Shown: positions 1 to 64,000 of the stretch, one piece after another
Layout: every line of letters starts with the position of its first letter
How positions within the stretch are numbered: the first letter of the stretch is position 1
Origin: Laetmonice hystrix
Taxonomy: Eukaryota
DNA length: 64,000 nucleotides
NCBI GenBank assembly: GCA_965235115.1
Contig: OZ249436.1
Span: forward strand, 8,186,001 to 8,250,000
Direction: 5' to 3'
Program-made: the position numbers and the translations under genes
Notes under the pieces: model-generated
Told to the model about the DNA's origin: nothing
The model's input: the letters and a program-made list of their open reading frames with translations, nothing else
The model's database searches: none

Positions 1-2843
1 AAGGCTGCGGAAAGATCATTCTGAGAATGGGTTTGCACTTTCTCTGTTAGCAGCTGTGCGGTGTGGACATACAGGTCGTTTGGCTTGACGTGTCTCGGAT
101 GGATAAACCAGAGTATGGCAAAGAAAGGGAAACTTCTTGTCAGGCGACCCCTTACTTTGGCGACTCCATACACAGGTTACAATGAGGCTTCAGCCTGAGG
201 CTATTAAAAATTAATTTGTCGGCTTTAGCTCCCGTGCGATATGCCCGGTGGGTTCAGATAGACGGGGTTGTATGACTGAAAGGGGAATTTCATTAGGATC
301 TTGAATTGACTTGTCAGTGAAATACAACGCACAAAAAAGGGGTATAGGTCCGAGCAGGGGTATCTGAGGCGGTGGGGGTAACTGCAGTGTGAATACAACA
401 CCGTCTAATTTAAAAGGGTAGGGTCACTGGGGGCTTCAGGTGGAATGGTGGGAGTCTCCAACATCATGATACCCCAAATACCTACCCTTGCTGTAAGTCC
501 TGTACACCCAACCTTCCAGCCCCCTCCGAGCCTATACCACAGCACCTTTACAAGGCTATCATTTTCTTCATTATGCAGGTGCACCAACACAAACGATGCT
601 TTGACTGAGCGGTCTGGCCTGAAGGCATGTGTACATAATACCTTCATACTTATATGTATGTACATGTATAGAGAGGTACGTAGAGACAGACAAACAGGCA
701 GATCCTGGTACACATCTGATACCCCATACCTTCTATACTAGGAATGTGGGATGACGTTATATTGGACCGCGAGCATTTCGAGTTGTCGCCCTGTCCATTT
801 TCACCTCTCATCGAAACCGCTGTGGGGAACGGGTAAGATATCTGAAAAAAGTGTTTCCATAGCCCCAGAAACCTGGCCTGACCCTAGATATTCTATCTGT
901 TAATCACAGGAGATGCCTAACAAAAATTCGCGAGGGATGGAAAAGCCATTGCCTCAGGAAATGTAGAAAGGGAGTACGAAGATTCAACACAAAGACACCA
1001 TTTGTTAGTGGTCAAATAAAAAAAAGAAATTTATGATAATAAACCCCGAATGACGCCACCTAATTTGTTCAGCGATTTGCTAAAAGATCAAATTTTGTGG
1101 GGGGTTTTGGGGCCCGACTGACTCCAAATTATTTCGTGAAGTAAACATCTGTTGTATTTTATGGTGGATCTATAAGGCGCGTGAATCTTTGCTGACTGCC
1201 ACAAAAGTCGTAAAGTTGTATTTTGGTTGATGGCATACTTAGTATATAATTTGATTTTTTGTGACGTCCTTGAATGTACTTCTTTTTTTCAGTTCGGGAG
1301 AAAACATGTATAGAAATAAAGATACACCTTCTATAGGGATACCGTATCAGGCGCATCTTGCCCCTGAAATATAAAAAGTGGCATTTCCTATCTGAAGTTG
1401 ACGTACTTATCTATGTGAGCATTGCCCAGATGATTTTGATGGTGTGTTAGAACCTTGAATCGTACATAAAGAGAACAAACTGTGCCTTGTTACATGTCAG
1501 ATATGTCTCATCTGACACGTTCATATCGGGTCGATGTTGATGAAACACACGAGTTTCTTTTGAAGTGATTGAAAAGGTAGTGGTAGGAAGGCACCGAATT
1601 GATGCCTCCTCTGGGAATTAAACTTTGAATTCGCACCTATACATTTGATCCGCGCCGTTATAGCATTTTTGTTAGCCTAATATTATTAAATGAGCTTCGC
1701 AGACAAGAAACGCTTCATGTTCTTACGTATACGTGGAGGCGCTATCCTATTAAGGGATTCAAGTCATTTCAAGTATTTGCGGAATTTTGTTTTGAACTCG
1801 TAATGAGAGAGGGCGACGTAAGATTTCTCGAGGGTGTCAGGAGGAACGCCTTATCTGGCAGTTCTCGCCACCATTAACCCTTGGAGCCTTGTATTCTCAG
1901 CCGGACGGAGGGCGGGGGTGGGGGGGGGGAGGGGGGAGGGGGGTGAGCGGACATGAGGTTTATAGACCAAGGTATATCAAAACAAAACAAGATCTGCGGG
2001 TGTATCTGATTTGCTGGGGATGTATGTACAGCTACCATTTACAACCAAAATTAAATATGCAGGCATAGAGTCTAAGCTAGCTCTGCTGACAGAGCTAGTT
2101 GATTTCATCGAGACCATAGGTGCTGATGTACGACATAATCAGGCCCATTATACTACGAAGGACCTTTCGTGTTGGAGGGGCGGGGGTGCGTGTCTTCTGA
2201 AAATAGACATTTCAAGGGAGGGTAAACACACACGGCAAATAAGGTCTCGTAGACCAAATGGAAGACCAGAATTTACCTCAATATTAGATGCAATAAATGC
2301 CACAGTTATGTTGTCTGAATGAAGTATTTAACGTGTAACTAACTACCCGATGTGTGACGCCGCTGGTTCTTACCTTGACCTTTTGTGTGTTCATCAGAGC
2401 CGAATGCTGCACACCACGGCATATTGCGTAACATTACGTGTTACTCTGCTCACAGACCCTGTCTACACGATGTTTGGAGTCCTAACGTTTGTAAACGTCC
2501 GAGGTGTTGAACACACAAGCAGAACCAGCGGCGTCACACATCGGGCAGTCACACGTTAATTACTTCATTCAGACAACGTAATTGTGGCACTTATTGCCCT
2601 GAGGTAAATGCTGGTGTTTCAATTGGTCTACGAAACCTTATTTGCCGTGTGAGTTTTCCATCCCTTTAAGAGTGATGATACAAGCGGCGTACGTGCAACG
2701 CCTTGTGGAGAGGCCCCTCGTCAGGTCAGTAGAACCAATATTTTTTATTTAGCCTATATGGCCTATTTATTTATTTATTTATTTAGTTATATTGGAGGTA
2801 AGCCTTTGTTATTTCATATCTGTAGGCTTCTGCTATGCATTTA

Positions 2844-3262
2844 CAGGCGCGGATCCAGCATTACACGAAGAGGGGGGCGCCCTGGAGCGCCGATGGCGCG
2901 AGGTGAACATGCGCGGGGGTCAAGGGGTCCTCCCCCAGAAATTTGTTGAATTTAGAAGGCAGATAAACGCTGTTTTCCAAAGCATTAGGCATAGCCTATC
3001 AATAACAGGCACGGGGGGTCTGGGGCCTCCCCCAGAACATCTTTTAATTTAGAAGGTCAAACGCTATTTCCCGGCATCTGAAGATAGAACTTGTGAAGTT
3101 TCTCAAAGTATTTAGGTCTATAGCCTATCAATAACATGCGCGGGGGTGGGGGTGGGGGTCCTCGGCAGAATTTTTTTAAATTTAAAAGGGGGAAAACAAC
3201 ACGCTATTCCCGGCATCTGGAGATAGAAGAGTTGAAGTTTCTTCAAAAAAGGGGGGCGCCTG
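2844..3262. mobile_element. Non-autonomous DNA transposon (MITE), CA..TG termini, hAT-like
   Basis: Ends CAGGCGC.../...GCGCCTG, flanked by direct repeat CATTTA (2838-2843, 3263-3268); three internal copies of a GGGG..CCTCCCCCAGAA..TTTAGAAGG..AACGCT module. Confidence 0.7.
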
Positions 3263-3988
3263 CATTTATTGAATCCAGACTCAGAATGTTGTCGAAGGTT
3301 CTTCAGGCGGAAATTCTCAATGACAAGGGATAAATTTGTTCTGAATGGACCTATACCAGGATATAAGCAGGAATATTTGTAATTTTCAACAAGGAAAGTT
3401 TACCCTCCGGATACAAACCTGTTCAGATCCCCAGTCAATAGAAATCTTTGGCTTTACATGAACGGTTCATTGAATTCCGAGGGTATCATCGCGTGAGGCG
3501 CACTGCATTGAGCTGGGCCTGTAATGGCGGTGCCGAAACAGCCTGTGGCATTACTGTTCATTGCAAACACTTGAACGGCGCTGTGCTGGATGTGTATAGG
3601 AACGGCCTATAGAGTTCAAGTATGTACGAAAACCTGCCCCCTCCGACGAACAGTGAGACTCCCTCGCTATTGATGCTTTCAGATTATCTAGGGCAGGATG
3701 GTGAAAGTGTGCTTCAGATTACGGACTTGATGTGCAGAAAATAAAGTTAACTGGGCTCACGGGTATAGGGGGTAGCGAATATCTCTCCACCAATCAACTA
3801 TCGTGTTTGGGTCGATGGACGACTCTCTAAGCCGCGCTCCTACTGGACGATTATTTCATAGACGGCCGTACATTTGACTCGGCCCGAATAGTCTCGTAGG
3901 ATCTCGTCACATTAGGCCGATTACCGCTAATGAATTATCACCCGATTTGGGCGCTCCCATGCACTCTACGATTCAGGCGGAAGACTTA

Positions 3989-4208
3989 AGCTATCTCGTT
4001 ATTACGACTTAGTATGTCGTTATTACGACTTAGTATGTCGTTATTACGACTTAGCTATCTCGTTGTTACGACATATAGCTATCTCGTTATTACGACTTAG
4101 TATGTCGTTATTACGACTTAGCTATCTCGTTATTACGACTTAGTATGTCGTTAGTACGATATAGCTATCTCGTTATTGCTACTTAGTATGTCGTTATTAC
4201 GACTTAGT
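3989..4208. repeat. Minisatellite, about 10 units of 21-22 bp (AGTATGTCGTTATTACGACTT / AGCTATCTCGTTATTACGACTT)
   Basis: Directly visible; two unit variants, with an internal hairpin GTCGT-TATT-ACGAC. Confidence 0.95.
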
Positions 4209-4305
4209 AAAAGAAGAAGGCCATAGAATGAGGGGCCATCCCATGACAGGCCTGGTGACCTGATTCGTACTCGCTGTTTGATTGGTCAGCGTACTAAATT
4301 TCATC

Positions 4306-4722
4306 TTGCCTGGTGCCCTGTGCCTACCATACGCATCCGCTATGTTAGGCCAGGTGATGGCTACCAGAAAGCTGCGAAACGGAAGTGATTAATCTCCAAG
4401 CACTTCCGCTTCCGTTCCGTTGGTCAGCGTTAACAGAGTGACCGACTTCTGCTTGAAGCGTGGCCGGTAGTGGCCAACATGCCACTGCGTATGCAGACCG
4501 TAGCAGGTGTGGGGACTGATGACGCTATGTTTACATCCAGATAAGCGAGGACATTTAACACTTGTATTTTAAAGGGATTGACGAAAATATCTGTATCTTG
4601 TTGGAGAAGGTACGGAACTACCTCGTTTGCGTCCATGTTTTCGATGGGCCAATCACAACGCTCGCTTCGATTGGCCTTCACCAGGCTCTATATACGTAGT
4701 GTTTAGACCGGGAACCAGGCTA
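4306..4722. mobile_element. Non-autonomous Academ(H)-like DNA transposon
   Basis: Imperfect TIRs TTGCCTGGTGCCC / GGGAACCAGGCTA (reverse complement TAGCCTGGTTCCC) and exact 9 bp TSD AATTTCATC (4297-4305, 4723-4731). TAG..CTA ends with 9 bp TSDs characterise AcademH. Confidence 0.7.
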
Positions 4723-5445
4723 AATTTCATCGGCCGACTCGTGAATTGGCCGAAAAGAGTTTGACATGACAAGCTTTTCTGTTCGGCCGACTTTTCCCAG
4801 CGATTGAGAAAAATCGGCCGACTGGCGTGCTCCCATTGTGCGAAATTCGGCAGTCTAGCCGATTCTGTGCACAGTATTGGAGTATTGCGCACATGTTTAG
4901 GAAATGATGCGTATCTTAATGTATTACGAATCGAGCTATTATGGTCCGTGTTCGCCTGTCCGCCATATTTTTTGTACTGCGCATGTGCGTACAGGAGGGC
5001 TTCCTAAAATGGCGGAGTGATTTAAAAATTCGGCTTCAATTTACAACAAACTACCCTAACAGTCATAATCACCTTAGAAATAGACGGTATTTTGCACGAG
5101 GATTTAGCGAAAACTATGCACATTAGGCCTAACAGCGAGATTCCATTGTAAATAGAAATCACGACAGGGAGTTCAAAACCGAGCGAACCGTCGCATTTGA
5201 TAAATTCCCTGTTTATGTGCTCTCGAACTCCCACATCCTTAACGCAGAGCTGTTAAGGGTGGCCACGCCCAGGGTAGGGGATTGGTCTGATGGGAATAGC
5301 TTGCATTAGGTGCATAAGTGAAAGCTATACCACCAAGGTTTTATAGGCCTAATGTTCGTTGAATCAAAAGACGAAGAGTCCAGTAAAGGCGTCGGAAATC
5401 TCCGGTATAAATATTGGTGTTGGAATATTGGTGTTGGAAACAGCT

Positions 5446-5728
5446 ACCTGTAGGCCGACATGCACAAGACAACCTGTAGGCCGACATGCACAAGACAACC
5501 TGTAGGCCGACATGCACAAGACAACCTGTAGGCCGACATGCACAAGACAACCTGTAGGCCGACATGCACAAGACAACCTGTAGGCCGACATGCACAAGAC
5601 AACCTGTAGGCCGACATGCACAAGACAACCTGTAGGCCGACATGCACAAGACAACCTGTAGGCCGACATGCACAAGACAACCTGTAGGCCGACATGCACA
5701 AGACAACCTGTAGGCCGACATGCACAAG
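5446..5728. repeat. Minisatellite, about 11 x 26 bp (ACCTGTAGGCCGACATGCACAAGACA)
   Basis: Perfect tandem copies. Confidence 0.97.
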
Positions 5729-8304
5729 GCACCTTAAGAAAGGTGTATCGGGAATATACCCCTATACCCTGCACCTGCCGACGGATGTGTTCGTAGCCAC
5801 TCAAGTATCCGGTTGTGTGAGTTTGGTGTGAATTGTAGGGAAGATGGACATGGACAAAGGATTCGTAACAAGCCAAGAGCTCCCCTGAAAGTTGATGAAT
5901 GCTTCTGTTGCTGAGTTTTCTGTTTTAGCCTCGGGGAGCAATTTCTGCCTGGCTGGAGATACTTCAGTTGAGTTAAGTATGTGGAACAGGGGCAAGGAAT
6001 GGTACAAGGCCGGAATTATTGGACTTTCTCTCCCGTCACCAACCACTCGAACTTTGTTCCTATATCATGAACGGTTAAACTATTCCAATCCCAATCCCGC
6101 AAAAAATGCATCCACTATGCTTGTCCACACAGATTCCAGACTAGGCTATAGCCAGTGTTTCGGAGATCATACGCCAAGTAAGCTGTCATGACCAATTATG
6201 CCATACTCTGACTACATCAAGGTCTAAACTTCGAGAAAGAAACGTATCACCTTGCTAAGTGACACCAAGAAACCTGCCTTTGTCTAAACTCTGAACGTGC
6301 ACCATTAAGTCGATCAGATAGTGAGACAGAGGAATCAGGCTGGCTTTTCAGGTGGAAGACTGATAAACCACCAAGTTGACCTTTTATACGTTTTGAATCA
6401 TCACTTAGGCTAACAAGCAAGCTGTGACCTGTGGTCACTCAAAATAGTCTTGATCAGTATACGGAATAAGGGGGCAAAGGGGACATCTTAAATAAAATAA
6501 GAATAACATCAACATTTTTTATGAAAGGTTTTTTATTAATCTTAGGTCAGATTAATTTGGTGCTGACAATCTAAATGCTATCCATGCAGTTTCTCTGAGA
6601 CACTTTAAAACTAAACAAAATGTGTCCAAAAATACTGTATCAATTCCATTAATAATTCGCACTTTCCCTACTTTAAAAGTTCCGGGTTGTTTTTCGCTGT
6701 TAGTTGGATTCGTGAAAATAGCATTAGGCCTATACATGGAGTAAATAAAAGTGATGCAGTCCATATTTGTGTCTGAACGTGGCAATGGCGTGTCCCCGAA
6801 GGATCGACTCCCCGTTCAGATACCGGAAGGAGAAAACAATATCATCCATTTAGAACCAATAGTAGAATGTTTGCCATACAACGCAAGACATACACTTATG
6901 ACATCAATGAAACATCTTAACTGGAATATTTTCCTTGCTTGCAAAGGGAGCAGCACTGAACTCTTGGCTGGCAGGTGGCCCTGTCATTGTCCACGCCAGG
7001 ACTTTCGGAAATCCTTCATCGTAAACCCCCTAGTAGTACGAACTATCCGGGTACACGTTAAAGGGGTTTTGTAATAAGGGGGTAAGGGGTAGTTATGTCA
7101 ACCCACTCCACAATGTATTAAGTGGCTTGATGGTATGCAGGTGTATATTAGGTCTATCAACGACGTTAGGTATTAGGCCAATATGATCTGTTTCATCCGC
7201 CTTGTGCGCGTGGAGGGCGTTGAATTCTGTGGCTATAAGGGCAGCAAAACAGGGTCCATTCTAAGCTGGGATTTGTAACAAAGATGGGATATACTTGTGC
7301 CAGAATATAATAATCTAATCTTGCACATGTATACATCTGTTTGTCAGTCTTCTCCTTTCCCCCTTGAGTGTCCCGACTACAGAGGGCCCGCCTCACATTG
7401 TTGGTACGCCTGGATTCGCCATGTTCAAGTACGCCCCGTCGAGGTGTATGCCCGTCTGTGGTTGGCTGGTTGTCCGTCCGTGTGGTCCCCGGCCAGTGAC
7501 TGAGTGAGTCGGCGAGTGGCTATGAGCGCGGGAGGAGGTAGTCCCTGCGCGCGGCCACAACCCACTGGTTATTCTGTGTGTCAACCTCACCACGCCAACA
7601 GGACTAACTGTCTATGATACTGACTGCATCGACAACGTCAGCCTCATCATTAACACCTACCCGGGAGGAATTTATTCGCTTGAGGAAGTGGAGTTTTCTA
7701 CCAGTGTTTCACCTACGAATGGATAGGCATAAAAATGGGCAAGTTTTGCCCCATCTAGCCGAAGGTGCCTAATAGTTAATTCGTCTACGTTGAGGAAGGA
7801 GAAGAAAAAGATCTCGCACTATCCGTTGTCTATGTGTTGATCGTTTTCACCAAAGGTCAATTAGGACACGCACGGCTCTCATCAGCTGGTGTTTACTAAA
7901 CGTTGACACTCTGGTTAACATATTGCACGGAGTTGGTTTCGTGTCGGTTGTCACAACCGCCCGACGTGAGGACCGAAGTCGTTAGCACACAGTTGCGAGG
8001 TATAGCTCGTCGCATCCTACTATCAGACCAGCACAACGACGTCAGGTGTGAAAGCGACCGCATAGTTCACGGGATCCTTGCTCAGCACCCCGCAGATAAC
8101 CAACGGAAAATACTGAACACTTTCTCTAGGGCAATTTTGGACCGAATTGCTCATTACCTTGCAGCTTGGCACAATGTGAATCAAGCACGGAAAGGTGCTA
8201 TATCCGTATAAGTCGCTGTCTTTATCTTACATTGGACCTCCTAAAAAAGGTCCAGTTGGCTTCAGCAATTTCCTAGATAATGGAGGATTGAATACTAGCC
8301 GGCC

Positions 8305-8378
8305 ATGGATACCTACTTGGCTAAAATCCTCCTGGTCACCTGCATTCTGAGCTTGCAGAATGTCCACGCGTCTTGGTG
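8305..8378 (+). CDS. WntA: Wnt ligand (WntA-like), coding exon 1 of 4: signal peptide
   Basis: gccATGG Kozak context; MDTYLAKILLVTCILSLQNVHASW is a hydrophobic signal peptide ending in TG|gtaagt (phase 2). It splices in frame to 34101 to give ...ASWWYLG, the typical Wnt mature N-terminus. Confidence 0.85.
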
Positions 8379-9979
8379 GTAAGTACACATACCTTCCTCA
8401 GTTTCTAGCGCCAGTGACAAGACAGTTTTGGCAGGAAATTGATGTAGGCCTACTGTACGAATCTTTGGTCATGACGGAAAAATACACGACCTGAAGGCAT
8501 GATAATTGTTTTCTTATACCTTTCGTCGCCGCATGCCTCCATGTAGTCTGGCTCATATTAAAAAGAGGAGTGCTCTTTCTTCTATAATGGTCTATACGCC
8601 CTGCTCCTAATGAAAGCGTCAATTAGTAACTTAACACGTTATCAAGGACATTCATTAAGTACTACACACGTTCAATCATTGCATATTTATTGGAGGGGAT
8701 CATTTCCATATACAACAGTTCAGCCAGGTGAACTTTATCTGCGACAAGCAGAAAGAAAAAACCTCCCGTCCTGTTACTGGTTTTGTTAAAGCTTTTCTAT
8801 ATAGTTCAAGAATTAATGCGACCTCATATTTCTACATAGGTATGCGGTCGCATTCTCTTCTCGTTTTCATTTTGATCTTGTGATGATCAATAAAATATTC
8901 ACCAAGAACGCAAACTGCGGAAGTATACAGCGACATGACCTAAGTTCCTTCATGTCGCATTGATATATGACAGTCGTTCGTTGGCGTATCGTCTTAGCGA
9001 AGGTATTGTCTTCTGATCGTTGGTTTACTTAGTGCTAAGAGTTGTGGTCGCAGCCGATGAGATTCTGTCTACTGTCATGTCTCCCCCTGCCATGATGAAT
9101 AGCCACTGGCCCGGAGGAGTTTTGGAGGCTGCCATGCATCGCGAGGTAGTGCGAGAATGTACGGCCTGACCAAGTTTCTGACTTTATAACTGGCGGCGGC
9201 GGCCCAGCACGCCGGCCGGCCCACCGACTCAGCGGGCAATGTGTATTGCACAGCGTGTTTACCCGCGTCGGCGGCGTTTCCACAGTCGACAGCGCCAGCT
9301 TCAGTTTCACTTCAGTCTCTAGAAGGGCCAAATAAATATTCTTGCCTTTCCTGCATGTGCAATCACAACAACAAATAATTGTCGAGTACTGAGGTGATCC
9401 AGCCAGCCTCTTGGACATTTTTCTGTTTATGTCCGAGTTTTGTCTTATGTAAGGATAGGCTACTGACCAAAATGAGGCGCTATGTGTCATCACTCACAAT
9501 GTCATGACAAATAATGTCATGACAAATGTGCATGTCGAGCTGTAGGTGAGCATTTTAATTATGATCAAATGGTCGCACCTATTTCATCATAAAGAATAAC
9601 GTGCTTTATTATAGCTTTATCGCGGTTTTATTAGATACTTTGAGATGAAAGATAAGAACGATACCCTAACCCTGGGCCGAACTCTTTGAGAACTTGCCAG
9701 GCCGGATTTTTCCGATTTCGTCAAACATGATTGATAAGGTAATGTTCATGAAACGTACCTCAGGTATTTAATAGCACACATAATTGGACGTGATAAAATG
9801 TACACGAGTCGCCCACTATACTAGAAACGACGATTTATTGTCATTATTAGATAATCATTATACTAAACATCATGACAATGGGTGATGAAGGTTTAGGAAA
9901 CCATAGTTTTACTTTCCGATGCGTGCGAGTCGTGATTCTTTGAGACTGTATAATGATCAAGGAAGGTTGTCTTAAGTCG

Positions 9980-10415
9980 TGAGTGAATTGGAGGTTTTAC
10001 AGCCCTGTTGACAATATTTCAGTCATATTTAGGGCGATAGGAACCATTTAATTCAGTCAAGGGGCCTATTTACCCCTCCCCTACCCCAGGGGGTGGGTGA
10101 TGATGAGGATGAAGAAACCTACCACCGGGAGACAATCCCCTACTCTTTTCGAAAAATGACAAGGGGACTTGTATATGCGCAGTCGCACAGACATGGCTGG
10201 AGATGCCAACGCCTGACCCAGTTGCGGAGCACTGGGGAGGATCAGTGAGATAAATGTTATTGGAAGGATGTAAATCCATCTACGCCACGCAGATGATTTT
10301 GCAATCCGTCACTCGGCCACTTCCCCACACCAGCCCTTGCCCCTTTTATCGCCTTTTACGAACAGCCATGGGTTGAGTTGAGGATCACTTTTACCCCTGA
10401 TCCCCAAGGGGGCGG
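9980..10415 (-). mobile_element. SINE-like retroposon remnant
   Basis: GTGAGTGA..GGTTTTACAGCC..ACAATATTTCAGTCATAT resembles an antisense lophotrochozoan SINE tail (a similar fragment is at about 16788-16850). The other end reads on the minus strand CCCTTGGGGATCAGGGG..GATCCTCA..CCCATGGCTGTTCGTAAAAGGCGATAAAAGGGG, resembling a retroposon 5' motif I recall; not database-confirmed. Confidence 0.5.
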
Positions 10416-13400
10416 CAATACTATACAAACCCCCTGCCAGTCAACAGTCATGCCATGCCGAAACTGTGACGGAGCCGTTCCCTAGAGTGACCCGAGACAA
10501 ATTCCCCGCATACAAGGGTGGATTGAAATTCACACAACCTTTTGATCTAATGGTTGGGTGGTGCGATTTCAAGAACACACACGCAGACAGTGGCAAATGA
10601 CGTCAATTTGGTGGAAACCGTCATTAAGGAGGCTCACCGGGGTAAAAAATAACCACTTCTGCGCAGCTTTCTGCGCATGTAAACATGTTTAAATAAAATG
10701 ATTTTAAGGAGAAGGAAACGATACTCGAAAAGGCAAAGTTATTCAAAGTTATAGGATTCCTCCCTATCTCATATATAAAATGTTTCTGTAAACGATATAA
10801 GAATCGTGCCAATACTGTCTTATACAACATTACATGAGAGGTAAGTAGAATTGAAAGACCATCTTGAATGTGCGCAGTGGACAGAATGTTTATACGAAGA
10901 GTCCCCCAGGGGTTCTGGCTGCGAACTTCTCGCCACTTAAAGCTTGAAGCACCAGCAGCGTGATGTTGAACGTCTCCTGGCCATTTATGGTAGGTTTGGC
11001 TTTTCCCATGCAGACCACTGCCAAATGAGGTGTAAACTTATCATAAATTAAGCATAAAGCTGTTATGATATACACCACATGAGGCTAGATTTGCCTCCCT
11101 TCTTCGCTTAGACCTACTCATCTTTTGTACTGCCACCAATCTCCGTATCGCTGGTCTCAACTAAACTTTCCCATCCAACACTTTCCGAGGTAGAAAGCAC
11201 ACCCCTGACTGGATCAAAAGATATAGGTACTACATTCCGGCTGAGTGTTGGGTAATGATGCACAAGGGACCTCCAATTATACAAGAGCCGTATACGCCAT
11301 GCAGCCCCAAAACCGGACCTCCATGTGGGAGAAATAGGTATACCTGCGGTGACGAGGTTGACATAGTCCGCCTTGGAATGTGATGACCTGTGACAAAAGT
11401 CCGCATTCAAAATGTGCTTGTCCATGGATACCTTTTGGCTGATGGTGTCACCATGAGATCCTTGTGGCTTCTGTTTGGTTTTTGCCCTTGTACCTGTGAT
11501 GTAATTTGATTGATGTATTCTGTCCTCGCCAGCCTAACCCCGGAGGGCTCGCTCAGTGTCATCTCAATGGTCACACCTTAACGTGACCTATTTCATATGG
11601 CACCCAAATGCGCCATATTTCACGCGGTAGTCATTTACGAAACGTCAAATCATGTCTATGAGGGTCACATCAAATGGAAGTGAGGGAACCTAATTTGGAT
11701 TGTTTGCAACTCGATCATTTCCAAGTGTGAAGGTATTTCTTGCCGTCAGAACAGAAGGAAAGTAACAGGACGTTATTTGGACGACGTAAACACGTCCAGG
11801 GAGTGCCGAAATTACCACCTACTCTCTGAAATCATTTCAATCAATGTTTAACTGCCCGAAGAGAAACGTTTTGGTGATGTGATTTAGCACGATTCAAACG
11901 TGTCATACCAGCCACCGTACACGGGTCACAAATACTTAATCCCCACTTTGAACACATCTGGAGCACCCTAAAGTAGCTCGAACGTTTACCCAAAGACTTA
12001 AGTAGTACTTGGTCAAAGCTTTACAACACACAGTGCACTTTCAGCGTAGCTTTTACTTGACTTCCATGAGAAGGGAAATACACAAGCAATTGATTGTAGC
12101 CCTTTTTGGGCTTTTATTCAAATCTTTGAATGAAGTTCCTGATCATCGGCATTTCATCTTGGCCCTCTTAAAGAGGCCCCTGTGCAAAATCGGATCAAAG
12201 GAAAATGATGTCGATTGTTGGCGCCGATGATTAATGCTGGGAGCGATTCAGACTCTTGACTTTGAAGTCGATATTCTGTTGGGCTGACCATCACTCGCTT
12301 GTTTCCGTCAACACTGAGACTTCGGGAGGAAAAAAAACTCCTAAGAAAAAATGAGTTTTCAACTTTGTGAGAAAAAGGACTGTGTTGGTTACTCTTAATG
12401 ATAGGGTAGATGACACACAACATTAATATGCCTCAATCATTATAATACATATTTATGAAAGTCAGTATGCACTTCAGGTGTAAATCTATAACATTCCTAA
12501 AACCTTTCACCACAAAAAAAAACTTGACTGATGCGCCAATGCGTGGAAGAATTTAAAGCTAGGCAAAAAAATCCCCCCTGACTCTCTTAAATGATAGTGA
12601 CATGACATTACCATACCTTTGAGAAGGCAGGCTTTAAGACTGTTGTTTCTTTGACACATTGATTTATTGACCGAGTCTTGCCTTCCACCAGTCCCACATT
12701 GACTCATCATCCGTAAGACGGTTAAGTCGACACGCATGTTTCCTGATGTCTATAGCAGCAGCCATGCAATGTGGTTCGGTAACAAAACCACAGACTGTCT
12801 ACCTACCTGGGCAATGTCTCTTTACAAACTTCTCAGTCAGGCCACACCTGTGTGAAGCTCTTATGGGAGTTGTTATTTCATTGATAAAACAGAGCAATCT
12901 TTCTCACCCAGGGGTCCGCATGCACACTACATACAGTGTGTTGTTTTTCACCAAGACGTCAACTAACTAACAAACACATCAAAAGTAGGCGGACTCGTTT
13001 TTGTGTGTATCTGTATCCGTTAGAAAGCTTATATCGATGAGCAACACCTTGACGCTTCACAGCATTGTGGTTTCAAACTTATAATACAGGCTGCTTCTAA
13101 CCTTGATATGTTGGTAGGTTTTTGAGTGGAGACTTCGCCTTAGAAGGCCGTGGACACTCGGCATAACACCAACATACGGGCAATGTCGATGGTAGCGCAC
13201 TCTGGTGGCAGCCGTAATGATTCATTAAATTGTAGTCGTTGCTCTTGGGCATCTATGACTGCAATCGTAATTTAATCATGGGATTCCATGTTGAACTGGC
13301 GGTAACCAGCTACAGTAGGTGAATCAATCCAACAAAGATATGGTTTTTTTAGTTCTCCAAATGCCAATTTGCCTTGGGTGTGAAGACATCACGCACTGCG

Positions 13401-16400
13401 ATTGGTGAGGTCAGCTTACTGAGGGCAGACTTGCCTTGACCAGAACTGAACACGAGCGAACTCTCTAATCAATCAAGCATACCGCCTCGTCATGGTGCTT
13501 TGAAAATGCATGGGAATTTACGGGTCAAAGTGCGAATTAACCTTTCTTGACATGTCACGAAAGTACGGGTAGACCTAATGACTGGGTCGGTCAGTCAACC
13601 AGCTGATTAGTAAACGGAATTATACTGTCAGGTGATCTACTCAGGGTGTTTTACTGCAGGTCCTAGGGCCCACCTTTTGTAGTGTGTATGTATACCAAAA
13701 TATCATGTCTGCCTTTTCATCACAAGAGTACTGCCACGACAAAGGACACTTGAGTGGAATAACAATAGTGACTGTGTGGTGAATTTTGTTTTGAGAAATC
13801 ACCCTTGACTTGGTATAATGTTTTGCCAGGGTTGATGGTATTTTTCTCACGTTGGAAGGGTTTCGTTCATATACTGGATGGTGACACTTTTTTCAGAATT
13901 AATCAGATTTATAAAACCAATGATTGTAAGTACCAGTACCGTGGAGCGTTGGGGTATCCAACGTATGGAGCTGACCACAGAAATTACACATGTTGAGAGT
14001 ATATTTTTAATAACACGGTATGGGTATGACACGCCACTAAAGATACGTGTACAATTTTCGGCGTATGATGCGGTTCCGGTTTGACGACATTGAATCGCAA
14101 TGTCAACAAAGGTAGTTTGGAAGAGCCCACCAGACGTACAAATCAAACACGTATCTTATCTATAACATTAGGATTATTCGTTCATTACCACGTAATATCA
14201 ATTTTATACCTTATGACTTGCCTTCCTGTGACCTATAAAGTATATCTGACCTCATATAAAGGTGCATTGCATCATCATGTTTGCATCAAAACGAATTCAT
14301 CATTATGCTTTTTTCTGGTCAGATTATTTAGCGATGGAAATGACGGCACAGACACTCCTAAGATAGGTATGAAGGCCAAGAAAATATTAAGCCCAAAGCG
14401 GCATAAATGTAGATCGAGCGAATTTTTTGGCCTCGCTGAATTTCATTTGGCCTCGAAAATGTTTACTGTTCCATTTTCATAGTAGGAAAACCAACCAAAC
14501 GTGACTATGAGTAAGCATCATGACCCTTACAAACAGAGGTGTCCATGATGTTTCAAAGATAATGTCAAACACCGCCAGGGCAAATTAGGTAAAAAGATGT
14601 AAAAAGACCTCTAAATGTCTGCGAGGTTTCCTTCAGTCCGCAGGGCAGTTGAAGCAAAGGTACACTTTCTTCACATAGAAAATAAGCAGCTCTCTGTAAA
14701 TAAGTTTCTGCTTAGATTGAACTTTAAGCCGACGGCAATTTAAATTGTCCCTGTCAGAATAGAGTAGAAGATGTATAATTTGCCATCTTGAATAAGGGTG
14801 GTTTGTATGAAAATAAACATATTTGACAACCGTAATTGTGCTCGCAACGGTACAGCGTCCCAGTAGCATATGCAGACTTGTTAGACCGACGGCCAACAAT
14901 AGTGCTTAAAAATGAAGGTTGTAATTTGCCCCAAACTAAATTACCCCACTTGGGGTGGTTTTGCATCTCAGAGAGACGAGGTAGGTTGACCCTTGCAAAT
15001 ACTCCTTTCCACCTGCTGGGTTTTATCCTCGCCGTAGCTGTAATATATGGGCATCAGTTTACCTGAGCGCAGCAGTTGGGAAAGAGACGTTTGTCTGCAA
15101 GGAGAAAAATATTGGCACTTGGCATACGTTGGTTCCCTTCTTGGCCGGCTTTGAAATGATAGCAGGGCTGAAATATGTGTAGGCCGCCTGGGTCTAAGTA
15201 AGCTATCAATCATGAAGTGACAAAGTAATGCAGTGGGCTAGTTTTGGTGTTAACCCGCGGCTAACACACATTATACGGGTTAACCATGATACGTCCCTCC
15301 TAGGGCGTGTCTTTTAATACCCACTAGTGTCATGTGACTGTGTCCTCTTTTAACCGTTCAATGGCTATGGTCGGTATTTCAATGGAAAGATTCACATGGA
15401 AATGCCAGACAAGGCCTGGATATTCTCATATTAAGAAAGATGTATCGGTCCAATCTTGTAACACGGAGGTCACCATGAGTGTACTTCAAGTATGTAAATC
15501 TTCTACATAATATAGCTGGTGCAAGTAATTAGGAACCTGTAACTTAACCCACTTCGACATAGAAATTTCTAAACTCACAACTTTGTTTGGGGATGCGATA
15601 GACAATGTTGTTGTTTTCTTCTTCTTTTTTAAGTGCGATGTTTTATGGCCATAGTTTCTTCACATCACTAACCACAGCTGTGCTTTCCCAGGCCCTCTGT
15701 CTCCTCCTCGATTGCTTCTGTATAATCTAACCTGTCGTTGTTGTCGGTCACTTCTCTACAAAATATACATATTAAGTATGCAAAATATCATGTTCTGCTT
15801 AGCTTTAGGCAATTTAAAAAAAACCAGATTTACTCACACAAGACTTAAAATTGACAAAGTATGAAGTCAGTAGCTGTGTCAAGTGGCCATGGATGGAAGG
15901 CGCATGCGTGGTGCCACTCGAACGCCTGCTGGCATTCTCATATAGGCTGGCCTCAACCAGGGACAGTACCTGCGAATCTCACCTTTTGACATTCAAATAT
16001 TTGTCTGCCTCTTCACACCTGCATGAGGACAGATTCCCAGTGATCCATGCAGAAGTCTTGGCTGAAATAGCCTCAGACGGTCTCAAGGGGGATGGCAGGT
16101 AGAGGGCAAAGGGGGCCCCGTGTGGAATGGTTGCTGGGGGACTCAATTTGTTGACAAGGGTTGACGGATCTGTTTAAATTGTATCAGCATACAGATTTGA
16201 AACTGATGCTGGGTCACTAGAACTCAAAAGATCAATTTAGAATTCCATGTCAATGAAAAGGTAGAAGTTGGCAGGGGATTTTCGGGATGTAAGTGCTATT
16301 TTATCGGCGGTGTTCCCAAGGATTTCCATGTAATAGCATGCTGATTAGTTCAGTCTTCAGTGTATATGGAGTGTATCAACGCTCACAATGTCATTACGCT

Positions 16401-17746
16401 TGGTCGGTTTAAATATCTCGTGTACTCTGGTTGCTTCTAGCAAAGATATAACATAGTGCGTCAACAAAAACTCAGGAATCGAAATTATGTTTATGTCAAA
16501 CTATATGAGTAAATTCCCTGTTGTTTTAACCAATAAGAAATGTGGTTTTATGCGGTCAAACCTCACAGGGGATAGAAGTAAAAAAAGAAAACGCGTTGTG
16601 CAGAAAGAGAATTTTCGTGTGTAGATAACATGCGTAACAAAGAACAGTAGTACACGTGTCCCGAATGTATGAAACCAGCCAATTCATTTAAACTTTGCCG
16701 GTGAATTATAATAATTCCATTCTTCGAAACTATGGGCTGATGGAAATACTTTTGAAAACCACATAATATTGGCATGGTAAATTGTTAAGTGAGTGAGTGT
16801 TAGGGGTTTTACGTCGTGTCGTTATAAGGAAAGGTCTTCACGGCGAAGGAAGATTGTTGATACTGCAAGTCTACCCAAGTATAGACGCCCATGAAAGGAT
16901 TTCTCACAGGAGGGGTAGTTCATCTTAGCACGAGTAGAGTTTGACAGAATCTAAATCAGGTGAACTAATAGACTGATTCTCCTTGATAGAATCTAAACCC
17001 GTTCTAGACGTGTTAATACGTTCACAAGTCCCCTAGCGGGACTCGTCCAGTCCCGATAACCCCTTTCACTGCGGAGGAAATGTTTTCATGTGCGTTTAAC
17101 TGACGCGGACCCCCCGGAGAAGGAGAAGTTGTTCGACAAACTCTGAAGCGTTTACCTTGGTGAGCAGAGTACATGTAGGCCGGGTTACAATAACTGGCCG
17201 AATTGTAGTTTCAATTACCTTGGAGGCCCACACAAGGGGCGTATTTTCTCACTCTCGGCGGCTTTGTGGTTTGGGATAAAGGCAAAAGAAAACACCTCCT
17301 GTCCCTCTTGTGCTGCGGGCGGGAGCTCTCGAAACTCCTTCTGAAAAGTCCAGCGTGGTCTACAGCTGAAAGGCAAACACTCCAAGGAGTGTTTTGAAAG
17401 GTTCCCGCAGTTACTTGACACGACAGAGTATGAGCTTTAGCCGGTAGAGAGGGTTTGACAAGGAGTATTATACCCAAGTGAAGGTGGTCCAGTCGGGCCC
17501 GGATACTGCAGCGGTAACGGTGACCCGATGGCAAGAGACGGGATGAAGGGTCAGGGCAATGGACAATAGGGAAACATCAAATTAGCAAGACAAAAGGGGG
17601 GAAAACGGTGACAGAACATGCCCTGTGGAGGCAAGCCTGTAAATGATGGGTAATCTTATATGGAATCGTCCTCCCTCTGCCTCTGTTTATGCAAGCAACT
17701 CTGGAAGTTGTTGATACCGGATCCATTTAAGGAGCAGCTGTCCACT

Positions 17747-18642
17747 CAGACTGACAGTGTTGTTTGTGGCCAGACTGACAGTGTTGTTTGTGGCCAGACT
17801 GACAGTGTTGTTTGTAGCCAGACTGACAGTGTTGTTTGTAGCCAGACTGACAGTGTTGTTTGTGGCCAGACTGACAGTGTTGTTTGTGGCCAGACTGACA
17901 GTGTTGTTTGTGGCCAGACTGACAGTGTTGTTTGTGGCCAGACTGACAGTGTTGTTTGTGGCCAGACTGACAGTGTTGTTTGTGGCCAGACTGACAGTGT
18001 TGTTTGTGGCCAGACTGACAGTGTTGTTTGTGGCCAGACTGACAGTGTTGTTTGTGGCCAGACTGACAGTGTTGTTTGTGGCCAGACTGACAGTGTTGTT
18101 TGTGGCCAGACTGACAGTGTTGTTTGTGGCCAGACTGACAGTGTTGTTTGTGACCAGACTGACAGTGTTGTTTGTGGCCAGACTGACAGTGTTGTTTGTG
18201 GCCAGACTGACAGTGTTGTTTGTAGCCAGACTGACAGTGTTGTGTGTAGCCAGACTGACAGTGTTGTTTGTGGCCAGACTGACAGTGTTGTTTGTGGCCA
18301 GACTGACAGTGTTGTGTGTAGCCAGACTGACAGTGTTGTTTGTGGCCAGACTGACAGTGTTGTGTGTAGCCAGACTGACAGTGTTGTTTGTGGCCAGACT
18401 GACAGTGTTGTTTGTAGCCAGACTGACAGTGTTGTGTGTAGCCAGACTGACAGTGTTGTTTGTGGCCAGACTGACAGTGTTGTTTGTGGCCAGACTGACA
18501 GTGTTGTGTGTAGCCAGACTGACAGTGTTGTTTGTGGCCAGACTGACAGTGTTGTGTGTAGCCAGACTGACAGTGTTGTTTGTGGCCAGACTGACAGTGT
18601 TGTTTGTAGCCAGACTGACAGTGTTGTGTGTAGCCAGACTGA
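17747..18642. repeat. Minisatellite, about 37 x 24 bp (CAGACTGACAGTGTTGTTTGTGGC)
   Basis: Directly visible; variants TTTGTGGC/TTTGTAGC/TGTGTAGC; lies in Wnt intron 1. Confidence 0.98.
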
Positions 18643-19161
18643 AGCGAACGCCTCCACTTGGAGGGCCACGCTGTGCCCGTGAAGGAACCACCCAGACTGG
18701 GGTTCAGTGTTGTCCTATACATATAATCACACGTAATGTTCCCTGCAGGGAGACTTTTTAAAATCAACTTTTTCCTCACAAGAGTATAGGGTGTTCTCGT
18801 TCTAATCACGCAAACTCTGTGGACTCACACAACACAACCATGTGTTTCCTTTATTTTTCTCGGAGAACATTATTACTGGGGAAGCTCTCAGACTCAGTTG
18901 GTGACCGGTTTTTCTGGAGATGCTAATACAGATATCAGTAAAGAGCAGGAAGGGGGGGGGGGGCGCGTCTCATTTAATTGACAGATAGAACGCCGTAATA
19001 TAACAGGAAGGACCGGTTATTATTACAAGAGTGAGTTTCTATAAAAAAAATTCTTTTTATTTAGCAAGAATTTAGTTAAACTTTTGTTTAAGATTAAATG
19101 ATTGGTAAATCAGGCTGCATTCATACGGCATCTCACTCTTCAGTTTGTTTGAGACTCTTAA

Positions 19162-19501
19162 AGGTGCTATTCGTGAACCAAAATTCAATTTTTTTATTTA
19201 TAATTTTGTTGACGTTTATGTGATCATGGAAATCATGGAAATAGATTCACAACAAAGGAAATCAAAATTGTTCATGGATAACGGCACAAATGGGGCTCTC
19301 GCAGAAGGCCTGTGGAGACCCTGACACGCCCCACCATAGGAAATGGCTCTATCTCGGTGCGCACCGAGATAGGTTTCAAATGCTGCACATAAACTAATAG
19401 AAGGTTTATCAGGCCAATGGTATCGGTAGGATTTTTTTCTAGTACTATGTACACAATGTATGATAGGAGAAATGGCATTCTGTGCGAGACGAATAGCACC
19501 T
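19162..19501. mobile_element. Non-autonomous Kolobok-like DNA transposon
   Basis: Perfect 13 bp TIRs AGGTGCTATTCGT / ACGAATAGCACCT flanked by TTAA on both sides (19158-19161, 19502-19505). RR..YY ends with a TTAA TSD define Kolobok; piggyBac ends are YY..RR. Confidence 0.8.
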
Positions 19502-20351
19502 TTAATTAATATGGAACAGCATCCTCAACCACTCCACCACACTCGGTCAAGGGCAGCCTGCAAATTGATAAAGAAGTGAAAAGTAACCTCAATGACTCGG
19601 CGGCTGAATGAGCAGGTGTGCCGTATTACATATCATGGACATGGACAGTTAGTTGTCCAAGTACTCCCCTACTGCCTTATTCCAAGGGGGTTAAGGTCAC
19701 TGACAGGTCATGTAAAGGTCAAAGTTCTACGCTTTATTAGGTCGTTGTCAAACTAGGGGGTCATCGGGTAGAATCCGGAGACATTGTAAGACTCGATAAC
19801 ATCATGGCGCCTCGACGACACTCAACTGTTTTAGATTAGCATAGCAATACAGTCTCAAAGCACCTGGGTCTTATAACAATAAGGTAGAGAATACATTAAC
19901 TGGCATGTCTGGTATTGGTATTCACTCCTCTGAGAAATGATAACCTTTTTTTTGTATGGTGATTTTCTTATTCATAACATGGCTGTTCTATTAAAGGCTC
20001 ACTCCGGCGGGTGGTTGTACTGGACTCATTCAGTACCTCTTTCACTGAAGAATCCCTCCCGTTGTTTTCATTGAAGATAAGTAAATATTTAGATACAGTC
20101 ATACTAGGCAGCATTAAATAAACCCCTTATATATGACACACAATTATAGAAGTGGCGGTGGGCGTTGATACCTTATGCTATACGAATTGGTGCAGTAATC
20201 TTGGTTCCAGTAGGGGGCTATTTTCTCTTTCCGGATATTCTGAAAGTGAACGCCTGATGCCCGTACACAGTGGCGTTATAAGTAGAGGCTTTACAAAGGC
20301 GCTCCTCTATATTATCAATGTCGAGCTCGTCTTTTTTCATGGTGCCGAAAC

Positions 20352-21398
20352 CGGTCACACTCCATCCTGAGAGCGATCCCTGTCAGTGGTCACACTCTAT
20401 CGACAGACGACCTCTCACATTAATAGACTGGTCACACTCTAACCAGAGACCGATTCTTCCCTGCGTTACACCGGTCAAACTTTTTCCTGACACAGATCTC
20501 TGCTTCGTGTTAGACTGACCATACTCTATCCTGAGACCAGTCGCTCTCTGTGTTAGACTGGCCACACTCTATCCTGAGACCAGTCGCTCCCTGTATGAGA
20601 CTGGCCACACTCTATCCTGAGACCAGTCACTCCCTGTATGAGACTGGCCACACTCTATCCTGAGACCAGTCGCTCCCTGTGTTAGACTGGCCACACTCTA
20701 TCCTGAGACAAGTCGCTCCCTGTGTTAGACTGGCCACACTCTATCCTGAGACCAGTCGCTCCCTGTGTGAGACTGGCCACACTATCCTGAGACCGTTCTC
20801 TCCCTGTATGAGACTGGCCACACTCTATCCTGAGACCGTTCTCTCCCTGTATGCGACTGGCCACACTATCCTGAGACCGTTCTCTCCCTGTATGCGACTG
20901 GCCACACTATCCTGAGACCGATCTCTCCCTATGAGACTGGCCACACTCTGTCCTGAGACCGATCGCTCCCTGTATGAGACTGGCCACACTCTATCTTGAG
21001 ACCGTTCTCTCCCTGTGTGAGACTGGCCACACTATCCTGAGACCGTTCTCTCCTTGTATGCGACTGGCCACACACTATCCTGAGACCGATCTCTCCCTGT
21101 ATGAGACTTACCACACTCTAACCTGAGACCGTTCTCTCCCTGTATGAGACTTACCACACTCTATCCTGAGACCGTTCTCTCCCTGTATGAGACTCACCAC
21201 ACTATCCTGAGACCGATCGCTCCCTGTATGAGACTCACCACACTCTAACCTGAGACCGTTCTCTCCCTGTATGAGACTCACCACACTATCCTGAGACCGA
21301 TCGCTCCCTGTATGAGACTCACCACACTCTATCCTGAGACCGTTCTCTCCCTGTATGAGACTCACCACACTCATATCCTGAGACCGTTCTCTCCCTGT
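20352..21398. repeat. Degenerate minisatellite, about 24 x 41-43 bp (TGAGACCAGTCGCTCCCTGTATGAGACTGGCCACACTCTATCC)
   Basis: Directly visible; the unit sequence drifts along the array. Confidence 0.95.
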
Positions 21399-24300
21399 GG
21401 TATACAATCTGAGCCCGACCCGTGCCCCGTTCAACCTGTCACAGAGCATCGCCAGACTACAGACTAGTGCTCCATAAGACGGGCAGGATTCTGAAAACAT
21501 TCAAATTCATGTCTGACCAGTCACTTTTTTCTGAGATAGGTCACACTATCATCGCTGTGCCAATCATTCATTTATAGTACGGTACTCTGCAACCTATTAG
21601 GGACGGTACAAGCATTTTGCTTCTCTTAATTGCCGGGAATGTATCTTGTGGTGAATAATACCGAGTAATTGGCTTGTGACCCTCTTTATCATGCTGTTTA
21701 ATTTTCACCATCTGTCTCTGCTGACAATGATGCCAATTGTATATGTCAACAATTAACATATTGTCGGTCCACGGGTTGCTATAAATGTTTTTTTAATAGA
21801 AATGGAACACATTTTTCTTGCAGGCAATGTCTGGTATAATAATTATTAATCCAAGTCTAAGTAGGCTGTTTGTATTTTTTAAATTTCATTTTTGACTGGT
21901 AGATTTCTTGAAAGATAAGCCATATAAGAAAATCTTTTATTTTTGTTCATTCATGCTCTTTGATTTTTTTAAAATAATGTTTTCTGTGCCCTGTTAGGAT
22001 TTAATTATTTCCAAAGGTCAGAACATGCATTGGTGACAGGTTGTGCCAAGTATTATTGAAAGCCTGTGTATTGTATTGGTAAATGGTACAGAGAGACATC
22101 ATATGCTTAACTGCTTAGGAAATGCCAGGGGAGATTCGGTGTCAACAGACAGCTGAGTCACAAGCCGGGCGTTGATTACTTTACATCTTGGCTGTATAGC
22201 CCCAACAGACAACCTTTACATTGTACGATATTTGATAACCTTGGAAGCAAGCAGTCGTTGGCTGTGAGAATGCTTGGTCAAAGCTTCTCTTCAGCTGGCA
22301 CCATAGCATTAATACACCGGCTGATACGTCAAGGTCCTCTTGGAAGCTGGGTCAGGTTGCCAAGGGTCGCGCACGGGGCATCAGGGAGGGATGCAGCGGC
22401 TGGGGCCTGAAACACTAGGGGGTCTGATTGCATGTGGGACAGGTATGGACGACATTACAAGGGCAGACTGAACAACTGGTCGAATTACACATTCTGTAAG
22501 AAGTCAAACATGAGCGGCCTCGTGCGCCTGAAGTGGCGATAAGATAACAACTTTACCTGGGGTCTCAGTCTCAGATAAAGACACGGCGCGGGCATTTGTT
22601 TGTATTAAAAGGTTGTGTGTACACTGCCAGGATTGTGTAAAGATGTAAACCCAAATTCACGAGAAGGACGTCCCTTTTTTTTGAATCACGGTGCATGTTC
22701 CCCCAGGTTGTTCCCAGAGAATCCAGAAAGAACATGTTAATCTTTAAGTCACTTCTAGTTATGATATATCAATCGGTGGCTCCGCACGTATGGTTGTAGT
22801 GACTGCGTAACATGCATTAGACGGCCGCTCCGTCATAAATACAAGGAGTGGTTCTTACAGAAAACTGAAACACGGGGATGTGTGTGAATGACATATTGGT
22901 GTTTATGTTCATGTGATGTACTGCCCCGGGCGGTGGTGCGCTTGATGCGTTGTGTGAGCTGGCACCAAGGGAGGTGGCCAACCTCCCTCCTTCTGCCCCC
23001 ACGGCCCCCTTCCGCCTCCTTCCAGATTGCCTGGAGGCTGTAACTTACCTTGCAGTCCCCTCGCTCAGTCCGCATGGGCTCGGAAAACCACGAGAAGTCT
23101 GTGGGTCTCGTGTAACTCTGCGGGGGAGGGACCTCCCTGAGTTCTTCTATGTGATATAGTCCGAACCGGCGACGGTTCAAAACTCATCAAGTCCTCAATA
23201 GCATCATGTTCATGGAGCTTCTGCAATCCAAGTCCCATGTTTTATCAAAATCGCTGCGTGTACATTTTCAATGTGTACCTCGCTTTCTTCTCACATTGCA
23301 GGCTCTGATATCGACATTGCAGGCTCTGATATCCATATTTTTAAATATATAACATATATCAGAACTGTTGGCAGGAGAGGGACAAGAGTGAGAAACGAGG
23401 GAGAAAATTTACTCACTGCTGCGAACGGCTTCCCTTTTGCTGGAATTCACTTACTTCTGAATATGGTGCCTTAAGTTTTAAAGAGCATCATGGAGAAGGG
23501 ATTTTATCCTTTGTATTATTATATTGTGTCATGATCATGACAGAATATTAGCGTGCGGTAATATCGCAACGTTCATATAGTGCAATCTGAAGTAATTTAA
23601 CCTTTAGCCATGTCTATTGTGTCATGCCTGCATACTTTATAAAAGGGCGACCCTATTCTAACTATTAAAATGCGTCAGAAGCATCATTGTATAAAATTTA
23701 ACTCATCGGACGTGAAGGAATAATGGCTGGATTAGATTACATTAGCTTTCAGCTATTCTGATACCGAGATAAAACAATAGGGTATGTCCTATAGCTGTAT
23801 ATAAAGTTGGTATGGTAAGTTAAAGGAATGTTCTGTCAAAAGCACAAAATATCATCTGGAATTATAAGTGTCAAGGACCAAGTCTCTCTTCCGCCATCTC
23901 TTTCTATTCTTCGTTTACCATGAAAAAAAAAGACTTTCTGTCAGTCGAGGGTTGCCACTGTTGCACAGAAGGGGAAATATTTTCCTTTGGCGCCTGACAG
24001 GAGTAAAACTAACAACAATGATAAAGTTCATGGAGTAAACAGGCATGTAAGCTCCAATTCATGCCAGGCTTCAAACCATCTGCTGGACACATGCTCTTGC
24101 CAGTCTCTCAACTATGCACAAATGATGGCCCTCTCCCTGCGCTCCGCAAGTCGGTCGTCTGTTTTCGCACTGTCTTGCCACATCAGTTTGAGATTACACT
24201 TTCACACATTGGCCTCCATATGAACAGCCAGCCATCAAGGGTGTGTCGCGAATAGCTTCCCCATGGAAAAATGTCCACTTGACATATTAGTAGGACAAAG

Positions 24301-24575
24301 CAGAACGTATTTTCATAAAAGCTGGTATTCAGAGCTCGGATTTGGAAATACTGCATGCCGAGTCGTGGATTTAGAGACTTGTCGTGGACGCTGGAGTGTG
24401 GAATATCAATTCAATATTGATGTGACAGTATAAGATAATTATCACACCCAAATTTCATGACAGAAAACGATTTGGTGAAGTGATTTAGATTGACAGCCGT
24501 CATGGTCACATGTAAGCTTATAAAGTTATAGAAAATCCTCAATCTGACCGGAAGCGAAGACTTTGGAGAAGCTCC

Positions 24576-24737
24576 CCGGTTTTTAGTTCGTCATTTTACC
24601 AATCTTAAGACTGAAATTTTAAGACTGACTTGTATTATGGTCTCTCATTGGCTGACTTCATTTGAAGGACCAATCAGAAACAAGAGTTCAGTCTTAAGAT
24701 TTGAATCTTAAGACTCAGTTTGCAAACTAAAAACCTG
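24576..24737. mobile_element. Palindromic MITE-like element
   Basis: Ends CCGGTTTTTAGTT / AACTAAAAACCTG plus internal inverted pairs AATCTTAAGACTGA / TCAGTCTTAAGATT; TSD unclear. Confidence 0.6.
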
Positions 24738-25492
24738 TTATAAAATGGCAAGTAACTCTTTCTGAAGGAGTCCGAGTACTTACAAACACCACGAAAGTAA
24801 GATTGATTGGAGCTTCACGTGTTGCCGAGTCAAGTAACGTTTCTCTCAAACGGAGGCGCACACATTCCTCGGAGACTGACAAAATAGATTAAGATGTTGT
24901 GGAAGTAACGAGTGGTTTTAGCACCCGTTTTCAACTTCCCGCTACAGAGTGATGATCTAAAACACCTGTGCCCCCAGCGTAAGACTTACCACAAGATCCT
25001 GGTCGTTGTATTTGTTTAATGTTCTGAATGAAAATATTACCAGCCACAGTTAATTACTCAGCCTGGAAATACGGCAGTCATTTGTAGCCTTAAGATTATG
25101 CAGATAATCCGAAGGTTTGGTTCTGGTTTGGATAGGAACTGTTGATTTATGATAAGGTTTTAACATGAAGAGGATACCTTACGTATACGTTGTTACATGG
25201 TACCAGACTTTTTGCCTGGGATCCCTTACATGAATCCACTTCACAGAAGTTACCGCGTGGTTGGGATACTTGGTGGAGTGAGGGGACGGGGTTTGAACGG
25301 CCATCAACTTCTATGTTCTTCTTGATGTCATAAAAAACAAATTTTTGTGTGCCGCTTATTAAAGTGATGTTTATGTTTCCGGAAAACGGCCGTCTTATTT
25401 GTGAAAAACATATTCTCGGCAGAATTTGCTTCTCTTTATGTAAATTTATTTCAAGGAGTTTCGTTCTTCTTCTTCTCCTCCTTCTCCTCCCA

Positions 25493-25538
25493 TTCTTCTT
25501 CTTCTTCTTCTTCTTCTTCTTCTTCTTCTTCTTCTTCT
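25493..25538. repeat. (TTC)n microsatellite
   Basis: Directly visible. Confidence 0.95.
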
Positions 25539-25626
25539 TTCAGCTGAATTTCGACAAGACGATGGAAGAGGCGGTCTCAGTTTACAATGGTTACATCACC
25601 AGCAGATGGGGGCTGAGCCAAGCCTG

Positions 25627-26020
25627 CCTCTCTCTCTCCCTCCCTCTCTCTCCCTCCCCCTCTCTCTCTCTCTCTCTCTCTCTCTCCCCCCTCTCTCTCT
25701 GCCTCTCTGTCTCTTCTCTGTCTCTTCTCTCTCTCTTCCCTCTCTCTTCTCTCTCTCTCTCCCCTCTCTCTCTCTTCTCTTCTCTCCCTCTCTCTCTCCC
25801 TCTCTCTCTTCTCTCTTCTCTCTCTCTCTTTTCTCTTCTCTCTCTCTCTTCTCTTCTCTCACTCTCTTCTCTCTCTCTCCCTCTCTCTCCCTCTCTCTCC
25901 CCCTCTCTCTTCTCTCTCTCTTGTCTCTCTCTATCTCTCTCCCTCTCTCTCTCTCTCTGTCTCTCTCTTCTCTCTCTCTCGTCTCTCTCTCCCTCTCTCT
26001 TCTCTCTCTCTTCTCTCTCT

Positions 26021-26084
<64 letters not shown>

Positions 26085-26090
26085 CTCTCC
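25627..26090. repeat. Imperfect (CT)n polypyrimidine tract, about 460 bp
   Basis: Directly visible; source of the spurious L/S and E/R ORFs. Confidence 0.97.
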
Positions 26091-28515
26091 CTGACGACTG
26101 TCACCTGCCACCTCCCATTAACTCCAACACAAACACCCGCCAAATTGGTTTGCCATCTCTTCCCCCAACTTCCACCCGTACTTTAGCCGAAGTACGCCTC
26201 TATACTTAATCTTAATTTGCTACTAGTCACCTTTCAGTGTCGCATCCCACCTTCTCCTATGAGGAACACGCAAACTTGAGCGGGAACGACCTCTTGAGGC
26301 GGTCGTGTACGTCTGGACGGATAGGTCTACCGCCCTATACCAACGAGCTGATGTGACGGGTTTAGGTATAGCTATGCGGGGAAAGAGCTTCTTTCTCATT
26401 GCTAAGCTTCCGAAGCGCCTGGGTGCGTTCGGGTGGTAACTTATACCTTCGCTACACCTGGTTATGATTTCAATATGATCTACAAGTTGGCACACCCTGA
26501 ATGACAACCAGGTGTTATCAAGCATGTAAGTTGGCATAGGTGATTTTTTAGCCCTATCATGTCTCCGCCACCATAGAGTGATTGCTGAGTGGTGCGCCAA
26601 GGGGTTCGTGTGTGGAACTATGCCAGGATTCTTACCTTTATATGCCGCGCATTCTTAGCTTTATGCTGCATTCTTTTGTTCACGTTTCTCTTTCTGATGT
26701 AAAAGACATTCTAAAATATAGAAATCTTGCGGTTTAAGCTTGTTGTTTCTGACATTTCTTAGCTTCAACACAAGCTCAACCGATTTGTTTGAATTTGAAC
26801 TTTCGTTCTTCCCTAGTCCATGTTACCAGGCGCTGAATCTTATGTACAATTGGAGCGTGTAATCGTTCACAAGAATCTAATTACAGTTTGATCTCCCTCA
26901 CCTGTTAGAGTGTGCCTAACCCTTCACATACATAGCGCTCATTCTCTGAAACCTTACTATAATGATGCATTACCGAACCACCCTTTTAGTGGTGTTCTTT
27001 TTCTTTCTTTTATGGAGATATTTTGCTTTGGGAGTTATACATTTTGGATGAAATATTTGAAAATGTCAAAAGAATTTATAAACATGCACGCATGGTCGAC
27101 ATTCTATTTTCTCAAGGAATCTTCTTTAAACTCAGAAGTAATTACATTCGAAATAGAGCATCAAAATAAATGAATAGAGAAAAGTGAGTTGTCGCCAAGT
27201 ATATGTCATTGGTTTCTCAGTCAGTGGCTTACAACTTCCATGACACATCTTGCGGCCTGAAGGTATAGTCCCTAAATGAACTCGTCTTTTTACGAAGAGG
27301 TCCGCCAAGGTTATCGCGTAGTTTCCTCAGCTGTCGTCTCTCGCTTCACCCCGCTGTGTCTTAATTGGATGAGGTTTGGCTGAGAGCTTACTCCAGATTA
27401 TGGCACCGGCCAGTCAATTCTTCCCCTGTCGAGCTGGTCGAGGAAACCGACAACCCACGATATCCACAGGCCCTGCTTATCGAAGCGTCCTAGGGAAAAC
27501 ATTATGGTATAGAGGTTTCATTTGCTTTTCTGCCATAACTTATATATCAACCTCAAGCTTAGCATTTAACTCAATCGGTGTTGGCGAGGCAAGGGTGGCG
27601 AGGGTGCACATGTTTCGTGTCACACGGGGTGGGCTCGCAGACATAATCAGTTCTCGGAGAGTTTCGACGGGTGGTGCTTACGTGTGCACAGGTCAGAGAT
27701 TGTAGGGGTCGGAAAGTTCCACGCGCTCCTGTAAATCTTACCCATCCCCAGGCTGTTTGCCACCCACTTTGTGGGTTCGTAAACTCAAAGGTCAATACAA
27801 ACTTATTCATCAGAAATTCTGTACTGCGCTGTTGACATTAGCGCATAATTGGTGTAGAATGCGCTCTGCCCTTATATTACCGACCAACATGTGTATGTAG
27901 TTTATCCCAACATCATGGGTTTCCGTTATTATGAAAGGTCACCGCTGGTTACAGCTTCCAATATGGATCAGATTTTCAGAAGACTTTCGCTTGAATTTCT
28001 AATTTCATTCGCATTTGATGAGACGCCTGACATGGCCCAACCTCTTCCACATGTTAAAGTTCTATTAATATTAATCAAGCTTTATGCAGTCTAGTGTCCT
28101 AAGGACACTCTTTGAAGAACATCGGCAAAAAAGGCCCAGGGCGGAAGGCACACCCCGGTGGAAACCCCCTATGGGGAATATTAGTTACTCCCTGACTGTG
28201 CCCCTGTTGGTGCCATGAACTACATGTCACCTTTGATATTTCCCAGACCGCCTCAGCGGAAGGGGTGTGTGGAGGTCAGGCCTCGCCAGGTGTGAGTTTT
28301 TTCACCTGTGGCGATCTCGGCATAGCCATGCCTAGATGGGAATGTTCTCAACGGCCTTACAAAAACAACGTGCAATTATAGTCTAGGAAGTACTCTTAAA
28401 AAGTCATACGATTTCCTGTAATCCTTAAAGGGGGGGGGGAGCGCAAAAATATAGATATACCCGAAAGGCGCACTAACCTGTGTCTGTACCTAAGGTATAC
28501 TTTTTCTTCTCTTTT

Positions 28516-28628
28516 GGATTTCAGATGTAATAGCAAATTACTGTGGATTGTGGATTGTGGATTGTGGATTGTGGATTGTGGATTGTGGATTGTGGATTTC
28601 AGATGTAATAGCAAATTACTGTGGATTG
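28516..28628. repeat. (GTGGATT)n 7 bp array between two copies of GGATTTCAGATGTAATAGCAAATTACTGTGGATTG
   Basis: Directly visible. Confidence 0.9.
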
Positions 28629-29209
28629 CCGGGCACCTTTAAGAAACGAAGGAAAAGCCCCTGGTACACGACTAGCCGCTTTATTACTAAAAGGTTATAA
28701 GCCAAAAAGTAAATCTTAGGGATCCTTTAAGAAAAGACAACATGTCTGGTTGCCTGGCCACCCAATCCATTGATATCTGTATCAAGCATGTCCCTTCAAT
28801 GGTATTACTTCAGATAGAGTAGTCACCTTAGACCGACTACACTGACGGCCGATACCGGTGGAGAAAACAGCCCAGGAACTAATTACTATTAGCCGTGGGT
28901 GTCACTTTCTTTACAAGTTGTTCTTTTCTACCAGTCAATGGCCAGTATTTAAAGGGGTTACCTCAGGTCAGACAAGGAGATACTGCCTTGGGGCCACATA
29001 ACTTAAAAATGTTATCAACCACAATGTGAAAATGCTAAGCCTCGTCATTGAGTGCCGTAGGAAGACACTAATGTAACAGGGAGCGTCACACCTTATTGAT
29101 AAAATCCGTGACTTAGGGGTGGGGGCAATTTTACTTCATCAGAGAACCATGCCTGAGGCTCCTTGCCGTTCCAACTCCACTCTTGTTTGTTAAAGATCCT
29201 TTTCCTTTT

Positions 29210-29627
29210 TAGGTCTACAGTGTTAACTGTGGTATAGGTCTACAGTGTTAACTGTGGTATAGGTCTACAGTGTTAACTGTGGTATAGGTCTACAGTGTTA
29301 ACTGTGGTATAGGTCTACAGTGTTAACTGTGGTATAGGTCTACAGTGTTAACTGTGGTATAGGTCTACAGTGTTAACTGTGGTATAGGTCTACAGTGTTA
29401 ACTGTGGTATAGGTCTACAGTGTTAACTGTGGTATAGGTCTACAGTGTTAACTGTGGTATAGGTCTACAGTGTTAACTGTGGTATAGGTCTACAGTGTTA
29501 ACTGTGGTATAGGTCTACAGTGTTAACTGTGGTATAGGTCTACAGTGTTAACTGTGGTATAGGTCTACAGTGTTAACTGTGGTATAGGTCTACAGTGTTA
29601 ACTGTGGTATAGGTCTACAGTGTTAAC
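29210..29627. repeat. Minisatellite, about 17 x 25 bp (TAGGTCTACAGTGTTAACTGTGGTA)
   Basis: Perfect tandem copies. Confidence 0.98.
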
Positions 29628-29657
29628 AGAAAAACATGATTGAATGGAGACTGTTAA

Positions 29658-30360
29658 GTCAACGACAGGTACGTTAACCCCTACACCTGGTCAAGGTTAA
29701 CCCCTACACCTGGTCAACGACAGGTAGGTTAACCCCTACACCTGGTCAACGACAGGTACGTGAACCCCTACACCTGGTCAACGACAGACCGTTAACCCCT
29801 ACACCTGGTCAACGACAGGTACGTTAACCCCTACACCCGGTCAACGACAGGTAGGTTAACCCCTACACCTGGTCAACGACAGGTAGGTTAACCCCTACAC
29901 CTGGTCAACGACAGGTACGTTAACCCCTACACCTGGTCAACGACAGGTACGTTAACCCCTACACCTGGTCAAAGACAGGTACGTTAACCCCTACACCTGG
30001 TCAACGACAGGTAGGTTAACCCCTACACCTGGTCAACGACAGGTAGGTTAACCCCTACACCTGGTCAACGACAGGTAGGTTAACCCCTACACCTGGTCAA
30101 TGACAGGTAGGTTAACCCCTATACCTGGTCAACGACAGGTACGTTAACCCCTACACCTGGTCAACGACAGGTACGTTAACCCCTACACCTGGTCAACGAC
30201 AGGTACGTTAACCCCCTACACCTGGTCAACGACAGGTACGTTAAGCCCTACACCTGGTCAACGACAGACCGTTAACCCCTACACCTGGTCAACGACAGAC
30301 CGTTAACCCCTACACCTGGTCAACGACAGACCGTTAACCCCTACACCTGGTCAACGACAG
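29658..30360. repeat. Minisatellite, about 22 x 32 bp (GGTCAACGACAGGTACGTTAACCCCTACACCT)
   Basis: Directly visible; GTAC/GTAG/ACC variants and one internally deleted unit near 29690. Confidence 0.97.
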
Positions 30361-33300
30361 ATGGTTCGTCTGCATTCCTGTTCACAGTCACTGAACTCAA
30401 GAGATTTTTATGGTTTCGTCGAACGTTCTTCAGATTCCCGTAAAGTGAAACAGATATAAGAAGAAGGTATCTTAGAGGCACGCTGTTGATATATGAAGAA
30501 ACAGGTTCTTTTTATATGACGGAAGATATCAGTGTACCCTCTTTAAGTATGCTCTTCCTTAAACATGAATGTATATACTTGTCAAAATTAATATGAATCT
30601 GTAAGTAAAAGGCAGGTATTATAAACAAAAGTACGTTAGTTTTCCCCCTCTTAGCGAAGACTGAGAGTCTCTTTAGTTCCATTATCGATTCGGTAAAATA
30701 TCGTCAATTATTTAGAAAATATTCCTCTCCATACAGCGGGAAGTGATCATTATTCTCTGATCTGCCATCAAAAGATGAAAAATGAAAGATATGGCTGCCT
30801 TTCATACAACATAATTATTGTGCGTAACTGCCTCACTACAGTTTTATATATTCTCCTATTCTAAAATTCTACTCCGAGCCACCGAGAACCATAAAACAGA
30901 ATGTTATAATCCTGGCCCCAGGTTGGCCCGGGCCCTAGAGTAGTACCCCCGTCCCTCTCCCCGGCCCTCTCCGCGTTATGATGGTAAAGTGTTCTTGTAG
31001 ATCGTCTACAAGATTCTATATTTGTGTTTACCGTCGGAGACTTGCCCCCTTGTCCTGTTGTAGATGAGCATGAGTCTGTTTAAGCATCGTTGCTTTCACT
31101 GCAGTGTATCATCCCAACTTTGGAAAACCCCGTTTGATCACTGGGACCGAAGCCAAGAATATCAATTTGCTTGCAGTGCTGGAAATGCCCAATCAAACTG
31201 TCCATGTCACTATTAATCCACCCCCCAAAATCACCGTTATTCACAAATATCATTCCAAAGATGAAAAGCCAGAGAGAATCCTTTAGATTGGTGTTCTTGT
31301 TCAGAGCAATCCAATCACGGTCAATGGAGAGAATAACACGGCGGATGAAATCACAAACTAGCTACCCCTCACACAGGAAACTTGCTCGCAGTGGGGTATC
31401 ATGGAAAACTACTCACCAACCAATCCTATCCACTCACATCGCATTCCCCACTCAACATCGGAAGTGATAAAAAGGCATGGAAATGAAAACATTCTTCAAC
31501 CTCGACTTCTCCCTTCACTTCAGCCAGTGTTCTCGGCCTTTCGGGATTGAACTGACTTGACTGAAAGGTTGAACGCTTGGAAAACACAGAGTTGAAGTAC
31601 TCGGGGCAAGCATGAAATGAAATGACACGCTTGCTGTCCCTTCAAGATGCGTATTTCATAGGCCGAATGACACTTGGTATGAACAAGTCTCTGCCTTCCG
31701 TTGGCAACCACGGGCTCAGCATCAGCTCTGACCACTGCCTGGGTTCAGGCAAAACAGCTTGTCATTTCCGACCGAGAAATTTCTGACCATCTGGCAAGAA
31801 TCTTTTGACTGAGTGAACTATCCAGAAACTCATAACAGCTTGCCTAGAGTAGAATTGCTTGGAAATAGGTTAGTAGATTCTTGTAATATAACTTTGTTTA
31901 GTCAATCTGTAAGAGTATACTTCATTATGGCTAGTTACGGCGAGGTAACTATAGTAAGGTAATGGATATATTGCTACTGACTTTTTTCACTTTTTTTAGA
32001 ATTAATCATTCAGATAGAGAATTTATGTTGTCAATAGGAAAGATGAGGTCTTTATCAAAACGGTTTAACTAGGGATGGATTCTGTACCGGTAATTATATA
32101 ATTTGCGAGTCCCAATATTAATTATGATGAAGGTTAGCCTATATATATATGTGGAGGTTTACCATTGATCTTAGTATAGACATTCGTTTCGGTTTAAATC
32201 AGGTTGTCCTGTAAAAACCATCAGTATTCCAATTTTCACGACATATGTTTCAGAGCAGAACATTTGAACTTCTTGATGATGTATAATGATATATCCTTAG
32301 TGTGGGAGAACTGCCAACATTATTGACATAACTTGAAAAAACCGTCCATGAATCAATTTCCGTCTAATTGCTGCACATATCCACTAAAAAGCAGGTGGGA
32401 AAGCAAATGCTTCTCCTAAAGATACTGAAACACTTCTCTTTTTGAGTTCCCTCACATACCTTTTTGCAAAAAAAACCTACAGCCTTTTATTGTACTTTTT
32501 ATTGATCTTCTTACCTTAACCCAGCAGGTGCGACCCTCTCCCAGTAACGGGCGAAGTGCAAGGACACAAAACGCCTTGTCCCAAAACATTTTTGCATCTA
32601 TACTTTATCTTACCCGTACTAAACCTTTTCAAACGACACCACAAACATACTTTTAATAAAATTCAGCTCATATTATTAAGTTGGCGGCGTTACATTTCTA
32701 TAGGCCTAGCTGCGTCACGGGAACAAGTTAAAGTAATCTACATGGACCTCCTGATCTATTTTATTTCCGACTGCCATAAGAAAGTTATATATTTATACCT
32801 ATGTGGAAGTTAGAACGCTGTAGACAGTGGCGGTGAATTCTGGCATCAGGACATTTCGCCTGTAGTGATAGCGCCCGTCTATTTACCAGAGACGTTCCAT
32901 TTCTCCAGCTTTCCAAGTTTTTCAGGCCCCGCGGGGGATGTCGGCTAATAACTGTTATTACCAGGCATCCGTTTTCTCTCAAATCACAGCCATGACCATA
33001 AAACACATCAATCACCTCCAAACACAGAGTTGAAGCTGTTCCTAAATATTTGTTGGAGATTTTCAGCCACTTGAACCACACATTCATTTCCATTTCAGAG
33101 GGTGACCTCTTAAAGCACCAAGATTTGAATATATTACACAAGGTCCCTTTATAAACTGAATCTCGATGTTTTTATTACTGTTTTAAATCTAAATGACATA
33201 ATTATGTCTCGTGGGTATGGGACCCTAAGACTTGGTTGGACGTACAGGTGTTGATAGGTGGATCTTTACTTAATGAGCAGGTGCAGGCACGAAAAAAGGA

Positions 33301-34100
33301 CGTCTGTATATCAGGCTGGGCTTAGCCCGTGTCCGCCTAATACAGACATGGCCGGTATGGCCCATATCATACCAACCTAGGACTTCATGGACAGTCTACA
33401 CGTAGCTTGTATGGCACCAAATTACCTACCTGTAACAGATAAGTGGTGACCTGCTTGGTCCTAACTTGTTTGCCAAACGGCACCAACTTTTCAGCCTGCA
33501 CACGTGTGACGGATCAGGTGTTACCAATTTTTTCTAAGCCAACTAAGAGGTTCTACCCTGCATCAAACATGCCCTGCCTTGTACCAATTTGTGATCTTGC
33601 CAATTTCCAAACTTTACCAGCCGGTGTGACCGGACTACCAAAATTAAAAGTAAGCTTCGCTTTACCATCACCGCCTCCTTTCCGATACGACACACTGGTT
33701 CAATGGTGAGAACCATCGAGCTTTGCCTGGTCGGAGAGGAACAAGACAAGGAAAGGTTCCTGCATTGATTGCTTAAAATTTCATATCAATTTCATGTATT
33801 TCCTATCGTCACATCCAGGATCCTGTGTAGAAATTCTTTGTAAAATGGGTGACAAATTGGAAAGAAAAGAAATAAAGGCTGCGTGTCAGAAACAGTGAAA
33901 TTTCGAGGTGGTTATTTAGTCATTTTGTTTACCTTTGTGCAATTCGCCGCATCAGTTGACCTGTCATACTGTTGTCATATTAATTTATTGCTTACTTTAT
34001 CTGGATATTGACACGTTTGTGGACTATGACAATATATGAGGTAAAGTGTGTTCAACGTACTATGCTAAATAACCAAACTGTACTACTTCGTCTTTTATAG

Positions 34101-34357
34101 GTACCTCGGACTTTCCAGCTCTGCATACCAAAGCACACTTGAGAGCCCAAAAATCAATTTCCGTAGCAAGTGCTCCAAAATTGCCGTCTTTGCTCCTCAG
34201 CAGCGAGAGCTTTGCCTTCGATCAAAGAATGTTTTGGACATTATCAGCCAGGGTGCCTCCATGGGCATTGAGGAGTGCCAGCACCAATTCCACGATCGCC
34301 GCTGGAACTGCACAACTTTCAACAACACAAGTGTCTTTGGAAAGGTCCTGCAACTCA
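34101..34357 (+). CDS. WntA: Wnt ligand (WntA-like), coding exon 2 of 4
   Basis: ttttatag| acceptor and |gtgagt donor; encodes YLGLSSSAYQSTLESPKINFRSKCSKIAVFAPQQRELCLRSKNVLDIISQGASMGIEECQHQFHDRRWNCTTFNNTSVFGKVLQL, with the Wnt ECQxQFxxRRWNC motif. Confidence 0.95.
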
Positions 34358-35399
34358 GTGAGTTCTTGTGGTTGCACTTTCTGAATGCTATGCCTGGTTC
34401 TTTTACGCTACACTTCAGCTAACCCTGAGAACATGAGCCCAATGCTGCCATCTCATTTTGGACCATCACAATCAAAACGTGTCTTTAATTTCAACAAGAG
34501 CAGCATTTAGTTCATGATACAGTGTGAAATACGATGGAAATATACATGGTCATCTATCTCCCTTTAAATATTAATCAATTAATGGGATGAAATGGGGTCA
34601 AACTAGGAACTGCTGAGTAAATTATAATCTCTTAAAGGGGACGTTTAAAACCAGATAGATCAGCTTACAGATATGGAAGACATACTACATGGATTTACAT
34701 AAGGAAACAGAGGTGACCATGCATACATTCATTACATGAAAGATCAAGGTGTGGACGACAGGGAAATGTGAGCACAGTTGTTCATTAAGTGTAGTACCTT
34801 GCAAAGATACTTGATATATATATATATATTCTATTTTATACAACATGTAAAGAAGGTCAGTATGTTTTTTTCCCTATTTTTTGATCAAATATAACTTGGA
34901 CAACAAAGGAATTGATGCGAGGAACTGGCACTAGAAGTTGAGTCAGACTTAAGAAGTAGGTAAGGTCCATTGGGAATGATTAGGACACTCCATAACTATT
35001 ATGACTTCAGCAAACTATTATGTACCATTATTTACGAGTACAATTATGGAATGACAGAGTATATTTAAAGCAAGTTCAAGCAGGAGAGGATATACGACAA
35101 TTCTGGTTTGAAAATATTCAATAACATAATTATCTAGATATCTGTGTTTTCTAGATATCTTTCTTAGGAATTTTTTCGAATGGATCCATTTTTTGTTCAG
35201 TTTTACAAATATCTAATGTTGTAAATGATAAGGGTTATTTTAGACATTGAAAAATTATTGGTATTTAATAATACAAATGATAGGTGGTATCTGCATTCGT
35301 AACCTACAATTTTGTCATGGGTGTAGAGTAGATCTATGATATATAATTGGTGTATCCTTTAACCTGAACGTTGTCTTCAGGTGTGAACCTACACGGTTC

Positions 35400-35620
35400 C
35401 GGTGAACCAGGTGAGAGTAGATTAGAATGAGTAATGGAGTGGTGGCTAAGGTCATCTTCAGGGTGACAACTCAGTTTTCACAGTCCGGCGAAGCAAGAAA
35501 AGAAAGAAAAAGAGGAAAGAAAGAAAGACGGAAATGGAAAAGCGATTAAAAGGAGCTGTGGGAACTGCCCGGTCCCTGCGGAGGACGGGAAATGGTGGGA
35601 ACAGGCCGTCTAGTTCCCCT
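35400..35620 (+). mobile_element. Decayed 3' fragment of a non-LTR retrotransposon (RTE-like)
   Basis: Frameshifted translation gives AKVI(L)QG..RK.RG..R.KW..IK..AEDGKWWEQAV*, resembling the RTE ORF C-terminal pattern K.ILQG..RGR..W.D.IK..A.DR..W...V. Confidence 0.35.
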
Positions 35621-38600
35621 AAAGGGCAGAATGTAAAAAAGGGGGGAAGAAAAGAAGAACTTTGTAGATAAGAAGGCTTTTAGCAGCCCCATGCAGGATG
35701 CCTAAGTTACACTGGACATATTTTGTTCTCAAACCACACGGAGGGGAATTAACAGATGTTCGAAAATTAAGAAATAGAGTATAAAATCCCGTCACGACAC
35801 CATGTATCGGTCGGTTCAGGCCATTGGTTGAAATGGAGTGAGATTTGTTTGTCAGAGTGGGAGTATTAACACACGCTGGCGCTGGCAAAAATACTTGAAT
35901 AGGCCTAATAATTATAACTTTTATTTCTGGCTATTGCACTCGTCGGTAACGCTCTCGTGCTTCAGACCCTATATAAGCTCCGCCTTAAGCCTATTACCCA
36001 AGCTTTCACTACAACATGCAATATCCACAAATATTAGATGGCTGCCACATGAGATATTCTCACTCTGAAATCAAAATATCCTATCTCTACTCCAACGTAT
36101 ACATGCAAGAACCGGCTTCTTTACAACAAACTCTAAATAATTTGACAAAACATATCGGACACTTAATTTGAATATCTCTACTTAATACAGTCATTCACTT
36201 TCATACTGCTTCTCTTTCTGGTTTCTTCTTGATATCAACCACATACTAGATTACAAAATCATGTTACAAAACTCGCAAATACCGTGAACTCTTGTAAAGT
36301 TATTGAAATTATTTGTTTGCCTTTTACGCAAGAGTACAAGAGAAATGTAGTAGTAATACCTGTGAAGCCGATGAAAATACATGCTGCCAGAAGATTAATC
36401 TAGACGAAAGACCACATTCATGTCCATGTTTTAGCAGTGCGGCGAGAATCATATAGATGCTTGTCTGAGCATCAACGAATTTTGGAGTTGGAAGGCCACA
36501 CACAGTACGTAGGCGCAGAGATCAAGGAGGGAAGCAAGCATTTGCCAATAGCTTTTAACATCTCACAAACTTACATAGCCTGGAACGAACTTGACTCAAA
36601 CTCTGTTTTTTGTTCTGGCATTTTGTACGAACACAGACGTCGTGAAAGGTCTGCCCTGCACCAGACTTTGGTGGGGCTGAACGTTGTCAAACGATAGGCG
36701 AGCCAAACTGAAGTGTTGACGCCAATACCAAAGCCACGTCAAGGGGTTGAGGCTTTGTGAAAATGGTGTCCTCGCAGGCTTCCTATGTTGAAAAGTAATT
36801 GGATTCTAATCGTAGGATTTGTAACACGTGGGGGGCAAACAATGTATGCAAATATAATCTCAATCCGTTGGATAATAGAGGCGTGGAGCCTTTCCAACGA
36901 CAAGAAACACGAAGAACCCCACTGGCGGGAGTGTGTGCGATAACAGGTGCTTTCATGCACGTTTCGCACTCAAACATCGATGTTTTTGGAAGGATGAGGG
37001 AAACTTCTTGTCCTACAGATGATGTTTTTCTTCTATTAAGTATTTCGAGCTTTTGCTATTGACTGGTGCAGGTGAGGAAAATTGGATATCGGAGTGTGCC
37101 AGACGGTTTGCTTGTAGTAGAAGAATGACATGGCAATCAACGAATGACACTGTCGGCAGTTGCCAGATCCGTACCACACAATACATCAGGTGGCCGCTTC
37201 TATTGCTGATGATAATGAAGTTGATTTTGAGTATAAATGAGGCTTTTGCTGAAGGCAGGTAATGTTACATGTACGCTTTAGTCTGACACTGCCCGAGGCG
37301 TGGGACTGGTGATTCGATTAGACACTCACAGAGACCGGATTAACTCGCTCAAGTACACAATTATAGACTCGCTGATGAGTAAAGCAGTGCTAATTTCACT
37401 GCCGCCACATCGACTTTCAGGGGGAGAAGTCTATGTGAGACGATGAGCGGTTCTGGAGAAGTGAAAATCTCAACATGTCAAGATACAAGGTGATTATGTG
37501 GATAACTGGTTATATACTCACTATGTATACCAATATGTAATCACAGTTTACACATATATGGCTTATATAGAATTAACTAAAAGTCATGTACATAATAATG
37601 TGCATGGAAGTTTACCTAAATGAGCTTAGAAATGTATACATTTAGAATATCTCAATCGGGGTGGGGGTGGGGGGGGGGTCGTATGGTGCGGCCCTAGTCA
37701 ATGTTATACCTTTTAAAAACCTCATCTTAAATGCAGATATTTATTTTTGACCCGTCTGGCCGGAAAGTATCGGAAAGTGCGACTGTTTTGTGTGTTGATT
37801 CAGAAGATCGAATACAAAGCATGGAAACCACTGGCCGTATGGTGTCAGGTAATTGTGAAGGCATTGTCTTGCTGTCAGTGGTCGAGGAAGACATCTCTTT
37901 TCAAGCCGAACGAGTTGAATTGATCACGGTGAAACATAAGACGCCTGCTTAAGGAGACAAGAATTGCCCGCGTCTCCTTAAAGGTGACACTCTATCAAAG
38001 ATCAAGCCGTTTATATAAAAGGGGGGCAGCAATTCAACTGCGCGGAAATCCATCCTGGTTTCATGATAGTTCAGAAGGCAATTGGTGGCGGATCCGGGGG
38101 CTCGGGTTGACCAGGCGAGCGCCAAGCCCCTGTCAGTCAGACAGCCTTATGTTGCTAGCCTCAGGTCATAGATCCGACAGGCGACGGACCCGACTTCACT
38201 TTGCACCTTTTAAATACACCGGTGCCTTTGAAAAGGCTCTTGTCTGTTCATGGGCAGGTATATCAAAGGCTGTATCTCCCATCTCCGGACAGCAACGGAC
38301 AGCAACACAACCCCCACAAAAACATTCAACTCATGTGTACGCATCCGTGATAAGGGTACTGAAATTCTATGGGGCTTCTAAAGTTTGGAGCCGCTCTGAA
38401 CAACAGGGTGGGCGCTTTGAAAAGATCAGATGATATACAACTACACATGGTCCGGATTCGGCAGCTAGTCCGTGTTGGTAGTCTGATTGCCATGCAGAGG
38501 GTGTCTTCACATGGGACATAAACTGAGGGATCATAACCAGCCTGACATTTGGAGGGGTGTCAAGCTGCGCACAGATATCACCGTAAATTGGGTCATCCCA

Positions 38601-39711
38601 TTTGTGGCCCATGTTACTGTTGTTGGCCCTGTCCTTCCAAAATGTTGCAGGTTCAAACGGGCTTTTTCATCCTTTTATGGTTCATATTCACTGCTGTCAT
38701 TTTTTTCCAAGCCAATGTGTGTGATGTCGGGAAGGAGGAGAGGGGCAGACTCATTGGAACTATGCATGTGGTTAACATGGAAAGTGTTAATAACATATTC
38801 ATCACCACACATTGGTGACAGGGCTTTCATTAGTAAGTGAAGGCCGACACTGTCAAAACAGCCTGCAGGCAGCCGTGGTCCGGACTTAGATATTGTTAGT
38901 TGACTAGCAGCCTCTGCACGGTCCCATCATGTGGTGTTATAGTTTGTCGTATTGCCCCCACTCCGTGCCCCATACCACCACCTCCACCACCACCAACACG
39001 ACTGGTCATAGGTTCGGGAAGCTGACAGCTTAAGTGCACATTATTCACATAGGGTTTTCACGTTCCGATAGCAAAGAAGTCGTGTTATTGGTAAATCATA
39101 GGGTTGTCTATGAGATTACAAATAATGGAAGTGCTTCTCTTACTTTATTTGCGCTTATCTCCTGTTTGATAATAGTGAAGTGGTTCATGTTTTTATATAG
39201 CTTTAACAAAAAGAACGCCACCTGAAGTGTCTTTTATAGTAAACCTTTGTTATCCGCAGCAAATAGTTGTGTTAAGATACCCGTAAATCTAATAGCTGTA
39301 GTCCTTTATAGTGTAAAAACATATTTGAAAAAGAAAATGAGTGGCCATAATCATCAGCTTTAAATGCATATACAATCACAACCCTGGGAACGTTTCTGAG
39401 TATGTAAACAAATCAGCTACAAGGAAAGTAACATTATGCTGGAAAAACAGAACAAAAGAAAACAACTATACATATTACATTTTCTAATTGACCTCTACAT
39501 CAAGTAAGGACGGGGTAATGTTTAGAAATGTGAGAACGTGCGTAACGTATGGGATCTTGTCCACAGGAGCAAAGAAAGTTCGGGAAGGACATACGTATAC
39601 CCTCCTAGGAGAACTCATGCACACGAGTACCAAATACACGGAATGAGTTAATATAGTCCAGTTTCAAACAAGCAGTAAAGAACGCCCTCTTGGCCTAAAG
39701 TCTTGTGACTA

Positions 39712-39923
39712 AGGGCCTGGGCACACTAAGCCGATTTACATCCGATCGGCCTTCCGATTTTCTTAACTTCTGAAATTATTGGTAATTTGTGTCATCAAAT
39801 CATTAAAGGACATTTACTTTGTAAAGATTAGATATATTTTTTGTCGGACGCAAATATCAGATACATTTTATCATCAATCGGATGGCCGATCGGATATAAA
39901 TCGGCTTAGTGTGCGAGGGTCCT
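39712..39923. mobile_element. MITE with long TIRs, PIF/Harbinger-like
   Basis: GCACACTAAGCCGATTTACATCCGATCGGCC.TCCGATT versus AATCGGATGGCCGATCGGATATAAATCGGCTTAGTGTGC, an inverted repeat of about 40 bp; outer ends are degenerate. Confidence 0.75.
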
Positions 39924-42900
39924 GTACCGACAAACTGTCCCCAGATGGGCCTTGTTTAGCGCCTACTGTCAAGATATCTAGCATGGAAGGAACTGTTGTG
40001 GGAACTCACTTACAATGATCCTATCATTGGGAAGCCGTAATAGTAATCTAGACTTGCGTGAGGACACACCAGAAGGTTTTAACGCAGATGAGATGAGATA
40101 GGGCTAATTGTTATTGCGTGTACAGGCCACACGTAAGTCTGTCATACCTGTATCTGCAGGGTGTAAACCTTTATTATGTCTTTATCATGACCAGAAGCAC
40201 CCTTGGCGAGGAGGCTTTAGCCACCAAAAGTTCCAGTTCAGTTTTCATCTTCTACGTAAACACTTGCCTATAGTCTAGTATGAAATGGTACTACCTTTCG
40301 GGATAGACACCGAAGTATTGGAATGTCTTAAAGATGCAACAGATCACTCACAGGGCACTGGCTATGACACATGGCAGTTACCCCATGTGAGACAGCCCCA
40401 TCCGCCATCAAAAAGTAGAAGTACGCCCGTCTCTCAGCCTCCAATCATACCAAGATAAATCACCACACCGATAGAAAATTGAAAGGGCTGTAATTCCCTC
40501 ACCCGCAGCCATTGTTGAGGGTTGGGGACTTCCCATGTGAAGGTGTAGTAACGGAGGGGGGGGGGGACACATGGGGTGTGGAGGTTGTACTTGGTCGAGC
40601 CTAGGTGACTGATGGATGACAAACGCACCTGTTGGCCCCTCGCAGTGTAACCCTTACCTCCTCACGCGCTGCTCAGTGAGAAATACCAGCCCACCTCGGC
40701 TGGGTCCGAGATCAACTACTTAACAACCAATTTGGTCCTTTTCATGCAAACTGCCACTTCGCACAGCATTATTCGTATAGGTGGTCCAAGCCGAGGCTTT
40801 GCCTTCGAATACATTGGCATATGCTGGAGAGACATCGCCAGGTTGTGCCTTAATGAATCCTTCATGCCGTAAAATTTGGTAGTCTTGACGTGTTTTCTGG
40901 CCCCATCTTAACCCATCCCCAAAAAGGAACTTATGCAAAAGCTATATAAAAGATTATCTTGAAAAAAATCGGATAAAAACAATAAACAGTTTAAAACCTC
41001 TATCGCTACATTTCCTTTCGTTGCTTATTGTATATTTCAAAGAAACCCAGGAATGTGCTAGCCCGTCAGGCCCTGAGCAGGAGTGATGTAGCAGTGAACT
41101 ATGATTTAGATCACCTGCCAAAGATCCCCCAACCCGTGTTTTTGATGGTGATATATGCACACAAACAAGGTATTAACATGATTAATGTTTGTTGTGGAAT
41201 CTTCGGATATTTTTCTGTCTCTCCTCGCACCTGTACGAGTATCTGGGCGGATACTTCACGGTCTAGTGGACAGGATGTTGTATAGATTAACAGGAAATGC
41301 AGCCCCACGATCAGATTACATACAGTGACATCAATCTAGTTCTTGTTAGGTAGATTTATACGGTTACTGACTGGATCACATGGCTCTTCCTCCTCTAGGA
41401 TGACTCTATTTAATAATCTGCCTGACACTTCCTCAACTTTCTTTATACCGTTCGATGTAATCGGACACGACCATGTAAAACCGGTGTACGCGCCCCCTGG
41501 TGGCAATCCCTGTACCAACGACACAGATCTAAAAGGTGAAAGATTTACGACGTATTAATCAACCAAGTCTGCTGGTCTCAGGCGTTTTACGAATGTTAGT
41601 AGGCGGCCTACAACGACTCGGGAATGTCATTGCCAAAGAATATTGAATTTAGAAAGATCAGAATCTTGTGTTGGATCCGGTAAAGATAGACTCCTTGACG
41701 GGACTAGATGTTGTAGTTATGGCACGGTTGTTTTGTTTTTTTTAAGCATCATATTATAACCCCTGCTGGAGGAATCGAGAACTATACACTTGCACGTTTC
41801 AACAGGTGACTGATGTGTATACTTCTGTCTTTTTAACGCGTTTTCCAAAAGCCATCGATCATGTAAAAACTCTAGAATATATGGGTCAGTGCACATATTT
41901 TTATGCGGAAAAATACGATACTGGTATGAAGTAATCATAATAAAAACCGAAAGTTTTAAAAACAACTATAGACCGACCAGCCTACTGTATAATGAATAGC
42001 AGGAACTGGTTCTACCTCGATAATGGTGTGGAGGAAAAGTCTTTGGACTTTTTGCGTAGAATGAATTTGTATTCTTCCATTGTGAATGACGTTGGTAGTA
42101 TATTCTAGGGCAGCTTTGGTTGAAACTGAAGAAGAAGAAGGATACAAAGTGTGTCTGGTCTATGTGGAAGCGACTCCCTGTTTACAGCCTGGGCTGTACA
42201 CACTAGACACTGAAATGTTGCTTCGATGACAGGAAGTGGGCGAGTCAGGTTCACAAAGCGGTGCATATTGCCCATGTGCCAATCATCCAACAGTTTTACC
42301 ACTGGGCAAAGTCCCAATCATGTAGAAAGAGCTAACTTCGCCCACTTGGATTACGGCTACTGTGGCAGCATGCAGTTGTACCCCCTATCCCCTGAAAAGA
42401 AGAAAGCTTTATACAAAATTTTGAGCGCCTTTAGTTGTAAACAAGAAGTGAAAGATTCTGAGGACCCTCTCCGTTAGTGCAAAGTTGGCTTAAAGTTTGA
42501 CGTTTAGCAGTCTTATGGACAATGTGCGGTCAACTTCTACAGTCATGCCATGCAACATGGACTATTATGTACCACCACATGACAACTGACTTCATGGACT
42601 TCCAGGTTGTTTGTGTGTGTGTGCGTTTTTTTTTTGTTTTAGCGCAATTCGCGACTTGCATTAACGTACCTCGTTTTTCTATGGTTAAGATTTAAAATGT
42701 ACCTTGAGTTCATTGCTTCTGATGCTGTAAGTTGTATGGGCCTGGTTTATGGAAGAGGCACAATATATTCCTCAACTTGCTCAAGCTTGCAAGTGGAGGC
42801 AAACTCGCGTTGCATCTCTGCTTACTCGGCACATCGGGGTGTGGGTGACATGCGGGGAAGGGTAGCGCCTCCTCTTCCAATGAATGCAAAGGGTTAAATG

Positions 42901-45900
42901 TACCGCCCCCTACACAGGGTTCCACTTTCAAAAGGGTGTGATCAGTTTCAGGAAAAGTCTCGAAAGGTGAAGCTGTACGGATCTTTGCCTCGTTTGTGTT
43001 TCCTACAACAGACGTGGTGCGCCTGTATTTACTGTGTATCTGGCTGGGGTGTATATCTTAGCAGCGCCAGCCTTTGCTTCCAGCCCCTATTTACACTGCA
43101 CCTGCCGAAGATTGGGGCCATGCCAATGTGCAACTGAATCATGCTTTGATTCTTCTGCTGGTCGAACAAGAGGGTCGGAAGATAATGATTTGCTGGGCAT
43201 CGGCGTGTTTTTGTACGGCACCCCTTAAACATCTTTGTCTTGCTTGTCCAATCTGGAAAGTGTAAGGCTCGCAGAGAGCAAACATTGGCAGCATCACCGG
43301 GGTATTACTCATGGATGGAGGGTGAAATGGGCAAGTAGATCGGGTGTCTGTGGCGGCTTGCGTTCGGTCACCGCGTCTCCCCATGCCCGGTGACGTTGGA
43401 TTCACTCGGCCACATTTACACAGTGTAGGTGCCATAACAGACGATACCTTGAGCTGTCCATCACACATCAGCTTTATGTGAGTGCCAATCATCGCCTTGC
43501 CCATGTCGCTCTGTGTTTGTCGACCAAGTACTACCTCAGTGTACCTTTCTGCTACCACTGAACCGACTAGCAGGTCAAATGAATAAACCAAGATTACGTT
43601 TCTCCAGTTTTCTTCGTTTTTTCCATTCAATTTCTTTTGTATTGGTCTTTTTCAAAAACTTATTCAGTGGTCCACAATTGTCAAAGAACAGCCTGGTTGT
43701 AGACACCCTGTACGCCGAAGAAAATTGGTGGAACATCAAACCCTACCTCTCTTTCTGAATGAGTGTGCATGTTAGATAAATATGTATATAACATGCTTGG
43801 TTTGGACAGGTGATGATTGATCTGGATATATGTATTAAATTACAGTTAAAAGGTTTCATGAAGGAAAAAATAAACAACACGTGTAAAAAGTACATTAAAA
43901 TTGGCACTTTCTTTTTTAAACCCGACTTGCATTATGAAATTTGTTGCAAAGTCAATACGTACTTTTGGGTGCGAGTGGTATTTTGGTTCAAAAGCTGCGT
44001 ATTATATATTTTTTAAACATGTAATAGACGCATAACTCCTTATGTACTGTGTGCTGCGTGTGTACTCACTCTCACCATGGATGACAAAGTATAAATCACC
44101 GATCATTTAATACTACTGGGTGTCCTTTGTGCTTTCATATTTTACATAGTTTGGACGGATTCCTCAGGATGAAAGATGCTTTCCTTGCAGCTGATATAAC
44201 TTCGACCATAACCAAAGGCCAAATCCATTCCAATGGATGAATCATGCAGCATGTTTTAGCACACGGTCGGCTAGGCAAATAGGGTAAACACTAACTAGAG
44301 GGGAAAGGGTTATTTTCTCAGCTTTCATAACGGTTCCATCCAAGAATTAACCTTGAAGCCTTGAGGGCTGGTATCGGAGATGTGCAATCAGGAACATGGA
44401 TCCGAAACTTGGTTCAGACGATGGTGATTATTGGACCCTTACAGGCATAGGAATCAAACAGAAGGCACTGCTTCCATGTTGGTCTACTGTACATAATACT
44501 CAGGGATTATGCTGAAAATAGAATATCACTTGGGAATTCGAAGGTGGCAACATTCTGTAGTTGAGAACCTTATGGAAGTGCTGCCCTAAGGATTTAATTT
44601 ATTTCACTATGAAAGGTGCATAGAACGTGAACTGCAAGTTGCTGGACATCTGTAAGTGTAACATTGGCAAAATAATTACTGGTTTACATAGGACTGTACT
44701 CAATATACTTTGACATTTTTATGGTCCGTTTCTCACCAGTAAAATATCCAAGCCCTATATTTCGTACATCGTTAAAAACGTAAGTCATAAGGCCCATCCC
44801 GCGATGCGATGTCCCACAACCGTGAATGTCTGGAGGGGACGTTATTAATGCATGCTGTGTAACTGGTCTCCGTGACGTGACGTTATCGTGCGTGGTGACG
44901 TGACGTATTGTGCGTGGGCGGGTTGTCCCTGGACGGGAACACGTGGCCAGACACGGAACAACCAAAGGGCATCGAAAAGGTTAAAAACTCCTGTGGTGAA
45001 ACTTGACAGACGTAACTAGCTGACAGCGTGTACGTCATGGTGCCCAGTGAAGGTAGCCAGAACGAAACGACAGTCTCTAAAATGTTCCTGGGCTGGGGGA
45101 TTGCCGTAGTGACCATCACGAGACACACACACCCCTGTTTGAGTTATTAAATGCAGCTGTAATTGGTTGGGCGTATGCTCTTAGTTGCCATACAGAGTAG
45201 CTGTTGCTCCGTAAAATAATCTGCGCCTTAAAAAAGATGGCGATGGAGTATTATTCTAGGGTAATTCATCAAATAGAAACAGAGAATATGACTAAAGTAA
45301 TACTTTGAGCTTCCGTAGCTGTAAAAATCGTGGGATGGGACTAAGGATATAGGATTCAACCGATTCTGTTATGAACATGCACATGTAGGCCTACTTAAGA
45401 ACTTTATGGCCTTCAAAACTCAGCTTATGTTAACTCGGACACGGTTTGCCATAAGAACTCCCGGCTGTCCAGGTATAACCCCGCCCCCTAGTGATTATTT
45501 TTAACTGAGGCATGAACAGTTGTTCTACAAGTACCCCGCTGGGGCCTAACTGGCTGTTTTATTCCCTGTCGGTGGTGTTGGTCATTATGCACTCATGGGG
45601 CCCCAAAGAAGTACTTATTAATAAAATGCTACTTTGATATACACCCTATATTAGAGTCCGGTATAGTCCTATACAATGTATACATAGTGATGTTCCAAGT
45701 GCCAATACATGAAAATATATTGTATTGATGTGTGGGTAGACTGAGCCAACAACTAGGCCTGCTCAGTCATCATTTTAGATCTACAACACAAGACATGCAT
45801 ACAACTTGCAAGTACATTTCTGCAACAAATCAGCCGTACCGTCGGTGAAATGATTGCCACATGACTGGACCAAAGTGACCCTATGAACTTTTTACAGTCC

Positions 45901-46910
45901 CTTCTTTTGATAAAGACGACAAAGTGATCAAACTCGGGTCATAGCTGCTGTCTGTCACTCACCAGCTGTTGGCACTAGCCCTGAGTCTGCTAATTAGGCA
46001 CTAGAGAATGCATCCATGTGAAAATAACCTCGGGCCTGTAATTATTCAGCCATAAGTGTTAATTGCACCCATACCAAATCTATGGATAGCTTAAAGATAA
46101 GTACTTCAAAGCGTTTTGTATTTCGCCTGGGAGAAACCCCAGCGATATTGCCCCAAACCTTTCCTTTGCTGGTAATGAGTGATTTTCTTTTTCAGCAACC
46201 AGTTTTAAGAATCTCAAAGGAATTAGCTCAAAAGCTTTGGGACAAATACTGCCGCTAGGCGGAGCCTTAAGATAGTCATGGAACCACGAGCGCTCCTCGT
46301 TGGTGCTTAGCCGTTCGAGTGCTACCAGATATACTTCCACCGATTATAGCCTTTACTTAAAGGACACCCACAAAATGAATGACTGAATGATTTAGGTCAA
46401 TATAGTAGGACGTCATCTGTAATGATGATGGGAGCCAATAGCACCCAATAGGGGGCACGAGGGGCTCTACACTCTCCCATCGTCCCCAAAATCCCTGGAA
46501 TTTTCATTGTTTGCCTATCATTGGTCAGTAGGCCTAGACTCTACATGTTCTTTGTGCCGCTCGGTCCGAAGTGAGGCCTTTAAAAAGGATCCGAACTGTT
46601 ACTTTAATCTTGGATAGCGAAAGAAGTGCCAGGAATAGGCCTACTTTAGATATTCATCTCCAGTACGATTGGTACGACATTCAGCCACCTCAGTATTTCA
46701 TAGTCTTGTACAGTTTACTACATGTAACAGCTAAAACCAGTGCCCACCCCATTCTTGAAAACGCGATTATTCACCTTCCGTCCTTTCTTTAACCCCCGTT
46801 TCCTAATTCATGGAGCCGTTCAGGAAAATATTATACACGAACCGCAGTTGATATAATAGACGGTAAAACCTAAAATATTTGTTAAAGGTATCATCATTTC
46901 TTTTATCCAG

Positions 46911-47179
46911 AGAGTCGCGAGAAAGCCTACATTTACGGCATCTCCTCCGCTGGAGTCATGCACTCAGTGACGAAGGCCTGCGCCAAGGGCGATCTGAGCA
47001 TCTGTACATGTGACAGAAACATCCGCTCCCGGGAGGCTAAAGGGGACTTCATCTGGGGTGGCTGCTCCGAGAACGTCAACTTTGGTGACAAGTTCACCCG
47101 TGAGTTCCTCGACACGAAGGAGAACGGGCAGAGTGTGGAGGGCCTCATGAATGTCTGGAACAACGGCGCTGGAAGGAAG
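46911..47179 (+). CDS. WntA: Wnt ligand (WntA-like), coding exon 3 of 4
   Basis: ttttatccag| acceptor and |gtaggt donor, phase compatible with exon 2; (K)SREKAYIYGISSAGVMHSVTKACAKGDLSICTCD...FIWGGCSEN...LMNVWNNGAGRK. The SRExAYIY..SSAGV and RACAKG-like motifs are why I favour WntA; Wnt family membership is certain, the subfamily needs a tree. Confidence 0.95.
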
Positions 47180-47768
47180 GTAGGTGCTGCCACCTGCTGC
47201 ATTCAAACCGAACCTGTACAAAGTGTGAAGGATGGACCCCAAACTCTGCAATATTTCCTTGCCAGCCATCACTGAGGCCTATTCTGCAAATTGGTTGCAG
47301 TCTTTAAACTCAACTTTTCAAGAATGTAGGCTAACAAAGAAACTTTAGGCCTAGCCTATAGGACTGGTTAGTTCATGGTATAATCTGCCTTGGAATACAG
47401 TTGAAAGAAATGCTCCCAAAAATTGAAATTGAAAGCCCCCCCCCCAAGCATTGCGGTTTTAATCAGTTTCGCCACAGTCAAGGTCTGTTTACAGCCAATT
47501 TATATTTAACAACGCAGAAATCGATTAAAAACGATGCATCTTCATAGTCACTAGAGGGCGCCACCTAGACGTTTGGGACAAGTTATCCGTTGAGAAACTT
47601 TGGGACAAGTTATCCGTTGAGGAACGTCTGTCCGGTGCCCCTTTAAAATAAAGCCCTAAGAAGAGAACATCATTGTAGATTTTAAAGTTTCAACTGCAGA
47701 TTTGTAGGTATTAGCTTAGTTAGACCTATATTTGTATACTTATGACCCTTTCTGGTATTTCCTTGCAG

Positions 47769-48230
47769 ACAGTGAAGCAAAACATGCGTCTCCTCTGCAA
47801 GTGCCACGGGGTGTCCGGCTCCTGTTCTGTGCGAATATGTTGGCGAACGATGGCGCCATTCCGGGAGATTGGCGCTAAACTGCGCCAGAAATTCGACGGC
47901 GCCAGCCGCGTCAAACTGCACACCAAAGCGTTTAAACTGAAGCCTATCACCCGCCGACAGAAACGGCCGACACGCAAGGACCTTGTGTACATTGACGAAT
48001 CTCCCGATTACTGCGAGGCGAACGCTGCGTTAGGATCGCTGGGAACCCGTGGACGGGAATGTAACAAGACCAGCCCAGGCCTTGACGGCTGCACCCTGAT
48101 GTGCTGCGGCCGCGGCTACAACACCATGTTAAAACAGGTGAAGGAAGACTGTAACTGCAAGTTTTACTGGTGCTGCCGCGTCGAGTGCGAGAAATGCACC
48201 CTGACTGTGGAGAAAAATTACTGCAATTAG
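47769..48230 (+). CDS. WntA: Wnt ligand (WntA-like), coding exon 4 of 4
   Basis: ccttgcag| acceptor; TVKQNMRLLCKCHGVSGSCSVRICW...CCGRGYNT...CNCKFYWCCRVECEKC...YCN*. Contains the Wnt signature CKCHGVSGSC with the palmitoleoylated Ser. Summed CDS 74+257+269+462=1062 nt, 353 aa. Confidence 0.97.
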   Translation, partial: TVKQNMRLLCKCHGVSGSCSVRICWRTMAPFREIGAKLRQKFDGASRVKLHTKAFKLKPITRRQKRPTRKDLVYIDESPDYCEANAALGSLGTRGRECNKTSPGLDGCTLMCCGRGYNTMLKQVKEDCNCKFYWCCRVECEKCTLTVEKNYCN

Positions 48231-51200
48231 CATGCACCGATATCGGAGGAACTTGACGGGACATCGCGATTTCTTCCGAGTCAAACAACACACAAGAAAA
48301 GAGACGCGGTGCGGCATTGCTATAGAGAATGTAAACTTACTGACTTGAAACATTCAACTGCTCTGTGAGGCGACAAACGTGTCTCCCTTCAATGAGAAAG
48401 TTTCATTCAGATTTAAGTGAATGATTCATTCATTCATGCCGAATGAATCTGAGTGAGTCTGACGCGGTCAAGCGAATTAAAGTGGGGAAACGCGGGAAAC
48501 GCTGCGAACGTAGTCCTTTTGAATTTCAGACACCATGAGAAAGGGGAAGACGGCATAAAATAGTGGAAATCTCCGCTCAGGCATGTGCTGCCACCTGTTG
48601 GGCAGGAAAGAAACGAAGAAGTTGGAGCCTCTGCCAGATTCAAATGGACATAAATGTGATTGCCATGACGCTCCTCTGACTGAGTAGAAGTCGGAAAATG
48701 GACAGTTTTGTGATTGGCAGATGTCTGACCTGTACATACCTGACAAAAGCAGTTGGTCTTTGAAGCAGTTTACGTTGCTATATATACTTATTGTAGTGTC
48801 CTGGTGTTTTGTTTGGAATACACCATACCATATTTTATTCTCCTGCTATAAAGGAGACATCGCGAGAGAAGCAAACTTAACAGTGATATACATATGATAA
48901 TGGTAAATGGTGAACTTACATGAGGAACTTGCCATTTAATTTATTGTGGCTTCAGTGGCCAAACGTGTGGTTGCTATATAGACCTTACAGGTTCTCATTG
49001 AAAATAAGCACAAAAAAGCCTGAAGCTCATCTTTTTGATATGTTTTTAAATGTCTTACCTATATCTAAATAACTATTGATACATGTTAGCCGTGTAACAA
49101 TGTTTAATTTACTATAGACAGCTATTAATTAAATAGCATGTAGTTAGATACGTTGTAACGTTTTCAAACTGCGACCAAATGTACGAGTATATTGCAAGGT
49201 TACATTTGTAACAAGTAATTTGATCCAACACTCCAGATTATGGCCCGGACTAAAACCCGCTCGACAAGGCTCTTGCTTTAATCCACTTATCAATTTGATA
49301 TTTCAGGGGTTGTGGATATTTAGTTAGAAGAATCCCATATATGTGCGTATTTTACACGTCATATATTGTTAGTTGAAGATAGTTTAAATTTCCTTAAACA
49401 AAAGTCACATGGAATTATGTTGTATTCCTTGGTCCTTATTAATAATCCACATAATATGCCAGTTCGGTACATGTGGTCAATTCTTTCTTTAAAAAAATAA
49501 AGGCATGAAAAAAAATCTTCAACGAGCTTGCCTAACCATAGGTTGATAAATAGTCACTATATATGTACCACACGTAATTAACATATCTCCAGTAAGATGG
49601 TAATAATAGTTATAATATAGTTGCTGGTATCCCCTCATCACATATTGCTGAGAAATGTTCCTTTAATTAAATCCCATCTTTGAAAAGGTCAAATATGAAA
49701 AGATGAATTTTAAATTACCCAGTTTAATACCTTCAAGTAAATAAATAGAACATCCTAATGTTCATTTATGATACACCAGGTCAGAGTACCGACAATATGT
49801 TTACAGAGCGACTGCCAATGCATATCAAGGCTCAAAGGCTAGATAACTTAAGGCCCACTATATTTCTGACGAAATGTACTTTTGTTCCACATAGAATCTG
49901 AAATAAGAAATCTATTTCGTATTGCTCTGTAGGACAATAAATATAATTGTAACGGGGCCAAACAGTTGATGCTACAGTTCTGAGATCTAAAAGTTGAACT
50001 AGCAGTAATCCTTAGCGCTGGGGTTGGCCAGTTCTCATGACACCATGCAAATATGGTTGAGAATTGAGTATCTATCACGAGTGTGTATGTATATAACATG
50101 TACCTTATTGATATCACATATATCAGGTAGAACCAGTTAATGTAGTTGAACAAATCTCAGGACTCTACTTTTCCCCCATTACGGCTCTACATATTATATT
50201 TCATGTATGTTGAATAGTCCCTGGAAATTACTAGTGTCTGTACGGTCGGCAGGTTCAAATACTAACCTAAGTATTGTATTTTGTAGTGTATATAGAATTT
50301 CACATCTTATTCTGAACCCTGGGAGTACTGACAAGGTCTCGTAAAATCCGTACATGTATGTGTCTTGGTCAAACACTTCGAGATTTTCAAAAGACATGAC
50401 TGAGAAGGCCACTATGGTTAAAAAAATAGCCACTGAGATATTTTTCATTTTCTTCAGAAATGTACAGATGGCCTGGTTTAAAATGTCTGGTCTCCATTTC
50501 TTAACAGAATATGTATGAATTCATTATACTGTTTGTGGTAGTTACAAGTACAAGTTTTCTAGAAAAAAATGTTTAGAAATTAACATTGGAGTTAGTGTTT
50601 TCATTTCTTAAACATTTTTGAAAAATAATTTCACTTTCAACACAACTTTCTCATTAAATACTGCATCGTTGTAATGACGTGTATGTTAAAACGTAATGTC
50701 GTTAACGTAATAAAATAATATGCAATCATTTTCGGAGTACTATGTTCGATGCTGTTCTTTACATAGAAAGTGTTGAGAAGAAATCTGACCGAGGCTAACG
50801 ACAAAGAAAATTTAGCAATCACGTTGCTGAATAACTTGAGAAGGAAGGATTTGGAAACCTGAAGTGAAATCAATTACGAAATATCACTAAGTAATTCTTG
50901 GTCACAACCAAACGAATACTCTTGAACAGATAAAAACAGGAAAATTTATTTACCGTTATGTTGGTTGATTTCAAGTGTAAATAACTTCATAAAATACTCT
51001 AAAATGACCTAGGAATCCTGTCCCATTTTCCTTAGACAAAATGACACCCCTTTACACTGGATGGTAAGCACTTTCTAGTTTAAATACCAGGGTATTTGAA
51101 TTTCTCCTTAAACACTGCATGAATATATTCCCTTTAATTTACTGAAAACACTTTTTTCAGAGGGATCTCATTCAAGCACAAGAGACCCTTGAATTCGGGA

Positions 51201-51362
51201 AAATAAGCCACCATTACCTAACCTAATCGGCATATATTGGAGATATTTACAAAAAATCTTTTACAGTATCCCTGTGTTCTACTAGAGTATACAACCAGTA
51301 ACCAGGAACAATAATTGGCAACAAATTTAATTATTAACTCTAAAGCCACTTGCCACAGACTG

Positions 51363-51542
51363 TTATCTCTTTGGAAACATTTTCATGAAGAAGATCATCC
51401 AGCAAAACGTCATGCAGACAACAATGAGCATGATCCATATCCACCAGTTACATGATTTCTGGACGTGTTTATCTAACCGCTCAGACTCCACCTTCAATCG
51501 CGACATGTTGGAGTCGGCCAACTGAGTGGACTTCCCAAGGCT
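51363..51542 (-). CDS. USE1: USE1 exon 6 of 6 (C-terminal transmembrane anchor)
   Basis: ttgcag|SLGKSTQLADSNMSRLKVESERLDKHVQKSCNWWIWIMLIVVCMTFCWMIFFMKMFPKR*; tail anchor. Total CDS 741 nt, 246 aa. Candidate AATAAA on the minus strand at 50945-50950. Confidence 0.94.
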   Translation of the reverse strand, partial: SLGKSTQLADSNMSRLKVESERLDKHVQKSCNWWIWIMLIVVCMTFCWMIFFMKMFPKR

Positions 51543-51970
51543 CTGCAAGCAGACATACATGAGATGCAAATGAGCTGTTGTCGCTCTCATGCAGCATTTG
51601 AGACTATGGCATTTTTATATGTAGAACAAAAGAACATGCTGATGGAAAATTCTAAAAAAACTAATTATGCAACAATACAGTTCTGGAAAAATTTATGTCA
51701 AGAACAGTTACTCATACTGGGTTGGCTCTACAGTTGGCATCAATTATTGGAGGGCATAAACTTCACTTAAACTACCTGAAAATTCATAATTTCATTATAA
51801 TTGTGGCCACATTATTCGACAGGGCATTTCCAATTTCTCTCAAAAAGATTCTTGACCTTGTACGGCTACACCTCAAAAAAGGCCCTCTCTTTTGATGATC
51901 ACTGTCTTTTCATGAAATCTAGCAAAAAAAGCCCAGGACATTTAGGTCTGCAACCTTGAAAAAAATATAC

Positions 51971-52152
51971 CTTGTTATCTTGTTGAACAATTTTGCCTGC
52001 AGCTCTAGCGTTTTCCTTCAGGTTTCTTGCGAGCTGCACCATCTCCTCAGCCAGCTTCTCCTGCACACTGTGCTGGTACTTAAGGACAGCGTCCAAGTCC
52101 TCTTCTGTACTCCCACCACCTTTGCGCCGATGTACCAAACCATTCTCAGACT
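51971..52152 (-). CDS. USE1: USE1 exon 5 of 6 (SNARE coil)
   Basis: ttgcag|..SENGLVHRRKGGGSTEEDLDAVLKYQHSVQEKLAEEMVQLARNLKENARAAGKIVQQDNK|gtatat; QEKLAEEM..LAR.LK motif. Confidence 0.94.
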
Positions 52153-52503
52153 CTGCAACCAAACCAAAATAGTCACCCAGACATTGTCACAATACAATTC
52201 AAGACAATATAATTCTAGTTTGTTTGATACACCATTATTCTTCATTTCCTCCAAGACAAGATCATACGATGGGAATAATTTTCTCTTTTTTTTTGGGGGG
52301 GGGGGGGGGGGGGGGGGTTAAAACAAATTCCTAGAATACCATCCAGGTGTGGACAAGATAAATTCATTGCAAAAATAACACATGTATTTTTGTTGATGAC
52401 AAAATCCTAGAGTAGCACCCAGATACGCAGTGGGTAGAAGCCTACTTTGAATGAACTCATTACAAACTAAACAGTCCATATCTAGTTATCTACCATGACC
52501 CAC

Positions 52504-52657
52504 CTTTCCCATCATTGCCAAGAAGTTCGTCTCTCATTTCCCGTTGATACCGCCCTTTTGTTTGTAGGTGTACCTCTCGGCTGGGCAGGGCATTGTCTGC
52601 AGTGCGCAGTGCTGGGGTCAGCAGGTCAGTCGCCAAGGCTTTCTCAGTGACTGAGGA
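52504..52657 (-). CDS. USE1: USE1 exon 4 of 6
   Basis: ttccag|SSVTEKALATDLLTPALRTADNALPSREVHLQTKGRYQREMRDELLGNDGK|gtgggt. Confidence 0.92.
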
Positions 52658-52961
52658 CTGGAATAACAAACAGGATCATGTCCATCAATTATAAAACAAA
52701 TTCTAATACGAGTTCCAAGTATGGTTTCAACCTTGACCTGTGTGAAGTTAAATGTTTTAAATGTCAAAGATATCGCTGGCAACATCATTCCCATTGTCAA
52801 ACATCATACCCATTGTCAAACATCATGCCCACTGTCAAAGAAGATGACGATTAGGACGAATTTAACTGATCCAATTATGATTTTTTCCTAACTCTTATTC
52901 TGAATTAGACCCCCTATCTATAAAAGAATTTAACTGAAGAAATATCGGTGAAAGTACTTAC

Positions 52962-53040
52962 CAACTTTTCTGTTTCTATAAGGCCTTTTAGAAATTCCAC
53001 TTTTCTTGTATACTCTGCAAGTATCTCTTGTGTCGGTTTA
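52962..53040 (-). CDS. USE1: USE1 exon 3 of 6
   Basis: caatag|KPTQEILAEYTRKVEFLKGLIETEKL|gtaagt; resembles USE1 KP..EV..EY..KVDFLKG. Confidence 0.92.
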
Positions 53041-53195
53041 CTATTGAGACAACAGAAATAATAAAAATCATATAAAACCAGCAATTGTGAGGTTTGTATT
53101 CTGTTAGAAATATACTATTTAATTTGTGTAAAGCGAAAGATCGACCTGGAAAATGTAAAATTTTCAGTTCATTCTGCATCCTCTGAGCCACTTAC

Positions 53196-53245
53196 CCTGG
53201 AGCTTTTCTAAGTTCTGTCAACTGGTCTTGCAAAGCTCCAACATA
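53196..53245 (-). CDS. USE1: USE1 exon 2 of 6
   Basis: ttttcag|YVGALQDQLTELRKAPG|gtaagt; 50 nt, in frame. Confidence 0.9.
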
Positions 53246-53477
53246 CTGAAAAATTAAACATACATAATATTATGTGACTGACACTGTCACTGACCTGCTG
53301 CTGACAGTGACAACGCCACGCCGCCCACGGCCGTCAGTGCAAGCAGAGCGGCCGTCTGCCCACGTCAGCGGTTACGGAGCGATAATAGGGGTTTTGTGTA
53401 CGATTAGTTGGCCGCTGTACCTGTCATTCGTGACTAACTTTACAAACAATATCCACATACATTTCTGGTAAAGTTAC

Positions 53478-53573
53478 CTTTTCCAACCGCCAGTCTCCTT
53501 CCCTCCTCTCCCCTGCCATCGCCTCACAGCGATGCAACAAGCGGTTGAAGTTTGTCTCCAGCCGAGTCGCCAT
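53478..53573 (-). CDS. USE1: Vesicle transport SNARE USE1, exon 1 of 6
   Basis: MATRLETNFNRLLHRCEAMAGERREGDWRLEK|gtaac; closely resembles the USE1 N-terminus (SRLELNLVRLLSRCEAMA...WRLEK). Confidence 0.93.
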
Positions 53574-54011
53574 TTTGCCACTCTCCGTTCGCTATCTTTT
53601 TTTACGAAGAGTTCCACTTCCGGCCACTGGACTTCACCGGAAGCGCATGGCCCATGGAGGATCTCCTTGGCTACTGTAAACACAATCGATCGGTTCCGTG
53701 GCACGCTTGCCAGGTATGTAATCCGAATGATAGGCTGGCCGACGATCTGTACTTCCAGCAAGGGTTGTTAAGGGAAGGCTACTTGAGCCCTAGACACGCA
53801 AAGCTGTCGATGACAGCTGTTCAGCCTGTTGCTATCTCGAATGCAACTGGTGTGAAGATCACGGCCTGACGGGGTGAAAGTCCGGTACTGCATGACCACA
53901 CAGCGAAACCGCATCTCTCCATCGGCATCGGTCTTGACTGGAGTGGAGAAGTGAAAAAAGATCTCTCGGATAGACTCAGGGGAAGTGCAGCCAAGTTTTA
54001 GCGGGCTTCAG
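53574..54011. promoter_or_regulatory. Bidirectional promoter for USE1 and the TEX45-like gene, plus probable non-coding first exon of the latter
   Basis: Head-to-head genes and a CpG-rich stretch. ETS-type CACTTCCGG/CCGGAAG at about 53614-53643, YY1-type AAAATGGCG over the USE1 ATG, X-box-like ATCTCCTTGGCTAC 53661-53674, forkhead GTAAACA 53676-53682, and a strong + strand donor CAG|gtaaga after 54011. Confidence 0.65.
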
Positions 54012-54327
54012 GTAAGAGCGTCACAGTTTTATTATTTCTCTAGTCTAGTAACTAAGACAGTAAGTTATTGATGGAAACTAGTTTAAAAAAGACTCAATGA
54101 TACCACAGTATATAGTTAACGCAAGTTGTTGGCTTTTTGATAGGGGGCTTATCATCATAAAGTCATCAATGTTTTTACAAGTTATGGTATGGTACTTTCT
54201 GTGGCATATCATCATTCATAACAAAACGAGTAAAGTAGACTAGTAGCCCTTCAATAAATTAATTTTACTACAAGTTTATTTACTAAGGAACTTTGACTAA
54301 TGATAGACTCAGTCTTTGGTTGAAGTG

Positions 54328-54599
54328 CATAGTTGCCAACATTGGAGAGTGAAAAGAGGTAGATGCTTTTCTGGTCTGCGGAGCAGGGCAGCGCGATGTG
54401 CCAAAGGCACATATTGGCATGCTCCCCCGGAAAAAAATTTGAAACTATGAAAATCAACTTATGAAAGTCAGGCTTGGCATGAGGTAAAAAAACCAAACTG
54501 ACAAAAGCGGTAGATTTTTAATTATCAGAAATCCGTAGGCGGTAGCAGAGCTTAAAAAGCGGTATTCTACCACCCAAAGCGGTAGAGTTGGCAACTATG
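54328..54599. mobile_element. Non-autonomous hAT-like MITE with 6 bp TSD
   Basis: Perfect 13 bp TIRs CATAGTTGCCAAC / GTTGGCAACTATG; direct repeat GAAGTG at 54322-54327 and 54600-54605. Confidence 0.8.
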
Positions 54600-54907
54600 G
54601 AAGTGTTGTTGATTTAAGTTTTCATAAGCAGCTATAGAGATCAGTGGAAGACTCAGAGGAAGTAGTGGAGAGATTCAGAGATTTAGATTATATTATATAA
54701 TTCAGCAGGGGTTCAAACTGTTGGTTCTTTTCTACATGTACGTGATTAGTACGGTATGTGGATACAGTAGATCAGGCCAGTTGTCAGGGCTTCTACAGCT
54801 ACGGTACTCTACACATTGTATATAAGAGCTGCTTCAGCTTGTAAATTTTCAGTAGCGGTATGATTTAAAATGTAAACCAAATCTGAAATAAATCAGTTTG
54901 GTAGCAA

Positions 54908-55081
54908 CATGGGCGTATGGGGACTCTTTGGTTAAGGGGGGCAGAGGGGTTGATTTGCCAGTAATATCTGTCTGATTTCTTTTCTTTTTGCTTTGCTGGA
55001 ACTTCCCCCACTATTTTGCCTGAATTTGGGAGGGCAGTTGCCCCCTGCCCCGCCCCCTCCGGCCCAGCACATACGCATATG
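54908..55081. mobile_element. Non-autonomous hAT MITE with 8 bp TSD
   Basis: Imperfect TIRs CATGGGCGTATG / CATACGCATATG; exact 8 bp TSD GGTAGCAA (54900-54907, 55082-55089). Confidence 0.8.
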
Positions 55082-55196
55082 GGTAGCAATCAGAGGGTAG
55101 CAATTTTGTATCATTATCGTTTAACTAATAAAATATTAATCCATTTTCAGCTGAAGAAAAGCATCTGATCAGACTAACATAGATATTGATGTCAAT

Positions 55197-55788
55197 ATGG
55201 CAACTGCAGGAATAACACGTTTCGCCCCATTGCCAGGAAGACAAAAACTGATGCCAAGTCACAAAGAAGGAACCGAATTTCTGGCAGCATCACATTTCAC
55301 CATCTCCCAAGATGCTGGTGTTACCAGTCCATCCCTTAAGAGCATCTTCAAGAAGGACTACACTCCGTGGCAAATATCTGGTCGGCCCCCAGCCTCTGTA
55401 CCACCTCAGCCAGCTGAGGTGCTTCACAAAGATGACCGCTTCTTTGCTGAAAAAGCCTCTGAGACAACCAAAGCATACAAGTTTCGTGCAACGAACTTGA
55501 TCCGACCAGACATGAGTGATGTATCTGCCAAGCTTCGTACAACCAACTTCAAGATGGACTGTGACGTATCAAAATTTGATTCATTCCATACGAGTCATAA
55601 CATGGATTTCTACCCGAAGGAGTTTCAGGGGGTGCCAAAGAGCATGCCCAAAGACAACCCTATGGAAAGCTTCATCCCACAAGGGGATCCTGAGAAGGCA
55701 CTCCACCCACTCTCTGATTACAGAGACAGGTTCCGAGGCCACGACGCCCTCACCACCAAACCAGACAGAGCACCCTCAATGCACCAAG
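55197..55788 (+). CDS. SAXO5: TEX45/SAXO5 (C19orf45)-like axonemal microtubule-binding repeat protein, coding exon 1 of 7
   Basis: Acceptor ttttcag|55151, ATG 55197, donor G|gtaagg. MATAG...EFLAASHF...SIFKKDY...TSHNMDF...FIPQGDPEK...SDYRDRF; the xFLxASHF start and [ST]xxxxx[DFY] Mn-type repeats are as I recall them in TEX45/SAXO5. Confidence 0.75.
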
Positions 55789-57555
55789 GTAAGGAACAAT
55801 CAATCAGGTTTGGTATTCTGACTTTTTTGTAGGTTCTCCTTCACCATATCCATCCAATGGATGATATTTATCTAATCATGCAAACATGCTACCTAAATGT
55901 CAATGTTGGCTTCATAAAGCTGAGATCTATACTCGCTGTCACACTGTGATGAATACACAAAACTTCTGCTCATACCATATCAAATCCTGGAGAACTGACT
56001 GAGCCAACCATTACCAATCATTTGGCTGACTACTCAGGCAATCCATGACTCAAGTTGAGAGACTAATCCACAGAGTGGTTGAATATTTCATGAGGTTTGA
56101 AAGGTTGGCTCTGCGCCACATGGCGCTGGCACCAATATCGCCTCTCTAGCCAATATTTCCTAGGATCAGGAGTTGTAGGACATGAATATATCTAAATGCC
56201 CCCATGCACGATATCATATGAGTGACCAGCAATGAGATGATGAAATCAGGCATTAGTAACAAGATGTTTGTGATCTGTTGGGGGCCAGCCAGGCACATCT
56301 TGTTGAGATTGTATGAACATCGGTCTTGTTTTCAGCCTCGTTACATATCTGATATCAGCAAACGTCGCTTTTTTTTTGCTGAGGAGAAAGGTAAAAGGTT
56401 TTTTAACATAATATTTTGTTGAATTTCAGAATTATCTTTTGAAACTCGGTAGCTGCTGTCAAGTGGAAGTTTATTTTATAGTTCTGTGAATTACTTTCAC
56501 AACTAGTACTTTAACTCCATAAAATACCCGACCTTGGGTTTCATGTTCGACTTTACACATTGGGGTCATCCCCCCCCCCCCCTGTTTGATAGCTTTGGTA
56601 CTGACCTATTATAGTTATTGATATTTTACTGGTTCAGATTCGTTGGATTAAAAATAACACATAATTAAGAAACCGTTGAGACTTGATTTCTACAGGTAGG
56701 TATCAATAGTTTGAATTATTGATATAATCAATGGGGTTTAGAGAGGAATACTTTTATGGCAAGATTTGATCGGATTTTCATTGAGAACCACTTGGCCGTG
56801 GAATAGAGTTAATAAAATGTATGGATCATAATAATGTTGATAGAACAAGCAAGGTAAAGCAGTTGTATTCCTCTGGTCAAAGTTCTGAAGGTTTTAAATC
56901 TTAAAATCTGTACTGAATACAGCAAAAAAGGAATTGAAGTATGAATCGTTTTTACATATTTGATTGTTAGGGCCTATTTCTAATAATGGTTGCTTTAATG
57001 GCTTTACAGGGCTATCAGGATTATTTTAAAGAAAATTCCATTTAAAACTTTCCTGTAGCCCTATTATTTTCATGTTTGTTCAAGTGTCAAACTGCTTTTG
57101 ACCCGCACAAATATTTGCTCTGGCTACCAGAAAGGTTAATTCTGCTGCCAATCCTACAAGTCGCCCATGACATCCATGGTCTTGAAATAGCATTGTTTTT
57201 ATCATTAAAACAAGTCATTTTTTTGTTCTACGGTGATGGTTAGTTGATATGTTACAATGGCTGCCTTGACGTTTTTGTCAAAACACTGGCTATAGTACTT
57301 ACGTTTCTGTTACGCAACATTTTTCTTTAGGTTTAGCATTTAAGAGATGAGCCGACCATTACTAAAGGTACTTAAGTTAAAGCCGGCATTTGATTTTTCC
57401 CCTGCCCTCTTTCCTACATGGAATGTGTCGAGTCCCCTGAAAATAATTTATCTAGGAGATAATCACAAAGCTCAGGCCTTGTGGTCACCAACTTCATGCC
57501 CCGCTGAACCCATTGTGAATTCTTGACACTGATGGCTCGCCATACGTTCCCCCAG

Positions 57556-57728
57556 TTGGACCACCCACGATCGTCGGGGACCAAAGACTTCACCACTTTG
57601 CCACAACCCAGAATGATATCTTCAAGGGCGCTTCCTTCCCACGCATCCGTTCCTTTCCAGCCCCGACTGGGTGCAATATCCCCCGGGGCGATCTCCTCAA
57701 GGAGGTTACCATGGAAACTGTCCACCAG
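57556..57728 (+). CDS. SAXO5: TEX45/SAXO5-like coding exon 2 of 7
   Basis: cccccag|..GPPTIVGDQRLHHFATTQNDIFKGASFPRIRSFPAPTGCNIPRGDLLKEVTMETVHQ|gtgagt; phase compatible and repeats the IPxGDxxK motif. Confidence 0.75.
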
Positions 57729-58399
57729 GTGAGTTTGATGCTTACTTCAATAAACCGAGCTTTCATTCCTAACGACAACCTGCACCACCATATTATGAGA
57801 TCAAAGATTGTAAGTATACTTCTGGTAATCTCCATCAAACGGTTGTTAAGTTAAAAAAAAGGATTAATTAAGTATCAATTAAAAAAGGTTGTTGCACAAA
57901 GTTGTGTAAATTACTATCATTACATAGATAACTGTGTGCCAGGACCCCAGAGGGGGTGTCTAATAATTGTCTAATTGTGTTGAATTGGATGACTTAATGA
58001 CCCGCCACACCGACATGGGCTTTGCTCCAGATGGGACACGCGTGCAGTTGTTATTGTACATAACAAACAAATGTATATCTATAGGATCAACAAAAAAATC
58101 CTGCTAAAAACACTTTGAAATCGCCTTTAGGCTTTAATAATATACCATATCTCGCGATATTTCCATTGTTCTAGTGACTTGATATTCAAGGAAAAAACTG
58201 GTTAAAATTAGTGGGGGGGGGGAGCACTGAAATTTTACTTCATATAATAAGATAAATTAGATAATGTGATAGTCAGCTAAAAATTTATCTCTTTTAGATC
58301 TATATTCTTTTTTTTTAATATTAGGATTCATTTTTGCACACCCTGTATGTGACCTTCATGATTATATTTCCATTCAATTATATATTTTTGGTCCTGTAG

Positions 58400-58559
58400 G
58401 CGTCATTTGGCGGCCATGACGCTGCGCGGAGGCCTTACAACAAGAATGACGTGATGAGTAAACTGGGCCAGACCAACTTCAAGACCCACGACGGCCATGG
58501 CTCCTTCGACACGTACATGAGCACGGCAGCTGAATGCTACCAGCCAACTAAAACTCAAC
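58400..58559 (+). CDS. SAXO5: TEX45/SAXO5-like coding exon 3 of 7
   Basis: ctgtag|ASFGGHDAARRPYNKNDVMSKLGQTNFKTHDGHGSFDTYMSTAAECYQPTKTQ|gtcagt; KLGQTNFK echoes KLRTTNFK of exon 1. Confidence 0.75.
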
Positions 58560-59004
58560 GTCAGTCCAACTTTTAATTTGTAACTGATCTTTGCCAAAAC
58601 GAGAGGTGATACTGACAGTGCCAGTGTTACTTTGCGTACTTCACGTTAAACTGGTGTCGCATCTTCCCGCCAGAGTATACGATGCTTGAAATGTTTGGCT
58701 GTACTTGTCCTAATGTAAATACCTGTTGGTATTCATCTACATGTATAACACTCTTACAGTGTCTGTCAAACTGTAGGATCCAATAATATAATAATAATAT
58801 AACCAAGAGGTTTTTTCCTTAGATTATTTCCTGTGTCTTTGAATTTGACCACTGCATTGAAGTAACCCAGTATAGTGATGGGTGTACCACCATAACATCA
58901 ATGGCAAATAGACCAGTATGCCCTTCATTCTATTGTTGATTTTGATTTGATTTGTTGGTTTTACAATTGATTAAGATTAGGGTTTCAAACGTTTCTAACC
59001 TCAG

Positions 59005-59123
59005 CAACTCGAAGTGGACCATCCAAGCATCGCAACCATAGTGATTTACCAGAGGGAGACCTCGACCCAAACCGCGCTACAGAGAGGGTATCAACGACAA
59101 CCAACCGGTTTTATCACTCGAAT
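59005..59123 (+). CDS. SAXO5: TEX45/SAXO5-like coding exon 4 of 7
   Basis: ctcag|..TRSGPSKHRNHSDLPEGDLDPNRATERVSTTTNRFYHSN|gtaagc. Confidence 0.72.
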
Positions 59124-59304
59124 GTAAGCAAACGTTACTCATGCTAGGTTAAAAAAACATAGTTCTACTTCTTTCCTGGCTATAGTCATGTGGAAGTATT
59201 GGTTTGGGTTGGGCTGCCTCTGGTACACTGCTGCCATCTGGTGATGTAACTGATGAACCAAAGAATCCTCCCACATATTACATTTACCGATATATCATAT
59301 TCAA

Positions 59305-59488
59305 ATTGGCTTGTATTTTGATTGTAGAAACCAAGTTATGGTGCACCTAACATAATGTCAGGAGCATTGGCTTGTATTTTGATTGTAGAAACCAAGTTAT
59401 GGTGCACCTAACATAATGTCAGGAGCATTGGCTTGTATTTTGATTGTAGAAACCAAGTTATGGTGCACCTAACATAATGTCAGGAGCA
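59305..59488. repeat. Exact 3 x 61 bp tandem repeat spanning an intron/exon boundary
   Basis: Unit ATTGGCTTGTATTTTGATTGTAG|AAACCAAGTTATGGTGCACCTAACATAATGTCAGGAGC; acceptor AGs end at 59327, 59388 and 59449. Confidence 0.97.
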
Positions 59489-59648
59489 GGCAAACGGACC
59501 AGAAGTAACGTTTCATTTGGTGAGCCTCAACACGGTGACATGTTGTACAATACAACCACCAGCTCTACTTTCAAACCTGTCCGAGCGCCTTACAAACTCC
59601 CCAGCGCCGACATGACTACCAAGAGCCACGTGCCCATGGATTATTATG
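59450..59648 (+). CDS. SAXO5: TEX45/SAXO5-like coding exon 5 of 7 (third of three tandem acceptors)
   Basis: ttgtag|KPSYGAPNIMSGAGKRTRSNVSFGEPQHGDMLYNTTTSSTFKPVRAPYKLPSADMTTKSHVPMDYY|gtgagc; only the third acceptor keeps the frame open. Confidence 0.72.
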
Positions 59649-59848
59649 GTGAGCCAATAACAAACTATGCAAAAAAAAGACAAAATCTTTTAAAATGAGA
59701 TTTTGTTCAGTATATCATAGAAAACGAATAGAAACGACAAAACATTAAATAAAGAATGCATAGGCACTAGGATCAGAGAAGAATTTTAACGAACTGAAAA
59801 ATGAATTCATTACAGTAAACTGTCGCATTATTGGTTGTTTCAATTCAG

Positions 59849-59937
59849 CTGGGAGGAGGGGCCAGACAACCACATCATCTGATTTTCAGGACCCGAAGCA
59901 AGGGAAGACGATTCCCAATCCTACAGCTCTTGAAAAT
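59849..59937 (+). CDS. SAXO5: TEX45/SAXO5-like coding exon 6 of 7
   Basis: attcag|..GRRGQTTTSSDFQDPKQGKTIPNPTALEN|gtaagc. Confidence 0.72.
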
Positions 59938-60346
59938 GTAAGCAACAATAACAAAAATGTGTTGGGAGATTCTGACAGAAAATAATAAGTTTAATATTGA
60001 ATGGTCATTGGAGAATCTCACTGGTTTATGTGTATTTGTCTCTGGATTCTAGTCACTTTAAAGCAATCCTAGGCAAACTTGTACACTTACTCCCTTACTT
60101 ATTTATTTTGGAATATCTGTCCGAATTCTCATCTCTATGAAGTTTGAACCTTAATTGAAACTATATTTCACTGTACATGGCCTAGATTTCTTTCTAAAGT
60201 ATAAAAGAGAACAGCATCTCTTACACAATATGAAATCCGATGCCTCAGCCTAGAAGCTGTGACCGTAGTTTGTATCCTAAATGATATTCCCCCCCCCCCA
60301 GTTTTGTATTATACCTAAGATTAATATTGTTTACCTATTGTTACAG

Positions 60347-60508
60347 TTGAAGAACTCGCACATCCATGCACCACTTGGTGAGAAACGTGCCTTTACTACC
60401 GAACATCTGGAGCAGTACATCCCTAAATCTTTGATCCGGGTGGCCATAGATAGCGGCCGACTCCAGCGAAGTACTGTACCCCTCGGCACCATGGACATCA
60501 ACCCGTGA
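60347..60508 (+). CDS. SAXO5: TEX45/SAXO5-like coding exon 7 of 7
   Basis: ttacag|LKNSHIHAPLGEKRAFTTEHLEQYIPKSLIRVAIDSGRLQRSTVPLGTMDINP*; total CDS 1494 nt, 497 aa; AATAAA at 60800-60805. Confidence 0.75.
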   Translation: MKNSHIHAPLGEKRAFTTEHLEQYIPKSLIRVAIDSGRLQRSTVPLGTMDINP

Positions 60509-62110
60509 ATACCTCCCCCAAACACTTCCCCACATCCCAGAGCATTTCATGAGAGCATTACAAACACGGACCAAACAAAACAAGGACAGGAAAGAACGGG
60601 TTCAATTTTTCATAAAGATGTTTGATACTCTGTTACCCTACCTGCGTGATACTGAAGTATATATGACACTACAAATGAAAGGTCTCAAAAAGATTAACGT
60701 ACTCCGATGTACTGGTAATTTATCTGTGATACGTACTGTTATTAATTGTCTGCCATGATGCATTTTAATTTTAGTGATCGTTTTTAACCGTGAATATCAA
60801 ATAAATTTACTTAATTGAAACGCCTAGCGCCTAGGATGAGTTGGATGCATTAAAGATTTGCTTACCTACATGTAATATTTATAGTCAATGTGTTGTTTAC
60901 GTCTCAGCCAAGAGTGAGCAGTTTTATTAACCGTGTTGATATTTGACATGTACCGTACTAGTCATTTCATGTGGTCACCGTAATAAGTAATGCTTTATGT
61001 GTAGATTATTTACTCCAAATAGGATGGCTTCAGTTGAAGCCCAAATCATAGGACGACATGCCTATGATTGTATGAAATCGTGTTTTAGTGACTTTTATAA
61101 ATAATACATATTGTGCTGCTGTGCCGATGCTAGTCCAACTGATGTTTTAACAATCGCATTAGTATTACATTGTCACCGAGTATTACAAGTACTGGTTGTG
61201 TGTTTTTACTTTAGCTCCAAATATACTAACTTTGGATCAAAGAAAGATATACTCCCTAAAAAGCATTTTGATGTACTTATTAATGTTTTCTTCCAGATAA
61301 TTCTATACTAGCTGCTTTACTTTCAGTGATGTACTGATAGCAGGAGATTCTTTCTGCCTTTTAGAAAGATCATCTGTACCATTATCTTGCCATAGCTAAA
61401 GATCTGTAATATAAAGATCTGGTGTTATACTCGTGCATCGCTGTGCAGTGGAAATTGGTGGATCTGATTCTGTTTAGATATTTTGTTTTGGGAAAATATA
61501 TTCCGTTTTTATTTGCGTTATTTTATTACCGGTATTATTTTTTAAATATATCACCTAATCGGAGTGGGGTGGAGGTGGAGGTGGGGTTGCGAACGGATGG
61601 GCCGGAAAATGGCGTGATCTGAAATGGAGTGGGGATGGAGGTAGGATATAGGCGAGAATGGGAGATGGCTCAGACTGGTAAACTTTAGGGATCTGAGGCC
61701 TCTGTGATAGCTTTTTGGCTTTAGCCTCTATATTCATGTCTGCAGCAACCCACAAACGTCTGAAAGAGAAAGACATAATAAAGGCATTACAAGTTGGTAT
61801 TTTGTGTATTTTGTCATGTGTTATTGCTCAGAAGCGATGTTAAAGTTCTAAAATTAGTTCAACCCGTTTACTAGTACGCGTGAAACACGGGAAACTTTAT
61901 ACCATGGCCGTATTTCACCTGATTCTGCAGTATACAAGCACTGATCATGGTATAAAACCTTGATCACCTGAATGTCTCTATTCTATGGAAAACAATCTAT
62001 TTCATACGTTTTCCCCACAAAAAGATTTATTTAAAAAAAATCAAAGCCCCCTGCCCAATTTCTTATCTTTGCGTTCTTCCCATCTGGACAGACCACATAC
62101 ATCACTTTTA

Positions 62111-62239
62111 GGGCCAAGATACACAGACCGATTTACGGCACCAATTTTGAGATATGGGCGATTTTTCTCCATAGGAAAACTAGAGAAAAATCGGCCGTAT
62201 CACAAAATCGGCCCTAAATCGATTTGTGTATCTGGGCCT
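62111..62239. mobile_element. Palindromic PIF/Harbinger-like MITE
   Basis: GGGCCAAGATACACAGACCGATTTA ... TAAATCGATTTGTGTATCTGGGCCT, almost wholly self-complementary, flanked by TTA on both sides (3 bp TWA TSD). Confidence 0.78.
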
Positions 62240-62921
62240 TTAGGAATCGCACAGGGGTACATGCAGGTACCGGTATTAAAGGCAGAGATTCTTTGCAGTT
62301 GCACCCCCCCACCCAGCCCAGCATGCAATGGTTCACTTTGGAAGGTCATCTGGTGGGCATAATTTGAACTAAAGTATCTCACTGAAAATTCCTACTCTTC
62401 ATGCAGTACCTAAAAAATAATGCCCTAACTTTCACCAGCTTGGGTTTTTTTTTAATTTTTATTTTTTTACGTTTACAAAATTAGTACATGTACATTATTT
62501 TATTTTAACCTATGATGGGCAGGATTATCAGAAGAGCTTTCACAATGCCACACAGAAAAGAAGAACACTTTTGCTTTCATTTTCACGTTTATTACAGTTC
62601 CACTTTTTGACTTTACTGAGAGGCCCGATGGATGTAACTTGTATTTACAAATTTCAGCACCAGTAGTGTTTGATAAAAATCATCACAACTCCCCAGTACA
62701 TGTACATATCAGCAACTATACAACTACCTTACCGTATTCAAACACTTCTGTGTCTAGTGCACATGTTCCTCGTTTTCTCATTGTTCCATTGTCCCACAGT
62801 CCCTTTCAAAATATCTTGTCCTTGAAGTTGAAGGCTGCTGCCAGTAATTGTTCACAAAACAAGGTTCTGGCTGAGGATGGTGGGAGGGTTAGCCCTGAAG
62901 ACCTTCTGGCCGTTTGTTTCC

Positions 62922-63126
62922 TCAATGTTTACGTTTCTCGTAGAGCCGATCATACATCGTCTTCCAGGGAGCGTGGGCGAAATATTCCGGCGGGGTGACT
63001 TCATTGAATCTGTTGGCCAGGTTGTGATAGACCGGGGTGCCATAGTATGTGCCAGTCTCCCAGCCTGGTACATCCTTCATCAGCTCGTTCTCATCATCAC
63101 GGTTCTTCCGTAATTGTGAAAGGAAC
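62922..63126 (-). CDS. NDUFA13: NADH:ubiquinone oxidoreductase subunit A13 (GRIM-19/B16.6), terminal exon; the rest of the gene lies beyond the window
   Basis: tttcag|..FLSQLRKNRDDENELMKDVPGWETGTYYGTPVYHN...EYFAHAPWK...*; matches the invertebrate B16.6 pattern LRRNRDEE.ELMK.VPGWEVGT.YG.PV. AATAAA on the minus strand at 62588-62593. Confidence 0.92.
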
Positions 63127-63289
63127 CTGAAACAGTGGTTTAATGATAAGGCTTCAAGAACATTGAGTGACGGGTGGTCTTCATCCATTATTTGTAGTAG
63201 ATGTTCATCTTTTCCAGATATGAATTGTCGAAAACGTCCCTGAACTTGATTGACCTCACAAGGTCACTCAATGTACAGGGAAATAGTAA

Positions 63290-63700
63290 CAAATGAAACT
63301 AATATGACTTCCTAACCTTAGTTTATGGAAAGGACATGGTTATCTTCAACACTTATATTTAATCTGAACACAAAATAAATTGGCACGCTTGTTGCCTCTC
63401 ATATGCCTTCTCTTGTCACCAAGTTTGAGAAATCCAGACAATATGTCAGCGTTATTGCTCCAAATGTCATTATCTGTAAATGTTTTGGAGGTACAGGCCA
63501 TTAAAATTTTCAAGGTCACAGGTCATGGGAAATGGCACCAAACGAAAGTTCATATATGAATTCCTATCTCTAAATAATAGTAACTATTGCGTTATCTTGC
63601 ACCGTTTTCAAGATATGTGCCAAAACAATAATATTTGAAGGTTCAATAAACAATTATGTCCACCATGTCCCCATATTTGCTCTTAAGAGAGGATATATAG
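63290..63700. mobile_element. Interspersed repeat, possibly Helitron/Helentron-associated non-autonomous element, in an NDUFA13 intron
   Basis: AAGGTCACAGGTCA..GGCACCAAACGAAAGTTCATATATGAATTCCTAT..AATAGTAACTAT..ATCTTGCACCGTTTTCAAGATAT resembles a widespread invertebrate repeat core as I recall it; boundaries uncertain. Confidence 0.4.
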
Positions 63701-64000
63701 GCATACATTGCCCCTTCAGTGATCTAGCTAGAAGAAAATCTCAGCGTGGAGTGAACTGCCCGTTTGGGCTAGGTATGCAATTGTGACACAAGAAGTGCGT
63801 CGGGGAAAACAATATTAATAAAATTTTACACTTACTATTTGGAAGTTATTTGAAAATAACTGATTTCAAAATGATTATGTGATATAGTTGGAATTCTTCT
63901 GATAAAAATACGGGCAACCACTTTGAATTACAGACAACCACTACCACATAAAGTAGTACCCGTGGACAACTGGCACTTCAAAGTGTGATTTGTTGAGCAC

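What the first reader, a model, noticed from the sequence alone, without database searches (positions are those of the whole stretch)
59305..59488. Splice acceptor triplicated in tandem, with only the last copy in frame
Seen: a 61 bp unit containing the intron end and the first ~38 nt of TEX45-like exon 5 is present in three identical copies. Splicing to AG 59327 or 59388 reads KPSYGAPNIMSGALACILIVETKLWCT* (premature stop); only AG 59449 gives the full protein. Inference: the spliceosome must skip two locally identical acceptors, or this is a hypomorphic/NMD-generating allele. Copy number could tune expression, and four copies would not rescue the first acceptor because the stop is reached in the next unit. 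It is also a snapshot of intron extension by tandem duplication.
Basis: partly seen in the sequence, partly recalled or inferred. Interest (0 to 1): 0.7.

Follow-up and report, generated by a model that had tools for sequence, protein, structure and literature searches.

The report
Newborn splice-acceptor repeat in SAXO5 gene
A 61-base piece covering the end of an intron and the start of the next exon of a worm's cilia-protein gene was recently copied three times in a row, probably on one chromosome copy only, yet the assembled messenger RNA looks normal, so this is a small, young example of a known and apparently harmless kind of repeat.

Summary
In detail: three identical 61-bp units (59305-59487) each carry the acceptor of coding exon 5 of a SAXO5/TEX45 gene (497 aa, probably annelid). 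Copies 1 and 2 lead to a stop at residue 375. It is not an assembly artefact: the contigs of 3 of 3 DNA runs break exactly at the array's edges. Their depths give about two copies per chromosome on average, best read as a 3-copy/1-copy heterozygote. One run is spliced RNA by its joints. It joins 59123 directly to 59450, holds no contig over the extra copies, and keeps window-type letters at 5 of 12 variable sites. So the three-copy chromosome seems to give normal mRNA, and the extra copies act as intron. A loss of up to about half of its mRNA to decay cannot be excluded. This is a 'mirage' (tandem copy of an intron-exon boundary, described in amphioxus). The scan has noted the same kind many times, in this genome and in others. 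Mild added value: it is caught at birth, probably beside an unduplicated allele.

The parts
59305..59365 (+). Unit 1: 23 nt of intron end (acceptor AG ends 59327) plus 38 nt of exon start. It keeps the native upstream intron context. Not used in the assembled mRNA.
59366..59426 (+). Unit 2, identical (acceptor AG ends 59388). Not used in the assembled mRNA.
59427..59487 (+). Unit 3, identical (acceptor AG ends 59449). The acceptor seen in the spliced contig; its exon part runs on into the rest of the exon.
   Evidence: table 5 (59123>59450, GT..AG)
59124..59449 (+). Intron before coding exon 5: 326 nt on this chromosome; 204 nt if there is one copy.
59450..59648 (+). Coding exon 5 (199 nt, residues 349-415).
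55197..55788 (+). Coding exon 1 from the ATG (likely acceptor at 55150); Pfam SAXO5-like match E 4.6e-4, below the curated cut-off on its own.
57556..57728 (+). Coding exon 2 (model from splice signals and full-length alignment to 17 homologues; its end matches the loose end of an RNA contig).
58400..58559 (+). Coding exon 3.
59005..59123 (+). Coding exon 4; its donor after 59123 pairs with the repeated acceptor.
59849..59937 (+). Coding exon 6 (89 nt), shown by two GT..AG joints; both alleles are present in the spliced run.
   Evidence: tables 5, 7, 8
60347..60508 (+). Coding part of the last exon, stop at 60506-60508; Pfam SAXO5-like E 2.3e-6.

Best explanation
A very recent local tandem duplication (1 base of shared sequence at the break) happened to span the acceptor of coding exon 5 of SAXO5 and grew to three copies. 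It is probably still segregating, with a one-copy allele on the other chromosome of the same animal. The spliceosome mostly uses the last acceptor, the one attached to the complete exon, so the two extra copies are removed as intron (204 to 326 nt) and the protein is unchanged. The likely reason is recognition across the exon: copy 3 is nearest the downstream donor (199-nt exon against 260 or 321 nt) and nearest any enhancers in the 161 nt of exon that were not duplicated. Any transcripts spliced at copies 1 or 2 carry a stop far upstream of the last junction and would be cleared by nonsense-mediated decay. Shown: the sequence, its presence in reads, the gene model, the only joint assembled. 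Inferred: 3/1 genotype, near-equal output of the two alleles, the reason for the choice, decay of strays.
For: Real in reads: contig breaks at 59334/59459 in 3 of 3 DNA runs, as predicted. Genotype: unit and unit-to-unit contig depths recovered from the bins are 101/55, 105/54 and 119/53, ratios 1.84, 1.96 and 2.25. Expected: 1.5 for 3/3, about 1.65 for 3/2, about 2 for 3/1 or 2/2. In X1 the share of the window allele implied by 3/1 is 0.59, against 0.58 at the neighbouring two-allele stretch. RNA: run X4 covers exons only and has three GT..AG joints; one 331-nt contig runs unbroken from 59060 through 59123>59450 to 59916. Its 4 laid records account for all 9 bins checked, with 0 depth at 59140-59391. 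Use of copy 1 or 2 would add 52 specific 31-mers and split that contig into four. Both alleles appear in X4: 4 sites keep the window letter, 7 the other, 1 keeps both at depths 19.5 and 17.8. 6 of 8 non-window sites of X4 recur in X2 or X3, as two haplotypes of one animal would give. 11 of 13 listed coding differences are synonymous, and the part after the array is conserved in 17 of 17 homologues (51-76 identical of 125-136 aligned residues). Precedent: amphioxus mirages do not disturb splicing and differ in unit number between haplotypes (PMC3087553, passages).
Against: All RNA evidence is from one run of assembled contigs, which drop rare forms; its kind is not on record, and the tool warns that contig depth is no copy number. 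No contig links the array itself to an allele: the window-allele contig starts only 11 nt inside exon 5's end, and the long contig is a mosaic of both alleles. A 2:3 or, with noisy counts, a 1:2 allele ratio is not excluded (P 0.04-0.53 and 0.0001-0.12). Absolute depths in X1 fit 2/2 as well as 3/1 (observed/expected 0.97 and 1.05 against 0.90 and 0.92), and in X3 the neighbouring allele share (0.27) predicts a ratio of 2.82, not the 2.25 seen. Both flanking introns are short (204 and 200 nt), and in human data such introns favour the upstream acceptor (PMC9225289, section 9 read), which is the opposite of what is inferred here. No test separated the three acceptors mechanistically: folding is unremarkable (z -0.15) and accessibility is alike.
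Confidence: 0.7

Rival explanations
1. Mild hypomorph. The three acceptors compete on the three-copy chromosome; a sizeable share (a third to a half) goes to copies 1 or 2 and is destroyed by nonsense-mediated decay. The allele survives because the other allele is intact.
For: The stops lie 265-326 nt before the last junction. The 23 intron bases next to each AG are identical, and copy 1 has the native upstream context. Short introns favour upstream acceptors in human data. Non-window letters win more sites in the RNA run (7 against 4), and a 2:3 ratio fits.
Against: No contig carries the extended exon. The window allele has depth 19.5 beside 17.8 at exon 6. A 1:3 ratio is unlikely (P at most 0.006). 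Sites with the window letter are under-counted, since they show only if a DNA run kept the other letter.
Confidence: 0.17
2. The RNA run says little about the array: it comes from another animal, or from tissue where only one-copy alleles are seen, so the splicing of the three-copy allele is untested.
For: A one-copy allele gives exactly the same spliced contig (39 identical bases after the acceptor). 2 of 8 non-window sites of X4 are not seen in the DNA contigs. No contig bridges array and allele marker.
Against: The four runs are on record as one sample. 6 of 8 non-window sites recur in X2 or X3, the share expected if each of those runs keeps either allele at random. Window letters are kept at 5 of 12 sites, one of them 48 nt from the array.
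Confidence: 0.08
3. The copy number in the assembly is off: the animal is 2/2, or somatically mixed around two copies. The splicing conclusion would stand, but the 'one-copy allele beside it' would not.
For: Mean copies per pass are 2.19, 2.04 and 1.80; 2/2 fits the absolute depths of X1. Somatic length change is reported for the amphioxus Adh3 mirage (as cited in PMC3087553).
Against: The assembly has three units. The ratio falls below 2 in the run where the window allele is in excess and rises above 2 in the run where it is scarce at the neighbouring two-allele stretch, which 2/2 does not predict.
Confidence: 0.12
4. Intron gain in progress: copy 1 is used as acceptor, a cryptic donor in its exon part opens a new small intron, and a later AG closes it, as in the potato RdRp case.
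For: The unit has GT dinucleotides in its exon part, and 31 acceptor/donor/acceptor combinations keep a long reading frame.
Against: The unit holds no AGGT, none of the 31 combinations gives the normal protein, the cryptic donors are far from consensus, and no such joint is in the RNA contigs.
Confidence: 0.02

Closest known systems
'Mirage' minisatellites of amphioxus (Adh3; globins BflGb6 and BflGb9; troponin C; PGBD5). Sources: PMC3087553 and PMC3902484, passages read; the original Adh3 paper was not held.
   Same: Tandem copies of the 3' end of an intron plus the 5' part of the next exon; unit size within the reported 10-160 bp; splice signals in the copies; normal mRNA; unit number differing between haplotypes (6 and 3 for BflGb6).
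   Different: Probable annelid, not lancelet. Only three copies, all 100% identical, so younger than BflGb6 (81-100%). The other allele probably has no duplication at all.
Human F7 intron 7 37-bp VNTR (PMC1557585, abstract and outline seen)
   Same: A repeat whose unit spans a splice site gives identical spare sites that stay silent; the site adjoining the intact exon is used.
   Different: F7 repeats a donor and the first copy wins; here an acceptor is repeated and the last copy wins, the mirror case.
Competing splice sites of equal strength: intron-centric against exon-centric proximity (PMC9225289, passages and section 9 read; Reed and Maniatis only as cited there)
   Same: Identical acceptors 61 nt apart; choice of the one nearest the downstream donor is what exon definition predicts.
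   Different: Those are human data and minigenes. With flanking introns of about 200 nt they predict the upstream acceptor, which is not what the contig shows.
Intron gain by tandem duplication across an intron-exon boundary in potato RdRp (PMC4974935, abstract seen)
   Same: A tandem duplication spanning an acceptor.
   Different: There a cryptic donor in the upstream copy made a new intron; here no new intron is seen and the old intron simply grows.
SAXO5/TEX45 family, Pfam PF15373 (PMC10973386 passages)
   Same: Full-length match to 17 homologues of 481-507 aa; the family is described as an Mn-repeat microtubule inner protein found in sperm doublets.
   Different: Nothing notable in the protein; function in this animal was not tested.

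Membership tests
Mirage (tandem duplication of an intron-exon boundary) | Head-to-tail copies whose unit spans an intron-exon boundary | tested here: met
   23 nt intron + 38 nt exon, 3 copies; boundary shown by the 59123>59450 joint
Mirage (tandem duplication of an intron-exon boundary) | Minisatellite-size unit (10-160 bp in the described cases) with intact splice signal in the extra copies | tested here: met
   61 bp; TAG acceptor in all three
Mirage (tandem duplication of an intron-exon boundary) | Regular splicing of the mRNA is not disturbed | tested here: inconclusive
   Met at contig resolution in one run; rare forms and a partial loss cannot be seen
Mirage (tandem duplication of an intron-exon boundary) | Unit number varies between haplotypes | tested here: inconclusive
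   Mean 1.8-2.2 copies against 3 in the assembly; 3/1 favoured, 2/2 not excluded
Mirage (tandem duplication of an intron-exon boundary) | Somatic length instability (reported for Adh3 only) | not testable with these tools
   No raw long reads available; all four runs are contigs
Intron gain by tandem duplication | AGGT in the unit, or a cryptic donor in the upstream copy that is spliced to a downstream acceptor | tested here: not met
   No AGGT; no such joint; no combination restores the protein
Regulated unproductive splicing (AS-NMD) | Alternative form has a stop more than about 50 nt before the last junction (rule recalled) | tested here: met
   265 and 326 nt
Regulated unproductive splicing (AS-NMD) | The unproductive form is actually made | tested here: not met
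   No contig with the extended exon among the 4 records laid from the spliced run; rare forms would be missed
Regulated unproductive splicing (AS-NMD) | The arrangement is fixed and conserved | tested here: inconclusive
   Identical units and probable heterozygosity argue against it; no related genomes could be read
SAXO5/TEX45 (PF15373) | Full-length homology to family members | tested here: met
   17 of 17 hits carry PF15373 and align over the whole model; last exon reaches the Pfam cut-off alone

The most novel reading that the evidence does not exclude
The array is a segregating cis-acting allele in which one, two or three identical acceptors set how much SAXO5 mRNA escapes decay, perhaps differently in sperm-making and ciliated tissue. 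In this reading a heterozygous animal is a ready in-vivo test of how a lophotrochozoan spliceosome chooses among identical acceptors between two short introns, where the human rule predicts the upstream site.
Probability: 0.15. Interest if true: 0.4.

Novelty: new member of a known kind. Interest (0 to 1): 0.2.

Why it matters
Little on its own. It shows that an acceptor can be tripled without visible harm, which explains how the long splice-site repeats of such genomes get started and why they are tolerated. If the 3/1 genotype holds, the same cells carry the state before and after the duplication, so ordinary raw RNA reads could measure the cost of spare acceptors directly. It is also a caution for annotation: a gene finder that takes the first acceptor would call this gene broken.

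Tried and rejected
Assembly artefact: rejected, the loop is in 3 of 3 DNA runs. Homozygous 3/3, or 3/2: rejected by depth ratios. In-frame rescue through other AGs: none among 13 AGs tested except 59449. New intron by cryptic donor: no joint. RNA structure hiding copies 1 and 2: not supported; folding energy is at shuffle level and the three acceptors are about equally accessible in three window sizes. Branch-point difference: copies 2 and 3 gain a consensus-like branch motif at -39 from the exon part, with two AGs between it and the acceptor; copy 1 has a weaker one at -42 (consensus recalled). This cannot separate copy 2 from 3 and was not testable. The run search said 'no RNA holder listed'; X4 was recognised as spliced only from its joints. 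X4 has no cover at 58560-59059 and no contig joins across, so the start of coding exon 4 rests on the reading frame and the alignment alone. No whole genome is held, so no genome-wide count was made. No solved structure matched a homologue by sequence. Literature: 7 searches ran on the repeat question or the gene plus one on SAXO5. 'Mirage' with splice and amphioxus gave 2 papers; 'mirages' with polychaete gave 0; no paper on a heterozygous acceptor duplication in an annelid appeared. The library lacks most subscription papers, so this is weak evidence of absence. The supplements of PMC3087553 (unit alignments) were not opened; they bear on how alike the amphioxus units are.

Full report
1. 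The observation. The window holds three letter-identical 61-bp units at 59305-59487, with one more shared base at 59488. Each unit is the last 23 nt of an intron and the first 38 nt of an exon; the acceptors end at 59327, 59388 and 59449. There is 1 base of shared sequence at the right break and none at the left, and no 16-mer of the unit occurs elsewhere in the window. So this is a local duplication, not a mobile element known from this window.

2. The gene. Seven coding exons (55197-55788, 57556-57728, 58400-58559, 59005-59123, 59450-59648, 59849-59937, 60347-60508) give 497 aa. The first coding exon found 17 proteins among 296 candidates, all with Pfam PF15373 (SAXO5-like), 481-507 aa long. 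The best named ones are from Capitella and Owenia (54% and 51%), then bivalves, so the animal is probably an annelid (inference). The spliced model aligns end to end with all 17. None has an insertion at the array, and the part after it is as conserved as the part before. The first and last coding exons hit PF15373; the other 5 exons tested alone hit nothing. SAXO5/TEX45 is described as a microtubule inner protein of sperm doublets (PMC10973386, passages). Acceptors 1 and 2 give 375 aa with the stop 326 or 265 nt before the last junction; of 13 AGs in 59300-59500 only 59449 gives the full protein.

3. Is it real, and how many copies? Four public contig sets from one sample hold the stretch. 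In X1, X2 and X3 the flanking contigs end at 59334 and restart at 59459. These are the points where a 31-mer graph of the array branches, while a one-copy locus would give a single contig. The repeat is therefore in the reads of 3 of 3 DNA runs. From three bins per run I solved for the depth of the unit contig and the unit-to-unit contig (largest residual 0.04): 101/55, 105/54 and 119/53, ratios 1.84, 1.96 and 2.25. A 3/3 animal gives 1.5, 3/2 about 1.65, 3/1 or 2/2 about 2. Mean copies per pass are 2.19, 2.04 and 1.80. With three units in the assembly, 3/1 is the simplest reading. In X1, where the window allele leads at three two-allele stretches (about 30 to 23), 3/1 predicts 1.88 against 1.84 seen. 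Against: 2/2 fits X1's absolute depths as well, X3's neighbouring allele share predicts 2.82, and the tool warns that contig depth is no copy number. I put 3/1 at about three in four.

4. What the RNA shows. X4 is not on record as RNA, but it covers only exons and has three GT..AG joints: 59123>59450, 59648>59849 and 59937>60347. One 331-nt contig runs through the exon part of the unit without a break. The 4 records laid explain the depth of all 9 bins I checked, with none at 59140-59391. A message spliced at copy 1 or 2 would add 52 new 31-mers and, before any graph cleaning, cut that contig into four. A one-copy allele would give the same contig, so the question is whether the window's haplotype is expressed. 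Among 12 variable sites in X4-covered exon sequence, 4 keep the window letter, 7 the other, and 1 keeps both at depths 19.5 (window) and 17.8. One search left 13 substitution rows and 1 indel row unshown; all 9 of X4's own substitutions were shown, so hidden rows could only add window-letter sites. 6 of 8 non-window sites of X4 recur in X2 or X3, which fits two haplotypes of one animal. Under a rough model (the assembler keeps the deeper allele; recalled behaviour, effective counts 7-40 assumed), 4 or more of 11 has P at most 0.006 for a 1:3 ratio, 0.0001-0.12 for 1:2, 0.04-0.53 for 2:3 and about 0.9 for 1:1. Equal use of three acceptors with full decay is thus unlikely; a mild loss is open. 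11 of the 13 coding differences I checked are synonymous, as expected of two working alleles. Limits: one run, contigs only, and no contig ties the array to an allele marker.

5. Mechanism. Shown: only the last acceptor appears. Inferred: it wins because it adjoins the complete exon and lies nearest the downstream donor (exon 199 nt against 260 and 321). Human data describe such a cross-exon preference under exon definition, but they favour the upstream acceptor when both introns are short (PMC9225289), and here they are 204 and 200 nt. That tension is the one mildly curious point. Structure does not explain it (z -0.15; mean unpaired share 0.35-0.51 and alike for all three). Copies 2 and 3 gain a branch-like motif at -39 from the exon part, which may help them over copy 1 but not copy 3 over copy 2. 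Decay of strays would hide any minority use.

6. Comparison with what is known. Tandem copies of an intron end plus exon start are called 'mirages' in amphioxus. They have units of 10-160 bp, differ in number between haplotypes and do not disturb splicing (PMC3087553, PMC3902484; passages). I took the term from earlier notes of this scan and checked it in those two papers. The human F7 VNTR is the donor-side mirror (abstract). The potato case of intron gain (abstract) differs: no AGGT, no cryptic-donor joint here. The scan has 28 notes in this genome that fit a look-up for such duplications, of which 8 were listed and all 8 describe splice-site repeats; these are unchecked notes and not evidence. 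Chance alone would put a splice site into one of this window's 16 arrays 0.09-0.31 times.

7. Verdict. Real, correctly described, and an ordinary young member of a known kind. No sign of function. Interest 0.2. The boldest open reading, a copy-number allele that trims SAXO5 output through decay, gets 0.15.

Noticed in passing
window 59849-59937: A coding exon not obvious from the finding; shown by two GT..AG joints, with three variants between the alleles, both expressed.
   Followed up: yes
window 59637-59916 (X4 record 27): The window-allele RNA contig starts only 11 nt inside the upstream exon, not the 22 nt that a simple two-allele bubble would give, and is not joined to the upstream path. 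Unexplained; may be graph cleaning or low depth at that spot.
   Followed up: no
window 51366-53520, minus strand: A Use1 (SNARE) gene lies head to head with SAXO5; its last exon hits PF09753. The two may share a promoter near 53500-53700.
   Followed up: partly
window 62900-63130, minus strand: Last exon of a GRIM-19/NDUFA13 gene (PF06212), tail to tail with SAXO5, whose RNA contig runs about 850 nt past 60800.
   Followed up: partly
window 34069-34419 and 46886-47272: Two consecutive Wnt exons (PF00110 positions 3-59 and 59-151) about 12.5 kb apart; subfamily not determined.
   Followed up: partly
window 58300-60800: The two haplotypes differ strongly, for example 11 substitutions and 5 gap letters in 218 bp at 59915-60132.
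   Followed up: no
window 3983-52839: Fifteen further tandem arrays with periods 7-43, several with 100% identical units (5446-5728, 29210-29627) and several of only two copies: short tandem duplication is frequent in this genome.
   Followed up: partly
window 54000-54020: A strong donor-like site upstream of the first coding exon suggests at least one non-coding first exon; not tested.
   Followed up: no
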